Shown here in pieces: positions 1-64,000 of a DNA stretch of 64,000 nucleotides. Under the pieces are notes generated by a model. The model had not been told where the DNA came from. It worked only from the letters and a program-made list of their open reading frames with translations, and ran no database searches. The DNA comes from Auanema rhodensis (taxonomy: Eukaryota > Animalia > Nematoda), in contig OZ059896.1 in assembly GCA_964057225.1 (NCBI GenBank), positions 10,292,001 to 10,356,000 of the forward strand, in the 5' to 3' direction. Position 1 is the first letter of the stretch, and each line of letters begins with the position of its first letter. A program made the translations under genes and the position numbers.

Positions 1-1743
1 AGAAGAATCCTATTAAAGAAAATTAAATGAACAAAACTATTTTAAAATTACCTTTCTAGCCATTCCAAACATTTCTTCCACAAACAGCATATTTTCATCA
101 GATGAACCAATAACTGTTGTCTAATACAAGTTTGTTAACTTAATAATATATTAACAAAAACCTTGGGAGGAGGTGGACGTGCCGGAGGAGCACTTTTCTT
201 CTCAGGTTCGAGCCATGTTTCTCCAAATGTTGCCCATTCGTGTTTCGATGGAGCTAAATTAAATTATATGAATATAATTGAAACTTAAAACAAAGATGCT
301 CTTTCGTTACTAACCTAAGGACGGTATTGATGGGGGCTGTTCAATACGAGTAGAAGTTCTCCAATCAGGTACCGATGCTGGAGCAGTGAAAGATTGATTG
401 TTAAGCGTTGTAAACTTAATAAAATTTCCATAGTAGAATTTAGATTTTAAAAATTACTGTTTGATCTGCTGTAAACAATTTACTGTTTCTATTTCCTATT
501 TCTTCATCCTCGTCATCAAGATATAATTCCAAAAATGCAATAGGAACTATCCCAGAAATATCAGTATTGGGATCACGGCATTTAACCCAATCCGCATTTA
601 TCTAAAACCATTTGTACTACATCAGTTGTAAGCAGAAAACAAAATTACAAACCATCTCGAGAACTCTAACACTATCACCCATATGAATTGTAAGTTCATC
701 TTTTTGGCGACCCTCAAAATCGTGTCGCACTATGGCAAAACTATAATAGAAATAATAGAAATAAAATAGCTGATTTGTAATTAGGTAAATTTACCCGATT
801 CCATCTCCAGCAGAACTACTGCGTTTTTGTTGAGTCGATGTATCTCCTTTTAAAGAAACAACTATTTGAACATATGATTCGGGGAACATCCCAATTTTTC
901 CGCTTAAAGTTCCTTCTAACCAATCGGAATCTATTCTACGAGTTAGATGAATTATGTCATCAGCTTGAAACGATAGTTCACTTCCAAATTGCCCTCTGAA
1001 TGAATATATGTATATGTATAGAATTTATATTCTTTATATTCTTACGAAAAGGGATATATAGCTCTAGCATAAGGCATGACTTCACCGTCTCGAAACCGAA
1101 CATCGTTAGCAAAGTCTGTGGTGAAAGAAGTAGGTAAAGAAGTAGCAGATTGCGCAGGAGCTTGAAAGCCTGTCAGCTATAATAACCATCGTCATTAATA
1201 TTAAAAAATATAAAGACTACCGGTTTTACGTAAGTTGAAGGAAAGGTTCCACTCGCTCCTAATCGTTTACCTGTGTCTGTAACTGCACAGCCTTTAAACC
1301 AACCTTCCGATTCTACAGACTCTACTACTGAAACTCATTTACAAGTTTAAAATGTCGGCAAATTTAGCCAGTACCTAATACACAATATGTTTGAAACGAA
1401 ATGTCTGCTTCATTCTGTGCATCGAATTGAGCTATAGAGCAATAAGCGCTTTCAGATGGGTTTCTTCAATTGATAAATTGAGATATTCTTTAAATATAAA
1501 TTAGAGATGTGTTACCTCAAAGGATTATTTATAGGAGTAACTAGAACTTTGGGAACACGGCCATCAGATCCATCCAAAGTTTCTACTGTGAGCCTGCACT
1601 CGAAACTTTCACTAATATAATACAAAGCAAACTAACCAATCACCCTTATTGCCTATAACTTTTACAACTTGATCCTGAGCAAAAGATGTGTGAGTAACAG
1701 GGTCTTCAACTCCATTAGATACTCGGACCCAGTTGTCTCCCAT
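1..1743 (-). CDS. Multi-SH3-domain adaptor protein (SH3D19-like), spliced, 3' end runs off the window
   Basis: Stitched exons give repeated SH3 signatures (AQFDAQNEADISF...EGWFKG...GTFP; ARAIYPF...SELSFQADDIIHLTRRIDSDWLEGTLSGKIGMFP; VRHDFEGRQKDELTIHMGDSVRV) followed by a Pro-rich APPARPPPP segment. Probable start MGDNWV at 1743. Confidence 0.75.
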
Positions 1744-2289
1744 TAGAGTAACAGAAAACTAAACTTTTCCATTCATAATTTCAATATAAATCAATATATA
1801 TTCGCGTGTTAAATACTTCGGAGATTTTGATAACTATTCATAATAAATACAAGCCATCATAAGACGATAACAATATTTACCCTTGATTAAATTGACTTAG
1901 ACATTAGAATAACGTAAAAAAGTAATAAGAAATGCAAATTTTCCTGAATATTCCCAGTAAAACTTCATAAAACTGGCAAAATAATGATGGATAAAAATAT
2001 TATAACAAAAACAATATTTATATGATTAATTTTAACTATGTAAAAATGAAGCAGATTTCATTTTTACTTTAAACGACAAGCCTATGCGACCAGAGATAAT
2101 ATCACATTCAATGTCGAAAGGGCATCGATTTTTGTTTGGGCTATGCTGCACGCAAATTACGAAGCACGTAGTGGAGTGAAATATAACAAAATATTAATAT
2201 ATTAGATAATTAATTAAAGAGGACGATGATATATCAAGAAAAATCAATAGATAGTCGCAGTACAAAAAACAGTTGCAATGATATAAGTT

Positions 2290-4136
2290 TTAATTGTTTT
2301 TATTTGTTGCTTTGATTTCCTTAAGCTCAGCTTCCTCTTCATTTGTAGCAACAGGTTGATGCTTGGTGCTAAATACATTGTATTCATAATTTATGTCATA
2401 TAAATTGAATTTGTGATACCGATATGGATAAAGACTGTATACGAAAACTGCTCCAATTACAAATGTAGCTCCAACTAAGAAAAATACTGTAGGACGGAAG
2501 TCAAACAGGAAGAATGCTAGGACACAGTTAAGCACAATGGCAAACGAAGTAGCAAAAGCCTGAAATGATAATTTTTAAAAGAGTATCTTGCTTATAGGGT
2601 ACTTTTAGAATGTTGTCAGCGTATTTGATAACGACAGCTACGACAAGCCCTCCGAATGCAGAAATTCCAATAGTTACCCAAACTGCCCAATCGAACCCTC
2701 GCATCATGTTTGTGAAAATTGAAACAGGGTTAACTCCATCTTGGAAAATGGTTGAATTATCTTTCACCTGAAAACCGAGAAAAAAATTTTCAAATTCTTT
2801 TTTAATATTACAAAAGCGAATAGAAGAGCGAAGACAATAGATGGTAGAGCAAGCTGAATATTTCTAATCCAAATAGAAACGTTTGACCCCTTGAGAATTT
2901 TTTCGAAATAAATTCCAGCAAATCCAGAAAGAACGCATGCCACCAGAACTGCTAAGAAACCTGAAATATGTTTTGTGTGAATTGTTAAACAACATGAGTC
3001 GCATATCAATCACGATTATTCATGGTAAATTGTTTCTCTAAGCTAGACATGTATTACAAAGACTGAATAATCGGGTCAAAGGAAGGTGAAAAGCGGCTTA
3101 TCTTTTCACGACATCAGATGAACTTCGATAACATAATAGAACAGAAAAGACATGTCCCTTACCCATAACTGAATTCTGCTCATGAACTTCTCTTTTAGGT
3201 CTTGACGAACTTTCGGTTATAGATTCAAAGCCGTCCTTCAATAAAGACTAAAAAAAATATTAAGTATTTCAACTTTAAAGCCAAAATACCGCCATTGTCA
3301 TTGGTACAGTAGGTTCTGGAGTTGTTGTGACTTTAAACTCGGAAGTCAAGTTCAGCGTAGGTAGAGTAAGATTAGCATTAGTTAGTCGTTCACGGTCATT
3401 TGATATTTTTTGATCCTAAAAATTCAGAAGATTTGGAAAAAATTTTTAAACTGAAACTGACATATTGTACAACGGCAACACCAGCAAAAAGGAAGAGAAG
3501 AGCAACCCATTGCTGTATGGACAATTTTCTATTAAGGACGAAAACAGTGAAAATAGCTGTTGTTAAAATTTTTAACTGATATGTGACCTAAACACAAATT
3601 GAATATTCATGGAATTCAACATTTTAAAAATATATTAAGAGGATATACCATATATGTGGCAGCAGGCAGATTTTCTACGGCCACATAAAGTAAAAAATTT
3701 TGAATTGTGTATACCACTGCTGGAACTAAAACTTTGACAGCATCCCTCCAATGATTAACATATTCGTCATAAATATAACGAAGTCCCCTAAATGTGGTAG
3801 ATATTTTGTATATAATGAAAAACAGCTAACTTGATTACACTACGCTCTTGGCAGATAACTAGAAAAATACTAGCAAAGAATTTGAAAATTTCAGCATAAA
3901 ACACAGAAATAGCCTGTGTAATACATAATTATTTTAATAAAATGTGTGAACAAAGGATACTTTCAAAAACTTGGGACGATTTCCGGTCATTACGAATCGC
4001 ATAAAGAGCACCAAGGATGTGTTTTGGAGAACCAGAACACCCAAAGATGCATATTTGATTATTTTATCACCTGTAAAATAAAGATATCTCATAGTTTAGA
4101 AATAATATTATTACTTTTGCTAGCCGTTGATGCCAT
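2290..4136 (-). CDS. nstp-5: Nucleotide-sugar transporter (SLC35A family), nstp-5/ZK896.9-like
   Basis: Exons encode [63 protein letters not shown] and [17 protein letters not shown], plus a long Thr/Pro-rich loop (DQKISNDRE...). The paralog name is recalled from C. elegans and is less sure than the family call. Confidence 0.8.
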
Positions 4137-4819
4137 CTATACTGGAACACAAGCCACAGACTCTGAAAACCGACAGAACAGTAAACGTGATAAGACCAGG
4201 GTTAATCCCTTCGTATGATCTTTATATTGCCGTAAACCAGACGTTGTTGGCAAATACAATAAAAGAGAGGATGGGAAAAGGGAAAGAAAGAGGGAGGATA
4301 GAATTTACGATCAAAGGACAGAATTTGAAAATCAAAAAAGAATTATAACAGTACACGTGTTAGTTTAAGATAGTGGACAACGTTAGCACATTGAAATAAA
4401 CATGAAAAATACTAAAATAATCTCGTAAAATAAATTTATAAGTAATAATAAACAAATTCAGTAGTTTGGCAAGCAATTGCATAGTAAATCACAGATAACC
4501 CAAAATTATGACATAAAACAGTTGTAAAATTGCAAAAAGAAAATAAAGCTGTTTAAAGTTACTTTCTGGCTGAAGAATCTAATAATTTCTAAAAAGGAAA
4601 CATATTGCTTCTTACTCGATCAATGAGAGCGGTTGACTTATACATTATCATATAGGTTTACAATAAAAAGCCAAGAAATTGCATCAACAGGAACAAAAGT
4701 GTAACAATTGTTCAGAACTACTCGCGTTGAAACAAACTTTGAACATATAACTGGTAATTCTAAAAGTTACATGCTGTAGAAAGCCCATGTTTTAATTAAA
4801 TTAAATAAGTTTGGAATAT

Positions 4820-6110
4820 CTACACGCATACATTTTTTCGGATCATTTTGATGTTAACCAAAAGAGACTGAGAAGAGCTGTACATAAAAATACTTAATAT
4901 TACAAGAAGTGCCCCTATGCTAAACAGTAGAGAAGGCTGGAAACCGAATAAATAAATAGATCCTATCGTGGACAAAATTATAGCGACTGAAGTTGCAAAA
5001 TTTTTAGCAATGTTATCAGCGTATTTAATGCAAACTGCAACAGAGAGACCTGAAACATTTAGATGTATTTTTTTCATTATTTTAGATAGATGTAATACAA
5101 GTCCTTACCTCCAATTCCATACCATAGCACAGTCAGCCACACAACCCAATCAAACCCATACAGCAAGCCATGCTCTTTTACAAAATCTCCATCCTATTAT
5201 TACATGAATTTAGATTATTTTTTTTTACTTGCCTGTAAGAAAACTCCTAAAAACGATGCAGGAATAGAGAAAACTCCCATTTGAATATTTCGCATCCATA
5301 AGGATACAGGAGCAGAACCTTTAAGTATCTTTTCGAAATAGATACCGGCAAAACCAGACAAACAACATGCAATAATTACAGCCATAAATCCTAAAGGATA
5401 ATAAAATTATAAACAATTACTTTAATGAGTATAACCTATAAATGGTTTTTGATGTGAGTTACCAGAGCTGTCAGAACTGGATGGTTGTAGCTGGACCAGT
5501 GAGACTCCAATGAACAAAACTCCCAGGGCACACCTTAAAAAGAAAACATAATAATAAACAGTACTTTGCACAAACCATTGACTGTTTGTCAGAGATCGAC
5601 GTAAGATTATAACAGTGAAGATTGCTGCAGTAAAAATTTTGAATTGTGAAGTGATCTGAGGAAAGTTATTATTACATTCTCGTCGAAAATTAATTTTAAA
5701 ATTACCATGAAAGTAGCAGCATCTAAATGGGTGGCAGCTACGTAGAATAGATTGTTCTGAACGATATATATCATCGCCGGAATGCATACTTTGAGAGTAT
5801 CCCTTGGTTGCCTAACAACTTGATTCATAAGAGCAGATGTAAACCTAAAAATATTTTGAATGTTTCCAATTATTTGAATATGTATACTTTCTAGGAGTTT
5901 CTTCTCTTGCTATCAATGCTAAGCACATAAGCGCTTTGATGACTTCAGTAAGGAAAACGGCAACAGTAGAAATAAACATTTCATCAACTTCACGAGCACG
6001 AGAATACCTTTAAGCTATGATTAGATACACTAAATCTTTAGAAAAAACCTTATAAGAAGAGTATGAATACTATTTTGAAGGGTCAACCAAATTAAAATTG
6101 CAGTTCTCAT
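4820..6110 (-). CDS. srf-3: UDP-Gal/UDP-GlcNAc transporter SRF-3
   Basis: [28 protein letters not shown]..., [23 protein letters not shown] and [30 protein letters not shown] closely match C. elegans SRF-3. Contains one GC-AG intron (5194-5232). An extra upstream exon is possible. Confidence 0.92.
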
Positions 6111-6769
6111 GCTCGATTGTCCTGTGTGCTCACGCCCAACAGTTAAACGCTTACCCTATTAATTAAACAATGAATTACAAGTATGGAACATAAAAGAAGA
6201 TTAGTGAAATTTTTAGAAGAATGGATTCAGGAATCGTAAGTAGTGAATGACTAATCTATATTGAAATCTAGATACATAGAGCCACATAATGATTGCGATG
6301 AGATAAAATCGCAAACTTAGTGACATTTATAAGAATCTAGTTCGAAGAAAGAACTTAGAGGCTGGGTTCAATAAGAAAATAATTTTCTAATGACTCATCT
6401 CAAGTTTCTACACCTTTATGATTACAATTTCACGTACACATACCTCAATTTGATGAAGTAAAGGTAACTTATCAGGATGGGATGGTGGCTTCTCCATAGT
6501 ATGGCTAAAAATAAAATATGCATGCAAAAAAAAACTAGAATAAGACAAAGCAGACGATTGCAGAGTATATATGAAAGCGTATTAGAACAAGTTGTGTCTG
6601 TTAACAGTCGTAGCAAGACATTACATTGAACTAGAACAAACCGACAATGAATAAATACATGTGCCACGTAACACAACGCTGCGAGCATGCAGCTGCACAA
6701 ACATTTTTTGAATACAATATATAACGAATATTTATACCTAACACAATAAACTGGTTACTTTTAAGATTC

Positions 6770-8829
6770 CTAGGAAATATGAATATAAGGATTAAGCTTT
6801 GATTTGCCATTCGAGGGATCGATCAACTTCTTAACTATGTAATTTCTGTTCCTGCGACAAGACGGTCCGCACTTATACCCTTAAAAGTAATTTCGTATTA
6901 ATCATGAGAGTATTAATCTTACCTTTACATTTGAAACAAATAGGAAAGCAACCTGTACAACTGAGATCCAAGCAATCACAAATATCTTTTCGCAAAGACC
7001 CAACTATTAAACTTCCTTCAGCATCGTGTTTCATGATATTGTTCTCTTCAAACCGCACAGTTAGTACTTTCGAAACTAAATCTCAAACTCACGAGTTGTT
7101 CTAGAAGAAGCTCTACATCTATTATTCAAATTTATGGCGCCCAGACTCTCATTATCTAGAGAACTTTCTTGATCTGTACAACTTCTATAGTCTGCAGAAT
7201 TCTCATTTATATCTTTCAGTCTCTGTTCCTGCGAGTGTAAGCTATTACTTTCTTTAATAATATAATATATTCAAATATTATAATATAATTTTACGATTTT
7301 TCTCATTAGAAATAGCTCTACTGTTCCTATTCACATTTGTGACAGCCTCAGCAGATTCTTCCCTTTCTGTATAGTTTTTATCATCGTTTGAGCTTTCGGC
7401 ACTAGAGGTTCGATATATTCTCAAACTTTCATACCGAACTTTACGGTGTCGTTTCTGTCTGATATTGTTTCCTTTAAAATAAATAAAATAATTTAGCCAT
7501 TCAGTGATGTCTCACGTTCAATTGTTGAGGAACCAGTTCCACTCCTAGTATTCAATACAACAGCAGAAAAATTATCATCTTCTGTACAACTATTGTCTTC
7601 TGTAGAACCCTCGTCTGTTGAACTTCCACTTAGCACTATCTTCGACTTTTTCTTCCAACTCACAACTTTTTTATCTTCAAAACAGTAAAGAATTTTCAAG
7701 TTATTTATCAGCTTCCTACTCTTCTTTGACCCAGAACCAACCCTGCTTCTGGTATTCAATCCAACAGCAGACGAACTCTCATCTATGGAATTCACATTTA
7801 TATCTTTCCGTCCCTGTTTCGGCAGCCACGCGCTAGGATTTTCTTTAATAATAAAAGATATTGAAATATTATGATAAAATATTACGATTTTGTACATTAG
7901 AAGCAGCTGTATTTCTCTTATTCAATTTTGTGGCCGCAACATAACAGTCGTCCTTTGTATAATCTTCGCTGTCTGTATACATTTTATTATCGTTTGAGCT
8001 TTCTTCACTAGAGCTTCGATCTATTCTTACACTTCTGTGCGTAGCTTTGCGCTGTCGTTTCTCTCTGATACTGTTTCCTTTAAAATAAATAAAAATTTTT
8101 AAATTATTCATTAGCTCCCTACGTTTCATCGATCCAGTGTCACCTCTACTTCCAGTATTCAATCCAACTGCAGATGAACTGTCATCTTCTGTGGAACTAG
8201 TTATTACTCTACGTCGTAGTCTCATTGAGCTCAAGCTATTATTTTCTTCAAGACGAGAAATAGTTTGATGCGTCTTACGCATCTTACGTTGTTCAACTAT
8301 AGATGAAGTCAAACTCCTTTTTCGAAAGCTTGTCCTGATGAATTTTCCATCTTCTGCTGCATTCTTGTCATCAGTAGAATTGCTGCGGGTTACTTTTCGC
8401 CAACGACTTAAAACACTCATTTTCTTTCCAATAACAAATACTATTCAAATACTTTCGAATTGTCTTACGTTGGGTTGCAGCTGACATATCTCGTTCATCT
8501 GCACTCCAATTTGATATATCTGAACTTTCACCCACAGAGGAACTTTGATGAATAATTTTACGCTGTCGTTTACCTTTAAAAACTTCACATGAAACCTCAA
8601 ATAATTATTAAATACTTACATTCAGGAGAACTATCGGAGATAGTTATAACTGCATTTAATACATTTCTGCATGACACATTTGAGTTGCTCACTTGCTTAG
8701 ACCTGTGGACGTGGCCGGTTCTTTGGCAGGTCCTTCTATCTGTAATGGTTTATCGATCAAACCATAACAGATTATTTATAATATTTACTTACTTATGGTG
8801 CTAATATTTTCTTTTTCACATTTTGACAT
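6770..8829 (-). CDS. ARL14EP/ARF7EP_C-domain protein (arle-14-like) with long Ser/Arg/Lys-rich repetitive N-terminal region
   Basis: C-terminal exons give HDAEGSL...[33 protein letters not shown], the ARL14EP cysteine motif. Start MSKCEKEN at 8829, stop TAG at 6770. Confidence 0.75.
7190..8195. repeat. Diverged ~600 bp-offset duplication of exon+intron modules inside the ARL14EP-like gene
   Basis: About 7190-7590 aligns by eye with about 7782-8195 (e.g. tgtcgtttct.tctgata.tgtttcctttaaaataaataaaa in both). The peptide SAV(G/V)LNT(R/G)S occurs three times. Confidence 0.85.
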
Positions 8830-8994
8830 ATTTTACTAACTTATTCTTTATTTTAGTATGAATAATCAAGTATTGTAATCATGGGTAATCAGTAATTTAA
8901 CCGTTCTATTACAGTTGATTACGTTGAACAAGATGGATAAAACATTTATTACTAATAACTATAAATAATTAACAATAATGAAATGTTCAATAAA

Positions 8995-9457
8995 TTATGA
9001 CAAGAACGAAACCCATGGTGGAATAATGGGCTGAGGATTTTGAAGATAACTCATGACAACAGCAGAAACAGACAACCTGGAAAAATATATAACTTTTTTT
9101 AAATGTTTGACAAAAACATACATGAAACTGCTTAAAATTTGCTTAGTATCATCAATATTCCTTGTATTGGCATAGCTAACGCATGAGCATACTAGAGCAA
9201 CCCAAGCAGACCACTTCATCTGCACAAAACACATAACGTAAAAACATCGGAGTTTCACTTACTCTGAGCATAAGCCCTAACATGGAGAAAATCATGCCAA
9301 GCACATTCATATACTCTGGTAAGGCATCTTCACCTGAGGGAGGATTCGCCTGTGGATCCACTGGTTTATATCTAAAACAATATGTGGCTGATGATATATT
9401 TTTTAAAAATTGCCTAATAATTTTAGAAGCCTTTCTTGGTCCGTTTGCTGCCTGCAT
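8995..9457 (-). CDS. Protein Asterix / PAT complex subunit (WDR83OS/PAT10 ortholog)
   Basis: [21 protein letters not shown]...[38 protein letters not shown]...[28 protein letters not shown] trans-splice-type acceptor immediately before the ATG. First intron is GC-AG. Confidence 0.93.
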
Positions 9458-9800
9458 CTGAAAAGTTAAAAAATAATTAATATAAATCGGTAGAGAGAGA
9501 AAAAGAAACGCTAACATACAACCAATAATCATAAAAAAGATTATACCAACTTTGGAGCAAGCCTGTGTGCTGACGCAAACTCAGTGTTTCATACTTTGCG
9601 TATACACGGTAGGTGGTTGGGTAAATATCACGTTCTATTCAGTTTCTCTGCTATTTCTAGATTGTAGTCCGATTAACGACGTCTGTTTATATATTCATTT
9701 TTGCAATTTATAGAATTGTTGAATACTTAAACTTCATTCTGATTAGAGCAAAACAATAATTAGTGGCCATTTTCTATAAGTTCTTTTTTTCTATTATATC

Positions 9801-12578
9801 ATGGATGATTCGTTGGAAGATGGTGAAATACTTGATGATGATGATGATCATAGTACAATGTTGGTATAATGGCCCATTTTGCTTGTTTATTTCATGTTCA
9901 TGTGCATAATATTTCTTTGTAGAATTTTGCCTACAACATCTTCTGATTCGAAAGATAAGGAGAGTGAAATTGATAGGATCGTAGAAGAAAGCAAGGTTAG
10001 TCTTATATGTTTTATATATCAGATTTAAACGTTTAGTCCTGGAATGAACGGTCAGGTAAAACTGGCAAACCTAAGAACACTTCTGAACCTCTAGTGGAGG
10101 TAAATTTAGAGTAAGCATGCTGATGTAATTGTTACTGTTCTTTCAGCCAATAGTAGAAGATTCAGAGATACGCGCATTACGTTTAGCAGCTTTAGGAACA
10201 TTAGGAAAAACAGTTAAAGAAAAACTTGTCTTTCCTTCAAGTACCACTCGTAAACGAAAAAGCAGAGACTCAGAAAATGAATCATCAAACAAAAGTTAGA
10301 ATTTAAAAAAGTTTTTGTGAGCAAATTTTTCAACATTCAGTAAAGTCAACTCGTCATAAAACTGTTAATTCCAAATTGAACTCATCTTATCGTGACCGAG
10401 AGAAACTAGAATGCAAGAGTTTAAAGGAAAAAGATTCTGATCCTAAATCTAAGTTAAACAAGTCCGCTCCCGTTGAACATGCAAGGAGTAAGAGTCCAAA
10501 AGGTAAAGTTTCTACTAAGTTTCATTACAAAATTTTTTGTTTAGCTGTTATCAGTCGAGAAGAAAAAGAAGAGTCAAAGTAATTTCAATAGTTATTTTCT
10601 GTAAGTTTTATTTTATTTAGGACTTCTAGATCCAGAGTTACTGCTGATATGGTGCTGGGTGAAGAAAACAGGCATATAATTGCGGTATTTTAATTACATT
10701 ATCACTAAATTTTACTTTTTCGTTCCAGTCAAAACTGAGTGTTAGTCCCACTATTACTAATATTGAAGATAATTATGATAATGTTGGAATGGATATAGAC
10801 AGCAATAGCAGTGAGCCAGGTGAATAATATTATTGTTGTGGTTCTATATACATACTCTAGATTTTCACCAAAAACGAAATGAAGATGAGATTTGTCACCC
10901 TTCATCAATGAGTGTGGTAACTTCCTAATGAGATTTTCAGTATAGCAGAGTTTTCAAACAATTGTTTTAGGAACAGACGAAAGGAAAGATTTCGTCACAA
11001 AAATTCGGCATTTCTGACTCTGAAATTACGAGGACCATGTATAGGTGATTCATTTAATATAGTAGGGAATCTTAAAGTTTTATTAAGAAATAAATATGAG
11101 TCTCTAGAAAATCTAGATAAACTTGTTAAAGCTCGAATTGATGATATTGAAGAAACACTGGAAAAGAGGGATAAGCTGACGGTATGTACTAAATTGTGTA
11201 AAATTATTTTATGAAGTTTAGAGGGAGCTGGAAGATCTGACGAGCAAGTTGGAAATATATAAAAATGAATATGTTCGGGCTGTTGAAGAAAGAAATAATC
11301 TTAGGCAAGATTTATCTGAATACGAGGAAAGAAGAATAAATAAACTGCTATTTGGAGAGTATGTTTTAAAAACCGTAAATAAATTTTCACAAGTTATTCA
11401 GATCTGATATGAAACCATTGGACAGAAAACAAATTCATGCTGCTCCAAGTGAACAGAAAGAACTAAATGAGCAAATTCAAAATACTTCTATTGCAGTTGA
11501 AAATTTAGAAGTAACCCGATGGATATAAATGATTCAATGGTATAGTTTTGTTTTATAGGTCGATGACTCTATGAAATCAACAGATAGTTCAGTTAATGAT
11601 GAAGAACGACTTAGAAATAGTTTATTACGTAAATTTAAGTCTATTCAAGCTAACAAAGAAAAAGAGGTAAGATTAGTTATAATATTTATATATAGCCTGT
11701 AATTTGAATAAGTTACAGAATGCGAAGGACGATTCCTTTATTTCCAGAAAAACACATCAGTCCTCTATATCTAATAGTTTATCTCCTCTTGGTTCAAACG
11801 AGAGTGCTGACGAAGAAAATAGTAATAATTCATCATTTGCGAGCATTCGTGAATCTTTAGAGAATACTACGGTATCTAGGGACCTCAGTTATTCATTGGA
11901 CAGGTTATCTTCCTATTCTGAAAGGTCCCCAATTCTGAACGTTTAGTAATCGAGTTTTTCCTACTCGGTTTCTGCAACATCTTGGTTCAGTTGATCGAAA
12001 CCCATCGACAGAAGCATGCCCACATGAATTAATGGGAAGATGCAAAGATTATTCCTGTGCTTAGTGAGATTTTTCTATCAATATCTTTTAAACCTTGTCA
12101 TTCCTTAATAATCTTTTAGTCTACATTTACATGATCAAGACTTGGATGTTAGAGATCTCATTTTAATGTTCGTTCAGTTCATGTCTATTGGCAACCATGG
12201 GAGTAAGTAGCTATGCTACATACACTTTTTTAAATCATGTTTATAGATACTCGTAAGAAAGTAGACGATATGTTAGTTAAAAAAAAACATGACGAGACAG
12301 GTTATGAATTTTTTGTCCGTATGCTTCGGGGTAATTCAAAGACATCTTAGAACATGGCCTGTTAGTTAGCAACTTTTTTTTCAAAAAAATGAAATCCCAT
12401 TTAGGTCCATGTTTTGTTAACAAAGTGGTAAGTGATTAGAATTATAGTCCTGACTAGTTTTTTTCTGTAATTAACCTTCCCTTCAGTCGTTCAATTCTTG
12501 TTTTTTATTGTTACGGCTCGAAGCCAATCCATCATTTTGTCTTTAATTCAGAATTTCTCAAGGAAGAACATGGAGTAA
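9801..12578 (+). CDS. ZFC3H1/Red1-like zinc-finger protein (PAXT nuclear exosome adaptor-like), short form; 3' end uncertain
   Basis: N-terminal LEDGEI motif, LRLAALGT motif, EDNYDNVGMDIDS (cf. ZFC3H1 DNYEEVAMDTDS), a coiled coil, and a C3H1 finger CPHELMGRCKDYSCAYLH. Confidence 0.7.
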
Positions 12579-12933
12579 GCGCTCACCAAATCCGATTCCC
12601 TTGATTAACTGCTTCATTACTAAAGGCCACTTATTGCCTTATTACGTGTGAAATCTACGTGTATCATAGGATATTGTTGCCTATACACATATTCACTTAG
12701 GTTTTGTGTTTTCTAGCATGTTTTACTTGCAATATATAACATTGATAAATATATAATAATTTTACTGTTCATGTTACATATTAATATTCGCAAAGCAATT
12801 ATACCGCAGGAAAATTGTAAATACTGTTATATTTTCAAATATGACAACTGGGAAAAGTAGAACATTGATTAGATGTTTGGTGTATGACGAATATGAAGTT
12901 TGCTTTAGTATTTCATTCAGCATGATGCATATA

Positions 12934-13579
12934 TTAGTCATAATCTGCCCATGAGTATTTCATCTGACTTTGTTTCATTTCATCGGTACTCATGTCGTTC
13001 GGAATCATGAAAAACTCTCTCATCTCTTCAATAGTTTTGCCCTACAAAACGTACGAATAATATTATTAATAATGAACAACAACCTCGATCATATCGGCAA
13101 TTTTTTGGGTAATAACGTTAATTAAATTGGGTATCTCTAAATAATTAGCAGCCTAAAAATAATATAATTTTTAAAAATAAAAGAAAACTTACAGTTAATA
13201 TATTCATCAAATCCTCATCAGGTAAGTCTAGAAATTGTTTTTCCTTTTCCGATAATACAAATCGTTTGTGCATTGCAAGATCCGAAACTAAGGGAGCATC
13301 CGCATTCTCTATCATAAACTCAGTAACCTAAAATAAGCATATATTATATTCTAGTTTATCAATTCTATACTTTAACAAGCGTTTTTGCGTCAACAGCTAA
13401 TATTGGGATAACAGTACTTTCAAGAGCCTCATCAGATAAATTTAAGTTCTAAAATTAAATAAACTTGAGCAGTCTGAACCATGATTTACCTGAACCATAT
13501 TAGTTAATGTTAGTGACAATCTTAATGAATTCCTAGGAATTTTAATAATCTGTTCATCTTTGCTTCGCAAACTAATCAT
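12934..13579 (-). CDS. Skp1-related protein (divergent skr paralog)
   Basis: Five exons: MISLRSKDEQIIKI..., IPILAVDAKTLVKVTEF, AANYLEIPNLINVITQKIADMIEGKTIEEMREFFMIPND (Skp1 POZ and dimerisation motifs). Confidence 0.88.
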
Positions 13580-14241
13580 TCATACAGCTATATCTAAATG
13601 ATGATAATGACAACTGAATATTTTATTTTAAAAACTATTCAAACAATTATAAATCAAATTCATACAATGTACCGACTGATACAGAAAAATGATGTTATGG
13701 AAGAATAAATTGACGATATAAATACATTATAAAAAATACTCAAAAAAAAACAGTGTACCTGATCGTTTTAAAAGGAAAGGTGCGGGAAGATAATAAGTTT
13801 CTTTATCGTTTCTTTCATATGTTGTTGGCGTGTTTCATAATTAATTTTATTAGTACTTTTGTAACAAAATACACACACACTCTCTCTTTCTCTTTTTCAC
13901 TTTATGTATTATATGAACAGGTCTCTCTCTCTCTGACTCTCTCTGACTCTCTCCCTTCCTTTCTCTCTTTCGCCTTATGTATTATATATACATGCATCTA
14001 TTTTTTATATATATATTACTCAATTAAATTGAGTTAAGAAAAGATTTATAATAATAGTTGTACCTAGTTATTTCATATTTTGAGATATGTCAAACAATTT
14101 GACATATTGTATAGCTTTCTTGATCTCTGAACAACTTTCTCAAATAATAATACTTGTTAAATCAGTAACTATTGTACGAAAGATAATTTATAGGTATAGA
14201 AATAAATATCTGAAGTATCTACAAAGAAAAATTTGTTAATT

Positions 14242-15309
14242 TCATAAAATTGGCTTTTCAACAGAATTAACTCTGTAATATGTATCATCTTCTGGATTAT
14301 AATAACAGTCGAAATCCGCGTCGTATACCAAACCAGCTAATTGCACGATCCCTTCATTTTCACCTGATCTAGTCGATGATCTCATTTTCTCATGTCTAAA
14401 TCCGGATAAGCGATTTTCCCTAAATTAGCTATTTGTCTAGAAGTATCAAAACTTTCTTGGCTTACATATGTGAAACTGCATTTTCTCTAATTTTAGATAT
14501 ATTTGATGAATCATCCTAAATATTCATACTCATAAAAATCAGTTTTCTTTTAAACGCACCTGCTCCAACTGTCTCACTAAACTTTTACGTCTTCTTTGAA
14601 TAGTAGATGTAGTCGATTGCAGAAGACCGCTGTCATCTTCGTCAGATTTATCTTCAAATTCGTGAATGTGCAATTTATTCAACTTTTTCGTTGTTGTATC
14701 AAACGAATATCTATAAGAAATTGGAACCAATTATATATCATACGTTCTTAACATACTCTGAGCGACCAATACTACGCAACATTGCTAATTCTTCAGGATC
14801 GTCAATGGGGACCAAATTGGCGGTCTCAGTTCTTGCGAGTCCTGCGGATCGTCTCACTGAATCACAATAATTTTTAAAAAGTCTCTATTCTTGAAATTAC
14901 TGGAAGCTCTCCCATACAGAATTTTATGTGACGATGTTTGGACAGTTGTTTCTTCATCAGGAAGAGATGTAGTGTTTTTCATGTGCGACAGTCTGATCTC
15001 TGGTCCAGCTAGAGCAGACGATATCCGGGCTTGAAGAACTCTACTAACATATTCTGCTGAAAGCGATTGAAAATTAAAAAAAAAAACTTTTTTTTAACTC
15101 ACGGTCGGGTGTCATTGGTTTATGAAGAGGCTGATGCTGATCATTGAATTTATGAGGATATCTAGATTTCTTTTATAAAATGATAAAAAGTCGAAGGAAT
15201 ACCTCCGTTCATGCTTAGAAGGTGGAGCGCTTTGAACACGAGACCGTTCAAAAGAGGAAGTTATTCTTGAAGAGGACGAAGATGCTGATCCAACTCTTTC
15301 TTGATACAT
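14242..15309 (-). CDS. Hypothetical low-complexity protein with C-terminal aromatic OCRE-like module
   Basis: Spliceable GT-AG exons from MYQERVGS...; last exon ...GLVYDADFDCYYNPEDDTYYRVNSVEKPIL*. Confidence 0.6.
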
Positions 15310-15873
15310 AGAAAACTATGTTCTGTATATAATATAATATTTATTTACATATATATAGATTTATTACAAAATTATCAATTGAATGAACGAAACACAAATC
15401 ATTAATGAAACCAAATATAAAATATGAACGAATATTTCTAAATTGTTACATGTTATGCAATACATTTCTTTTTCCTTTTCATACATACATATATTGTCTA
15501 ACAACAGAAGATATAATACAAATACGTAAACTCAAAATTGAAAAAAGAATATATAACAAAATTCCGAGGTTCTGAAGCTGCTGCTGTTGTATATTTCGCC
15601 TTCACATTACCATGACAACCATATGTAGCAAGTAAAGAAATAAAGGCAGTCTTCTAAGGTTGACTAAATGGGTGTTTTAAATTCGTTCAATGCTAAATCT
15701 TCAAGCGGAAAACTTGTGAATTTTTATGTCGAAATTGTGGCATATGTTGTAGGAGAATATAAATATAAGGAAATACAAATATACACAAACATTTACACTC
15801 CAAATTACATGATTCTGTTGTAAATAATAAAAACAGGGACACCAAATTACATTTTATATATAAATTCCGTATC

Positions 15874-16494
15874 TTATTTGAGCTGTTTATCTTCAAAGCA
15901 TACCTAAAAACTAAAATGCGATAATGCCTGGAGATAATATAACCTTTAATCTATATTGGCCTTGGGGTGGTCCATAATGCTCATCCCAAACCCCACTAGG
16001 GGAACAACCCTCTGGTGCAGGAATGTGATAAACTCCAATATGATGATTAGCGGGGTCAGGTGCTCTACCGATAGGTCTGCAACAAACTTTTGCTTAAGAC
16101 GAAATAAGGCATTCATACAAATAAGTCAATCTAACAGGTACTGTAGAGCCAGCTTCTATTATAGTTATAACAGGTCGAATTCGAAACATGTCATTATTGG
16201 TGCATTTAACCTAAAAGGTATATATTAAGTATATGATGAAGTCCTTTCATAATGCTCATGGTAATAAAAATCCTACTTTTACGCACTGATTCGTATTAGT
16301 TTTATTCGTGATTTTCAGCACTGTATCAATTTCCTTCAAATAATTTCCCTCGAAACGTATCTGAATTTATAATTCTACCTATTTTCACAACTTTTTGAAA
16401 ATTCTATACTATCGAGTTTCCCTGTTTATAATTATTAAAATATTACTCTATCTTCAGGCTCAAGTGAAATAAACGCAGGCTTCAATGACCCCAT
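15874..16494 (-). CDS. MSP (major sperm protein)-domain protein
   Basis: Five short exons missed by the ORF track: MGSLKPAFISLEPEDR|IRFEGNYLKEIDTVLKITNKTNTNQCVK|VKCTNNDMFRIRP...|...HHIGVYHIPAPEGCSPSGVWDEHYGPPQGQYRLK|VCFEDKQLK*. Confidence 0.85.
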
Positions 16495-16827
16495 GCACAA
16501 CCGACGAATTAAATTAATCTGTTCAAAATAAAACTAGTCGGAGTTTTTAAGATTATTTAACATTAATTGATGACTGATCACTTTTACAGTTTAGGTGCTT
16601 GAAACTTAATTTAATATTCCTTCTTTTGAGTAAAGTTTACTTTTCTCCATCTCCCTGAACTAGTTATATGGTATACGCAGGCTCCTTAGCGTGAAATTTC
16701 TAAGAACCTTACTGAGCGTGTGATATGCCTTTATTTATCTTGAGCACTTTCTTTACGAATTATTTTTCAAGCTATTTGAGCATACTATTTTTATTAATTA
16801 ATGTATCGTTTGTAGAGAAAAATCAGA

Positions 16828-18216
16828 ATGGACTTCCTAGCAGCAATGAAAGAAGAGATGAATAAAAAAAGGAAACAGATTGAAGGGCTAACTGTCGAGG
16901 TATCTCAAACTTAAATAACATTTTTGTAAGTTATAATAGATGAATGGGGCTAAAGTTCTTAAAAGAGCGGATGTGCTGGAAAAAGAAGAACAAGAATATT
17001 ATGAAAAGCAGAAGCGGCTTAAAACTGAAGTTAAAATAGTTAGTTTTTGTTTACTACAAATCATTTTAAGTCATGTATCTTATATTTTTCAGGAACAGGA
17101 ACCTGACTGTAGTAAATCTCAAAAGCGAAAAGAGGCTGGCTCAAGCCAAGAAAATCCTGAGAATAAGTTGCCTTTGAGCGAAATTCATAAGCGACTCCGT
17201 ACAAGAGGACAGCCAATTATTCTTTTCGGTATGTATTGGAGTTAAGGCGTAAATTTTTATATATTTTTTATAGGCGAGAACGAACAAGATGTCCGGGATC
17301 GTTTGTTAAAAATAGAAATTGAACAACCTGAGCTGCAAGAGGGCTGGAAAAATGATTTGGAATCTGCTATGAAAGATGTGGATAATGACTTAGTTAAGGT
17401 TTGGTATTATTTAGTTTTATACACAAAAACTCTCTTCATCAGGAAGTAATAGAAGGATCTTCGGGAGAAAAGGGCAGACACGATGTCGATATTACAGATG
17501 ATACTTACACATGGGAGAAGATTGAGCATCAGGCTACTTTGCTTGGCCTAGGTAATGATTTATTAACCCTTGGTTTGATTATGTATTTTTTTTTCTTTTA
17601 ACAATTTTTTCTATAAATACTTTAAGGTGATGACGCAAATCGAGATTGTGAAATTGTTTATTCATTTTTCCAATATTTATTAACACGATGGGGTAAACAA
17701 TTGAATCAAAGGGATGATGAAGTAAAAAAATCAGCTGCTGGTCTGTTATTATTAGTTTCTTTGCAAAATAATTGAATTTAGGTAAGCATGAAGCTTCAAT
17801 TCACAAACAAACTGCCACTCATTTGAAACCTCTCATTACCTCTTTAGAAAAAAAAAATATCAACAACGATATTCGCCATCATTTGACAAAAATTTGCAGG
17901 TATACAGAGTTATAGTATTTTTTTAAACTTCGCGTACAATTTCAGAATATTAATTTTGGAACGAAATTATATAACGGCAAATAACGCTTATATGGAGATG
18001 GCTATCGGAAATGCTCCATGGCCTGTTGGAGTTACTCGCTCTGGTATTCATCAACGTCCCGGCTCAGCTAAATCATATGTCTCAAACATTGCCCATGTTT
18101 TAAACGACGAAACACAACGAAAATATATACAAGCATTCAAAAGATTGATGACTAGAATGCAGGAATATTTTCCTACCGATCCTTCGAAATGTGTGGAATA
18201 TACCAAATCTCAATAA
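16828..18216 (+). CDS. prp-18: Pre-mRNA splicing factor PRP18
   Basis: [14 protein letters not shown] (PRP4-like motif) and [29 protein letters not shown]...[21 protein letters not shown]...[11 protein letters not shown]. Confidence 0.95.
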
Positions 18217-18693
18217 AACAAAATAATCTTATTAATTACTGTTTCTCTGTATGCAAGATGAAATGATAATTAAATATGTATCAGGCAGTGGATATTACAA
18301 AAAAAATATAAAATACATTTATTTCAAACAAGCTTTGCGGAAGATTTGTTTTAAAATCTGGGATAATATTTAACTAAAAATTCGTAAGGGTAAGCAGTAT
18401 ATTCTCTATATTAATCTGTGGATAAGAGATTGGGTCTCTGAGTACTTGTTAAATGGTTAGTTTTTGGGATTTTTGAAGATATCACAATATACCTAATTAC
18501 ATCATTATATATTGGCTGGTTGAATTAAAGTAAACATGTACTATAATTCCACTTTGCGAAAAAAAGAACTCATAACTTATCATTTACGACATAAAATTAA
18601 GAAAAAGTGATTTTGATAATACCAGTAATATTGCTTTACAGAATATACGGGATGGATACATCAGCTCAAAAGTTCAAGCCAGAATTGCAAGCA

Positions 18694-20244
<1,551 letters not shown>

Positions 20245-20329
20245 TTCTGAATAAGAATTCAATATAAACAATGAGGATAAATCGAAGTAGAATGGATACA
20301 GAAACCATGTTAAATGAGGAAACTTATTA

Positions 20330-20341
<12 letters not shown>

Positions 20342-20394
<53 letters not shown>
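20342..20394. repeat. (ATT)n microsatellite in the pmk-2/pmk-1 intercistronic region
   Basis: Uninterrupted ATT run of about 17 units. Confidence 0.95.
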
Positions 20395-20412
20395 GGTAAT
20401 AAATATACATGA

Positions 20413-20432
20413 GAGATCGAAGATGAGATCAT
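20413..20432 (-). promoter_or_regulatory. Two adjacent miR-58/80/81/82 (bantam family) seed sites in the pmk-2 3'UTR
   Basis: mRNA strand reads ATGATCTCA-TCTT-CGATCTC, i.e. an 8mer for miR-80/81/82 (UGAGAUCA) and a 7mer-m8 for miR-58 (UGAGAUCG), about 100 nt after the stop codon. Confidence 0.75.
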
Positions 20433-20532
20433 AAACAAATTACAAGCTATATGAGATAAAGTAAGCGCAAAATTTAAATAAATTAAAGACATTATAAGAT
20501 CTAATAAAAACTAAATAAAATCAGCGATTTAA

Positions 20533-22433
<1,901 letters not shown>

Positions 22434-22686
22434 TCTACCAATAAAGGCAATGACACCTAATTACCATACAATCATTTTGTCGCCTAGGAAGAACATATAA
22501 AATACTATTTTACGACGATTAAGGTATAATTAGAATCAACTTTTGTACTGAAAATTCAAATGTAAAATATTTTAAAACTTTACGGAAGGCATAACATATC
22601 AAGAAAATATATACATTTAAAAACAATAATAATTAAATTATTAAATATTCAAAAAATAACAAAATCTTATCACATCCATTTTAAGT

Positions 22687-24356
<1,670 letters not shown>

Positions 24357-24846
24357 ACTTTCAGATTGAGCCAATGGTGCTCTGTTATTGAAAACAGATT
24401 CCACAAACGAAACTGTAAATATATTTTGATCATTTTTATCGAATCACACAGGTCAATCAAAACAATATATCAACACTTCGCCTAAGCTCAAAATCATGTC
24501 AGGAACGTATGTACTTATACAGTGAAAGTAGAGTAGGAATTAATAAAAGAAGTAAAACCCTACCCTTTTCTTTGCGATGATACAAGCACGATGAGCAAAT
24601 ACCCATACGAAGTAGGATCTATAATTATATATTTCTCTAGCTAAAAAGAAACCGAAGAAACATTAAGCGCTGCTCGACATAAGTAGATTTTGTTGTCAAA
24701 GTAATAGGCTATTATGCAAACCGAAAAAAGTAAAAAATGTAGAAATTTAGAAAAGATGTTTCAACTCAATAAAAGTAATCCGGACATATACCTTTGAAAT
24801 TAATTAAAAGAACGATAAAAAATATTTATTCCAAATGTTTTTAAAA

Positions 24847-26314
24847 TTAGATTTGGCTATTTTCTCTATCTCGGAGTTTACTACTCCGAGATCTGTTTGA
24901 TCCTGCTCGATGTAGTGGCCCCATGCTTTTAGATCTTTTTTGAAAACTATCTTCTGATTGCCGTCTAGTGCTAACACTACTGTTCCTCTTGTGATCCAAA
25001 AAGCCTATACTGCCTTCAATTACTCCAGAATGATATCTAAATCAAATACAAAAGCGTTAAAAAAAACATAAAAAGCATAACCTGGCTAAGCTTGTAGCAC
25101 GTAGGGTATTATAAGGACTAGCTACAAATATGTTGCTCGGAGAGCGACCATGAAGTGAAAGCGTTGAGCAACCAGGAATTCTAAATTTCTGAGATACAGA
25201 TGAAACGATAGCAAAATAAGCATACACAGGAGGATAGAGCTTCATTTCATCATGAGGCCGAACGACAGACGAATGAGCATACGGATTTTCTAAAACAGGA
25301 TAAGCAGGAGGTGGCAAAGGCTGGTAAGGATGTTTCTCAAATATAGGTGCACATGTCTAGAAATAGAGGAATATATTTTCTTATACTTTATGAAGTACCG
25401 GATAATATGTTGTGATTGTGGTGAGTCGAGCTGGCTCATCATGTTTGCGAGTGTGATGCAGATAGAGTTTGAAAAACTGCAAATACTTGAAAAGGGGTAT
25501 TAGTGAAAATTAAGATACATTGGATGTAACAAGAGCATATATAAGAGATATTAAAGCTAGTAATATTCCCAAAAGAAGCAAGATTGGCCCAGCAATTTGA
25601 ATTGGAGGAGGTTTTTTTTTACGATCAGCTGACCATGTCCAAAAAGGAGAGTCATACATAACAAAAAAGCCCATGTAAACCTGAACATAAAATTTTTTTT
25701 ATTGTTTCAAAATATTAAAACAAACCATTAGCATGCCACCCAAAATCATAAATACACCAAAAGCTGCTGTACAAATTAACGAAGATGATCCGCGGAACTT
25801 ACTAAGAAAATTTAGTTTCATTCGACAAATTTTGAATCGAGAAAAAACTTGCTTTGTTCTATATGGAAAAAAACCAAAGTGAGCAGGATATAGAACGTCC
25901 CATCCCTTGGGATAATAATAAAAATAGGGATCTCTCTGAGCCATTGGTCCGAAATGCAAAACTCGCTGATTACCTAATAGTGCGAAACGTTTTTTTTAAA
26001 AAGTTGTGATATTGATGATACCTTTCCATTGAGAAGGATCTAATTCTCCAACTTGCACCATTTCATCCTTCTTGTGTGTTACTTGGTGTAACTTATCTAG
26101 ATTAAATAATGTTTAATGTGCAACAATAAAAAAAAACTTTGCGCTCTTCGCTTCTTTTTTTGGTGTTGCCGTTCCCCATGTTGAGTAAAAAACAGGTGGG
26201 TTCTCACTCTGTCTTGATGTGCAGCTCCACCAGGACCCGCAGATCGTCCTCGTTTTCCTCCTAGCTATGAATTAACAGTATGGAATAATATGGAAATTTG
26301 ATGAGTCATACCAT
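24847..26314 (-). CDS. islo-1: ISLO-1-like two-TM SLO-1 adaptor
   Basis: Two hydrophobic segments (ICTAAFGVFMILGGMLM..., IAGPILLLLGILLALISLIYAL), Pro/Tyr-rich tail, class I PDZ-ligand-like end (-ENSQI*). Sits directly upstream of pmk-3, as C. elegans islo-1 does. The name relies mainly on synteny. Confidence 0.65.
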
Positions 26315-26888
26315 TATTCAAGCGGAGAAGAATGCAGAGAATACTACGTTATTCTGGCAAACAAAAGACGAGGAGATTTCACATGCAGCTGAGTGTATGC
26401 TAGTTCAATTTTGTGTGATAGTAGTCTTATGCTTTGAAGAAACATATGGTTCATTTTGAGAAGAAGCTGAAGAAACAGTTGGCCTAACGGCAAATATATT
26501 ATCTGCTCCAATGCTAATCGAAGGTTTTGCTCCATGGACATTCCGCCCATACACTTTTAAACACCTTTATTGTTTTGTCCTCTTGTTAATTTTTCACTTT
26601 GAATTCTGTTATTTCTTTTTTTTCTTGACATAATTCATAATATTATAAAAAAATCGAATAGTAAAAATGCAAAATTATTTTAATAAATAAAAAATGCAAT
26701 AAATAATACACTATGAGTTCTTGGCTTAGTTACGGTAATGCGTCAAGCATGAAATGCTGTTCCGTCTTCATAATAATTATTCTTGTATTTTCAACTCTTT
26801 TTTTACATATATATTCTTCAATATATTTTTAAATATGCAATTAGTATAAATTGTTTTATCAGGGTTCACCTAACTGTTGGGGGAAATT

Positions 26889-28073
<1,185 letters not shown>

Positions 28074-29003
28074 AGTGATTGTGTAGTCAATAGATTTAAT
28101 TTTTGTTCTACACTTAAGTAATATTCTGTATACGATTGTCTTAGACGTTTATAGAATGGATAAAGATAATTAGGTATTCCAGTTGTTATTAAGAAGTTAT
28201 CCTCCAAAAAATGAAAAATGCCAGAGAATAGCGTGATGACTGAAAATTATTTAAAATTATCGGTACACGCACAAAGATGACTATTGCTGTAGAACAAACC
28301 TTGATAAGGGTGCTGTTTGTTCAATCCTGCAAGTGTACACAAGAATATTGATTGTTGAAGAAACACTAGTTTTCATGAGCTTGAGTGGAACGAATTCAAA
28401 GCTTCAAATATGATTCATTTGTGTCTTGTTTCAAATATATTTTGGTTACCTATCCTCTCCCCATTCAACTCAGTTCATAAATGTAGAAACTTCCTTCCAC
28501 TTCTAATGTTGAACCAATATGGTGGCAACATGCTGATTGCTGATTGCAAGCAAGTATTGTTCGGTTTCGGTTGCTCACAATACTGACTATAGAAATGAAT
28601 AAATTTTATCCTGATGATACATCCAATGACCGTCTATAAACTAGAATATAATCGATAGACGTCACCCACTGTTTCCAATACCTGTTTTTATTCGTGTTTC
28701 GGTTGTTCCACATTTAACTAAATGCCCTTGTGCCTTCGTGCTTTATGCATTACAACCCTGTATACTCGCAATTTTTAAGATGTTTTAAGCATTACGTGGT
28801 CGAAATTGATTATTAACAAATTATTTATATTCAACAAAGCATTCAATATTTCTGTATCTCACACGGTTCATAGTGTCCTATTGAAAAGGGTTAGCGTTCG
28901 TATATAGTTAGTCACACTGTGTATTGATAGTCGTTTTTCGTATTTTCATCTAAGTCTATGTTCAAGCTTTTTTTTAGTTCTGATTTAGATTTTTTCTGTT
29001 GTC

Positions 29004-29977
29004 ATGACTCCTAATATATCAGTTTTTAAATATCCCCTTGGAGTTATTCGTATAGCCGAATTTGTAAGTCTTACATGTTTTACCAAAAAAACATAATTTG
29101 TTTAATTAATTTTGCCAATAATTATATTTTAAGATTTTCATAGTAATAGCGATTGCTGCTGTGAATAGTTGGTCAGTAAGTATTACTGCTGGATGTCCCA
29201 ATAATGTTAAAAATGTTACAATTGATACGCACACATTTACGTTAGTTTCTTCAATTTCTGACAGTCTTTTATTGTTTTTGATTTAGACTTTCTAATGTTA
29301 ATGTTATGACATGTAATGGTACTCAAACAGCATTTTGGAATTCGGAAAATAATGCTGGAGGGTAAGTTATTGCAAACGCCGCGTAAATTAATAAGCTATT
29401 CCAGAAGCGCTGGTTTCTTTTATTTCACTAATGTCACTGCTCTGATATATGTTCTTCTCATAACATTTGTTTATGTGATATTCTGGGAATTATATCAAAA
29501 TGAGAAAAGAATTGCTTTAGCGGTATTTTTTTGTTTTATGACGAGTTGGTTTGATTTTGTTTCTATAAAATAGGATCTTGGTGTAACCGCTCTTCTATTT
29601 GTTTTCTTTTTCTTTTGCTCTTCCATATGGTGGGCCGGATCAAACACAATAGGTCGAGCAACAAGGCAAGTTTTAACTTGATTGTAATATGTTACATTTA
29701 TTCAAAAAGTGCAGTTTTCTAAATCAATGAATTGCAGCGAGGAGGTCATTAACGGCAACTTAATTAAAAACGGTTTCTCGGAGCATGCTTTGATCCGTGA
29801 TACTAATAACGGAAAACTGGCTGTTTCAGTAGTATGTTCACTTTACTTTATAATATATACAGAGATCATTTTTAGATCTGTGATTGGGCTTGTGTATTGC
29901 TTTTTGCTTTTAACTGTTGGTTTGTATGGAAGGAAATAGTTCCTAGACCAGCTGAAAATCCAAGCCAGATTGCTTGA
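29004..29977 (+). CDS. sph-1: Synaptophysin-family MARVEL protein
   Basis: MTPNISVFKYPLGVIRIAEF, four TM segments, SSIWWAG, FNCWFVWKE; adjacent to isp-1 as in C. elegans. One GC-AG intron (29666-29737). Confidence 0.85.
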
Positions 29978-30076
29978 TCAACTTTTTAATTTAAAATTTC
30001 TTTTATTATTTCATTATATGAATATATCTTTTTTAATATAAATTTTTATATTTCCAATTAAATTTAAATTAATAAA

Positions 30077-33000
30077 CTATGTAAGAGATCGTATATCCTG
30101 CTCGACCTCAGCATTATTTATAGAATCCAAATCAGGGGAAGATAGTGCAAAATCATGTAATTTAAGTGAAGTAGTTGCCATATGAACCTTGAACTTATAG
30201 ATTATTCACCTAGAAAAGTGAAAGCAAACCTTGTGAGCAATCTTTTCATAATCTTCATCATTTACATATAAAGCAACAGCTATCTTTTTCGGGTGAGGAT
30301 GCGGGAGAATGTCACAATCAAACTGAATAATCAAATATAATTTTTGAGCTTCAAGGGGCATTATTACCAAAGCTCGAATGGATGACGCAATGACGGTTTT
30401 CTTGGATTCGTTCTTCAATACAATAGTGAATATCATCAAGTTTTTACATCTATAAATAGGTAGCAGGAACAACGTTATTACAAGAGCTCTATTAATACCT
30501 GTTGGTAATTGCATATAATGTATCACCTATCTGAATTTGCCCATTGAGCATGATGGCCACATGAGAAGCATTTTCTCTGACAGTACAGATTCTTGAACAG
30601 CTAGTCATAACAGATGCTTTACATACATCACGCAATTCAGTAGTTATTATTCTTAAATTTGTTTTATTTTTCACAATAAGTTTTTAAGCTATTACCTGAT
30701 AGTTTCCGCTTGAATCGGCGAAATAAACATATCAATGTCATCTATTAATAATACTGATGGCTTACTAAGTATTGCTAAACCAAAGGAAAGCATTTTTTTT
30801 TCGCTTAGTCTGTATATAAATATGTTAGGATTTTTTAAGAAAAATGTATTGCTTACGAAAAATGTTCCACATAGACATCTTCGAGATTTGCTAAATCCAA
30901 AATGCTGAGAAATTCTTGAGCAAACTTTTTGGAAGTAGAGTATCCATTAAGTCTGGCAAAAGCGATTATTGTTTCCAGCCCTGTCCATGATAAGAATAAA
31001 CGTATATCTCGAGGCACATATCCTATGTTCTGAGAAATGATTAATAAATATTGTAACTGCTATGATTACCATTTGAAGATCAGCGATGTGTCTATCGATA
31101 ACTATATAACCTGAATGAGGGTATTTTTGAGCAGAACATAATTCCATCAAGGTTGATCGAGATTCGTTTGTATCTCCTAAGAATAAATAATGCAATGCTA
31201 ACAGTCCAAATGGAAATTACCACAAAGGTAAAGCGATTGGGATTCAAACAAGGATAATCTACAGGATTGTTCAGAAACATTTGACAAGGGCACTGATTGG
31301 ACTTGCAGTACTGGTATGTTCTCCATCTCTTTATCTCGTAAGTCCCATAAGCTGTTATTTGATATTTCCACCTCAAATTCATACATAGAAAACTAACAAA
31401 TCTCAAATTAACAAACATTATCTTTTGTGTAGTTCCAAACTTCACTTATCTTTTGTTCAATTGTTCGACCTGTCTAAAGGTATATCTCTTAATTGGCAAT
31501 AAGCTGTTCTAAACATACAGGTCCTATAGAGGTTGTTTGTCCATTAGTTTGACTTTTCTCCAATGAACATGCATTATTATTTCCGGAATATTGTTTCGGA
31601 AATAGTTTTGATAAAAAGCGGTATAACTTTTCATTTTTGTTATTTTCTTTCATTTTTTCATTCTCGCGATTAGCTTTTTTGAATTTAAGAAACTCTCGTT
31701 TCTTGCGCTATAATATTCAAATAGAAGAGATCTAGTTATTATAAACTAAAATTTCAGTTAATTGTTTGAAAAACACAAACCTGAAGCCAAAATTCAAATA
31801 TGTTTTGATATCGCCGCATTGAACCTGAATACATGAAGAAAACGAAAAACCATATACACAAATGAAGTGCCGAAAGTTGAAATATAGATGATAGACGATC
31901 TAAAGAATAATTTAGCAGAACATAAAAATTTTGAGAACTGCTCAACTGTATTGCATGCTGTTTGAAGAATTACAAACATATATGCCATTAACAAAAGCAG
32001 GCATTAAGGGTGGAAATAGAAGCGCCATGAAAGCTACAAAATTAACCGACCACTAAAATAAAATATTAAATTAAAAATATAAAATAAGAAGAATCTATAC
32101 CTCATATCCAGGTCCAGTAGATATACTGAATAAATATGGCAAAATAGGTAAGAGTATTCCACCTAAAGAAATAAATGCCGACAAATATGCTACTCTATGG
32201 TTTGTAGCAGTTAATGCGCTAATATATACAATTGGTATAGCAGATAAATATGACAGTGCACAAGATATGATGGTTATCCTAAAATAGCTAAAGTTTTGTG
32301 AAATCAAGATATAAGATTACCACATGGACATTAAACATGTTCGAGGTAATATGAAGACGGCTAAACTGATTATTAATAATCCAAGGAAAATTATAAAATC
32401 CACGAAGAATATTGAAAACCAATATGATGGAGCTTTAGCGCCCAGAACGAAATTGGTAGGAATACAATTGTAACACTTCAATTCTGCCATAAACAGAGAG
32501 GCTTGTAAAGTGCAAAATATAAATAGCATCCCAACAATGAACATATTTAGCCAGTTCTCGGATCTATATAATTATCAGATTAGTCAAATAAATATCGTAA
32601 AGTTGAGCCTACATTGCTCCCAATAAAGCCGGTATTGGTATGGCACTGCCAGTATATTGTTTTTTCACATATTGAATCAAATCTCTCCATTGAGGTGCAT
32701 AAATAGTTTCAAGTGTTAAATTCGAAACTAAAATAAATAATAAGAATTTACAATTTAATTGAATTTACCCCCTCTAGGCGACGCATAAGAATTGTAATAT
32801 TCTTGTAATATTAAGAAATCACTAAAACGAGCAAACTGGGAGACACAAAGTTTAATTGAAGAACCTTTAAAAAAGCCTAAAATTCTATGACGATTAGAAA
32901 AACATAGTTGGCTAAGTAAACCTGATATAATCTGAGAAGAATGATGGAAGTTTGAACAATCATCAGTACTGTCGATACTTTTGCCGGATAGTTCATCTGT

Positions 33001-36000
33001 TTGGGAGGCCGACTGTGGTGATCTTAGTATAAATTTTGAAGTAGAATGAAATACTAACTGGATACTCAAGCGTTAGCTTGATATCTTTATACTTGTCAGC
33101 CATGTAGTTGAACATTTGATTATTGATGTGTATTTCACCTGCGTTAAATGAAAGATCATTTCATTTCATTGAGTTTTACTTCGATTAACGGTTCCTTCTC
33201 CTAATTTCAATCCAAGAAGAAGTGTTAAGACGATAGGCAAAATTACATGAAGAGCATGTTTCAATATTGTTTTACTCAAAAACGATATCTTTTGTGCTAT
33301 AACAAAACGCAATTCCTTATACAAAATCCATTTCGTAGGTTCTGCAATAGATATATATAATTCTAAACCATCAGTCTTATCTAAAAAATAAACTTGATCT
33401 AATAAATGATGATAATAAGTCCATTTTATATTTTGCTGCCTTTAAAGAGTCAAACTTTGCTGTCGGTAGTTGCACACATCTTGATATATGATTGTTATAA
33501 AATTTACAACGATATATCTTAACTGTTTATAAGCATCATGGATTGTTGGAGTTCTGATCTCAGACAAACAGATTCCTGAATCCTTTATACTTTTGATTTT
33601 TCCTAATGTTTTGGAATAACTAAAAAAATTAAAAATTATTCATGAAACGAATGAGCCAAACAAACAAAGCGGATGGTACCCGAGGAAGGTTGTACACAAC
33701 GTTCTCATTCGGCAATATTTTTCTTTCTATTTTTTTTCCTTCTTGTTTACCAAAGCAATCAATTAATATATTCTAATTGCATATATATGCGATGCGAAAT
33801 AGTTTTTAGCTTATGTACCTTAACTTCTGATAATTTTACATATTCTAAGCTTCTAGATGGCCATAGAACCAATTGCAGATTAGAGCAATGTCTGAAAATT
33901 TGAGGAATCAGTAAAACCTGAAGAAAACGCAAGAAAAATACTTTCGCTTGATATCAGTTAAAGACGCTGAGTCAAGAACTTCTCCATTAGATACAAAAAC
34001 GACAAAGTCAGCTATATCCTCAACGTGGGTGTAATCATAGCTGGTGAACACAATAGTTCTGAAATAATAGTTCAATAAATCATTCAAGATACGAACGTTG
34101 CACTTAGCTCCCTTATGTTTTTGTATAAAGTTGCATATTTTTCTTCGAGTTGAAATATTGCAATTGTCAAATGGATCAGTTAATAATATCAAATCAGCAT
34201 TAGAGATGAAGCAAAGCAATAGACGTAGAATCTTTTTTTGAATATTGCTAAGATCTTGCGGCATTTTTGTGATATATGGCAAGAGAGATAAATCATTTAG
34301 CATCACTTCTATATCGATGTTTTTCACATTTCTCTCTTTTTTAAGTAATTGGCAATGTTCGAGAACAGTCAATCCAAAAAAAAATCCTTTGTCAAACGCT
34401 TCCAGAATGGAACGATGTGGATTGTTCTGAAGAAGAAGATTTATACATATGTAGATTATTATTACACACAAGGAATGAATTTCCAGAAACGGTTATAGAA
34501 CCTGAGTATTCAATTTTCTGATCCAGTAATTGAAGAAGTGTATTTACACCATGACATAGAGGACCGTATAATGCTGTAATCTGCAACAAATCTTAATGAG
34601 TACAATTCATTGTACACCTTACCTTGTTAGAAAATATGCTCAAATTCACATTTTTCAAATCAACATCCTTCTTTTGTAAATTTGTAATTACTCCTTGAAG
34701 TTGAATTAAGACTTCATTGTCATCATTCCTTGTGACTTTTGAAGTTTGTGCATGGTGTAATTGAAAATTACTCGCTTGTTTAGACTTAGGAGTCTTTTTT
34801 ATAAAATCAATCAAGGCTATCACAAGCATTAATGTACAGTCCACTATTAAATATATGATGGGCACAATAGGTGAAATAGTCAATCCTCGAGCAAATGGAG
34901 CTGAAATTAGTAACTTTGATATATCATATTTCAAAATAGTTTTCTAAGAATGATAAGAATCTATCATTTGAACATGATTGAAAAATAAAGCCTACCTGGG
35001 ATAGGGTTGTTTACGGCTCTTAATACGTAATAGTAAGCATTAGTAAAAAATAAAGGATTATAAAAGGAAAAAGATAGATCTGACAAGAAAATCAGATTGC
35101 TTAGAGAAAGTAATCCAAGTATAGCTGAAAAATGCAGAAATTGTATCAATTGAAGGTTACTGCTTAACCTATGCTAGCAATACGACGCGATGGAATCAAA
35201 GTACATACGAGAAGAGCAAAAATTGAAATATTACAAGCATAAAGTAAAGCAGACGGTAGTACAAATTTAAGATACATTAACGTCTAAATAATCATAAATT
35301 TCATAAATTAATTGAGAATTATACCTGATTGTATAATAAAATGGGTATCCAGAAAAACACTTGAACTAAAATAACATTTGCTAAATTTATAAATAGCATT
35401 ACTAAGATATATAGTATGCTATGTATATTCACAGCTTTCATGATATCCTAAATTGTTGGCATAACATCTTTTACGTAACATATATCGAACGCACTCGAGT
35501 TCCGCTCTCGTAATCATTAAAAAAGCGAGAAATTTGTAAATAAATAGGAAGGAGACATATAATAGTTGAAGCTTGACCCAAAACAATAAGAGTTTTGGGA
35601 GAAGATTGCTTCCAAATATGCAGTGCGTTTTGAAAATGAAACGGTACTTCTGTCGAGCATTTCTGAATTAAGATTGGATTGAAATATAAATCAAACTGTT
35701 CTTCTACCAAAGACGAGGGGGCACATTTACATGTTATAAAATTATGTAGAAATAAAGCTGCCCGATTACTTTTCATTTGTGTTGAAGATGTCTGGTCAAT
35801 ACTCGATATATCCCAAAAATCCTCTTGATTTCTAAAGTAGAAAATCATTTCCAGTTCGAATGCAATACATACTTGCTGAAGCTCCAGTTAATGTCCACAA
35901 TACGAAAAGAAGCTTTGAAACTCTCTGGTTGGCATTTTTCTACATAAGCAAATGCTGAATAAGGAATAACTCATTAAATACACATAAAGCTAAATATTGA

Positions 36001-36440
36001 AAAAGTTCGTCTTACTTTCCACTTTCTGATGTTTTGCAACTTCATATATTTCGCTAATGTTATGGACAGGAATATTTATATCAGATGGAGAAGGACGAAA
36101 AAAAGCGGCACATTGCTGATCATGAAATACCTTTAAAGCCAATTTTATATTTATTAATAAAAGCAAACCAACATGAACATTTGGTGGTATGGAAAAAAAG
36201 GCACTAGAAATTTCGGAAAAAATGAGAGGAGTTGTAGTTGGTGTTTCATTGGGTATGGACTAACATTTTATTATATAATTTTGTTTTAATTTTGACTAAC
36301 CGAATAGCTTAGAATAAAAATTGAAAGCAAAGATGTAATGAAAGCAATCAAATTTTCTAATACAAACTGTTTTTGATGATTGCCATTACGTTTAGTTTGT
36401 ATATTTAGCAGAAAACGAAGATGTTTGACGAAAATAAATG
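30077..36440 (-). CDS. Highly divergent full-size ABCA-like transporter with degenerate NBD1 and NBD2; start approximate
   Basis: TMD-NBD-TMD-NBD layout. NBD1 ITALYGPLCHGVNT...LSNIQKKIL...LILLTDPF...RTIVFTSYD; NBD2 LFLGDTNESRST...KPSVLLIDDID...SVMTSCS...VAIMLNGQI; C-terminal DFALSSPDLD resembles ABCA DYSVSQTTLD. Confidence 0.75.
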
Positions 36441-36785
36441 CTAAAATATGCTTTTTATATCATTATAATACAAAAGTTATAGAAAAATACCCATCTATCA
36501 TCCAAATCACATTAATAAAAAACAAGAATAAGAGTTATGCTTCGTGGCTTCTTCACGTGTATTAACAATTAATATGCTAATTTCTGAAGTGTTTGAAAGA
36601 AGCTTATTCATATGTTTGACTTTATTCTAATTTTGTTTGGAAAAATATATGATGTATTGTAATATTAAAAAAAAGAGTTTTGAAAAAAAAATCTTCTTCA
36701 TAAAGTTTTAAAAACCATGCTAACATATAATATTCGAAAACAACTTCACAGAACAAACATTCATATATGATATACTTCAGCCGTT

Positions 36786-37808
36786 TCAATTCTCTCCAAT
36801 TGCTTTCACCCAACGTTTGGGAATTAGAAATTTGGCACCAAATTTGCGAGTTCTAAACCGTATTTCAGCAAATTCCTCGTCCTGAAGTTAACAACAGATT
36901 TATCAAATGTAAAGATTTACATACTATTAGCCATCGAATATCTGAACGCAACTGAGCGTTTAATTGCCTCGCACGATTAGCCAATTTTGGACGAGAACAT
37001 CCATCTAGTGATAACAATGGAGAATACCTAGACATGACGATAGCGGAGGTTCCATTATCAACAATATCTAATAATTTTCAAAATATGAGATATTTAACTT
37101 CGATAAAATAATTATTACTGCTGTAATTTCTCTTTGATAAAGAAGGCTCGCTTTTTCTTATCATTGGTGTTACATTTTTTGGAAATAATGAATCTCCATA
37201 GGCGATAAACTTATTACAGTTAACTTCAGCATCATTATTTCTAAGATAATTAATAAAACACATAAATTAAAAAAAGATATAATACTTCAAATTTGTGCTT
37301 TGACCGTCTGCATCAAGAAGGTTAGCTTTCTCTTCCTCGTCAGATTCATTGTAGTCTCCGTTCAGAGATGCTACATTCTCTAGACCAAAGAAAAAATAGA
37401 TAAAGAGCTGTGGGTGCAGATGACACCTGAATTGTTATGTTTTTCTTCATTTTGGTTATCCCTTCCTCTCCTGATTCTTTTTCCATCTGACTTCCGTTTA
37501 TGCCTTCTTGTACTACTTCTTCGTCTTCTAGTCTTGGAGCCGCGCAATATAGCTTTTCTTGTTGCATATTTCTTTTTCTTTTTCGATGACTAAACTATAT
37601 AATTCATTTCTATACATCTTCAATAAATATGCATTACTGACATTTTTTTTGGATTTTACTTTTGAATTCTTCTTTTTTGTTTTTGAATTCTTTAATTCTT
37701 AAAGGCCAAAATTCAATGATATTCAAAAATGTAACTCTCACTTGCCATAGTCCATATTACGCAAATAATAGAAAATGAGGATATGCCAATAAAAAATATT
37801 TCATTCAT
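36786..37808 (-). CDS. Hypothetical protein with N-terminal signal/TM anchor and Lys-rich linker
   Basis: MNEIFFIGISSFSIICVIWTM followed by GT-AG exons ending ...IPKRWVKAIGEN*. No domain recognised. Confidence 0.5.
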
Positions 37809-38292
37809 ACTACCAGAATCTCAGTTTTGGCAAAAAAAATAAAATTGTTCACGTGAACACGTGATATACTGTACCCAACCTTTCAACTTTCAACAATTTC
37901 TAACATAACGGAAAGTGAAATGGACTTTGAAAAAAACTGATACTGAATTCTAAAAATATTTCTTATATCACTCATTTTTTACATTGTTTCGCATATAAAA
38001 AAAGTTGTTGATTACAAGAGAATTGCTATATTCAACGGGCTTCTCCTTTCTTCTTCAATATTTTATCATGAGCCTCTGGCCAAATTTGAGCTCTTATCAC
38101 ACGAATCACTGAAAGGTCAGTTCGCATTTAAAGCATTTCTTATCTTGAGAATTGATGAGTCGTTTGTCATTGATTATACTCGTCCGAAAGTCCTCAGAAC
38201 GTTCTCACCTTATAGGCCTATGGCCTGACACCAGCCGGTCTGTTCCAGAATCATACGCGAGCAAAATAAGTTAAACTTAATAAGCTAGAACA

Positions 38293-39461
38293 ATGAGAAA
38301 TACTCATCTTCGTGTTGGTCCTATACATAATCCACCACGTCGCGAAAACGAACTTTTACATCTTGAGCCTTTCAAATCCCCACTCGGTTACCTTCGCATT
38401 TTCGAACTGGTTGGTTTCTATATTTTTACCTTAAGTAGTAATCAATGGAGCTTAAATTTTGTCGAACTTATGTTATATAAAAAATATTTGTGTGGATCAA
38501 TTCTTATTAGTTTCATTTATAAAAGCTTCGTTCATTATTCACGCAATTAATCAAAAATCATTCCATCTGATTCATCATTTTTATTTTAGATCATATGCAT
38601 TGTATGTATATCAACAGTGAGCTGTTGGTATATGGAATTGGATTATAGTTGTCGGAACGGATCAACATCAGTATATCTTCATCAGAATAGGATAACAACT
38701 TTCCAGTAATCGCTTTGTTATCAAGGAGTAATTAAACTAACTCGCTACTTTAGCTTATCTCAGGTTGAGTTTAAAGGATGTGATGAAGTTAACAGGACTC
38801 TTTGGCATCAAAACGATGATGCAAGATTGTGAGTAGTTATTAGTTTATATGAACTTACAAATCATGTTTAATTACAGAAATGTACGTTGGTTTTACATTG
38901 TCAGTTCATTAGGTTTGATAGCATCTGTAGTAATCAGTGTAACATACCTCTTTTTTTGGAGATTATACTGTGAGCATGATATTTGCTCATTAGTGGTATT
39001 CACATTATTATTTAACGAAAGTTAAAAAAAATATTAAGGACTTAGCTGTTTCTGTACTATTGACAATTATTTATTTAATTTGTTCATGTGTATGGTGGGC
39101 AGGTGTTAGCATTATTGGAACAGCAACTAGGTTATTCATAAATAAAAGCCTATTCATTACTTTGACTTTCAATTTAGTGAAGAAACTATCCGCCAACTTT
39201 TCACTGAAAATGCGGGTTTCTGGGACTTGGACGACATGAACATGTCGTTTGAACGTGAAGTTAATCAATGGGTTCTTGTTATTTCCGTGGTAGATCTTTA
39301 TGTATTTTTCGATTTTTTAACAACTTTCATAGATGTTGAATTGGTGTTCTTTTGGCCTAAATGCAGCAAGTTCAACATACATATTCAAGCGTTAGTTTTC
39401 ATTCAATCTGCAAAATATAAAACTCATTTTAGATCTGAAAGGACATATATACCCTACATGA
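38293..39461 (+). CDS. Second, divergent synaptophysin-like MARVEL protein (sph-1 paralog)
   Basis: EPFKSPLGYLRIFEL, DLAVSVLLTIIYLICSCVWWAG...GTATSEE. Intron positions parallel those of the 29.0-30.0 kb gene. May have upstream exons (38070-38290). Confidence 0.75.
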
Positions 39462-39535
39462 TCTGATGAAATGTACATTATAAAACTATGCTACAAAACA
39501 AAACAATAACAATAACAATAGTCAACAAAAACGAA

Positions 39536-41116
39536 TTAGTACGTGGGAAACTGATCATCGACATTGTCAGCCCAAGATTGGTACCCTCCTTCTATATCTC
39601 GTACAGTGCATGGCTTCATTTTTTCCTTAAGAATTTCTACTGCAAGTTGGGAATCATTTCCTCGGTGACAAATAATAAAAACTAAAATAAGAACATTCAA
39701 TTCAATTAGATTTAAGAAAAAAACAAACTTGATGTATCAGTAGTATCATCTATATTCAGAATTTGACGAATCTCATCCGCTGAGCTTTTCTTCATCTTTT
39801 CGAGAGATAAATCTAAATATAAAAGACAAATAAATTGGGAAATTAACTGTTAATAATACTTTTGGCTTCAGGCAAATGAGCAATATTAAACTCATTAGCT
39901 GGCCTGGTGTCCAAAAGGTACGGATTATATTTCATTCGCATTTCGTTATATTCTTCTACAGTAACCCTATCATCTTTCTGGAGTAATTTTAGGGAAGGAG
40001 CCTAAAAAAAATTTTTAAATGTTAATTAAAATAGAAAACTACTTTATCATCAGCACTTGATCCACAAAATACATTGTAATCAATCAGTTCAGTAACTGTA
40101 GGATGTTCTCCACAAATGGCACAGTTTGGAGAACGTTTACGGATGGATACAGCCCGTGACCGACCAGACAGTCCGTCAAACAAAAACAGTTTTTGTGAGA
40201 AAGAGGCTAAAGAGAAGTATTAATTGCGGAGAAACTATTAGTTAACTTACGGCCAGACCCTGAAGCAATTTTTATAACTTCCAAAGCTTGCAAACATCCA
40301 ATTACTCCAACGATCGGGCCCAGCACACCACCTTCAGAGCAATTTGTAACAAAAGAAGCATTTGGAGGGCAGGGATATAAACATCGATAACATGGTCCTT
40401 CCTAAATGAATGAAAAACTTCAAAAAAAAAAAATTAATTTACTTCGCCGTAATGATATACTGTTAGTTGGCCTTCCCATCGTAAAGCGCTTCCGCTCACA
40501 AGGGGCTTATTTAACAAGACACATGCATCATTTATCAAATATCTAAAAATATATAGTTCCGTTTTCATCAATTATACAAACCTTGTGGATGGATTATCAC
40601 TGCAATCAACAACTATATCATACTCTTTCACGATGTTTAAGCAATTGTGACGATTCAATAGCACGTTGTAACAATTCACATTTATCAAATGATTCAAACT
40701 AAAATTAAAAACAATAAAAAATAAAATATATGTTCTTACCCCAAGATGGACTCTTTAAGCGATTCAGTTTTGGGTTTGCCCACGTTGACTTCTTTGTGAG
40801 CTACTTGACGATGTAAGTTATCTGTTGATACCTTCAATTTCCATTAAAAACCACTACCAAACTTATTAATACCTCATCATAGTCTACAATACCAATAGTT
40901 CCTATTCCAGATCCAGCTAAATAGGTTGCAACAGGGCAACCTAATCCTCCAGCTCCCAAAATCAGCACTTTTGCTGCTTTCACTCTTTCTTGACCTGCAA
41001 GAAGAAACATTTATTTACAACACAGGATTGGTATTCCTACCTTCAACTCCAAAATCATTAACTAACAACTGTCTACTGTACCTCCCTATTTCTTCTTTAT
41101 TAAGAGAATGACTCAT
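39536..41116 (-). CDS. moc-3: MOCS3/UBA4 adenylyltransferase-sulfurtransferase
   Basis: [32 protein letters not shown]-terminal rhodanese CHRGNDS...GGYQSW...FPTY*. Confidence 0.95.
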
Positions 41117-41336
41117 GGCAGAAGCTGAAGATACTTAGGAAAAGCATCCAAAGCCTTACTTTAATAGTTTGAATGATAGCGAAAGTTTAAAAAAGCGCAA
41201 ATATTATTCATTGGCGTAAACGCCGTGTTTCACAACTTGGGACTTTATATTTTCTGTAGAGGTTTTTTCAAAATTGTATTGATATTTCAATGTTTTGAGA
41301 ACTCTTTTAATTTAATTTGAACTCCGTTTTAGCAAA

Positions 41337-42231
41337 ATGCTGCTCCGGGTATGCGGACGAACTGTGCAGTGGAGAGCTTTAACTCCAATCCGCGGTCTCG
41401 CTTCTCATGGTCATGGACACGGCCAGGATGCTAACATCGAAAGAAAATCTGATTTGTATAGGTATGCTAATTCATATAATATTTTATTTATATAGTAGAA
41501 AAAAAACAATTGTAGACCTGGTTCCGATTCATACGCCTATGAAAACCCCTGGCCAAAACTTAATGGCGGTCGTCTCGATTGGCTTTTCGGTGATGGATGG
41601 AGAAGACCTTTAGCTAAAGATCAGGGAGCTAAAATGGTTAGACTGCAGAATTTTAACTTTTATAACTTTTATTATAAATTTTCAAAATTTTATATAACAT
41701 CCTTAAACTATATCCATTATTTAATCGTCAAAATAAAACAGTTTCTCACATTGTTTGAAATATTTTATCTAAATTTTATAATGTTCAGAGACGCGAATGG
41801 ATTTGGTTCTCACAAGTAGCACATGATGAACACAAAGATTGGCTGAAATTTCACCAAGTTTGTTTTAACTGTATATGTTATTATTAATTCGCTTAATAGG
41901 TGGCTTTCTTACTCTTCACCGTTCTCACTACATGGTTTACATGTTGGATTATGTTTGCCAGACCTGATTGGTATGCTACTTTTGAAACAAAAGAGTTATA
42001 TATTGGTATTTTTAGGCCTATGGGACGCGAGTGGGCTTTACGTGAGGCACATTTAGAAATAGCTAGAAGAGAAAAGGCTGGATTACCACTTATTAGTCCT
42101 GACTTGGTTCCAAGGTAAAAACTGTTATATTTCTCTTTTTATTATCTATGCTAATCATTTTTTCCAGAGAGCGTGTTGTTGCTACTCTTCCATCTGATGA
42201 GGAGTTGAGAGACTTCGAGGTTCTCATTTAA
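41337..42231 (+). CDS. NADH dehydrogenase 1 beta subcomplex subunit 11 (ESSS/NDUFB11)
   Basis: Mitochondrial-type presequence, single TM, ARPDW...EWALREAHLEIARREKAGLPLISPDLVP; head-to-head with moc-3. Confidence 0.85.
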
Positions 42232-42418
42232 GTGAACTTGGGTATAGATTTATGTATTGTTGTTTTTTAATCATATAGATTTGATGTCTATGTAGAAACA
42301 AATTACACTGGTTCAAGCTAAATTGTTGTTCATAGGACCTTGTGTATGTTGTGTTTTTAGAATTAGTTGTACAATGACACAATTTCAATACATTTTTGAA
42401 TGTTTTATTAATTCGGTA

Positions 42419-43500
42419 TTAAAAACGCCATGGTTGACGTTTCACTGTGGGAGTCGATTGGTTGATCCTGCTTTTGCTTTGACTACTCTTAAGTCTGGTT
42501 GCTGATGTGCTACGCCACAGACGCTCACCTCGTGGGGCATTCCTATCGAATAATTTTATACAATATACAGACTTGGTTAACTTACTTTTTGTGTTCTAAT
42601 GCTGCTTTCAAGGCATAAATATCAAATGTTTGCATTTCTGGTGAACATAAGCCAATAGGTACCACTTGCTTGTATTGCTCTATGTCTTAAATTCACATAT
42701 ATATATATTTTAAAAATATGATCAAATGTCTTCTCACTGCCTTGGAGTTGGATTGCGCTATATCCACGCTGTATTAGAGCTGATGTAGTGTTACCAGATG
42801 AGTTTCCATATATTATAAGAGTTTTTTCTCGATATTTTCCTTGTGCTATTACTTCTGTTTCAAAGTAATTACGACATAGAAGGCGACGATCATAATGTAA
42901 TGCTTTAATGGTTTGAAGATACGTGAAATATTTTAAAATAAGAATGCTTACCTGAGATTATATGGTGTTTATCGTACTCATCTTTGTCGTTAACATCAAT
43001 TATTACGAAGTCACCTATCGATATTTGTTGTTTTTCATCCCGAAGTATGAGAAATTTGAGCTGAGAATTATGAATATAAGAATAGAATTCAAATAAGTTC
43101 AAACCATTTTGTAAATGTCTATAGCCGGATATGTTTCTTCTGGTAAAATCATTTTAGAAGAAATAAAAAATTAAGTTTAGTCATATTTTTCGTTGAAGAA
43201 TATTAAAATTATTAGATCAGCATCGTGGTAGTCGATATGCAGTATACTTTCGTCAGCGATGAGAAGGCGTTATTCTGAGGAGTTACCATAGCAACGTCCC
43301 CTTTAAGCTCGAGGTGAATAAATGCGGAAGAATTAGAAGGAAATGATGATTTTTGTAAGTATGGGTTATATTTCACCACATTATCTTGTAGCTCATAATG
43401 ACATGTTTGAAGTACATGTTCACTCAAAATAAAGGTTTTTACTACAAATTTATGTATGTGACTGGGTCAATGAGCTCATATTAACAGGTTTATTCATTGT
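42419..43500 (-). CDS. Hypothetical spliced protein; boundaries approximate
   Basis: Several open exon-like segments bounded by GT/AG (e.g. DEKQQISIGDFVIIDV..., ...STPTVKRQPWRF*). No recognisable domain. Confidence 0.4.
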
Positions 43501-44863
43501 TTTGGCAATTGGATTTTATCAATAAATTAGTAGAAGAAGCAAGCATAATCCAGTTTTTTAATCAGTAATTCGTGTATGAGAAAATTCAGTGGCATTTCTT
43601 CGTTTTAAAAGCTAATCGTATATTCAGAGAACTGTCGTAATTTGTACTTTTTTTCCGAGTCAAGTTTTCTGCCTTTAATTTTACTTCGTGAAATTGTTAT
43701 AAATATATAAAAATTATAAATTTAAATTATCAAATGAAATAAAATGTTAAATTTAAAACAAAATTTGTTTGAATCATAACTGTGTGTTCATTATTATTAT
43801 ATACATATATGTATGTATATATATATATCTATGTCTGTATGTGTGTGTGTCAATGTTAATAATCACTTCAATTATAAAGCAAAGAAAAAAATGATAGTGA
43901 GGTTATTCGTTCTTTAGTTGGTACAGCACAAAACGAGTTTCTTGCCAATAGTTTTACACCCATGAGAACATGCCTGATCTCGATTAATGTTTCCTTTCAG
44001 TCGATGTCGTCTAGTCGTCTTGTCTTGAATACGCCTTATAAAATCTTCGAACTCTGAACTCTACTAGCAAAATTCTTAACTTTCACATGATTATATATAA
44101 TTGATTACTATACTATGTATTTAACTATTGGTCTTTCATACTAATTTATTTTCATCAACATTAAAGAAGACATGTTATCAGCAAAAAATCGTAGCGTACT
44201 TTTGAACCTTATATAGGAGGAGAGACATTCCAAATATATGATCAGGCGATATTTATTTTTTTGTACCATGACCACAAAATAAAATAATTTTGTTTTCTTT
44301 ATTTCATTTCCATAATCTTTCTATTATATATTGTTTCATAATGTAGTTATATACTTTGTTCTGACAATGCAGATACACGTGCAAACTTGTCTCACAGATG
44401 CGTTTTGGATTCATAGAAAACAAAAAAACATGTTTTGGATACTTATTGCCTGGCCTTGAAACTTACATGTAGATTGCTTAACGGGCCAAGATAAAAATAT
44501 ACAATTTCTTACCTTTTTAAAGTTAAGAATATGTACATGTATGTAGTAGTATATATAAACTGGATTTATGATGTTCTTTACCCGCGAATAGGTTCGCTGT
44601 TTCTGTTGTTTGTTATCTTCAGGTCCTACTAATAGTGGATTGTAGTCTATTTTCTTCTCTTTAACTGATAACAGTCCAAATATCATTTACTCTTTAGTGA
44701 AGCTAGAGTTGCTATTAATCTCTATTACCACAATCATTCAGTACCAAGTATTTAGACATTTTCTTTTATTTTGTTTGTCCTAATCTTTTCTTTCTATTCA
44801 TATATTGACTGTAATTTATATACATATATTAGTAAAGAAGAAGTATTTGTTCTCTGATTGGAT

Positions 44864-47850
44864 ATGTCAGTTCATTCAAAGTTGATAGATATAGCTATTG
44901 ATCCTCAGAAAAGGAGGAGGGTACGATTTTTTGAAATTTCTTTTACGGTTTAAAGAAATTTAATATTATAGGCGCTTCTTGCATGTCTTATAGGAGTTGC
45001 TGGTGCTGCTGTTGCTAATTATGTAGTTTGCTCTAAATGTTCGTTTAATTCAACAAATTTTTAATAATCTAACGTTTTTACTTAGTTCTTCTCATTTAGA
45101 TAAAAATGAATCACGATACTCTTCTCAATCTGAAATTACGGTACAAGAGAAAAAGAGTTCTTCGAAACGGGTTGTTCATCCCGATTTCTTAAAACAATTG
45201 AAATTTCTTTTAAAAATTATGGTTCCTGGAGTCTTTTCTAAAGAAGCTGGAATAATAGGTAAAATATTTAAAAAGAAAAAAGTCGTAACTTTTATTTCCA
45301 AATTATTTCTTTAGGAACACATTCATTTATTCTTATCTGTCGCACATTTCTATCCATTTATGTTGCTGGATTAGAAGCCCGAATAGTTAAAGCAATTGTA
45401 CAAAGAGTATTGAAAAAATTAAAAAAGAAAACTTAAATTAAATTTATAATTACTAGAATATTAACAAGTTTGTATGGCTGCTTTTCACATGGTTGGCTGT
45501 TGCTCTACCAGCTACATTTATAAATAGTATGATTCGATTTTTCGAAAGCTATTTAGGATTAGCATTTCGATCAAAATTAACTCAGTATGCTTATAAACAG
45601 TACTTTTCTGTGAGTATAATATTCAAACAAGGTTATTATTGATGATATTAAGGATCAAACTTACTACGCTGTTTCAAATCTTGATACTCGCTTGCAAAAT
45701 GCCGATCAGTGTCTAACTGAAGATATCACTATGTTCTCTCAAAGTGTTGCTCATTTATATTCTCATTTAACGAAACCAGTACTAGATATTTTATTAATTT
45801 CGTAAGTTTTAAATATTTATATTTTTAAATATATTATAATTCATCATAGTGTTACTCTCATAACATTAGCTCATAAACGCGGAGCTGGTACCAAAGTTAT
45901 AATACCCATGCTGTTAGCATTTATAACTGTATCAGGTACAGCTAGAATTTTGAAAGCTGTATCTCCCAGGTAATTTAAGAAATATGCCTCAGCTTCTTAT
46001 ATTATATTAAACAGATTTGGATCCATGGTAGCTGAAGAAGCGAAACGCAAAGGTTTTCTTCGTTATCTTCATTCGCGCATTATCACTAATTCTGAAGAAA
46101 TAGCATTCTATGGAGGACATGAGGTACTATTGAATGATTGGAATAATAAAAATGCGCACTATTTAAGGCTGAATATAAACAACTATCAAAAGCATATGAT
46201 GATCTTAAAGATCAAACAACAACCATATTTTCCAAAAAGATTTTGTATATAATGGTTGAGCAATTTTTGATGAAATATGTTTGGTCTGGATCTGGAATGA
46301 TAATGATTGCGTTGCCAATTATTTCAGCAGAATATTCAAACAATACTAGTACATAATGATATATATATATGTATTATCTAATCGATTTATTTAGAAGACA
46401 AACGACTAGATGATGAGCCAGACGGTGGAGTGTCTGAAAGAACTCGTGGCTTCACTCAAGCCAAACAGTTACTTTATTCATCAGCTGATGCAACTGAGCG
46501 TTTAATGACATCTTTTAAGGAAGTGCGTTTATACATTTGAACATTTTTGTTGTTTAAAAAATATTTTTATTTGAAGGTAACTGAGTTAGCCGGCTATACA
46601 TCCCGAGTTTATGAAATGTTTAAAGTATTTGATGATGCTAAGAAAGGGTTGTACAAACGTACAATGCTAACAGGTTCTGATGCTCGTGGCGGAAAGAGAG
46701 GAGAACGCTTTGATACATCTCATATCTCAGGTTTTCAAACAGTAAAACAGAGCAGTTCTATATTTTCTTTAGGAATCGTGGAAGATTCAACTGATGATAG
46801 TATTACATTGACAGAAGTACCTATCGTCACTCCTAATGGTGATGTAGTAGTTCAAAAAATGTCAATTTCGGTATATTTATTTGGAATGTTTCAAATATAC
46901 TATTAATCAATTATTTATAGATCACTCCACAAATGCATGTTTTGATAACTGGTCCTAATGGATGTGGTAAGAGTTCCCTATTTCGTATCCTTGGAGGTCT
47001 TTGGCCTGTGTATAGAGGACATCTTCAAAAGCCAAGAACTGACAGGTATATGAGCAATACAATGAATAACAAATAAACTAAAAAATAATATTTAGAATGT
47101 ATTATATACCTCAAAGACCTTATATGACACTAGGAACATTAAGAGATCAAGTATGTTATATAAGAAATCTAAAATAATTAATTAACTTTTGTGTTTTTTT
47201 TTCAGGTCATTTATCCAGACACTATACATCAAATGCATAAAAAAGGATTCACCGATAATCATTTGAAGGATATTCTTTCAATTGTTCATTTATCTCATAT
47301 TGAGAAAAGAGAAGGAGGTATATAACTATGATGTTGAATTCATATAGTATTATAATAATTAAAGGATGGAATGCGCGTAATGATTGGATGGACGTATTAT
47401 CTGGAGGGGAAAAACAACGTATGGGACTTGCTCGTGTATTCTATCATAAGTATTCTACACAGAGATTTTTGATTTTGCAAAACTTTTAATTTTAGGCCAC
47501 AATATGCTCTTTTGGATGAATGTACTTCAGCTGTTTCTATTGATGTTGAAGGAAACATTTATCAAGCTATCAAAGATGCTGGAATCACTCTATTCACTGT
47601 TACACATCGTCCTAGTCTATGGTTTGTTCCGGAAACATTTTGTATTCATAAAATTGTTTTGTTTAGGAAGTTCCATACTCATCTCCTTCAATATGATGGT
47701 GAAGGCGGATATAAGCTTACTAGCTTATCTGAAGCAACTGGTGATATTATGTCCCTAGCGGATGAGAAACGACAGCTTGAAGATAAATTAGAAGAAGTTG
47801 AACAATGGCAAAAACGATTAAATGAACTCAAAGAAGTAAAAAATTTATAA
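44864..47850 (+). CDS. pmp-4: Peroxisomal ABCD half-transporter (ABCD1/2 ortholog)
   Basis: [19 protein letters not shown] (EAA motif), Walker [24 protein letters not shown], Walker [15 protein letters not shown]. Confidence 0.93.
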
Positions 47851-48354
47851 TTTATATATATATCATAACTATATATTATAGATATTAGGAGATGGAACAG
47901 ATGACCATATTGTGGATTCAGAATAAATCTCTTTAGATATACAATTAAGACAGCGTTGACGTTTTTAAGTGAAATCTTCTCTGTGCCATGCATTCTGATG
48001 TCATCCTCGTACCAGATCTAGTCATTTTCTTTTTTTTTGTGTTTCTTGTAATCGGGTAAACTTTCATCATATGCTATTGTATATAGAGCATATATTTATT
48101 TATTTAGATTTTATTATATGAATGTTTTATTATTTATCAATATTAATAGAAGTGAATAAGTTACATATATAATTCAATCTTTATACAATCGAAAGTATCT
48201 TCATCTTTCTCTTTTTCAGATAAAATTAACCCTAGTAAAACATTAAAACAATTTAAAATATCTCTTATAAAATGCAAAGCGTTGTCAATAATGGCGTATA
48301 TATGAATAGAATATATGATAAGAGATCACAATTTTAAATAAAAGACATGAGAAT

Positions 48355-51300
48355 TCATAGATGGGTTTGGTTGGTTTCTTCCACTAATTTCATACTCTGC
48401 TCCGATTCCGAGTACATCATAGTTGTTGTTTTATCTTTTGAATGAAGTTGAACTATGTTCTTTTGTTCAGTTACAGCGACTTGGGAACGGCAAACATCAC
48501 ATATAGCACGTGTTCTGCTATTTCCGTTTCTTCTATAAATATTTTAAATAATTCAACAAAGAAATATAATTTTTGACCATTTTTGTCTAATTGCATGATT
48601 TGTTATATACATTTGTATTTATATTGTTCTCCAAAAAAAATGTTAATAAGCATTGATAAACATATGCTGATAGTTAGAGCTTGAAATTAGCATATAAATA
48701 TAGGCATAATTTCATATGCTAATGAACCGACCGAAAAACGATTGTCACTTGTGTTCCTTGTTTTTCAAAGCTTACAGTATTTGTCTAATTTTATCTTTTC
48801 TTTGGTTCATAAATGGACTTACATCGATGGGTTAAGCCTGCTACCGTTTTCTCGACTACTAACCAATGTCACGCTCATGTGATCATCTCCATTTTCTAAT
48901 AACTTCATCTATAATAATAATAATAATAAGTATATATATCATAATTTTGAAGTATAAAGTTTGAAGAAGAAAAATCTTATAAACATACTTGTAATTGTGT
49001 ATTTAGTAAGCCATACAGAATCCAATTAATTGATGTTCCGAAATATGGCATTAAGTGTATAGCAAAAATCATAAATACTACGTAATCATGCGGATTATGA
49101 GGAACATCTAACACAGACATTATAATTGCATAAAGAACTGAGAACCTTAAACGTAGAATTTTAATAAAATTATTTGTTTTTGAATTTTCAAACCAATAAG
49201 GCGTCCAACAAATAAAATAAATAAATGCAATCATTAATGTATAAATTACAATTCGTCTAACTGGGATTGCTGATTTAGGTAAAACTCTATAATAAATAAT
49301 ATAAAATTATAAGAATATTGTATAAATGAAACATACTTGGTATGAGCATATATTTTACTGATTAGTCGTAAATTGAAAAAAACAATTAAGATTAACGGAA
49401 CCATATATGCTAAGACAAACGTGCTATAATAGTAATTATTAAAGTTGATATACAAGATTGATAACATACGAGCATGTGAACCAGTAAAACACATTTGTTG
49501 GAAGCTGATCAGTACACTTGAATACACGAACTCTTGTGACATTATTACTATTAGTCGTTTTAAGTTCATGCAAAACGATTTCTTTTGGAGCTGCATAGAT
49601 CAGCATTGGCAATAATAAGATGAATGATATTAGACAAACACCTATAATATAATATAATAATATATATATATATATATATATAATACTTTATTATTTTATA
49701 ATACAAAAAGCATTTAGCTTAAAATTTTAATTTTTTGGTTTCTTTACAATAGTAAGTATTCTATTATAGATTAGTAGACTTGTTGACTTTTTGGTTTTTT
49801 GGTTTTCAATTAATATAAAGATTTTTCATAAATCTATTTTTGATCATTCTTTAAATAAATTATTATTTACTAATTTTTTAGTATATGTATATATAAATAT
49901 ATAATATTACCCATGATTTTTGTTGAAATTTTGTTAAAACTTTCTAGAATTTAGTTAAATTTGTATTTTCCTAAACATATGTATGTGTACATATATATAT
50001 GAATATGTTCTTATACATATATCAACATTTTGAAGTTGTTCCTCATATAGACAATGCTTAAACTCTTACATGTTATGACAGTCAGAACAAACTTCCGGCT
50101 TCGAAGTCTGTGGTGATGTGGAAGACATACTGCTACATAACGATCAAATGACATTGATGTTATGAGAAAAGTTGAAACTATTCGACCAACACTTCCACAT
50201 ACATGATGTAGCTTACACATCCATGTACCAAATACCCAAAAACCAATCACGCTATCCTATAATATTAATATTTCTTCTAAAATATTTATAAACCGGATAT
50301 TTAATTCAATTTATCATAGGAAAAAAGCAGCTTTGTTAGAATTGCTGTCACCAACCCTCTTAAAATTCGCGTAAAGTTTTGCCAAGTATACTCATGACAC
50401 TCTAAATACAGGACTGGAGGTTTACCTCCTGCTGTATCAAGTGAATTGTAAAATAAGTAGTTTTAGATGGCAAAATTTGGTGGCAGCAAAAGGCAAAAAG
50501 TTCAAAAAACTAACTATTATAGCAGGTGGTAAGCTCAAGCTGACTAAAAAGTCGCATATACATAATGCTGCAATATATAGAATGGCATTATCACCCGATC
50601 GTTTGGATCTATCTGATATTCCTGCAATAAAAAACATAATTAAGATTCACAATATAAAATAAAACATACGTTTTCTTTCTTGCATTACACCGCGTATTAT
50701 AGTTAATATTGAAGCATTGCCACATACTCCAACAATAAAACACAGGATAAAGACTGTTACAACAACTAAAACCCTTGGTTGAAGATCCTATAAGAAGAGA
50801 TTTGCAGCAAGGGTATGTGAACGAAACATTTGAAATTTGAAATAAAAATATAATTATAATAATCTTGTTAAGATATATACTATTTTTATACTTATCTATA
50901 TTTGAAACAGAGACTATATTATTTTGCTAGAATCTTGATAAGTATTGTCTCCATGATTGATGATGTAGTTCGTTAGGACATATACTGCCAATCAGAATTT
51001 AGGATTGAATAGACTTGAATGAAAAGCAGCAGGTCTTGGGAAAAAAAGCAAAATACAAAGTTAGATATTACGGAATTATGAGAGAGAAAAATAAAATGAA
51101 GGAATGAAGTTATGAATGCCAGCGATATATAAATATAGGAAAAAGAAAAAACAAGAAGGAGCATAGTTCCTAGTTCCAACACATATCAGAACACGCACTT
51201 TTTTGTTTTCACGTCAACAAAACAACAATAAGCATAAATAGAAGATACTAGCTTATAATATATAAATACTTTCTGTCCGTTATTGCTTTTTTTCTTTCTT

Positions 51301-51377
51301 TTTTAAAGACAATGAATAAGAAATATTTGAAAGATAGCGTTTTTGAGTATGTTTTTAAAGATTTATAAGATATATGT

Positions 51378-51408
<31 letters not shown>

Positions 51409-52118
51409 AGGAAAATCATGTCATTTACTTGTCTTAGAAGCTATCATGTGAAAGAGCTTTACTCATAATAGTTAATCTTTCCTCTACTTCTATTAACCTT
51501 GATAAAACATTTAAAGTTTCCATTTATTCATGAGTAAATCACGATAGCTTCAGGCTGTTTCTATTTATAAGTACATTTTTAAAACAAAAATTAATAATTA
51601 TATTAAATTTAATTTGAAAACCAATTAAAATCTATATTTTCTAATTGTCTATATCTCAATAACTGTCTTATATTCTAAACAATATACAGTTATTTCGAAA
51701 TTCTTCATTTGTCTATATCGACTAACAAAAAGCAATCTAATTCAGCCAATAATTAAAGGTTGGATTATGCACACAATAGGATTTCCGATTTCTCAAATCA
51801 CCCTCTCTATTCATCATCAGTTCTGGCAAAACAATAGTAATAATAATTCAAAGTCATATAAAATTGGCAAAGATTCCAAAAAAGAATATAATGAAACTTC
51901 AAAAAGTAAAGTTGCATCTAAATAACTTAATATGCATTAATAAAACAATATAATTCATATATTAAATACATATGTTATAGTAGATTATGAAGTATTTTAA
52001 ATTAAAAAGAAAAATTAATTTTATAGTTAATTATATTAATTATATAAAATATTATATTAATTACCTGTATAGGAGGATATACATTACGAACTTGATAAAC
52101 CTCTCCACTTGGCTGCAT
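48355..52118 (-). CDS. Class A neuropeptide GPCR (somatostatin/allatostatin-C receptor-like; npr-26-like by synteny)
   Basis: First exon MQPSGEVYQVRNVYPPIQ (52065-52118) splices in frame to DLQPRVLVVV...GVCGN; also FWVFGTWMCK, MSFDRYVAVC, FICWTPYW, SINWILYG. Confidence 0.85.
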
Positions 52119-52661
52119 ACACCTATAATAAATATTATTTTATATATTCTTTGTTAGAAAAGATAAAACGATTCATTAGCTATTTCATTTCCTGTTCATC
52201 TTTAAGATATGCTTTCTATTGTAATATTTACAGAATTAATTTCTTTGTTGGTACTTTGTTTTCAAAGAAATATGGTTTGTTTGTTTCTTTTCTTTTCTCA
52301 AAAAAAAAAAAAAAAAAAACAAGAAGGACATGAGTATGTTGATATCTTGACAAGTTGTTGTTATTTAATTGAGAAAAAGTATGGGATAATAAAATCCAGG
52401 AAGTTTAGAAGCATCATTTATCAAATGACACGATTCAATAATCAAGTTTGAACTATTTTGCACATCGTAAGTTCATCGTTTTGTTTTTTAACTTGAAAAC
52501 GTTTTTGTTCAAATTTCTCAACTAGAAAAAAGAGCTAAGATTAAATTTAAGGTAAAAAAAGTATTCAAAAAAGAACACTACATCTAATTAGTACGCTAGA
52601 AGATTGTCTATTCTTCAATTCAATTTTCAAAATTTTCACAAAAAAAAAAAACTTCATTTTT

Positions 52662-52708
52662 AACGTGTGTTGTTTCCAACAAAGCAACGTGTGTTGTTTC
52701 CAACAAAG
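52662..52708. repeat. Perfect direct tandem duplication (24 bp period)
   Basis: aacgtgtgttgtttccaacaaag occurs at 52662 and 52686. Confidence 0.9.
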
Positions 52709-53723
52709 TTGTGAATATGTATGTATGTACGTTCAATAATACATGCTCAAATGCGAGGAAAAAGTAGATCTACTAGTTACAAATTATATGTGAAGGATGT
52801 TACAAGATGTATGTAAAGAAAACATTTTGGTATAAGAAAATCTTTAATAACTTACTCAAGAATTCCATCTGGTGGATATCCCTTCGCTCCTTTACAATTA
52901 TCCATCTCAATAGGAGTCATAGACATCCTATTCCTTGATAGAAATGGGTAACTGAAAATATTCCAAAAAATATTTATATTTAAAATAAATTTCATAAAAA
53001 ATATGTATATAAATAAATGAGAATAAAAAATATCTCTATTTAACTATTTTTAATTTAAAAAACGCATATTTTGCTAAATTAAGGAAGTGCCATTTACATG
53101 TGTATTGTGGCTATTCATGAGATACACAAGTTTAAGAAAATCCTTGTATACTAAACGAAACGTAAAACCTTGTTAATCATTTACTATATAAATAAAAAGA
53201 AAAAAAAATATATAAAAGAAATAAGGAGAATTTATATGTTTTCTTCTCAAGAACTATACTTTACAACAATAAGTCAAAGTAATATCATATAATACAATTG
53301 TCGTCAGTCAGGAAACTTGATATGTATGGTAGCAATTTGAAATAGTTTATGTACTATATGTAGGTGTAGAAGCATAGATATATATACTACTAACTATATA
53401 AGATTAAAATGAATTCTAATTAATCCATAGACTTTTGATTATAATATTACAATAGATAAAATTTTGCTTAGAGAAGAATAAGAAGAAATTTTTTTATAAA
53501 ATTGAATAAAAAATTTTCTAAATAAATTTTTGAAACTTTTTTCCGAACAGCAAAAAAAAAAAACTACGAAGGAGGAAAATGAAAATGAAGAAATCTCCGC
53601 CCGTTTACTTACCCCGCCTTGTCAGATGAGTGCCAGCAAGCAAAAAAAATATAAAGAGAGGGTAAGAGATAGAGAGCTAGATAGGCAGAAAAGAGGAGAT
53701 AAAAGGAGAGAAGAATGAGAAGG

Positions 53724-53742
53724 ATATATACATATATATATA

Positions 53743-53793
<51 letters not shown>
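53724..53793. repeat. (TA)n microsatellite next to a GA-rich tract
   Basis: Long TA run. Other simple repeats at about 49660, 51390, 55005 (ATAG)n and 59690. Confidence 0.9.
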
Positions 53794-53794
<1 letters not shown>

Positions 53795-56700
53795 CAGGGT
53801 CATTTGGCTTATAAAACTTCAATACTTACTTTACCCTATAACCTTCTATCACTCTCACTATGCTCTAACTGAAAATTAAAATTACTTATGTGTGTGCATT
53901 CGTAATGGTATGTTAAACTAAGAACTCTTAGTACTAATCAATCTTCATTTCAAGATTTCATTATATTTTCCATGCAATGTATGCTAACTCATACTTCGTT
54001 GCAACTTTGAGAATATGCTATTGGAAGTAAGAAAACATAAATCGCATAATTGCATCAGGTATACTACGTGTATAATAAAAATGATATAAATAGATATGTC
54101 ATTTGAAGTATTTTATGTCCTTTACTGAATATATTAAGAAGAAAAAGAGAAACTTAAAGAGAATATCTTGACACGTAACACTTCTTTTTTTTCCTTAAAA
54201 TTCTAAAAAAGTTGTCTATAGCTTTTCTAGTATTGTGGCTATTCCTTTTTTCCTCTCAAACGCATCTAGAATAAAAGAAATCTGCAATTTAAAACAACAA
54301 AACACATCTTTAGATCAATCTAACATTCACCAATAGTTTAGGTTCTACAATATTTCCTAGAATTTGCGATATTTTTAAAATCATTGAAAAAAGTGTAAAA
54401 TAACAAAAAAATACTGAATGAAATTCATGAATTGAGCCATTTTAACATAATGTTTCAAAAAAAAAGAGAAGCACATGTTTTTTGGAACAAGGAAACTTTA
54501 AGTTCGTTGTGAAGGAACTAAGTTTCACTTTTTTTTTTTGAAAATAAAAAGTATGAAAATTCTCAACAAGCTAGAGTATTTTAATGAAACTAATGTTTTT
54601 CAAATTGGCCAATTTCATCCATATATAAGAGTAGAAAGAAAACATCAAAAATAATAATTATATTATATTAAATGATTAAGATTGTAAATCTTATGATATA
54701 TCTTCAATGAACATTTAATAAGTTTATATAATATGTATTATAATACTAATAGATAATAATCTTAATACGTTGATATATAATATTTCATGAAAAGAGAACA
54801 ATTGCTTTAAAGAGTAGTAGAAACCTTGATTTGAAAAGAATTTCGTTGCCTCAAGATAGATTTTCAAGCAATTATTAATATGAGGAAAATGTGCCAAACT
54901 TTCAAATGAATAAAAAAGAAAAAGGAAAGCATAGTACATTTTAGAATTTTTACTTTTAATCAACGTCTTTTATGAACAAAAGGTAAATTTTCTTTAATAT
55001 ATATAGATAGATAGATAGATAGATAGATATGAATATCTTGTGTATGTGTGTGTGTATACATGTGTATGTGTATGTATGTGAGTATTAAAATGATAAAATA
55101 AAATAAAATTGCTATTAAAGAAAAAGAATATAATCCTATAGAATAAATATAAGTTAGAAGATGTTACCTACATATATCTAAACATAAAAATATGATGAAA
55201 ACGAGAAGACAGAGCAAAACTTGCTCTAGAACAAGAATGAGAAGAGAGTATCATAATATAATATATGTATATGTAAATTATAAGAATAAAAATATGAAAT
55301 TTGTTTTGTAAAAATAAAATTTCTTTTGAAATAATGAACTAATTACTAGAATTTACCATTTATAATATATTAATATGATGAAAAATGAACAAGGAAGAAA
55401 GTGTGAATTATAAATTAAACTGGGATTTTTCATTTCTTGGTAAAAATTTCAGCTTCGAAATTGCAATTAGGCTGGATCTTTGAACGGCATATATGATGTT
55501 AGAAAGCATAAAGATTGGATTGACGATAAATTTGTTTTTACTTCATTTTATCTATTATTCATGTAACGTCCTTATATTTCTGGATATACAAGACTGTTCA
55601 TTGATATGAACTTGAGTAGAGCAAATTGAGGATAAGAAGGAATGTTAGAAGTAGAAAGTTTAAGTAGTTGGCGAAAGACAACGACAAAAAGTAAGATTAA
55701 AATGTGAAAGCAGCAGAAGAAAGAGAAGCTGAGATGTAGTGATGAACGGTTTCCCGACGTCATTAGGATTTAAACTGAATTTCATATTTATCTATAGGGA
55801 GGATTCAATAGCTAGAAACTGATAAATAAGAAAATGAAAGGGAGAACAGTAGCAAACATATGTTAGGTGTGGATGCAAGTGTTGATCCAAATGATTAGGC
55901 GGTTTTAAAATATTTATTGAATAATATAGAAGAACGAAATAGATACATCTCATCATTCTTGATACTTGATATGTTATTTTGAGGAAAAAAAAAAGTAAAA
56001 ATTAATAAAAGTATATATTTAGAAAATATATTTATCTATTTAATAATAGATATTATGCTTCTTCTCTTTTTTTTTAATGTTGCGTCGTTATTTTTCTGAA
56101 ACTCGCTACAATGGTGTTTGAATATTATCTAAATTGAAGTATGAAGCTTCGTGCGGGAGGGTGTGGTGGGAGGTTTGGAAAAAAAAAGTTATTCAATTAT
56201 TAAAACGGTTGCTGTATATAATTGTGTGTAATTAAGAATTTTTTCGAATATTGTTAAATATTTTATCGAAAAAAAAAACTTTTTTCATATTACATTGCTA
56301 GATCTATCGTCTATACATATATTATGTAGTTGAGTTGTTTTATTAAAATATTAGTAAGAAATACATGGAAAATGGTAGAAAATTAATAAATAATACTTAT
56401 ATAAGTTATAAATATATATTATAAACAATATATGTACCTTTCAATTACTTTAAAAAGATTGTTTTCCAATAATAATCATTGAATTGAATATGAACGACAA
56501 GATAGTTTCAATTCTTTATCACGAATGCGTATGTTCTATAGATATTTCTGTTGAAACTAACTACACTCAACGTCAAATATTGAACTTTAGCTTTTGGAAA
56601 ATATTTTTAATTTGGTCAGCAGCTTAATATCATGTAACTATGCTATATATCATTAGAGGACGACATACTATTTGTCAGTCAATTAAACTGAATCTAAAGA

Positions 56701-59686
56701 CCAACTGGATTTCGTTTATGTCAAACAATGAAATATAGTAAGAATATTTAGTAATAAAATACATACTGATGTATGTATAAGTATAATTGAAACACAAAAA
56801 CAAATAAGAAATAGTTTCACAGAGTTAATTGTGATTTCAATTCTTCCAACAATGTGAGAAGCATTTCTATATATCCATATACATGTATATGTTTTTTGTT
56901 TGAAATTCTATCAAACTATTTTTAACTGCTTCAGACCAAAAGATATAAGATCATATACATGTAGTACATATATAAATATAATAATAATAAATTTATATTA
57001 TATTTATTATATATGTATCTCATGAAACTACACATAACCACTGCAACTGTCGAACATTTAAATCAGTTTTTTTTCATATTGATAAATGTAGGAAATACTA
57101 CGTATTTTGAAATTTGAGCTCATGTATTCACATAAGAAAAAAATATTTCATGCATGTAGCTGGATGAGATACAATATAATTAAGTAAACTCATGAGATTG
57201 TAAAATGGAACTTCTCAGATATCAATCTTGATATGCAAGTAGCAATTTCAATTTCATCTCATTTTTTTTCGCTTTTTAACTGTAGTTTTAGAATTGAAAA
57301 TTGTAGTATATTCATTGTATATTATTATTTATTTTTAAAACTTTAAAAAAATACTCTGATTTATATAAGAACTACGAGATAAAAAACAATAATACACTAT
57401 ATAATTTCGCAGAATGTTCTACGAGTGCATAAGTGAAAAGTGAAAAATAAAAGATTCTCTTAGCTTAGATTTAAAATATTGCGTATAACTATATACATAA
57501 AAAGAAAAAAAAACAGTAAGAACTGAGATAAATTGGTTTCAATTTCAGTTTTTTTTTAGTTTTTTTCATTATTAAAAGTAAAATTAGTTTATGTGTAGAA
57601 AGTATTTGTTGAAACTATTTATTGCGAATAATACGTAGCTGAGTGAACAGCCTAATGATGTTCTTCTTGAAGCGTAAAAGTATTCGGAACAAAGAAGGAA
57701 GTTTAATGTAAATTTGTTTTGATGTTATCAATTATTTATAAAATAATAGAATTGAAAATAAAGATCACATAAAATAGAAAAGATGTGGATACTATTGTTG
57801 ATTGAGTTTCTAGTTAAGGATCTTTTAATTTCAATAACATTTGTTTAAGTAAAAAATGTAAAAAATACAAAAATTTTAAAGAGGAAAGCATTTATATCCA
57901 TATATGTATATATGAATATATGTAATCTTTAAGAACAAATAGACTCAAAATAAAAAATTTGTCAACTTTTTCTTTAAATTTTAAGAAAAATGTAAAAGTT
58001 ATTGTACATAACTGTATATATAATATATTATATATAATATATTATATATATTTTTATATAAGAATGCACATAGGCTTTACTGATGGTAAAATGGCTTTTG
58101 CTATTTTTTTTGGCATGAAAACAAAGTGGTTTAGCTTTCCAGTGGTAATTACAAGTTAGTCAACTAAATCTAAACAGCTGAACGCACAAAATTTCGAAGT
58201 AAAATTACTTGGACATCTCTCTAGATTAGCTTTAGGATGAAAGAGTAAGATGTATGAAACACAATGATAAGAATATTTATTTGATTGTAAGATATTTATA
58301 GATCAAATTAATGAAAAGAAAGTTTCAAATATTATATTTCTTTTTTCTTTTCTTTTTTTTATATTAATATTTTTAGAAATATTAAAGATATTAAAGAAAT
58401 CCTTCATAAATTACAACAAAAAAATGTTTGAATCATATTAAAAGGTTATTAAAAGGCTTATGTTTAAACTTGAAAACTTCTTCACGATATTAAAAAACAT
58501 TTTTTTTAATATTTGTAAATTTAATATCATAATAATGACATTAACACAAAAAAAAACATCATTTTATTTTTAAATTTAATAATAAAAATATTCTTATTTT
58601 TGTGAAAGCTGAAATTGTGGAAATTATATGTATACATAAATACATAGTATATATATATACAACGTTTATATATTATAAAACAACAAAAAATGTATTTTAT
58701 ATTGAAGAAACTACATTGAGGCTTTGCAATACTAAATATTCTGATAGGCTAGAATACCCATTGCATTTACATTTCATACATACATATATCTATGTAACTA
58801 TTTCCTATTTCAATAAAACCTATAATCTAGCTTCAAGATAATATTCAAAGGTGAATGAAGGATAAGGTTAAATTGAGAGAATAAGAGAAAATTGAAAAGA
58901 TCATTGAGATGTTTTAAATACAATATCATCTTGAATAATTGAAATCATTCTTTCCTTTCTCTTCTCATTGTCGTTGTTTCTCTTTATTTTCTGATCTTTC
59001 ATTTCATTCATATTTCATCCTTTAATCTTTTTTTTGTTTCCATTTTTCTAATCAAAAAAAAGAAAGAAACTTATAATATGATGAAAAACATATATATTCT
59101 CCTTTTTTTTCATGTCATAGTTCAATTTTTCAAGATATGAATAATTTTTTATAGTTTGAAATAAAAGTTGAGCAGAATAATAATTAAATTATAATTAATC
59201 CAAATTTACTTATTTATAACTTTCTCTTTTTGAATGTCACATGAATAATATGTGGAGCCTAATAGCTTGAAAAAAGCTCATGAAAATGTTCCAAATACAA
59301 GAAAAAATTATGAAAACTGATTTGACCATTTTTAATTTTTCATATCAATTTATGCTTTCGATGGAATATATAATTAAGAATAATACATGATTCAACATGT
59401 ATTAAGTATTTTTGCTTAAGAACAAGTTCAATATCTCATATTGATACATCTCAGATATTTGATAAAGGTATGGTCATAATAAATATTTTGTTATGAATAT
59501 TATTATAATAAGAATGACTGTTTGTATATATGTTGAAACCATGGGAAAATTAAACTTTTTTTTCAAGAAAATATAAAAAATAATTAATGTTGAGAAAAAT
59601 ATTTAAAACAGTAAATCGAGATAGTAATAAGAAAGTTGAAGGCGTATCATGAGTAAAAACATTTGATACATGAAAAAAGAGAATAT

Positions 59687-59730
<44 letters not shown>

Positions 59731-60520
59731 GTCATATAAATGATATACTATAATATTAGCAAGAGAAACAACTTTTTCTTTTGAAAAAAATAACTATGTT
59801 AGAATAGCTTATAAATAAAGAAATTGAAAACTTTCACATTCAAGGAATATACATACTTACATACATATGTCAGCAGAAGAAATTGGTTTTTCATTTTAAT
59901 TTGTAATTACATTTAAGAAGAGAAACCTCTAAGTTTTAATCGTCATAATAGAAATCTTAAAATACATAAAAACAAGAAAAAAGGATTAACTGTTAAAAGA
60001 TTATTAATTATATTTAAATATACGTATATGTGTATATATATCTATCTACTATATAACTTATATGTATGTTTAGAGAACAAACTTTAAAACATTTTCAATT
60101 GATATCGTTCGTTTTCCAAAAAAAAATCCCAATCTTATACCTTCTTTATACAAATTGTTATTTTTCAATAATTTTAATAGTTCATGAACTTTGTTGTCTG
60201 AACTAAAATGAACACATACTATATCACTATTACTACTGAATATATTTCTTTAAAATCCGAGCTTAAAGAAAGAAAAACTTACTTTTTCATTGTAGTTATA
60301 TCAACACGGAGTGATTCTCGAAGCCAGTTACCAAAGTCAACCACGAGAGCCATACAATCTCCTAAGTTAAATCTTCAATTTACTGTTATTTCAAAGAAAG
60401 ATTCTAAAGTTCTAACATATTAATCTTTCATATTAATCTATGTATTGGAAAAGGATGAAACAGGAAAGTATAACATAATTCTAAATCATATATTATATAC
60501 AACATTGCACAACTAAGAAT

Positions 60521-60841
60521 CGGAAACGACAAATTTTCATGTGAATTTGTCAACTTAACAAATCGGAAATGTTACAATTCAACCAAATATGTATATCAGA
60601 CGAACTTCCTTTTCCAAAATTAAAAATATACCAAAATATCTTACGGAATAAATAAGAACAACCATTTTAGACAACTAGTATAAAAAATAAAATGAAACTG
60701 TCACAAAGTGACAACTTATGTTATTTTCGGAAAGGCACTGGAATGATTATATCCATAATTTTCTACGGAACATTATAAAACGGAACACAAATGGAAAAAA
60801 AATGGAAATGTTTGGAAACTCGGAGATGAACGGAGGGAAGT
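60521..60841 (+). promoter_or_regulatory. Homotypic cluster of CGGAA (ETS-core-like) motifs, putative enhancer
   Basis: CGGAA at 60521, 60564, 60644, 60728, 60766 and 60781, plus ACTTCCT (60604) and GGGAAGT (60835), in otherwise very AT-rich DNA. Confidence 0.5.
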
Positions 60842-62511
60842 AGTATGTGAAGTGTTAACAACATAGACAAGCCAAGAAAAACTAATTATCTCTTCAAGAA
60901 AGTATCAAATTTATAATTTTTCTTACATATGTATATTCATTCAAACATAGAGCAATTCAGTGTTTAAGCATATCATTGTCATTTCAAATCACATATAAAA
61001 GCATTAAGTAATCAATTTGATTAGTACGTGTTTTATCCATTTCTTCCGGACGACATGGCAAATTCCATGAAAAGTAATGTCATCTAAATTTAAGATTATC
61101 AAAGCAACTTCTAATAAACAAATACCTAATGTTTTAATTAAAAAATTCATAAACAATATAAGTTTTAATTTTGAAAAGTAAAATTCGAAAAAAAATGTCT
61201 ATTCAATACAAATGAATGACTGGGTAAATATACATAGATATGTTTGATGATTAAAAACGTTTTTCAGCATATATACATTGAATACATATAATCTTCATGC
61301 TTATAACTTGCAAGGTAAAAAGAAACCTATAGCTAATTGTTTTTATTATACTTTTAGCACATTCTATTAAATAAATTTAAACACGATGTGATAAAAAATA
61401 CTAAAAAATTACTATTTGCATCAGTAAATATTCATTGAAGCTTCCTATTACGGCCCCATTAAGCGTAATCAACAAGAAAAAACTAACCAACTAGAAATTT
61501 TTCAAAAGAAAAATATTTTTTTTGATAGTTTTAAATAATTTGATTATCTTTTCTTATTCTTTCATCCTCTTTTAGAAATAAATTAAATATTAAACTATTC
61601 AGGAGACAAAATACTGTCACCAACTTTGAAGCTGATTCATCTCAAATTGGAACACAACATTTATTTGAGAAACGTATTACATAAATGATTTTCGAGAATT
61701 GTGAATTGGCAAAATACCTCTATGTATTAAATGCATTAAACCAAATTTAATCAACGATTTATGTTTTTCTAATTCAATTATCATAGCAGACTGAATTAAT
61801 TTTTAAAAAAGTGTTCTATTTAACTAGTACAATTGGCAAATAATGTCAGTAACATATTCCTAAATGAATAAAAAACAAAAGACTTCTAAAAACGTATTCT
61901 ATAATGAAATGCTACAGACTGAAGTCTAAATTACAAAATTTTAAATAACTGGACGAATAAAATAGTTCCTTATCGATTTCTCATATTCACATCCATCAAT
62001 ATCTTATCACTTTGTTCTCTTGCTTGGTCGATAATGAACATTTCATTTAGTTTTTTTTCCTACTAATATGATTATAAATATTGTCTTTTACTTTAATCTG
62101 CGTCCGAGTTATATTTTAACTATTGAACCGTATTGTTTCACACATTTTTTGTCAATTCTCATTTAAGATTCCAACTGATCCAAAGAAGCATTATGACAAC
62201 TTCAACTACTAACGAATACATAAAAATAGTTAGTTTTTCACCACTTCCGCAAACTTTTAAAAAATTGCATAAATTATCGATAAGAGTTCATAGCTATTTT
62301 AATTAACCTGAGGCATTGTTTGATTACACAGTTCCTGATACATTTTTATCTGTAAAGAACGCGACGCGTACTTGCGACCATTCATGCTGCGAAAAGCAAA
62401 CTTTATTTCCTTATTTCCAGTATGCGCTAACTTTTAATGATATCTTGCGTTCTAACCATATTTCATAGTTTATACATTTTTTAGGCTAACATAAATTTGC
62501 CCGAGTATTCA

Positions 62512-63629
62512 ATGGAGGATCGATCAACTGATAATACTCCTGATAGCCCACAGCATCAGAGTACAGAGTGAGTAGTTTTAAGAGTGTGATACTTAATTCC
62601 CCTATGCATTGTCTATTTCAAATTACTCCCTTTTTTGCTATGGGGTTATGCAAATTTTATAGTCAATTCACTGAATGTATTTTATTATTTTTGCTTTCCT
62701 CTGAAAAATATGATTAGGTTGGCATTTTAACTTTTTTTTTGTTCCTACTTTGCTTAATTGAAATTTTTCAGCACTAAAGGGCTTCATCTTTACTCAGTTT
62801 TGGAAATTGACAAGAAAGCAACTGAAGATGATATTAAAAAAGCTTATAGAAAGTTGGCTTTGAAATACCATCCTGATAAAAATTTGGATGGAGATCCAGA
62901 GAAAACTGAAAAGGTTTGTCTCTAATATTTCATATTATTTTATGTTTTTTTAACATTTTGTTTCAGTTCAAGGAAATAAATTATGCAAACGCAGTGCTAT
63001 CAAATCCCAAGAAACGAGCAGTTCGTTTATTATTTTAACGAAAATCTATATAAGACTTTTAGATATACGACGAATTGGGAGAAACAGGCTTGAAGCTAAT
63101 GGAACAATTGGGTGAAGATAATGAAACCATTTTGAATTGGATGATTAAGCCATGGTTCAAAGTATGACGGAAAACATGTGCTGATACATATATGATATTT
63201 CAGTGGACTTTCGGCATTATCGGTTGTGTAACGCTAGGATTCTTCTGTGGCTGTTGTGGTTGCATGTGTTGTTGTAAGTGTTGCTGCAATTTCTGCTGTG
63301 GAAAATATGTGCCAAAAGATCCAGATGAAGTATGGAATCACTTAAATTTTTTCTTTTCATCTATACTTTTCAGATGTATCAAGCATCAGATATGGATGAA
63401 ATGGAAAGAGGTGATAGCCCTCCCATAGTGGTTCAGCCTGATGCAAGCTCAATAAGAGGGCCAAATGGAGAAGAACCTGTTCGAGTATGTCTACATATAT
63501 AATTTTTTCTTCAACATAAAAGTCGAAATTTTGACAAAATTCTTTTAGCCAGCAGTAATAGCAATGCCTCCCCCACCTGAAGCTGGAGGATCGAATATCT
63601 ATGGGTCTATGGACGAAAATAGATCGTAA
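62512..63629 (+). CDS. dnj-14: Cysteine string protein (DNAJC5 ortholog)
   Basis: J-domain LYSVLEI...[17 protein letters not shown], then the cysteine string [22 protein letters not shown]. Confidence 0.96.
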
Positions 63630-64000
63630 AAGTCTAACATGGATCTGTCAACTCTAATTTATATTTTTATAGCTAATTCATTAAGGCGATGAAGTTAATA
63701 TTTAAATTAGTCATTCCTTCTGTCATTATCATTTCACTTAATATTAGGTATGTGCAATGAAAGCGGCCTAACTATTATTTTCTAATTTTAAGACAAATTA
63801 TTCAGTAACTAACGTGAGTTCGGAAATGCCAAAAGTTTGAACTTTTTAACAACCAAATTTAAATTTAGTTTACCTTAAATAAAACTTAATTCTTTTGATT
63901 AATCATTTCCGAACGTCTTTTGAAATTTTTGAAGATGCCTGAGAAACTGTTATGAATGATTAGTGCAAACATTGGAAAATGAGGGAAATTGCTTTTGTTT

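Follow-up and report, generated by a model that had tools for sequence, protein, structure and literature searches.

The defining feature of ABC transporters is their ATPase, and many of them tolerate one degenerate ATP site. A locus in the window analysed here, a stretch of 64,000 nucleotides from Auanema rhodensis, raised the question of what an ABC gene represents when both of its ATP sites are degenerate, as an initial sequence-only reading had proposed for an apparently intact ABCA-like gene. We lean towards a real, single-copy and lineage-restricted ABCA descendant that has kept the architecture of the family and in which the residues for binding and hydrolysing ATP have all been replaced in both composite sites.

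A 34-exon model of the gene (minus strand, 36494-30077) was curated by hand, with frame, phase and GT-AG sites checked for each exon and introns compared with those of the ortholog in Auanema sp. JU1783 (Table 1). The model comprised 4,767 nt, or ~1,588 codons if an anomalous 20-nt element is removed, and this coding frame was free of internal stops, whereas the two alternative frames held 108 and 120. All 33 introns were GT-AG and 32 of them were 40–147 nt long. The gene had originally been placed at 30077-36440, of which the 30077 end stood and the start moved to an ATGG exon at 36494-36491, 50 nt upstream of 36440. Domains followed the order TMD1-NBD1-R1-TMD2-NBD2-R2 along a single polypeptide, with the hydrophobic segments grouped 6+6 and a pair of NBD-like blocks in the matching order. 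The extracellular stretches, ~190 aa from TM1 (exon 2) to TM2 (end of exon 5) and ~125 aa from TM7 (exon 17) to TM8 (exon 22), were poorly conserved and far shorter than their ABCA1/ABCA4 counterparts. R1 exons matched both the JU1783 ortholog and the R1 region of an ABCA profile, and exon 34 aligned in the right position to the final profile columns with a weak score (E 0.4).

Table 1. Coordinates of the ABCA-like gene and its features in the window.
Feature	Position	Strand	Basis or remark
Whole coding span	30077..36494	-	34-exon model
First coding exon, ATGG, 4 nt, then 50-nt intron	36491..36494	-	same 4-nt first exon and phase 1 in Auanema sp. JU1783 model
TMD1, exons 2-9: TM1, ECD1 ~190 aa, TM2-TM6	34623..36440	-	hydrophobic segments in exons 2, 5-9; collinear with P0001
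NBD1, exons 10-12	33942..34580	-	PDB match ABCA4 NBD1; NCBIfam ABC ATPase; ABCA profile
NBD1 Walker A GPLCHGVN, Lys to Val	34565-34542	-	exon reading
NBD1 Q-loop region LEAFDKG, no Gln; Asp/Lys at Q-loop position	34385-34405	-	exon reading
NBD1 signature LSNIQ	34252-34238	-	exon reading
NBD1 Walker B LILLTDP; Asp to Thr, Glu to Asp	34192-34172	-	exon reading
45-nt stop-free in-frame intron within NBD1; unspliced, a 15-aa insertion	34059..34103	-	same position, phase 2 in Auanema sp. JU1783
NBD1 switch region FTSYD, His to Tyr	34048-34034	-	exon reading
Regulatory domain 1 and linker, exons 13-16	33394..33891	-	exon lengths and phases match Auanema sp. JU1783 (107 nt, 96 nt identical)
TMD2, exons 17-25: TM7, ECD2 ~125 aa, TM8-TM12	31781..33341	-	ABCA profile, hydropathy
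Anomalous 20-nt GT..AG element, frame-shifting	31958..31977	-	lies in exon continuous in Auanema sp. JU1783
Charged linker exon joining TMD2 to NBD2	31519..31707	-	open, in phase, GT-AG sites
NBD2, exons 27-31	30499..31371	-	ABCA profile, exons 29 and 30; PDB phmmer matches weak
NBD2 Walker A G/DTNESRS, first Gly a split codon	31176-31154	-	exon reading
NBD2 Q-loop GYVPRD, Gln to Arg	31006-31023	-	exon reading
NBD2 signature S/LSEK	30809-30797	-	exon reading
NBD2 Walker B VLLIDDI; Asp kept, catalytic Glu to Asp	30754-30734	-	exon reading
NBD2 switch region MTSCS, His to Cys	30594-30608	-	exon reading
Regulatory domain 2, C-terminal, exons 32-34	30077..30449	-	exon 34 against ABCA profile end, E 0.4
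C-terminal LHDFALSSPDLDSI, resembles ABCA C-terminal motif	30119-30160	-	reading of last exon
Stop codon	30079-30077	-	after LHDFALSSPDLDSI

Searches of 1.8 billion representative proteins identified a sole relative, the syntenic ortholog in Auanema sp. JU1783 (CAI4228089.1, here P0001), which is an unnamed predicted protein. No orthologs outside the Auanema-like clade were detected in these representative-protein searches, and the gene was single-copy with no paralog of the degenerate gene in the A. rhodensis genome. Orthology was assigned on the basis of synteny, as both species shared the order ABCD, ESSS, ThiF, MARVEL, gene, MARVEL, Rieske and three kinases. Approximately 22 of 27 intron positions and phases were common to both orthologs and six exons were of identical length. 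P0001 resembles the A. rhodensis gene in its neighbours, its introns, its 4-nt first coding exon and its degenerate NBD1, where the P-loop is shortened, LKNND stands as the signature and Asn replaces the switch His. Unlike the A. rhodensis gene, P0001 retains the NBD1 Walker B DE and stops after TMD2, lacking both NBD2 and R2, with the next gene 136 bp further on.

The gene belongs to the ABCA subfamily, by descent from a full transporter and by fold. The best PDB sequence match of the NBD1 exon was ABCA4 NBD1 (E 2.3e-5), and an NCBIfam search of NBD1 returned ABC ATPase matches including TIGR01257. Exons were collinear along the ABCA profile, which was built from 12 sequences (exon 11, E 8e-16; exon 22, E 8e-6; exon 29, E 6e-4; exon 30, E 3e-4), with exon 22 falling on TMD2 columns and exon 29 on NBD2 columns. 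P0001 matched this profile with a probability of 99.4% (E 2.5e-21) and its TMD1 aligned to ABCA TMD1 by hhalign. In Foldseek searches of the P0001 model the 21 best PDB matches were all ABCA4, ABCA3, ABCA7 or ABCA1, with TMq values of 0.40–0.46 for ABCA in comparison to 0.17–0.22 for ABCB, ABCC and CFTR, a comparison that is partly circular because an ABCA alignment went into building the model. Protein-language-model neighbours all belonged to ABCA-type clusters. The ABCA assignment of the sequence-only reading was upheld by profile search and structure comparison.

Like the ABCA full transporters (human ABCA4, ABCA1, ABCA3 and ABCA7; nematode CED-7 and ABT), among which its best sequence and fold matches fall, the gene has the same domain order, carries extracellular domains behind both TM1 and TM7 and keeps the blocks ITA(L/F).G, LTV.EH, FPP..PA and the C-terminal D(Y/F)..S...L. 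It is unlike them in its very short extracellular domains, in the replacement of all catalytic motifs in both NBDs, in a rate of evolution well above that of neighbouring genes and in being seen only in the Auanema-like clade. It also lies below Pfam thresholds, as no exon matched PF00005 (ABC_tran) at E <= 1 when exons were searched separately, and full-length P0001 scored 15.4 bits for PF00005 against a cut-off of 25 and gave no PF12698 (ABC2_membrane_3) match.

Every motif string previously quoted for NBD1 and NBD2 was present at its place in minus-strand exons, and the loss of catalytic residues from both ATP sites was confirmed by exon reading and by a six-frame scan. In both composite sites the Lys of Walker A, the GG of the signature, the Gln of the Q-loop and the His of the switch were missing, with the NBD2 Walker A Lys replaced by Arg and not simply absent, so that neither NBD presented the GxxGxGK[ST], LSGGQ and hhhhDE/Gln/His of a catalytically competent ABC ATPase. 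A scan of 29000-38500 (9.5 kb) in all six frames gave neither a canonical Walker A nor an xSGG or hhhhDE motif, and no alternative exons restoring catalytic motifs were found in scans of all frames. Two genes of the same genome served as controls: the pmp-4-like gene within the window, whose ATPase motifs were intact as initially described (GPNGCGKSS, LSGGEKQR), and a canonical ABCA paralog from a different contig (GHNGAGKST, LSGGMKRKL, ILLDEP, TTH).

That the frame break or the degenerate motifs arose from assembly errors or wrong exons, the true gene being a normal ABCA, is hardly credible. The long-read-style assembly (112 contigs) and several exon boundaries resting only on homology at ~25% identity speak for such an artefact, but the motifs sit inside long open exons with conserved splice sites on either side, the 9.5 kb hold no canonical motif in any frame, the independently assembled and annotated JU1783 ortholog is likewise degenerate, and a non-repetitive 20-nt insertion is atypical as an assembly error.

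ABCG5/G8, CFTR, SUR, TAP1/2, Pdr5/Cdr1 and TM287/288 tolerate an ABC site that has lost catalytic residues, and the gene resembles them in this respect. In CFTR and SUR the ABC fold serves a purpose other than pumping, and at the degenerate sites of CFTR, SUR and TAP nucleotide binding alone drives conformational change. The difference is that both composite sites are degenerate in the present gene, whereas each of those proteins has retained a consensus site alongside a degenerate one that still binds ATP. Alternatively, the gene may encode a non-hydrolytic nucleotide switch, where one site, likeliest the NBD2 P-loop, would bind ATP or another nucleotide and binding alone would drive a conformational change. 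The literature amply documents ABC proteins in which one site only binds nucleotide, and in NBD2 the first Gly and the Walker B Asp are retained and the Lys is replaced by an Arg followed by Ser. We nevertheless judge such a switch highly improbable: in the NBD2 P-loop, positions that call for Gly and small residues are occupied by Asp, Asn, Glu and Ser, neither Gly is present in the partner signature LSNIQ, Val occupies the Lys position in NBD1, and both NBDs have lost the Q-loop Gln and the switch His. NBD2 is moreover entirely absent from Auanema sp. JU1783, and a two-NBD sandwich therefore cannot be essential for the family.

Identity between the two orthologs was ~25–27%, in comparison to 67–90% for neighbouring genes. 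Substitution was measured in the six equal-length exons (227 codons), where the alignment is set by introns and not by similarity. Amino-acid identity in this set was 26.9% versus 7.4 ± 1.7% in shuffled comparisons and pN was 0.50 versus 0.72 ± 0.02, with pS saturated (0.76 versus 0.74). The dN value of ~0.83 exceeded those of neighbouring genes four- to twelvefold, in agreement with the fast evolution first suggested; it fits strongly relaxed constraint and would count against a selected gene. The top-conserved exons were those of the TMDs and the NBD core (z 6–13), with TMD2 the best-conserved part (exon-wise z-scores 6–12), and the catalytic loops differed between species. Very fast protein evolution thus coexists with upkeep of the frame, splice sites and membrane segments. 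The many stops or frameshifts, decayed splice sites and equal non-synonymous and synonymous rates of a processed or decayed pseudogene were not found. As non-synonymous change is unsaturated, introns are shared and the frame is open, these data argue for a selected, rapidly evolving, non-catalytic protein.

The 20-nt element bears directly on this outcome. Its exact excision (31977-31958) restored length and homology to JU1783 exon 26, and its retention led the frame to a TGA at ~31937-31935. An open frame at the junction (31977-31946) requires an intron of 20, 32 or 47 nt, each atypical for a genome whose intron-length peak begins at ~41 nt with no excess at 30–39. The 32-nt alternative is GT-AG with usable signals and splice scores below the median, and the donor score of the 47-nt alternative is below the minimum for the gene. 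Animal introns of < ~30 bp are regarded as absent except in myxozoans and dicyemids (PMC13644364). The earlier description of the gene as intact accordingly holds for the open 34-exon GT-AG model and fails at this junction, where no intron combines normal size and signal. Neither the element nor the sister-species ortholog, which lacks NBD2, had been noticed in that description.

The element can be interpreted as the mark of a young pseudogene, a gene caught dying, in which long relaxed selection would have removed the catalytic motifs first and a recent 20-nt insertion would then have cut the protein before TM12 and NBD2, with downstream exons still open because too little time has elapsed. 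We regard this course of events as rather unlikely. It draws on the disruption of an exon that is continuous in JU1783, the genome and animal intron lengths, the poor scores of both alternative introns, the extremely fast evolution and the finding of no transcript-derived proteins matching the NBD1 exon. The deletion of NBD2 in JU1783 is as expected were the gene being dismantled, and would count against our preferred reading. On the other hand, a single lesion was found in 34 exons and 4.8 kb, with no nonsense codons versus ~110 in each alternative frame and every other splice site intact, which means that constraint can have been lost only very recently; the 1.2 kb for NBD2 and R2 that lie 3′ of the lesion are also fully open, and the usable 32-nt intron is present at the junction. 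Selection signals weaken the pseudogene reading, less so for the very recent past. Mammalian ABCA pseudogenes (e.g. human ABCA17P) carry multiple stops, frameshifts or missing exons. The gene would be like them as an ABCA-family member with function lost in one lineage, and is unlike them in having at most one lesion and protein-level conservation that persists across saturated synonymous divergence.

Under the preferred reading of a real ABCA descendant, the gene is probably a fast-evolving "pseudo-transporter", because its reading frame and membrane parts are kept by selection. The protein would be made and would retain in each half six helices (6+6 in all), a short extracellular domain, an NBD fold and a regulatory domain, yet would be unable to work as an ATP-driven pump. 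Its NBDs may persist as structural modules, of which NBD2 would be dispensable in JU1783, and its membrane and extracellular parts may act without ATP hydrolysis in passive lipid/sterol handling or as a scaffold or receptor; the germline or sperm expression suggested in the sequence-only reading is conjectural. The complete proposal is put forward more tentatively: a selection-maintained 12-helix ABCA-fold pseudo-transporter evolving at several times the local rate, which may have abandoned ATP binding and hydrolysis in both sites, with NBDs that are structural only, an NBD2 that can be lost and a role as an ATP-free conduit, receptor or scaffold.

If this is true, a full-length ABC protein stripped of all catalytic residues in both sites, yet maintained by selection, would be to transporters what a pseudokinase is to kinases, and ATP-independent use of the ABCA membrane and extracellular scaffold would be shown. 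The species pair forms a natural deletion series, with both NBDs dead in one species and NBD2 removed in the other. If the gene is instead dying, the dismantling of a large multi-domain transporter gene would begin with the catalytic motifs, continue with an entire domain and end with the frame.

The sequence-only reading had also overlooked two introns of 45 nt each, which are in frame and can be read as exon. The exon flanking the 45-nt NBD1 intron is 117 nt long in both species.

The minus-strand ABCA-like gene (see table) was modelled as 34 exons of 4,767 nt, or approximately 1,588 codons, within a nematode genome of 181 Mb. The model was based on direct reading of the DNA together with the exon map of a single ortholog, P0001 (CAI4228089.1, the positional ortholog from Auanema sp. 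JU1783), with each exon translated in its own phase, and all searches with the gene were conducted exon by exon. An automatic exon-chain search using ORF length and splice signals mis-joined exons and skipped TM1 and the second Walker A, and curation against the JU1783 intron map was used instead. The claim of the sequence-only reading that the gene is intact held insofar as all 33 introns are GT-AG (32 of them 40–147 nt, mostly 41–52 nt) and the coding frame contains no internal stop, compared to 108 and 120 when these exons are read in the two alternative frames, but it needs qualifying at 31977-31958, where the frame is broken unless an atypical intron is removed. Three further irregularities were discarded: an apparent 13-aa insertion in NBD1 turned out to be an intron of 45 nt; near 33443, an in-frame stop becomes intronic once splicing uses the phase-2 donor conserved at 33524; and near 35480, a 32-nt intron can be exchanged for a normal one of 47 nt. 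Two 45-nt introns are in frame and stop-free and can therefore be read as exon; retention of either would add 15 residues with the frame unbroken.

Coordinates of features in and around the ABCA-like gene
Feature	Coordinates	Strand	Remark
Gene order common to both species	18800-47000		approximately 25 kb, shared with the JU1783 locus L003
ABCA-like gene	36494-30077	-	ATG at 36494; stop codon 30079-30077
Small two-exon ORF	37035-36789	-	JU1783 counterpart at L003 9578-9833
AATAAA	near 36625
In-frame stop-free 45-nt intron	34059-34103	-	intron position common to JU1783
In-frame stop-free 45-nt intron	32877-32921	-	intron position common to JU1783
20-nt element	31977-31958	-	GT..AG; homologous frame shifts between 31978 and 31957
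ATTATTCTTTAG	31911-31900	-	twelve in-frame bases at a JU1783 phase-1 intron site
Flanking MARVEL-domain genes	38581-39292 and 29001-29995		both species
Canonical ABCA paralog L002	G000:C6:6834623-6837994	-	elsewhere in the same genome

Profile comparison, one of the checks proposed by the sequence-only reading, placed the gene within the ABCA family. When compared with a profile built from 12 full-length ABCA proteins, the exons matched in profile order, where exon 11 aligned to the NBD1 columns (E 8e-16), exon 22 to TMD2 (E 8e-6), exon 29 to NBD2 (E 6e-4) and exon 30 to the block containing the signature and Walker B (E 3e-4), with weaker but collinear matches for TM7, TM10-11, the second Walker A and the C-terminus. 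Hydropathy identified 6+6 membrane segments and an FPP..PA re-entrant stretch, and together with the profile collinearity this indicated that the TMD-NBD-TMD-NBD order originally described is real, within a probable full layout TMD1-NBD1-R1-TMD2-NBD2-R2; the extracellular domains are short (~190 and ~125 aa). A 194-aa NBD1 piece matched many NCBIfam ABC ATPase models as well as the rim-protein (ABCA4) model, and its closest solved relatives were four ABCA4 entries, all at NBD1 (E 2.3e-5). Pfam detected no ABC domain in ten exon pieces, and single-sequence PDB searches with one NBD2 exon and one TMD2 exon were weak or negative.

Alignment to the ABCA consensus showed that the catalytic motifs are lacking from both ATP sites. 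In NBD1, Walker A reads GPLCHGVN (consensus GHNGAGKT), the Q-loop Gln is Asp/Lys, the signature is LSNIQ (LSGGQ), Walker B is LTDP (LDEP) and the switch His is Tyr. The corresponding NBD2 changes are GDTNESRS for GVNGAGKT (Lys replaced by Arg, and the loop carrying acidic and polar residues), Arg for the Q-loop Gln, SLSEK for SGGNK, IDDI for LDEP (Asp kept, Glu to Asp) and Cys for the switch His. As each Walker A pairs with the signature of the other domain, both composite sites are degenerate on both faces. Every motif string originally quoted was located in stop-to-stop pieces of the three minus frames. Canonical Walker A, xSGG and hhhhDE motifs were all absent from the six frames of 29000-38500, so that rescue of the motifs by alternative exons is impossible. 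The ABCD (pmp-4-like) gene used as an internal control within the window is intact, as is L002 (GHNGAGKST, LSGGMKRKL, ILLDEP and TTH), to which the NBD1 exon is most closely related within this genome (28% identity). Judged from these motifs, both ATPase sites are predicted to be dead. Our literature search found no account of a doubly degenerate ABCA protein, and the papers found treat single degenerate sites.

No second copy of the gene was found in its own genome. When the NBD1 exon was run by HMMER against 1.84 billion representative proteins, P0001 came out as the best match (E 7e-8; none <1e-10), the remaining matches being ordinary ABC ATPases with intact motifs, and word-index protein searches with the 194-aa NBD1 piece, whole P0001 and P0001 870-1143 recovered P0001 itself and nothing else. 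P0001 is an unnamed protein of 1,143 aa that is collinear with the ABCA-like gene. Its 28-exon model opens with an identical 4-nt coding exon (ATGG), the two genes agree in position and phase for approximately 22 of 27 introns, and six exons are equal in length. P0001 is itself ABCA-derived: hhalign matched it to the ABCA profile across TMD1-NBD1-R1 (99.4% probability, E 2.5e-21), and the best 21 PDB matches of its AlphaFold model (mean pLDDT 52.6; TMD1 and NBD1 70–87) were all ABCA4/3/7/1, a fold match that is partly circular as the model-building alignment was ABCA. Its NBD1 is degenerate in a different manner, with a shortened P-loop, the signature LKNND and an Asn in place of the switch His, but Walker B DE kept. 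The protein ends after TMD2, 136 bp from the next gene, and no NBD2 remnant was found in the JU1783 locus.

The gene proved to be fast-evolving as initially proposed, with ~25% overall identity to P0001 in comparison to 67–90% protein identity (dN 0.07–0.25) for neighbouring genes, whose synonymous sites are at or near saturation (pS 0.5–0.8). The substitution test against the sister-species ortholog was performed on the six same-length exons, aligned by intron positions rather than by similarity, with shuffled codon pairs as the control. Identity was 26.9% versus 7.4 +/- 1.7% shuffled, and pN was 0.50 versus 0.72 +/- 0.02, approximately 11 standard deviations below random, while pS was fully randomised (0.76 versus 0.74). 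Conservation was concentrated in the membrane helices, the ECD2 base and the NBD1 core (z 6–13), and was not detected in the extracellular domains, linker and catalytic loops. Neutral sequence would have become unrecognisable and filled with stops since the split, indicating that purifying selection acted over most of this period, albeit much more weakly than on the neighbours. The observation behind the sequence-only reading is confirmed and its interpretation partly supported: the gene is probably an ABCA derivative that is non-catalytic and evolves fast, with some purifying selection remaining.

The gene order shared with JU1783 comprises an ABCD transporter, rhodanese, ESSS, ThiF/rhodanese, MARVEL, the ABCA-like gene, MARVEL, Rieske isp-1 and three tandem MAP-kinase-like genes. 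This order resembles the C. elegans F42G8/B0218 region, which is not known to contain an ABCA gene. The upstream MARVEL copy is ~45% identical to its JU1783 counterpart and the downstream copy ~82%. A small ORF without a Pfam match lies upstream on the same strand and is conserved in JU1783 (50–56% aa identity). After it come an AATAAA and then ~125 nt to the ABCA-like ATG, a spacing that looks nematode operon-like and would imply transcription. No transcript evidence was found for the ABCA-like gene, and NBD1-exon protein searches gave no transcript-derived protein match.

At the frame break the JU1783 exon is continuous, and deleting exactly the 20-nt element recovers both length and homology. 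A 20-nt intron is not credible in a nematode (PMC13644364). Of the alternatives at this site, an intron of 32 nt has signals that are usable, although below the median, and a 47-nt intron has a donor weaker than every other donor in the gene; when GT..AG pairs across 264 kb of the genome were binned by length, the histogram peaked at 41–49 nt with no excess at 30–39 nt. If the element is retained, translation ends near 31936, before TM12 and NBD2, and the window's copy may have died very recently. There is no other lesion, and the frame stays fully open over the 1.2 kb that follow, which indicates that the element is either atypically spliced or very recent. Close to the element, ATTATTCTTTAG adds four residues when translated, and looks like a remnant of the 3' end of an intron whose imprecise loss the frame has tolerated.
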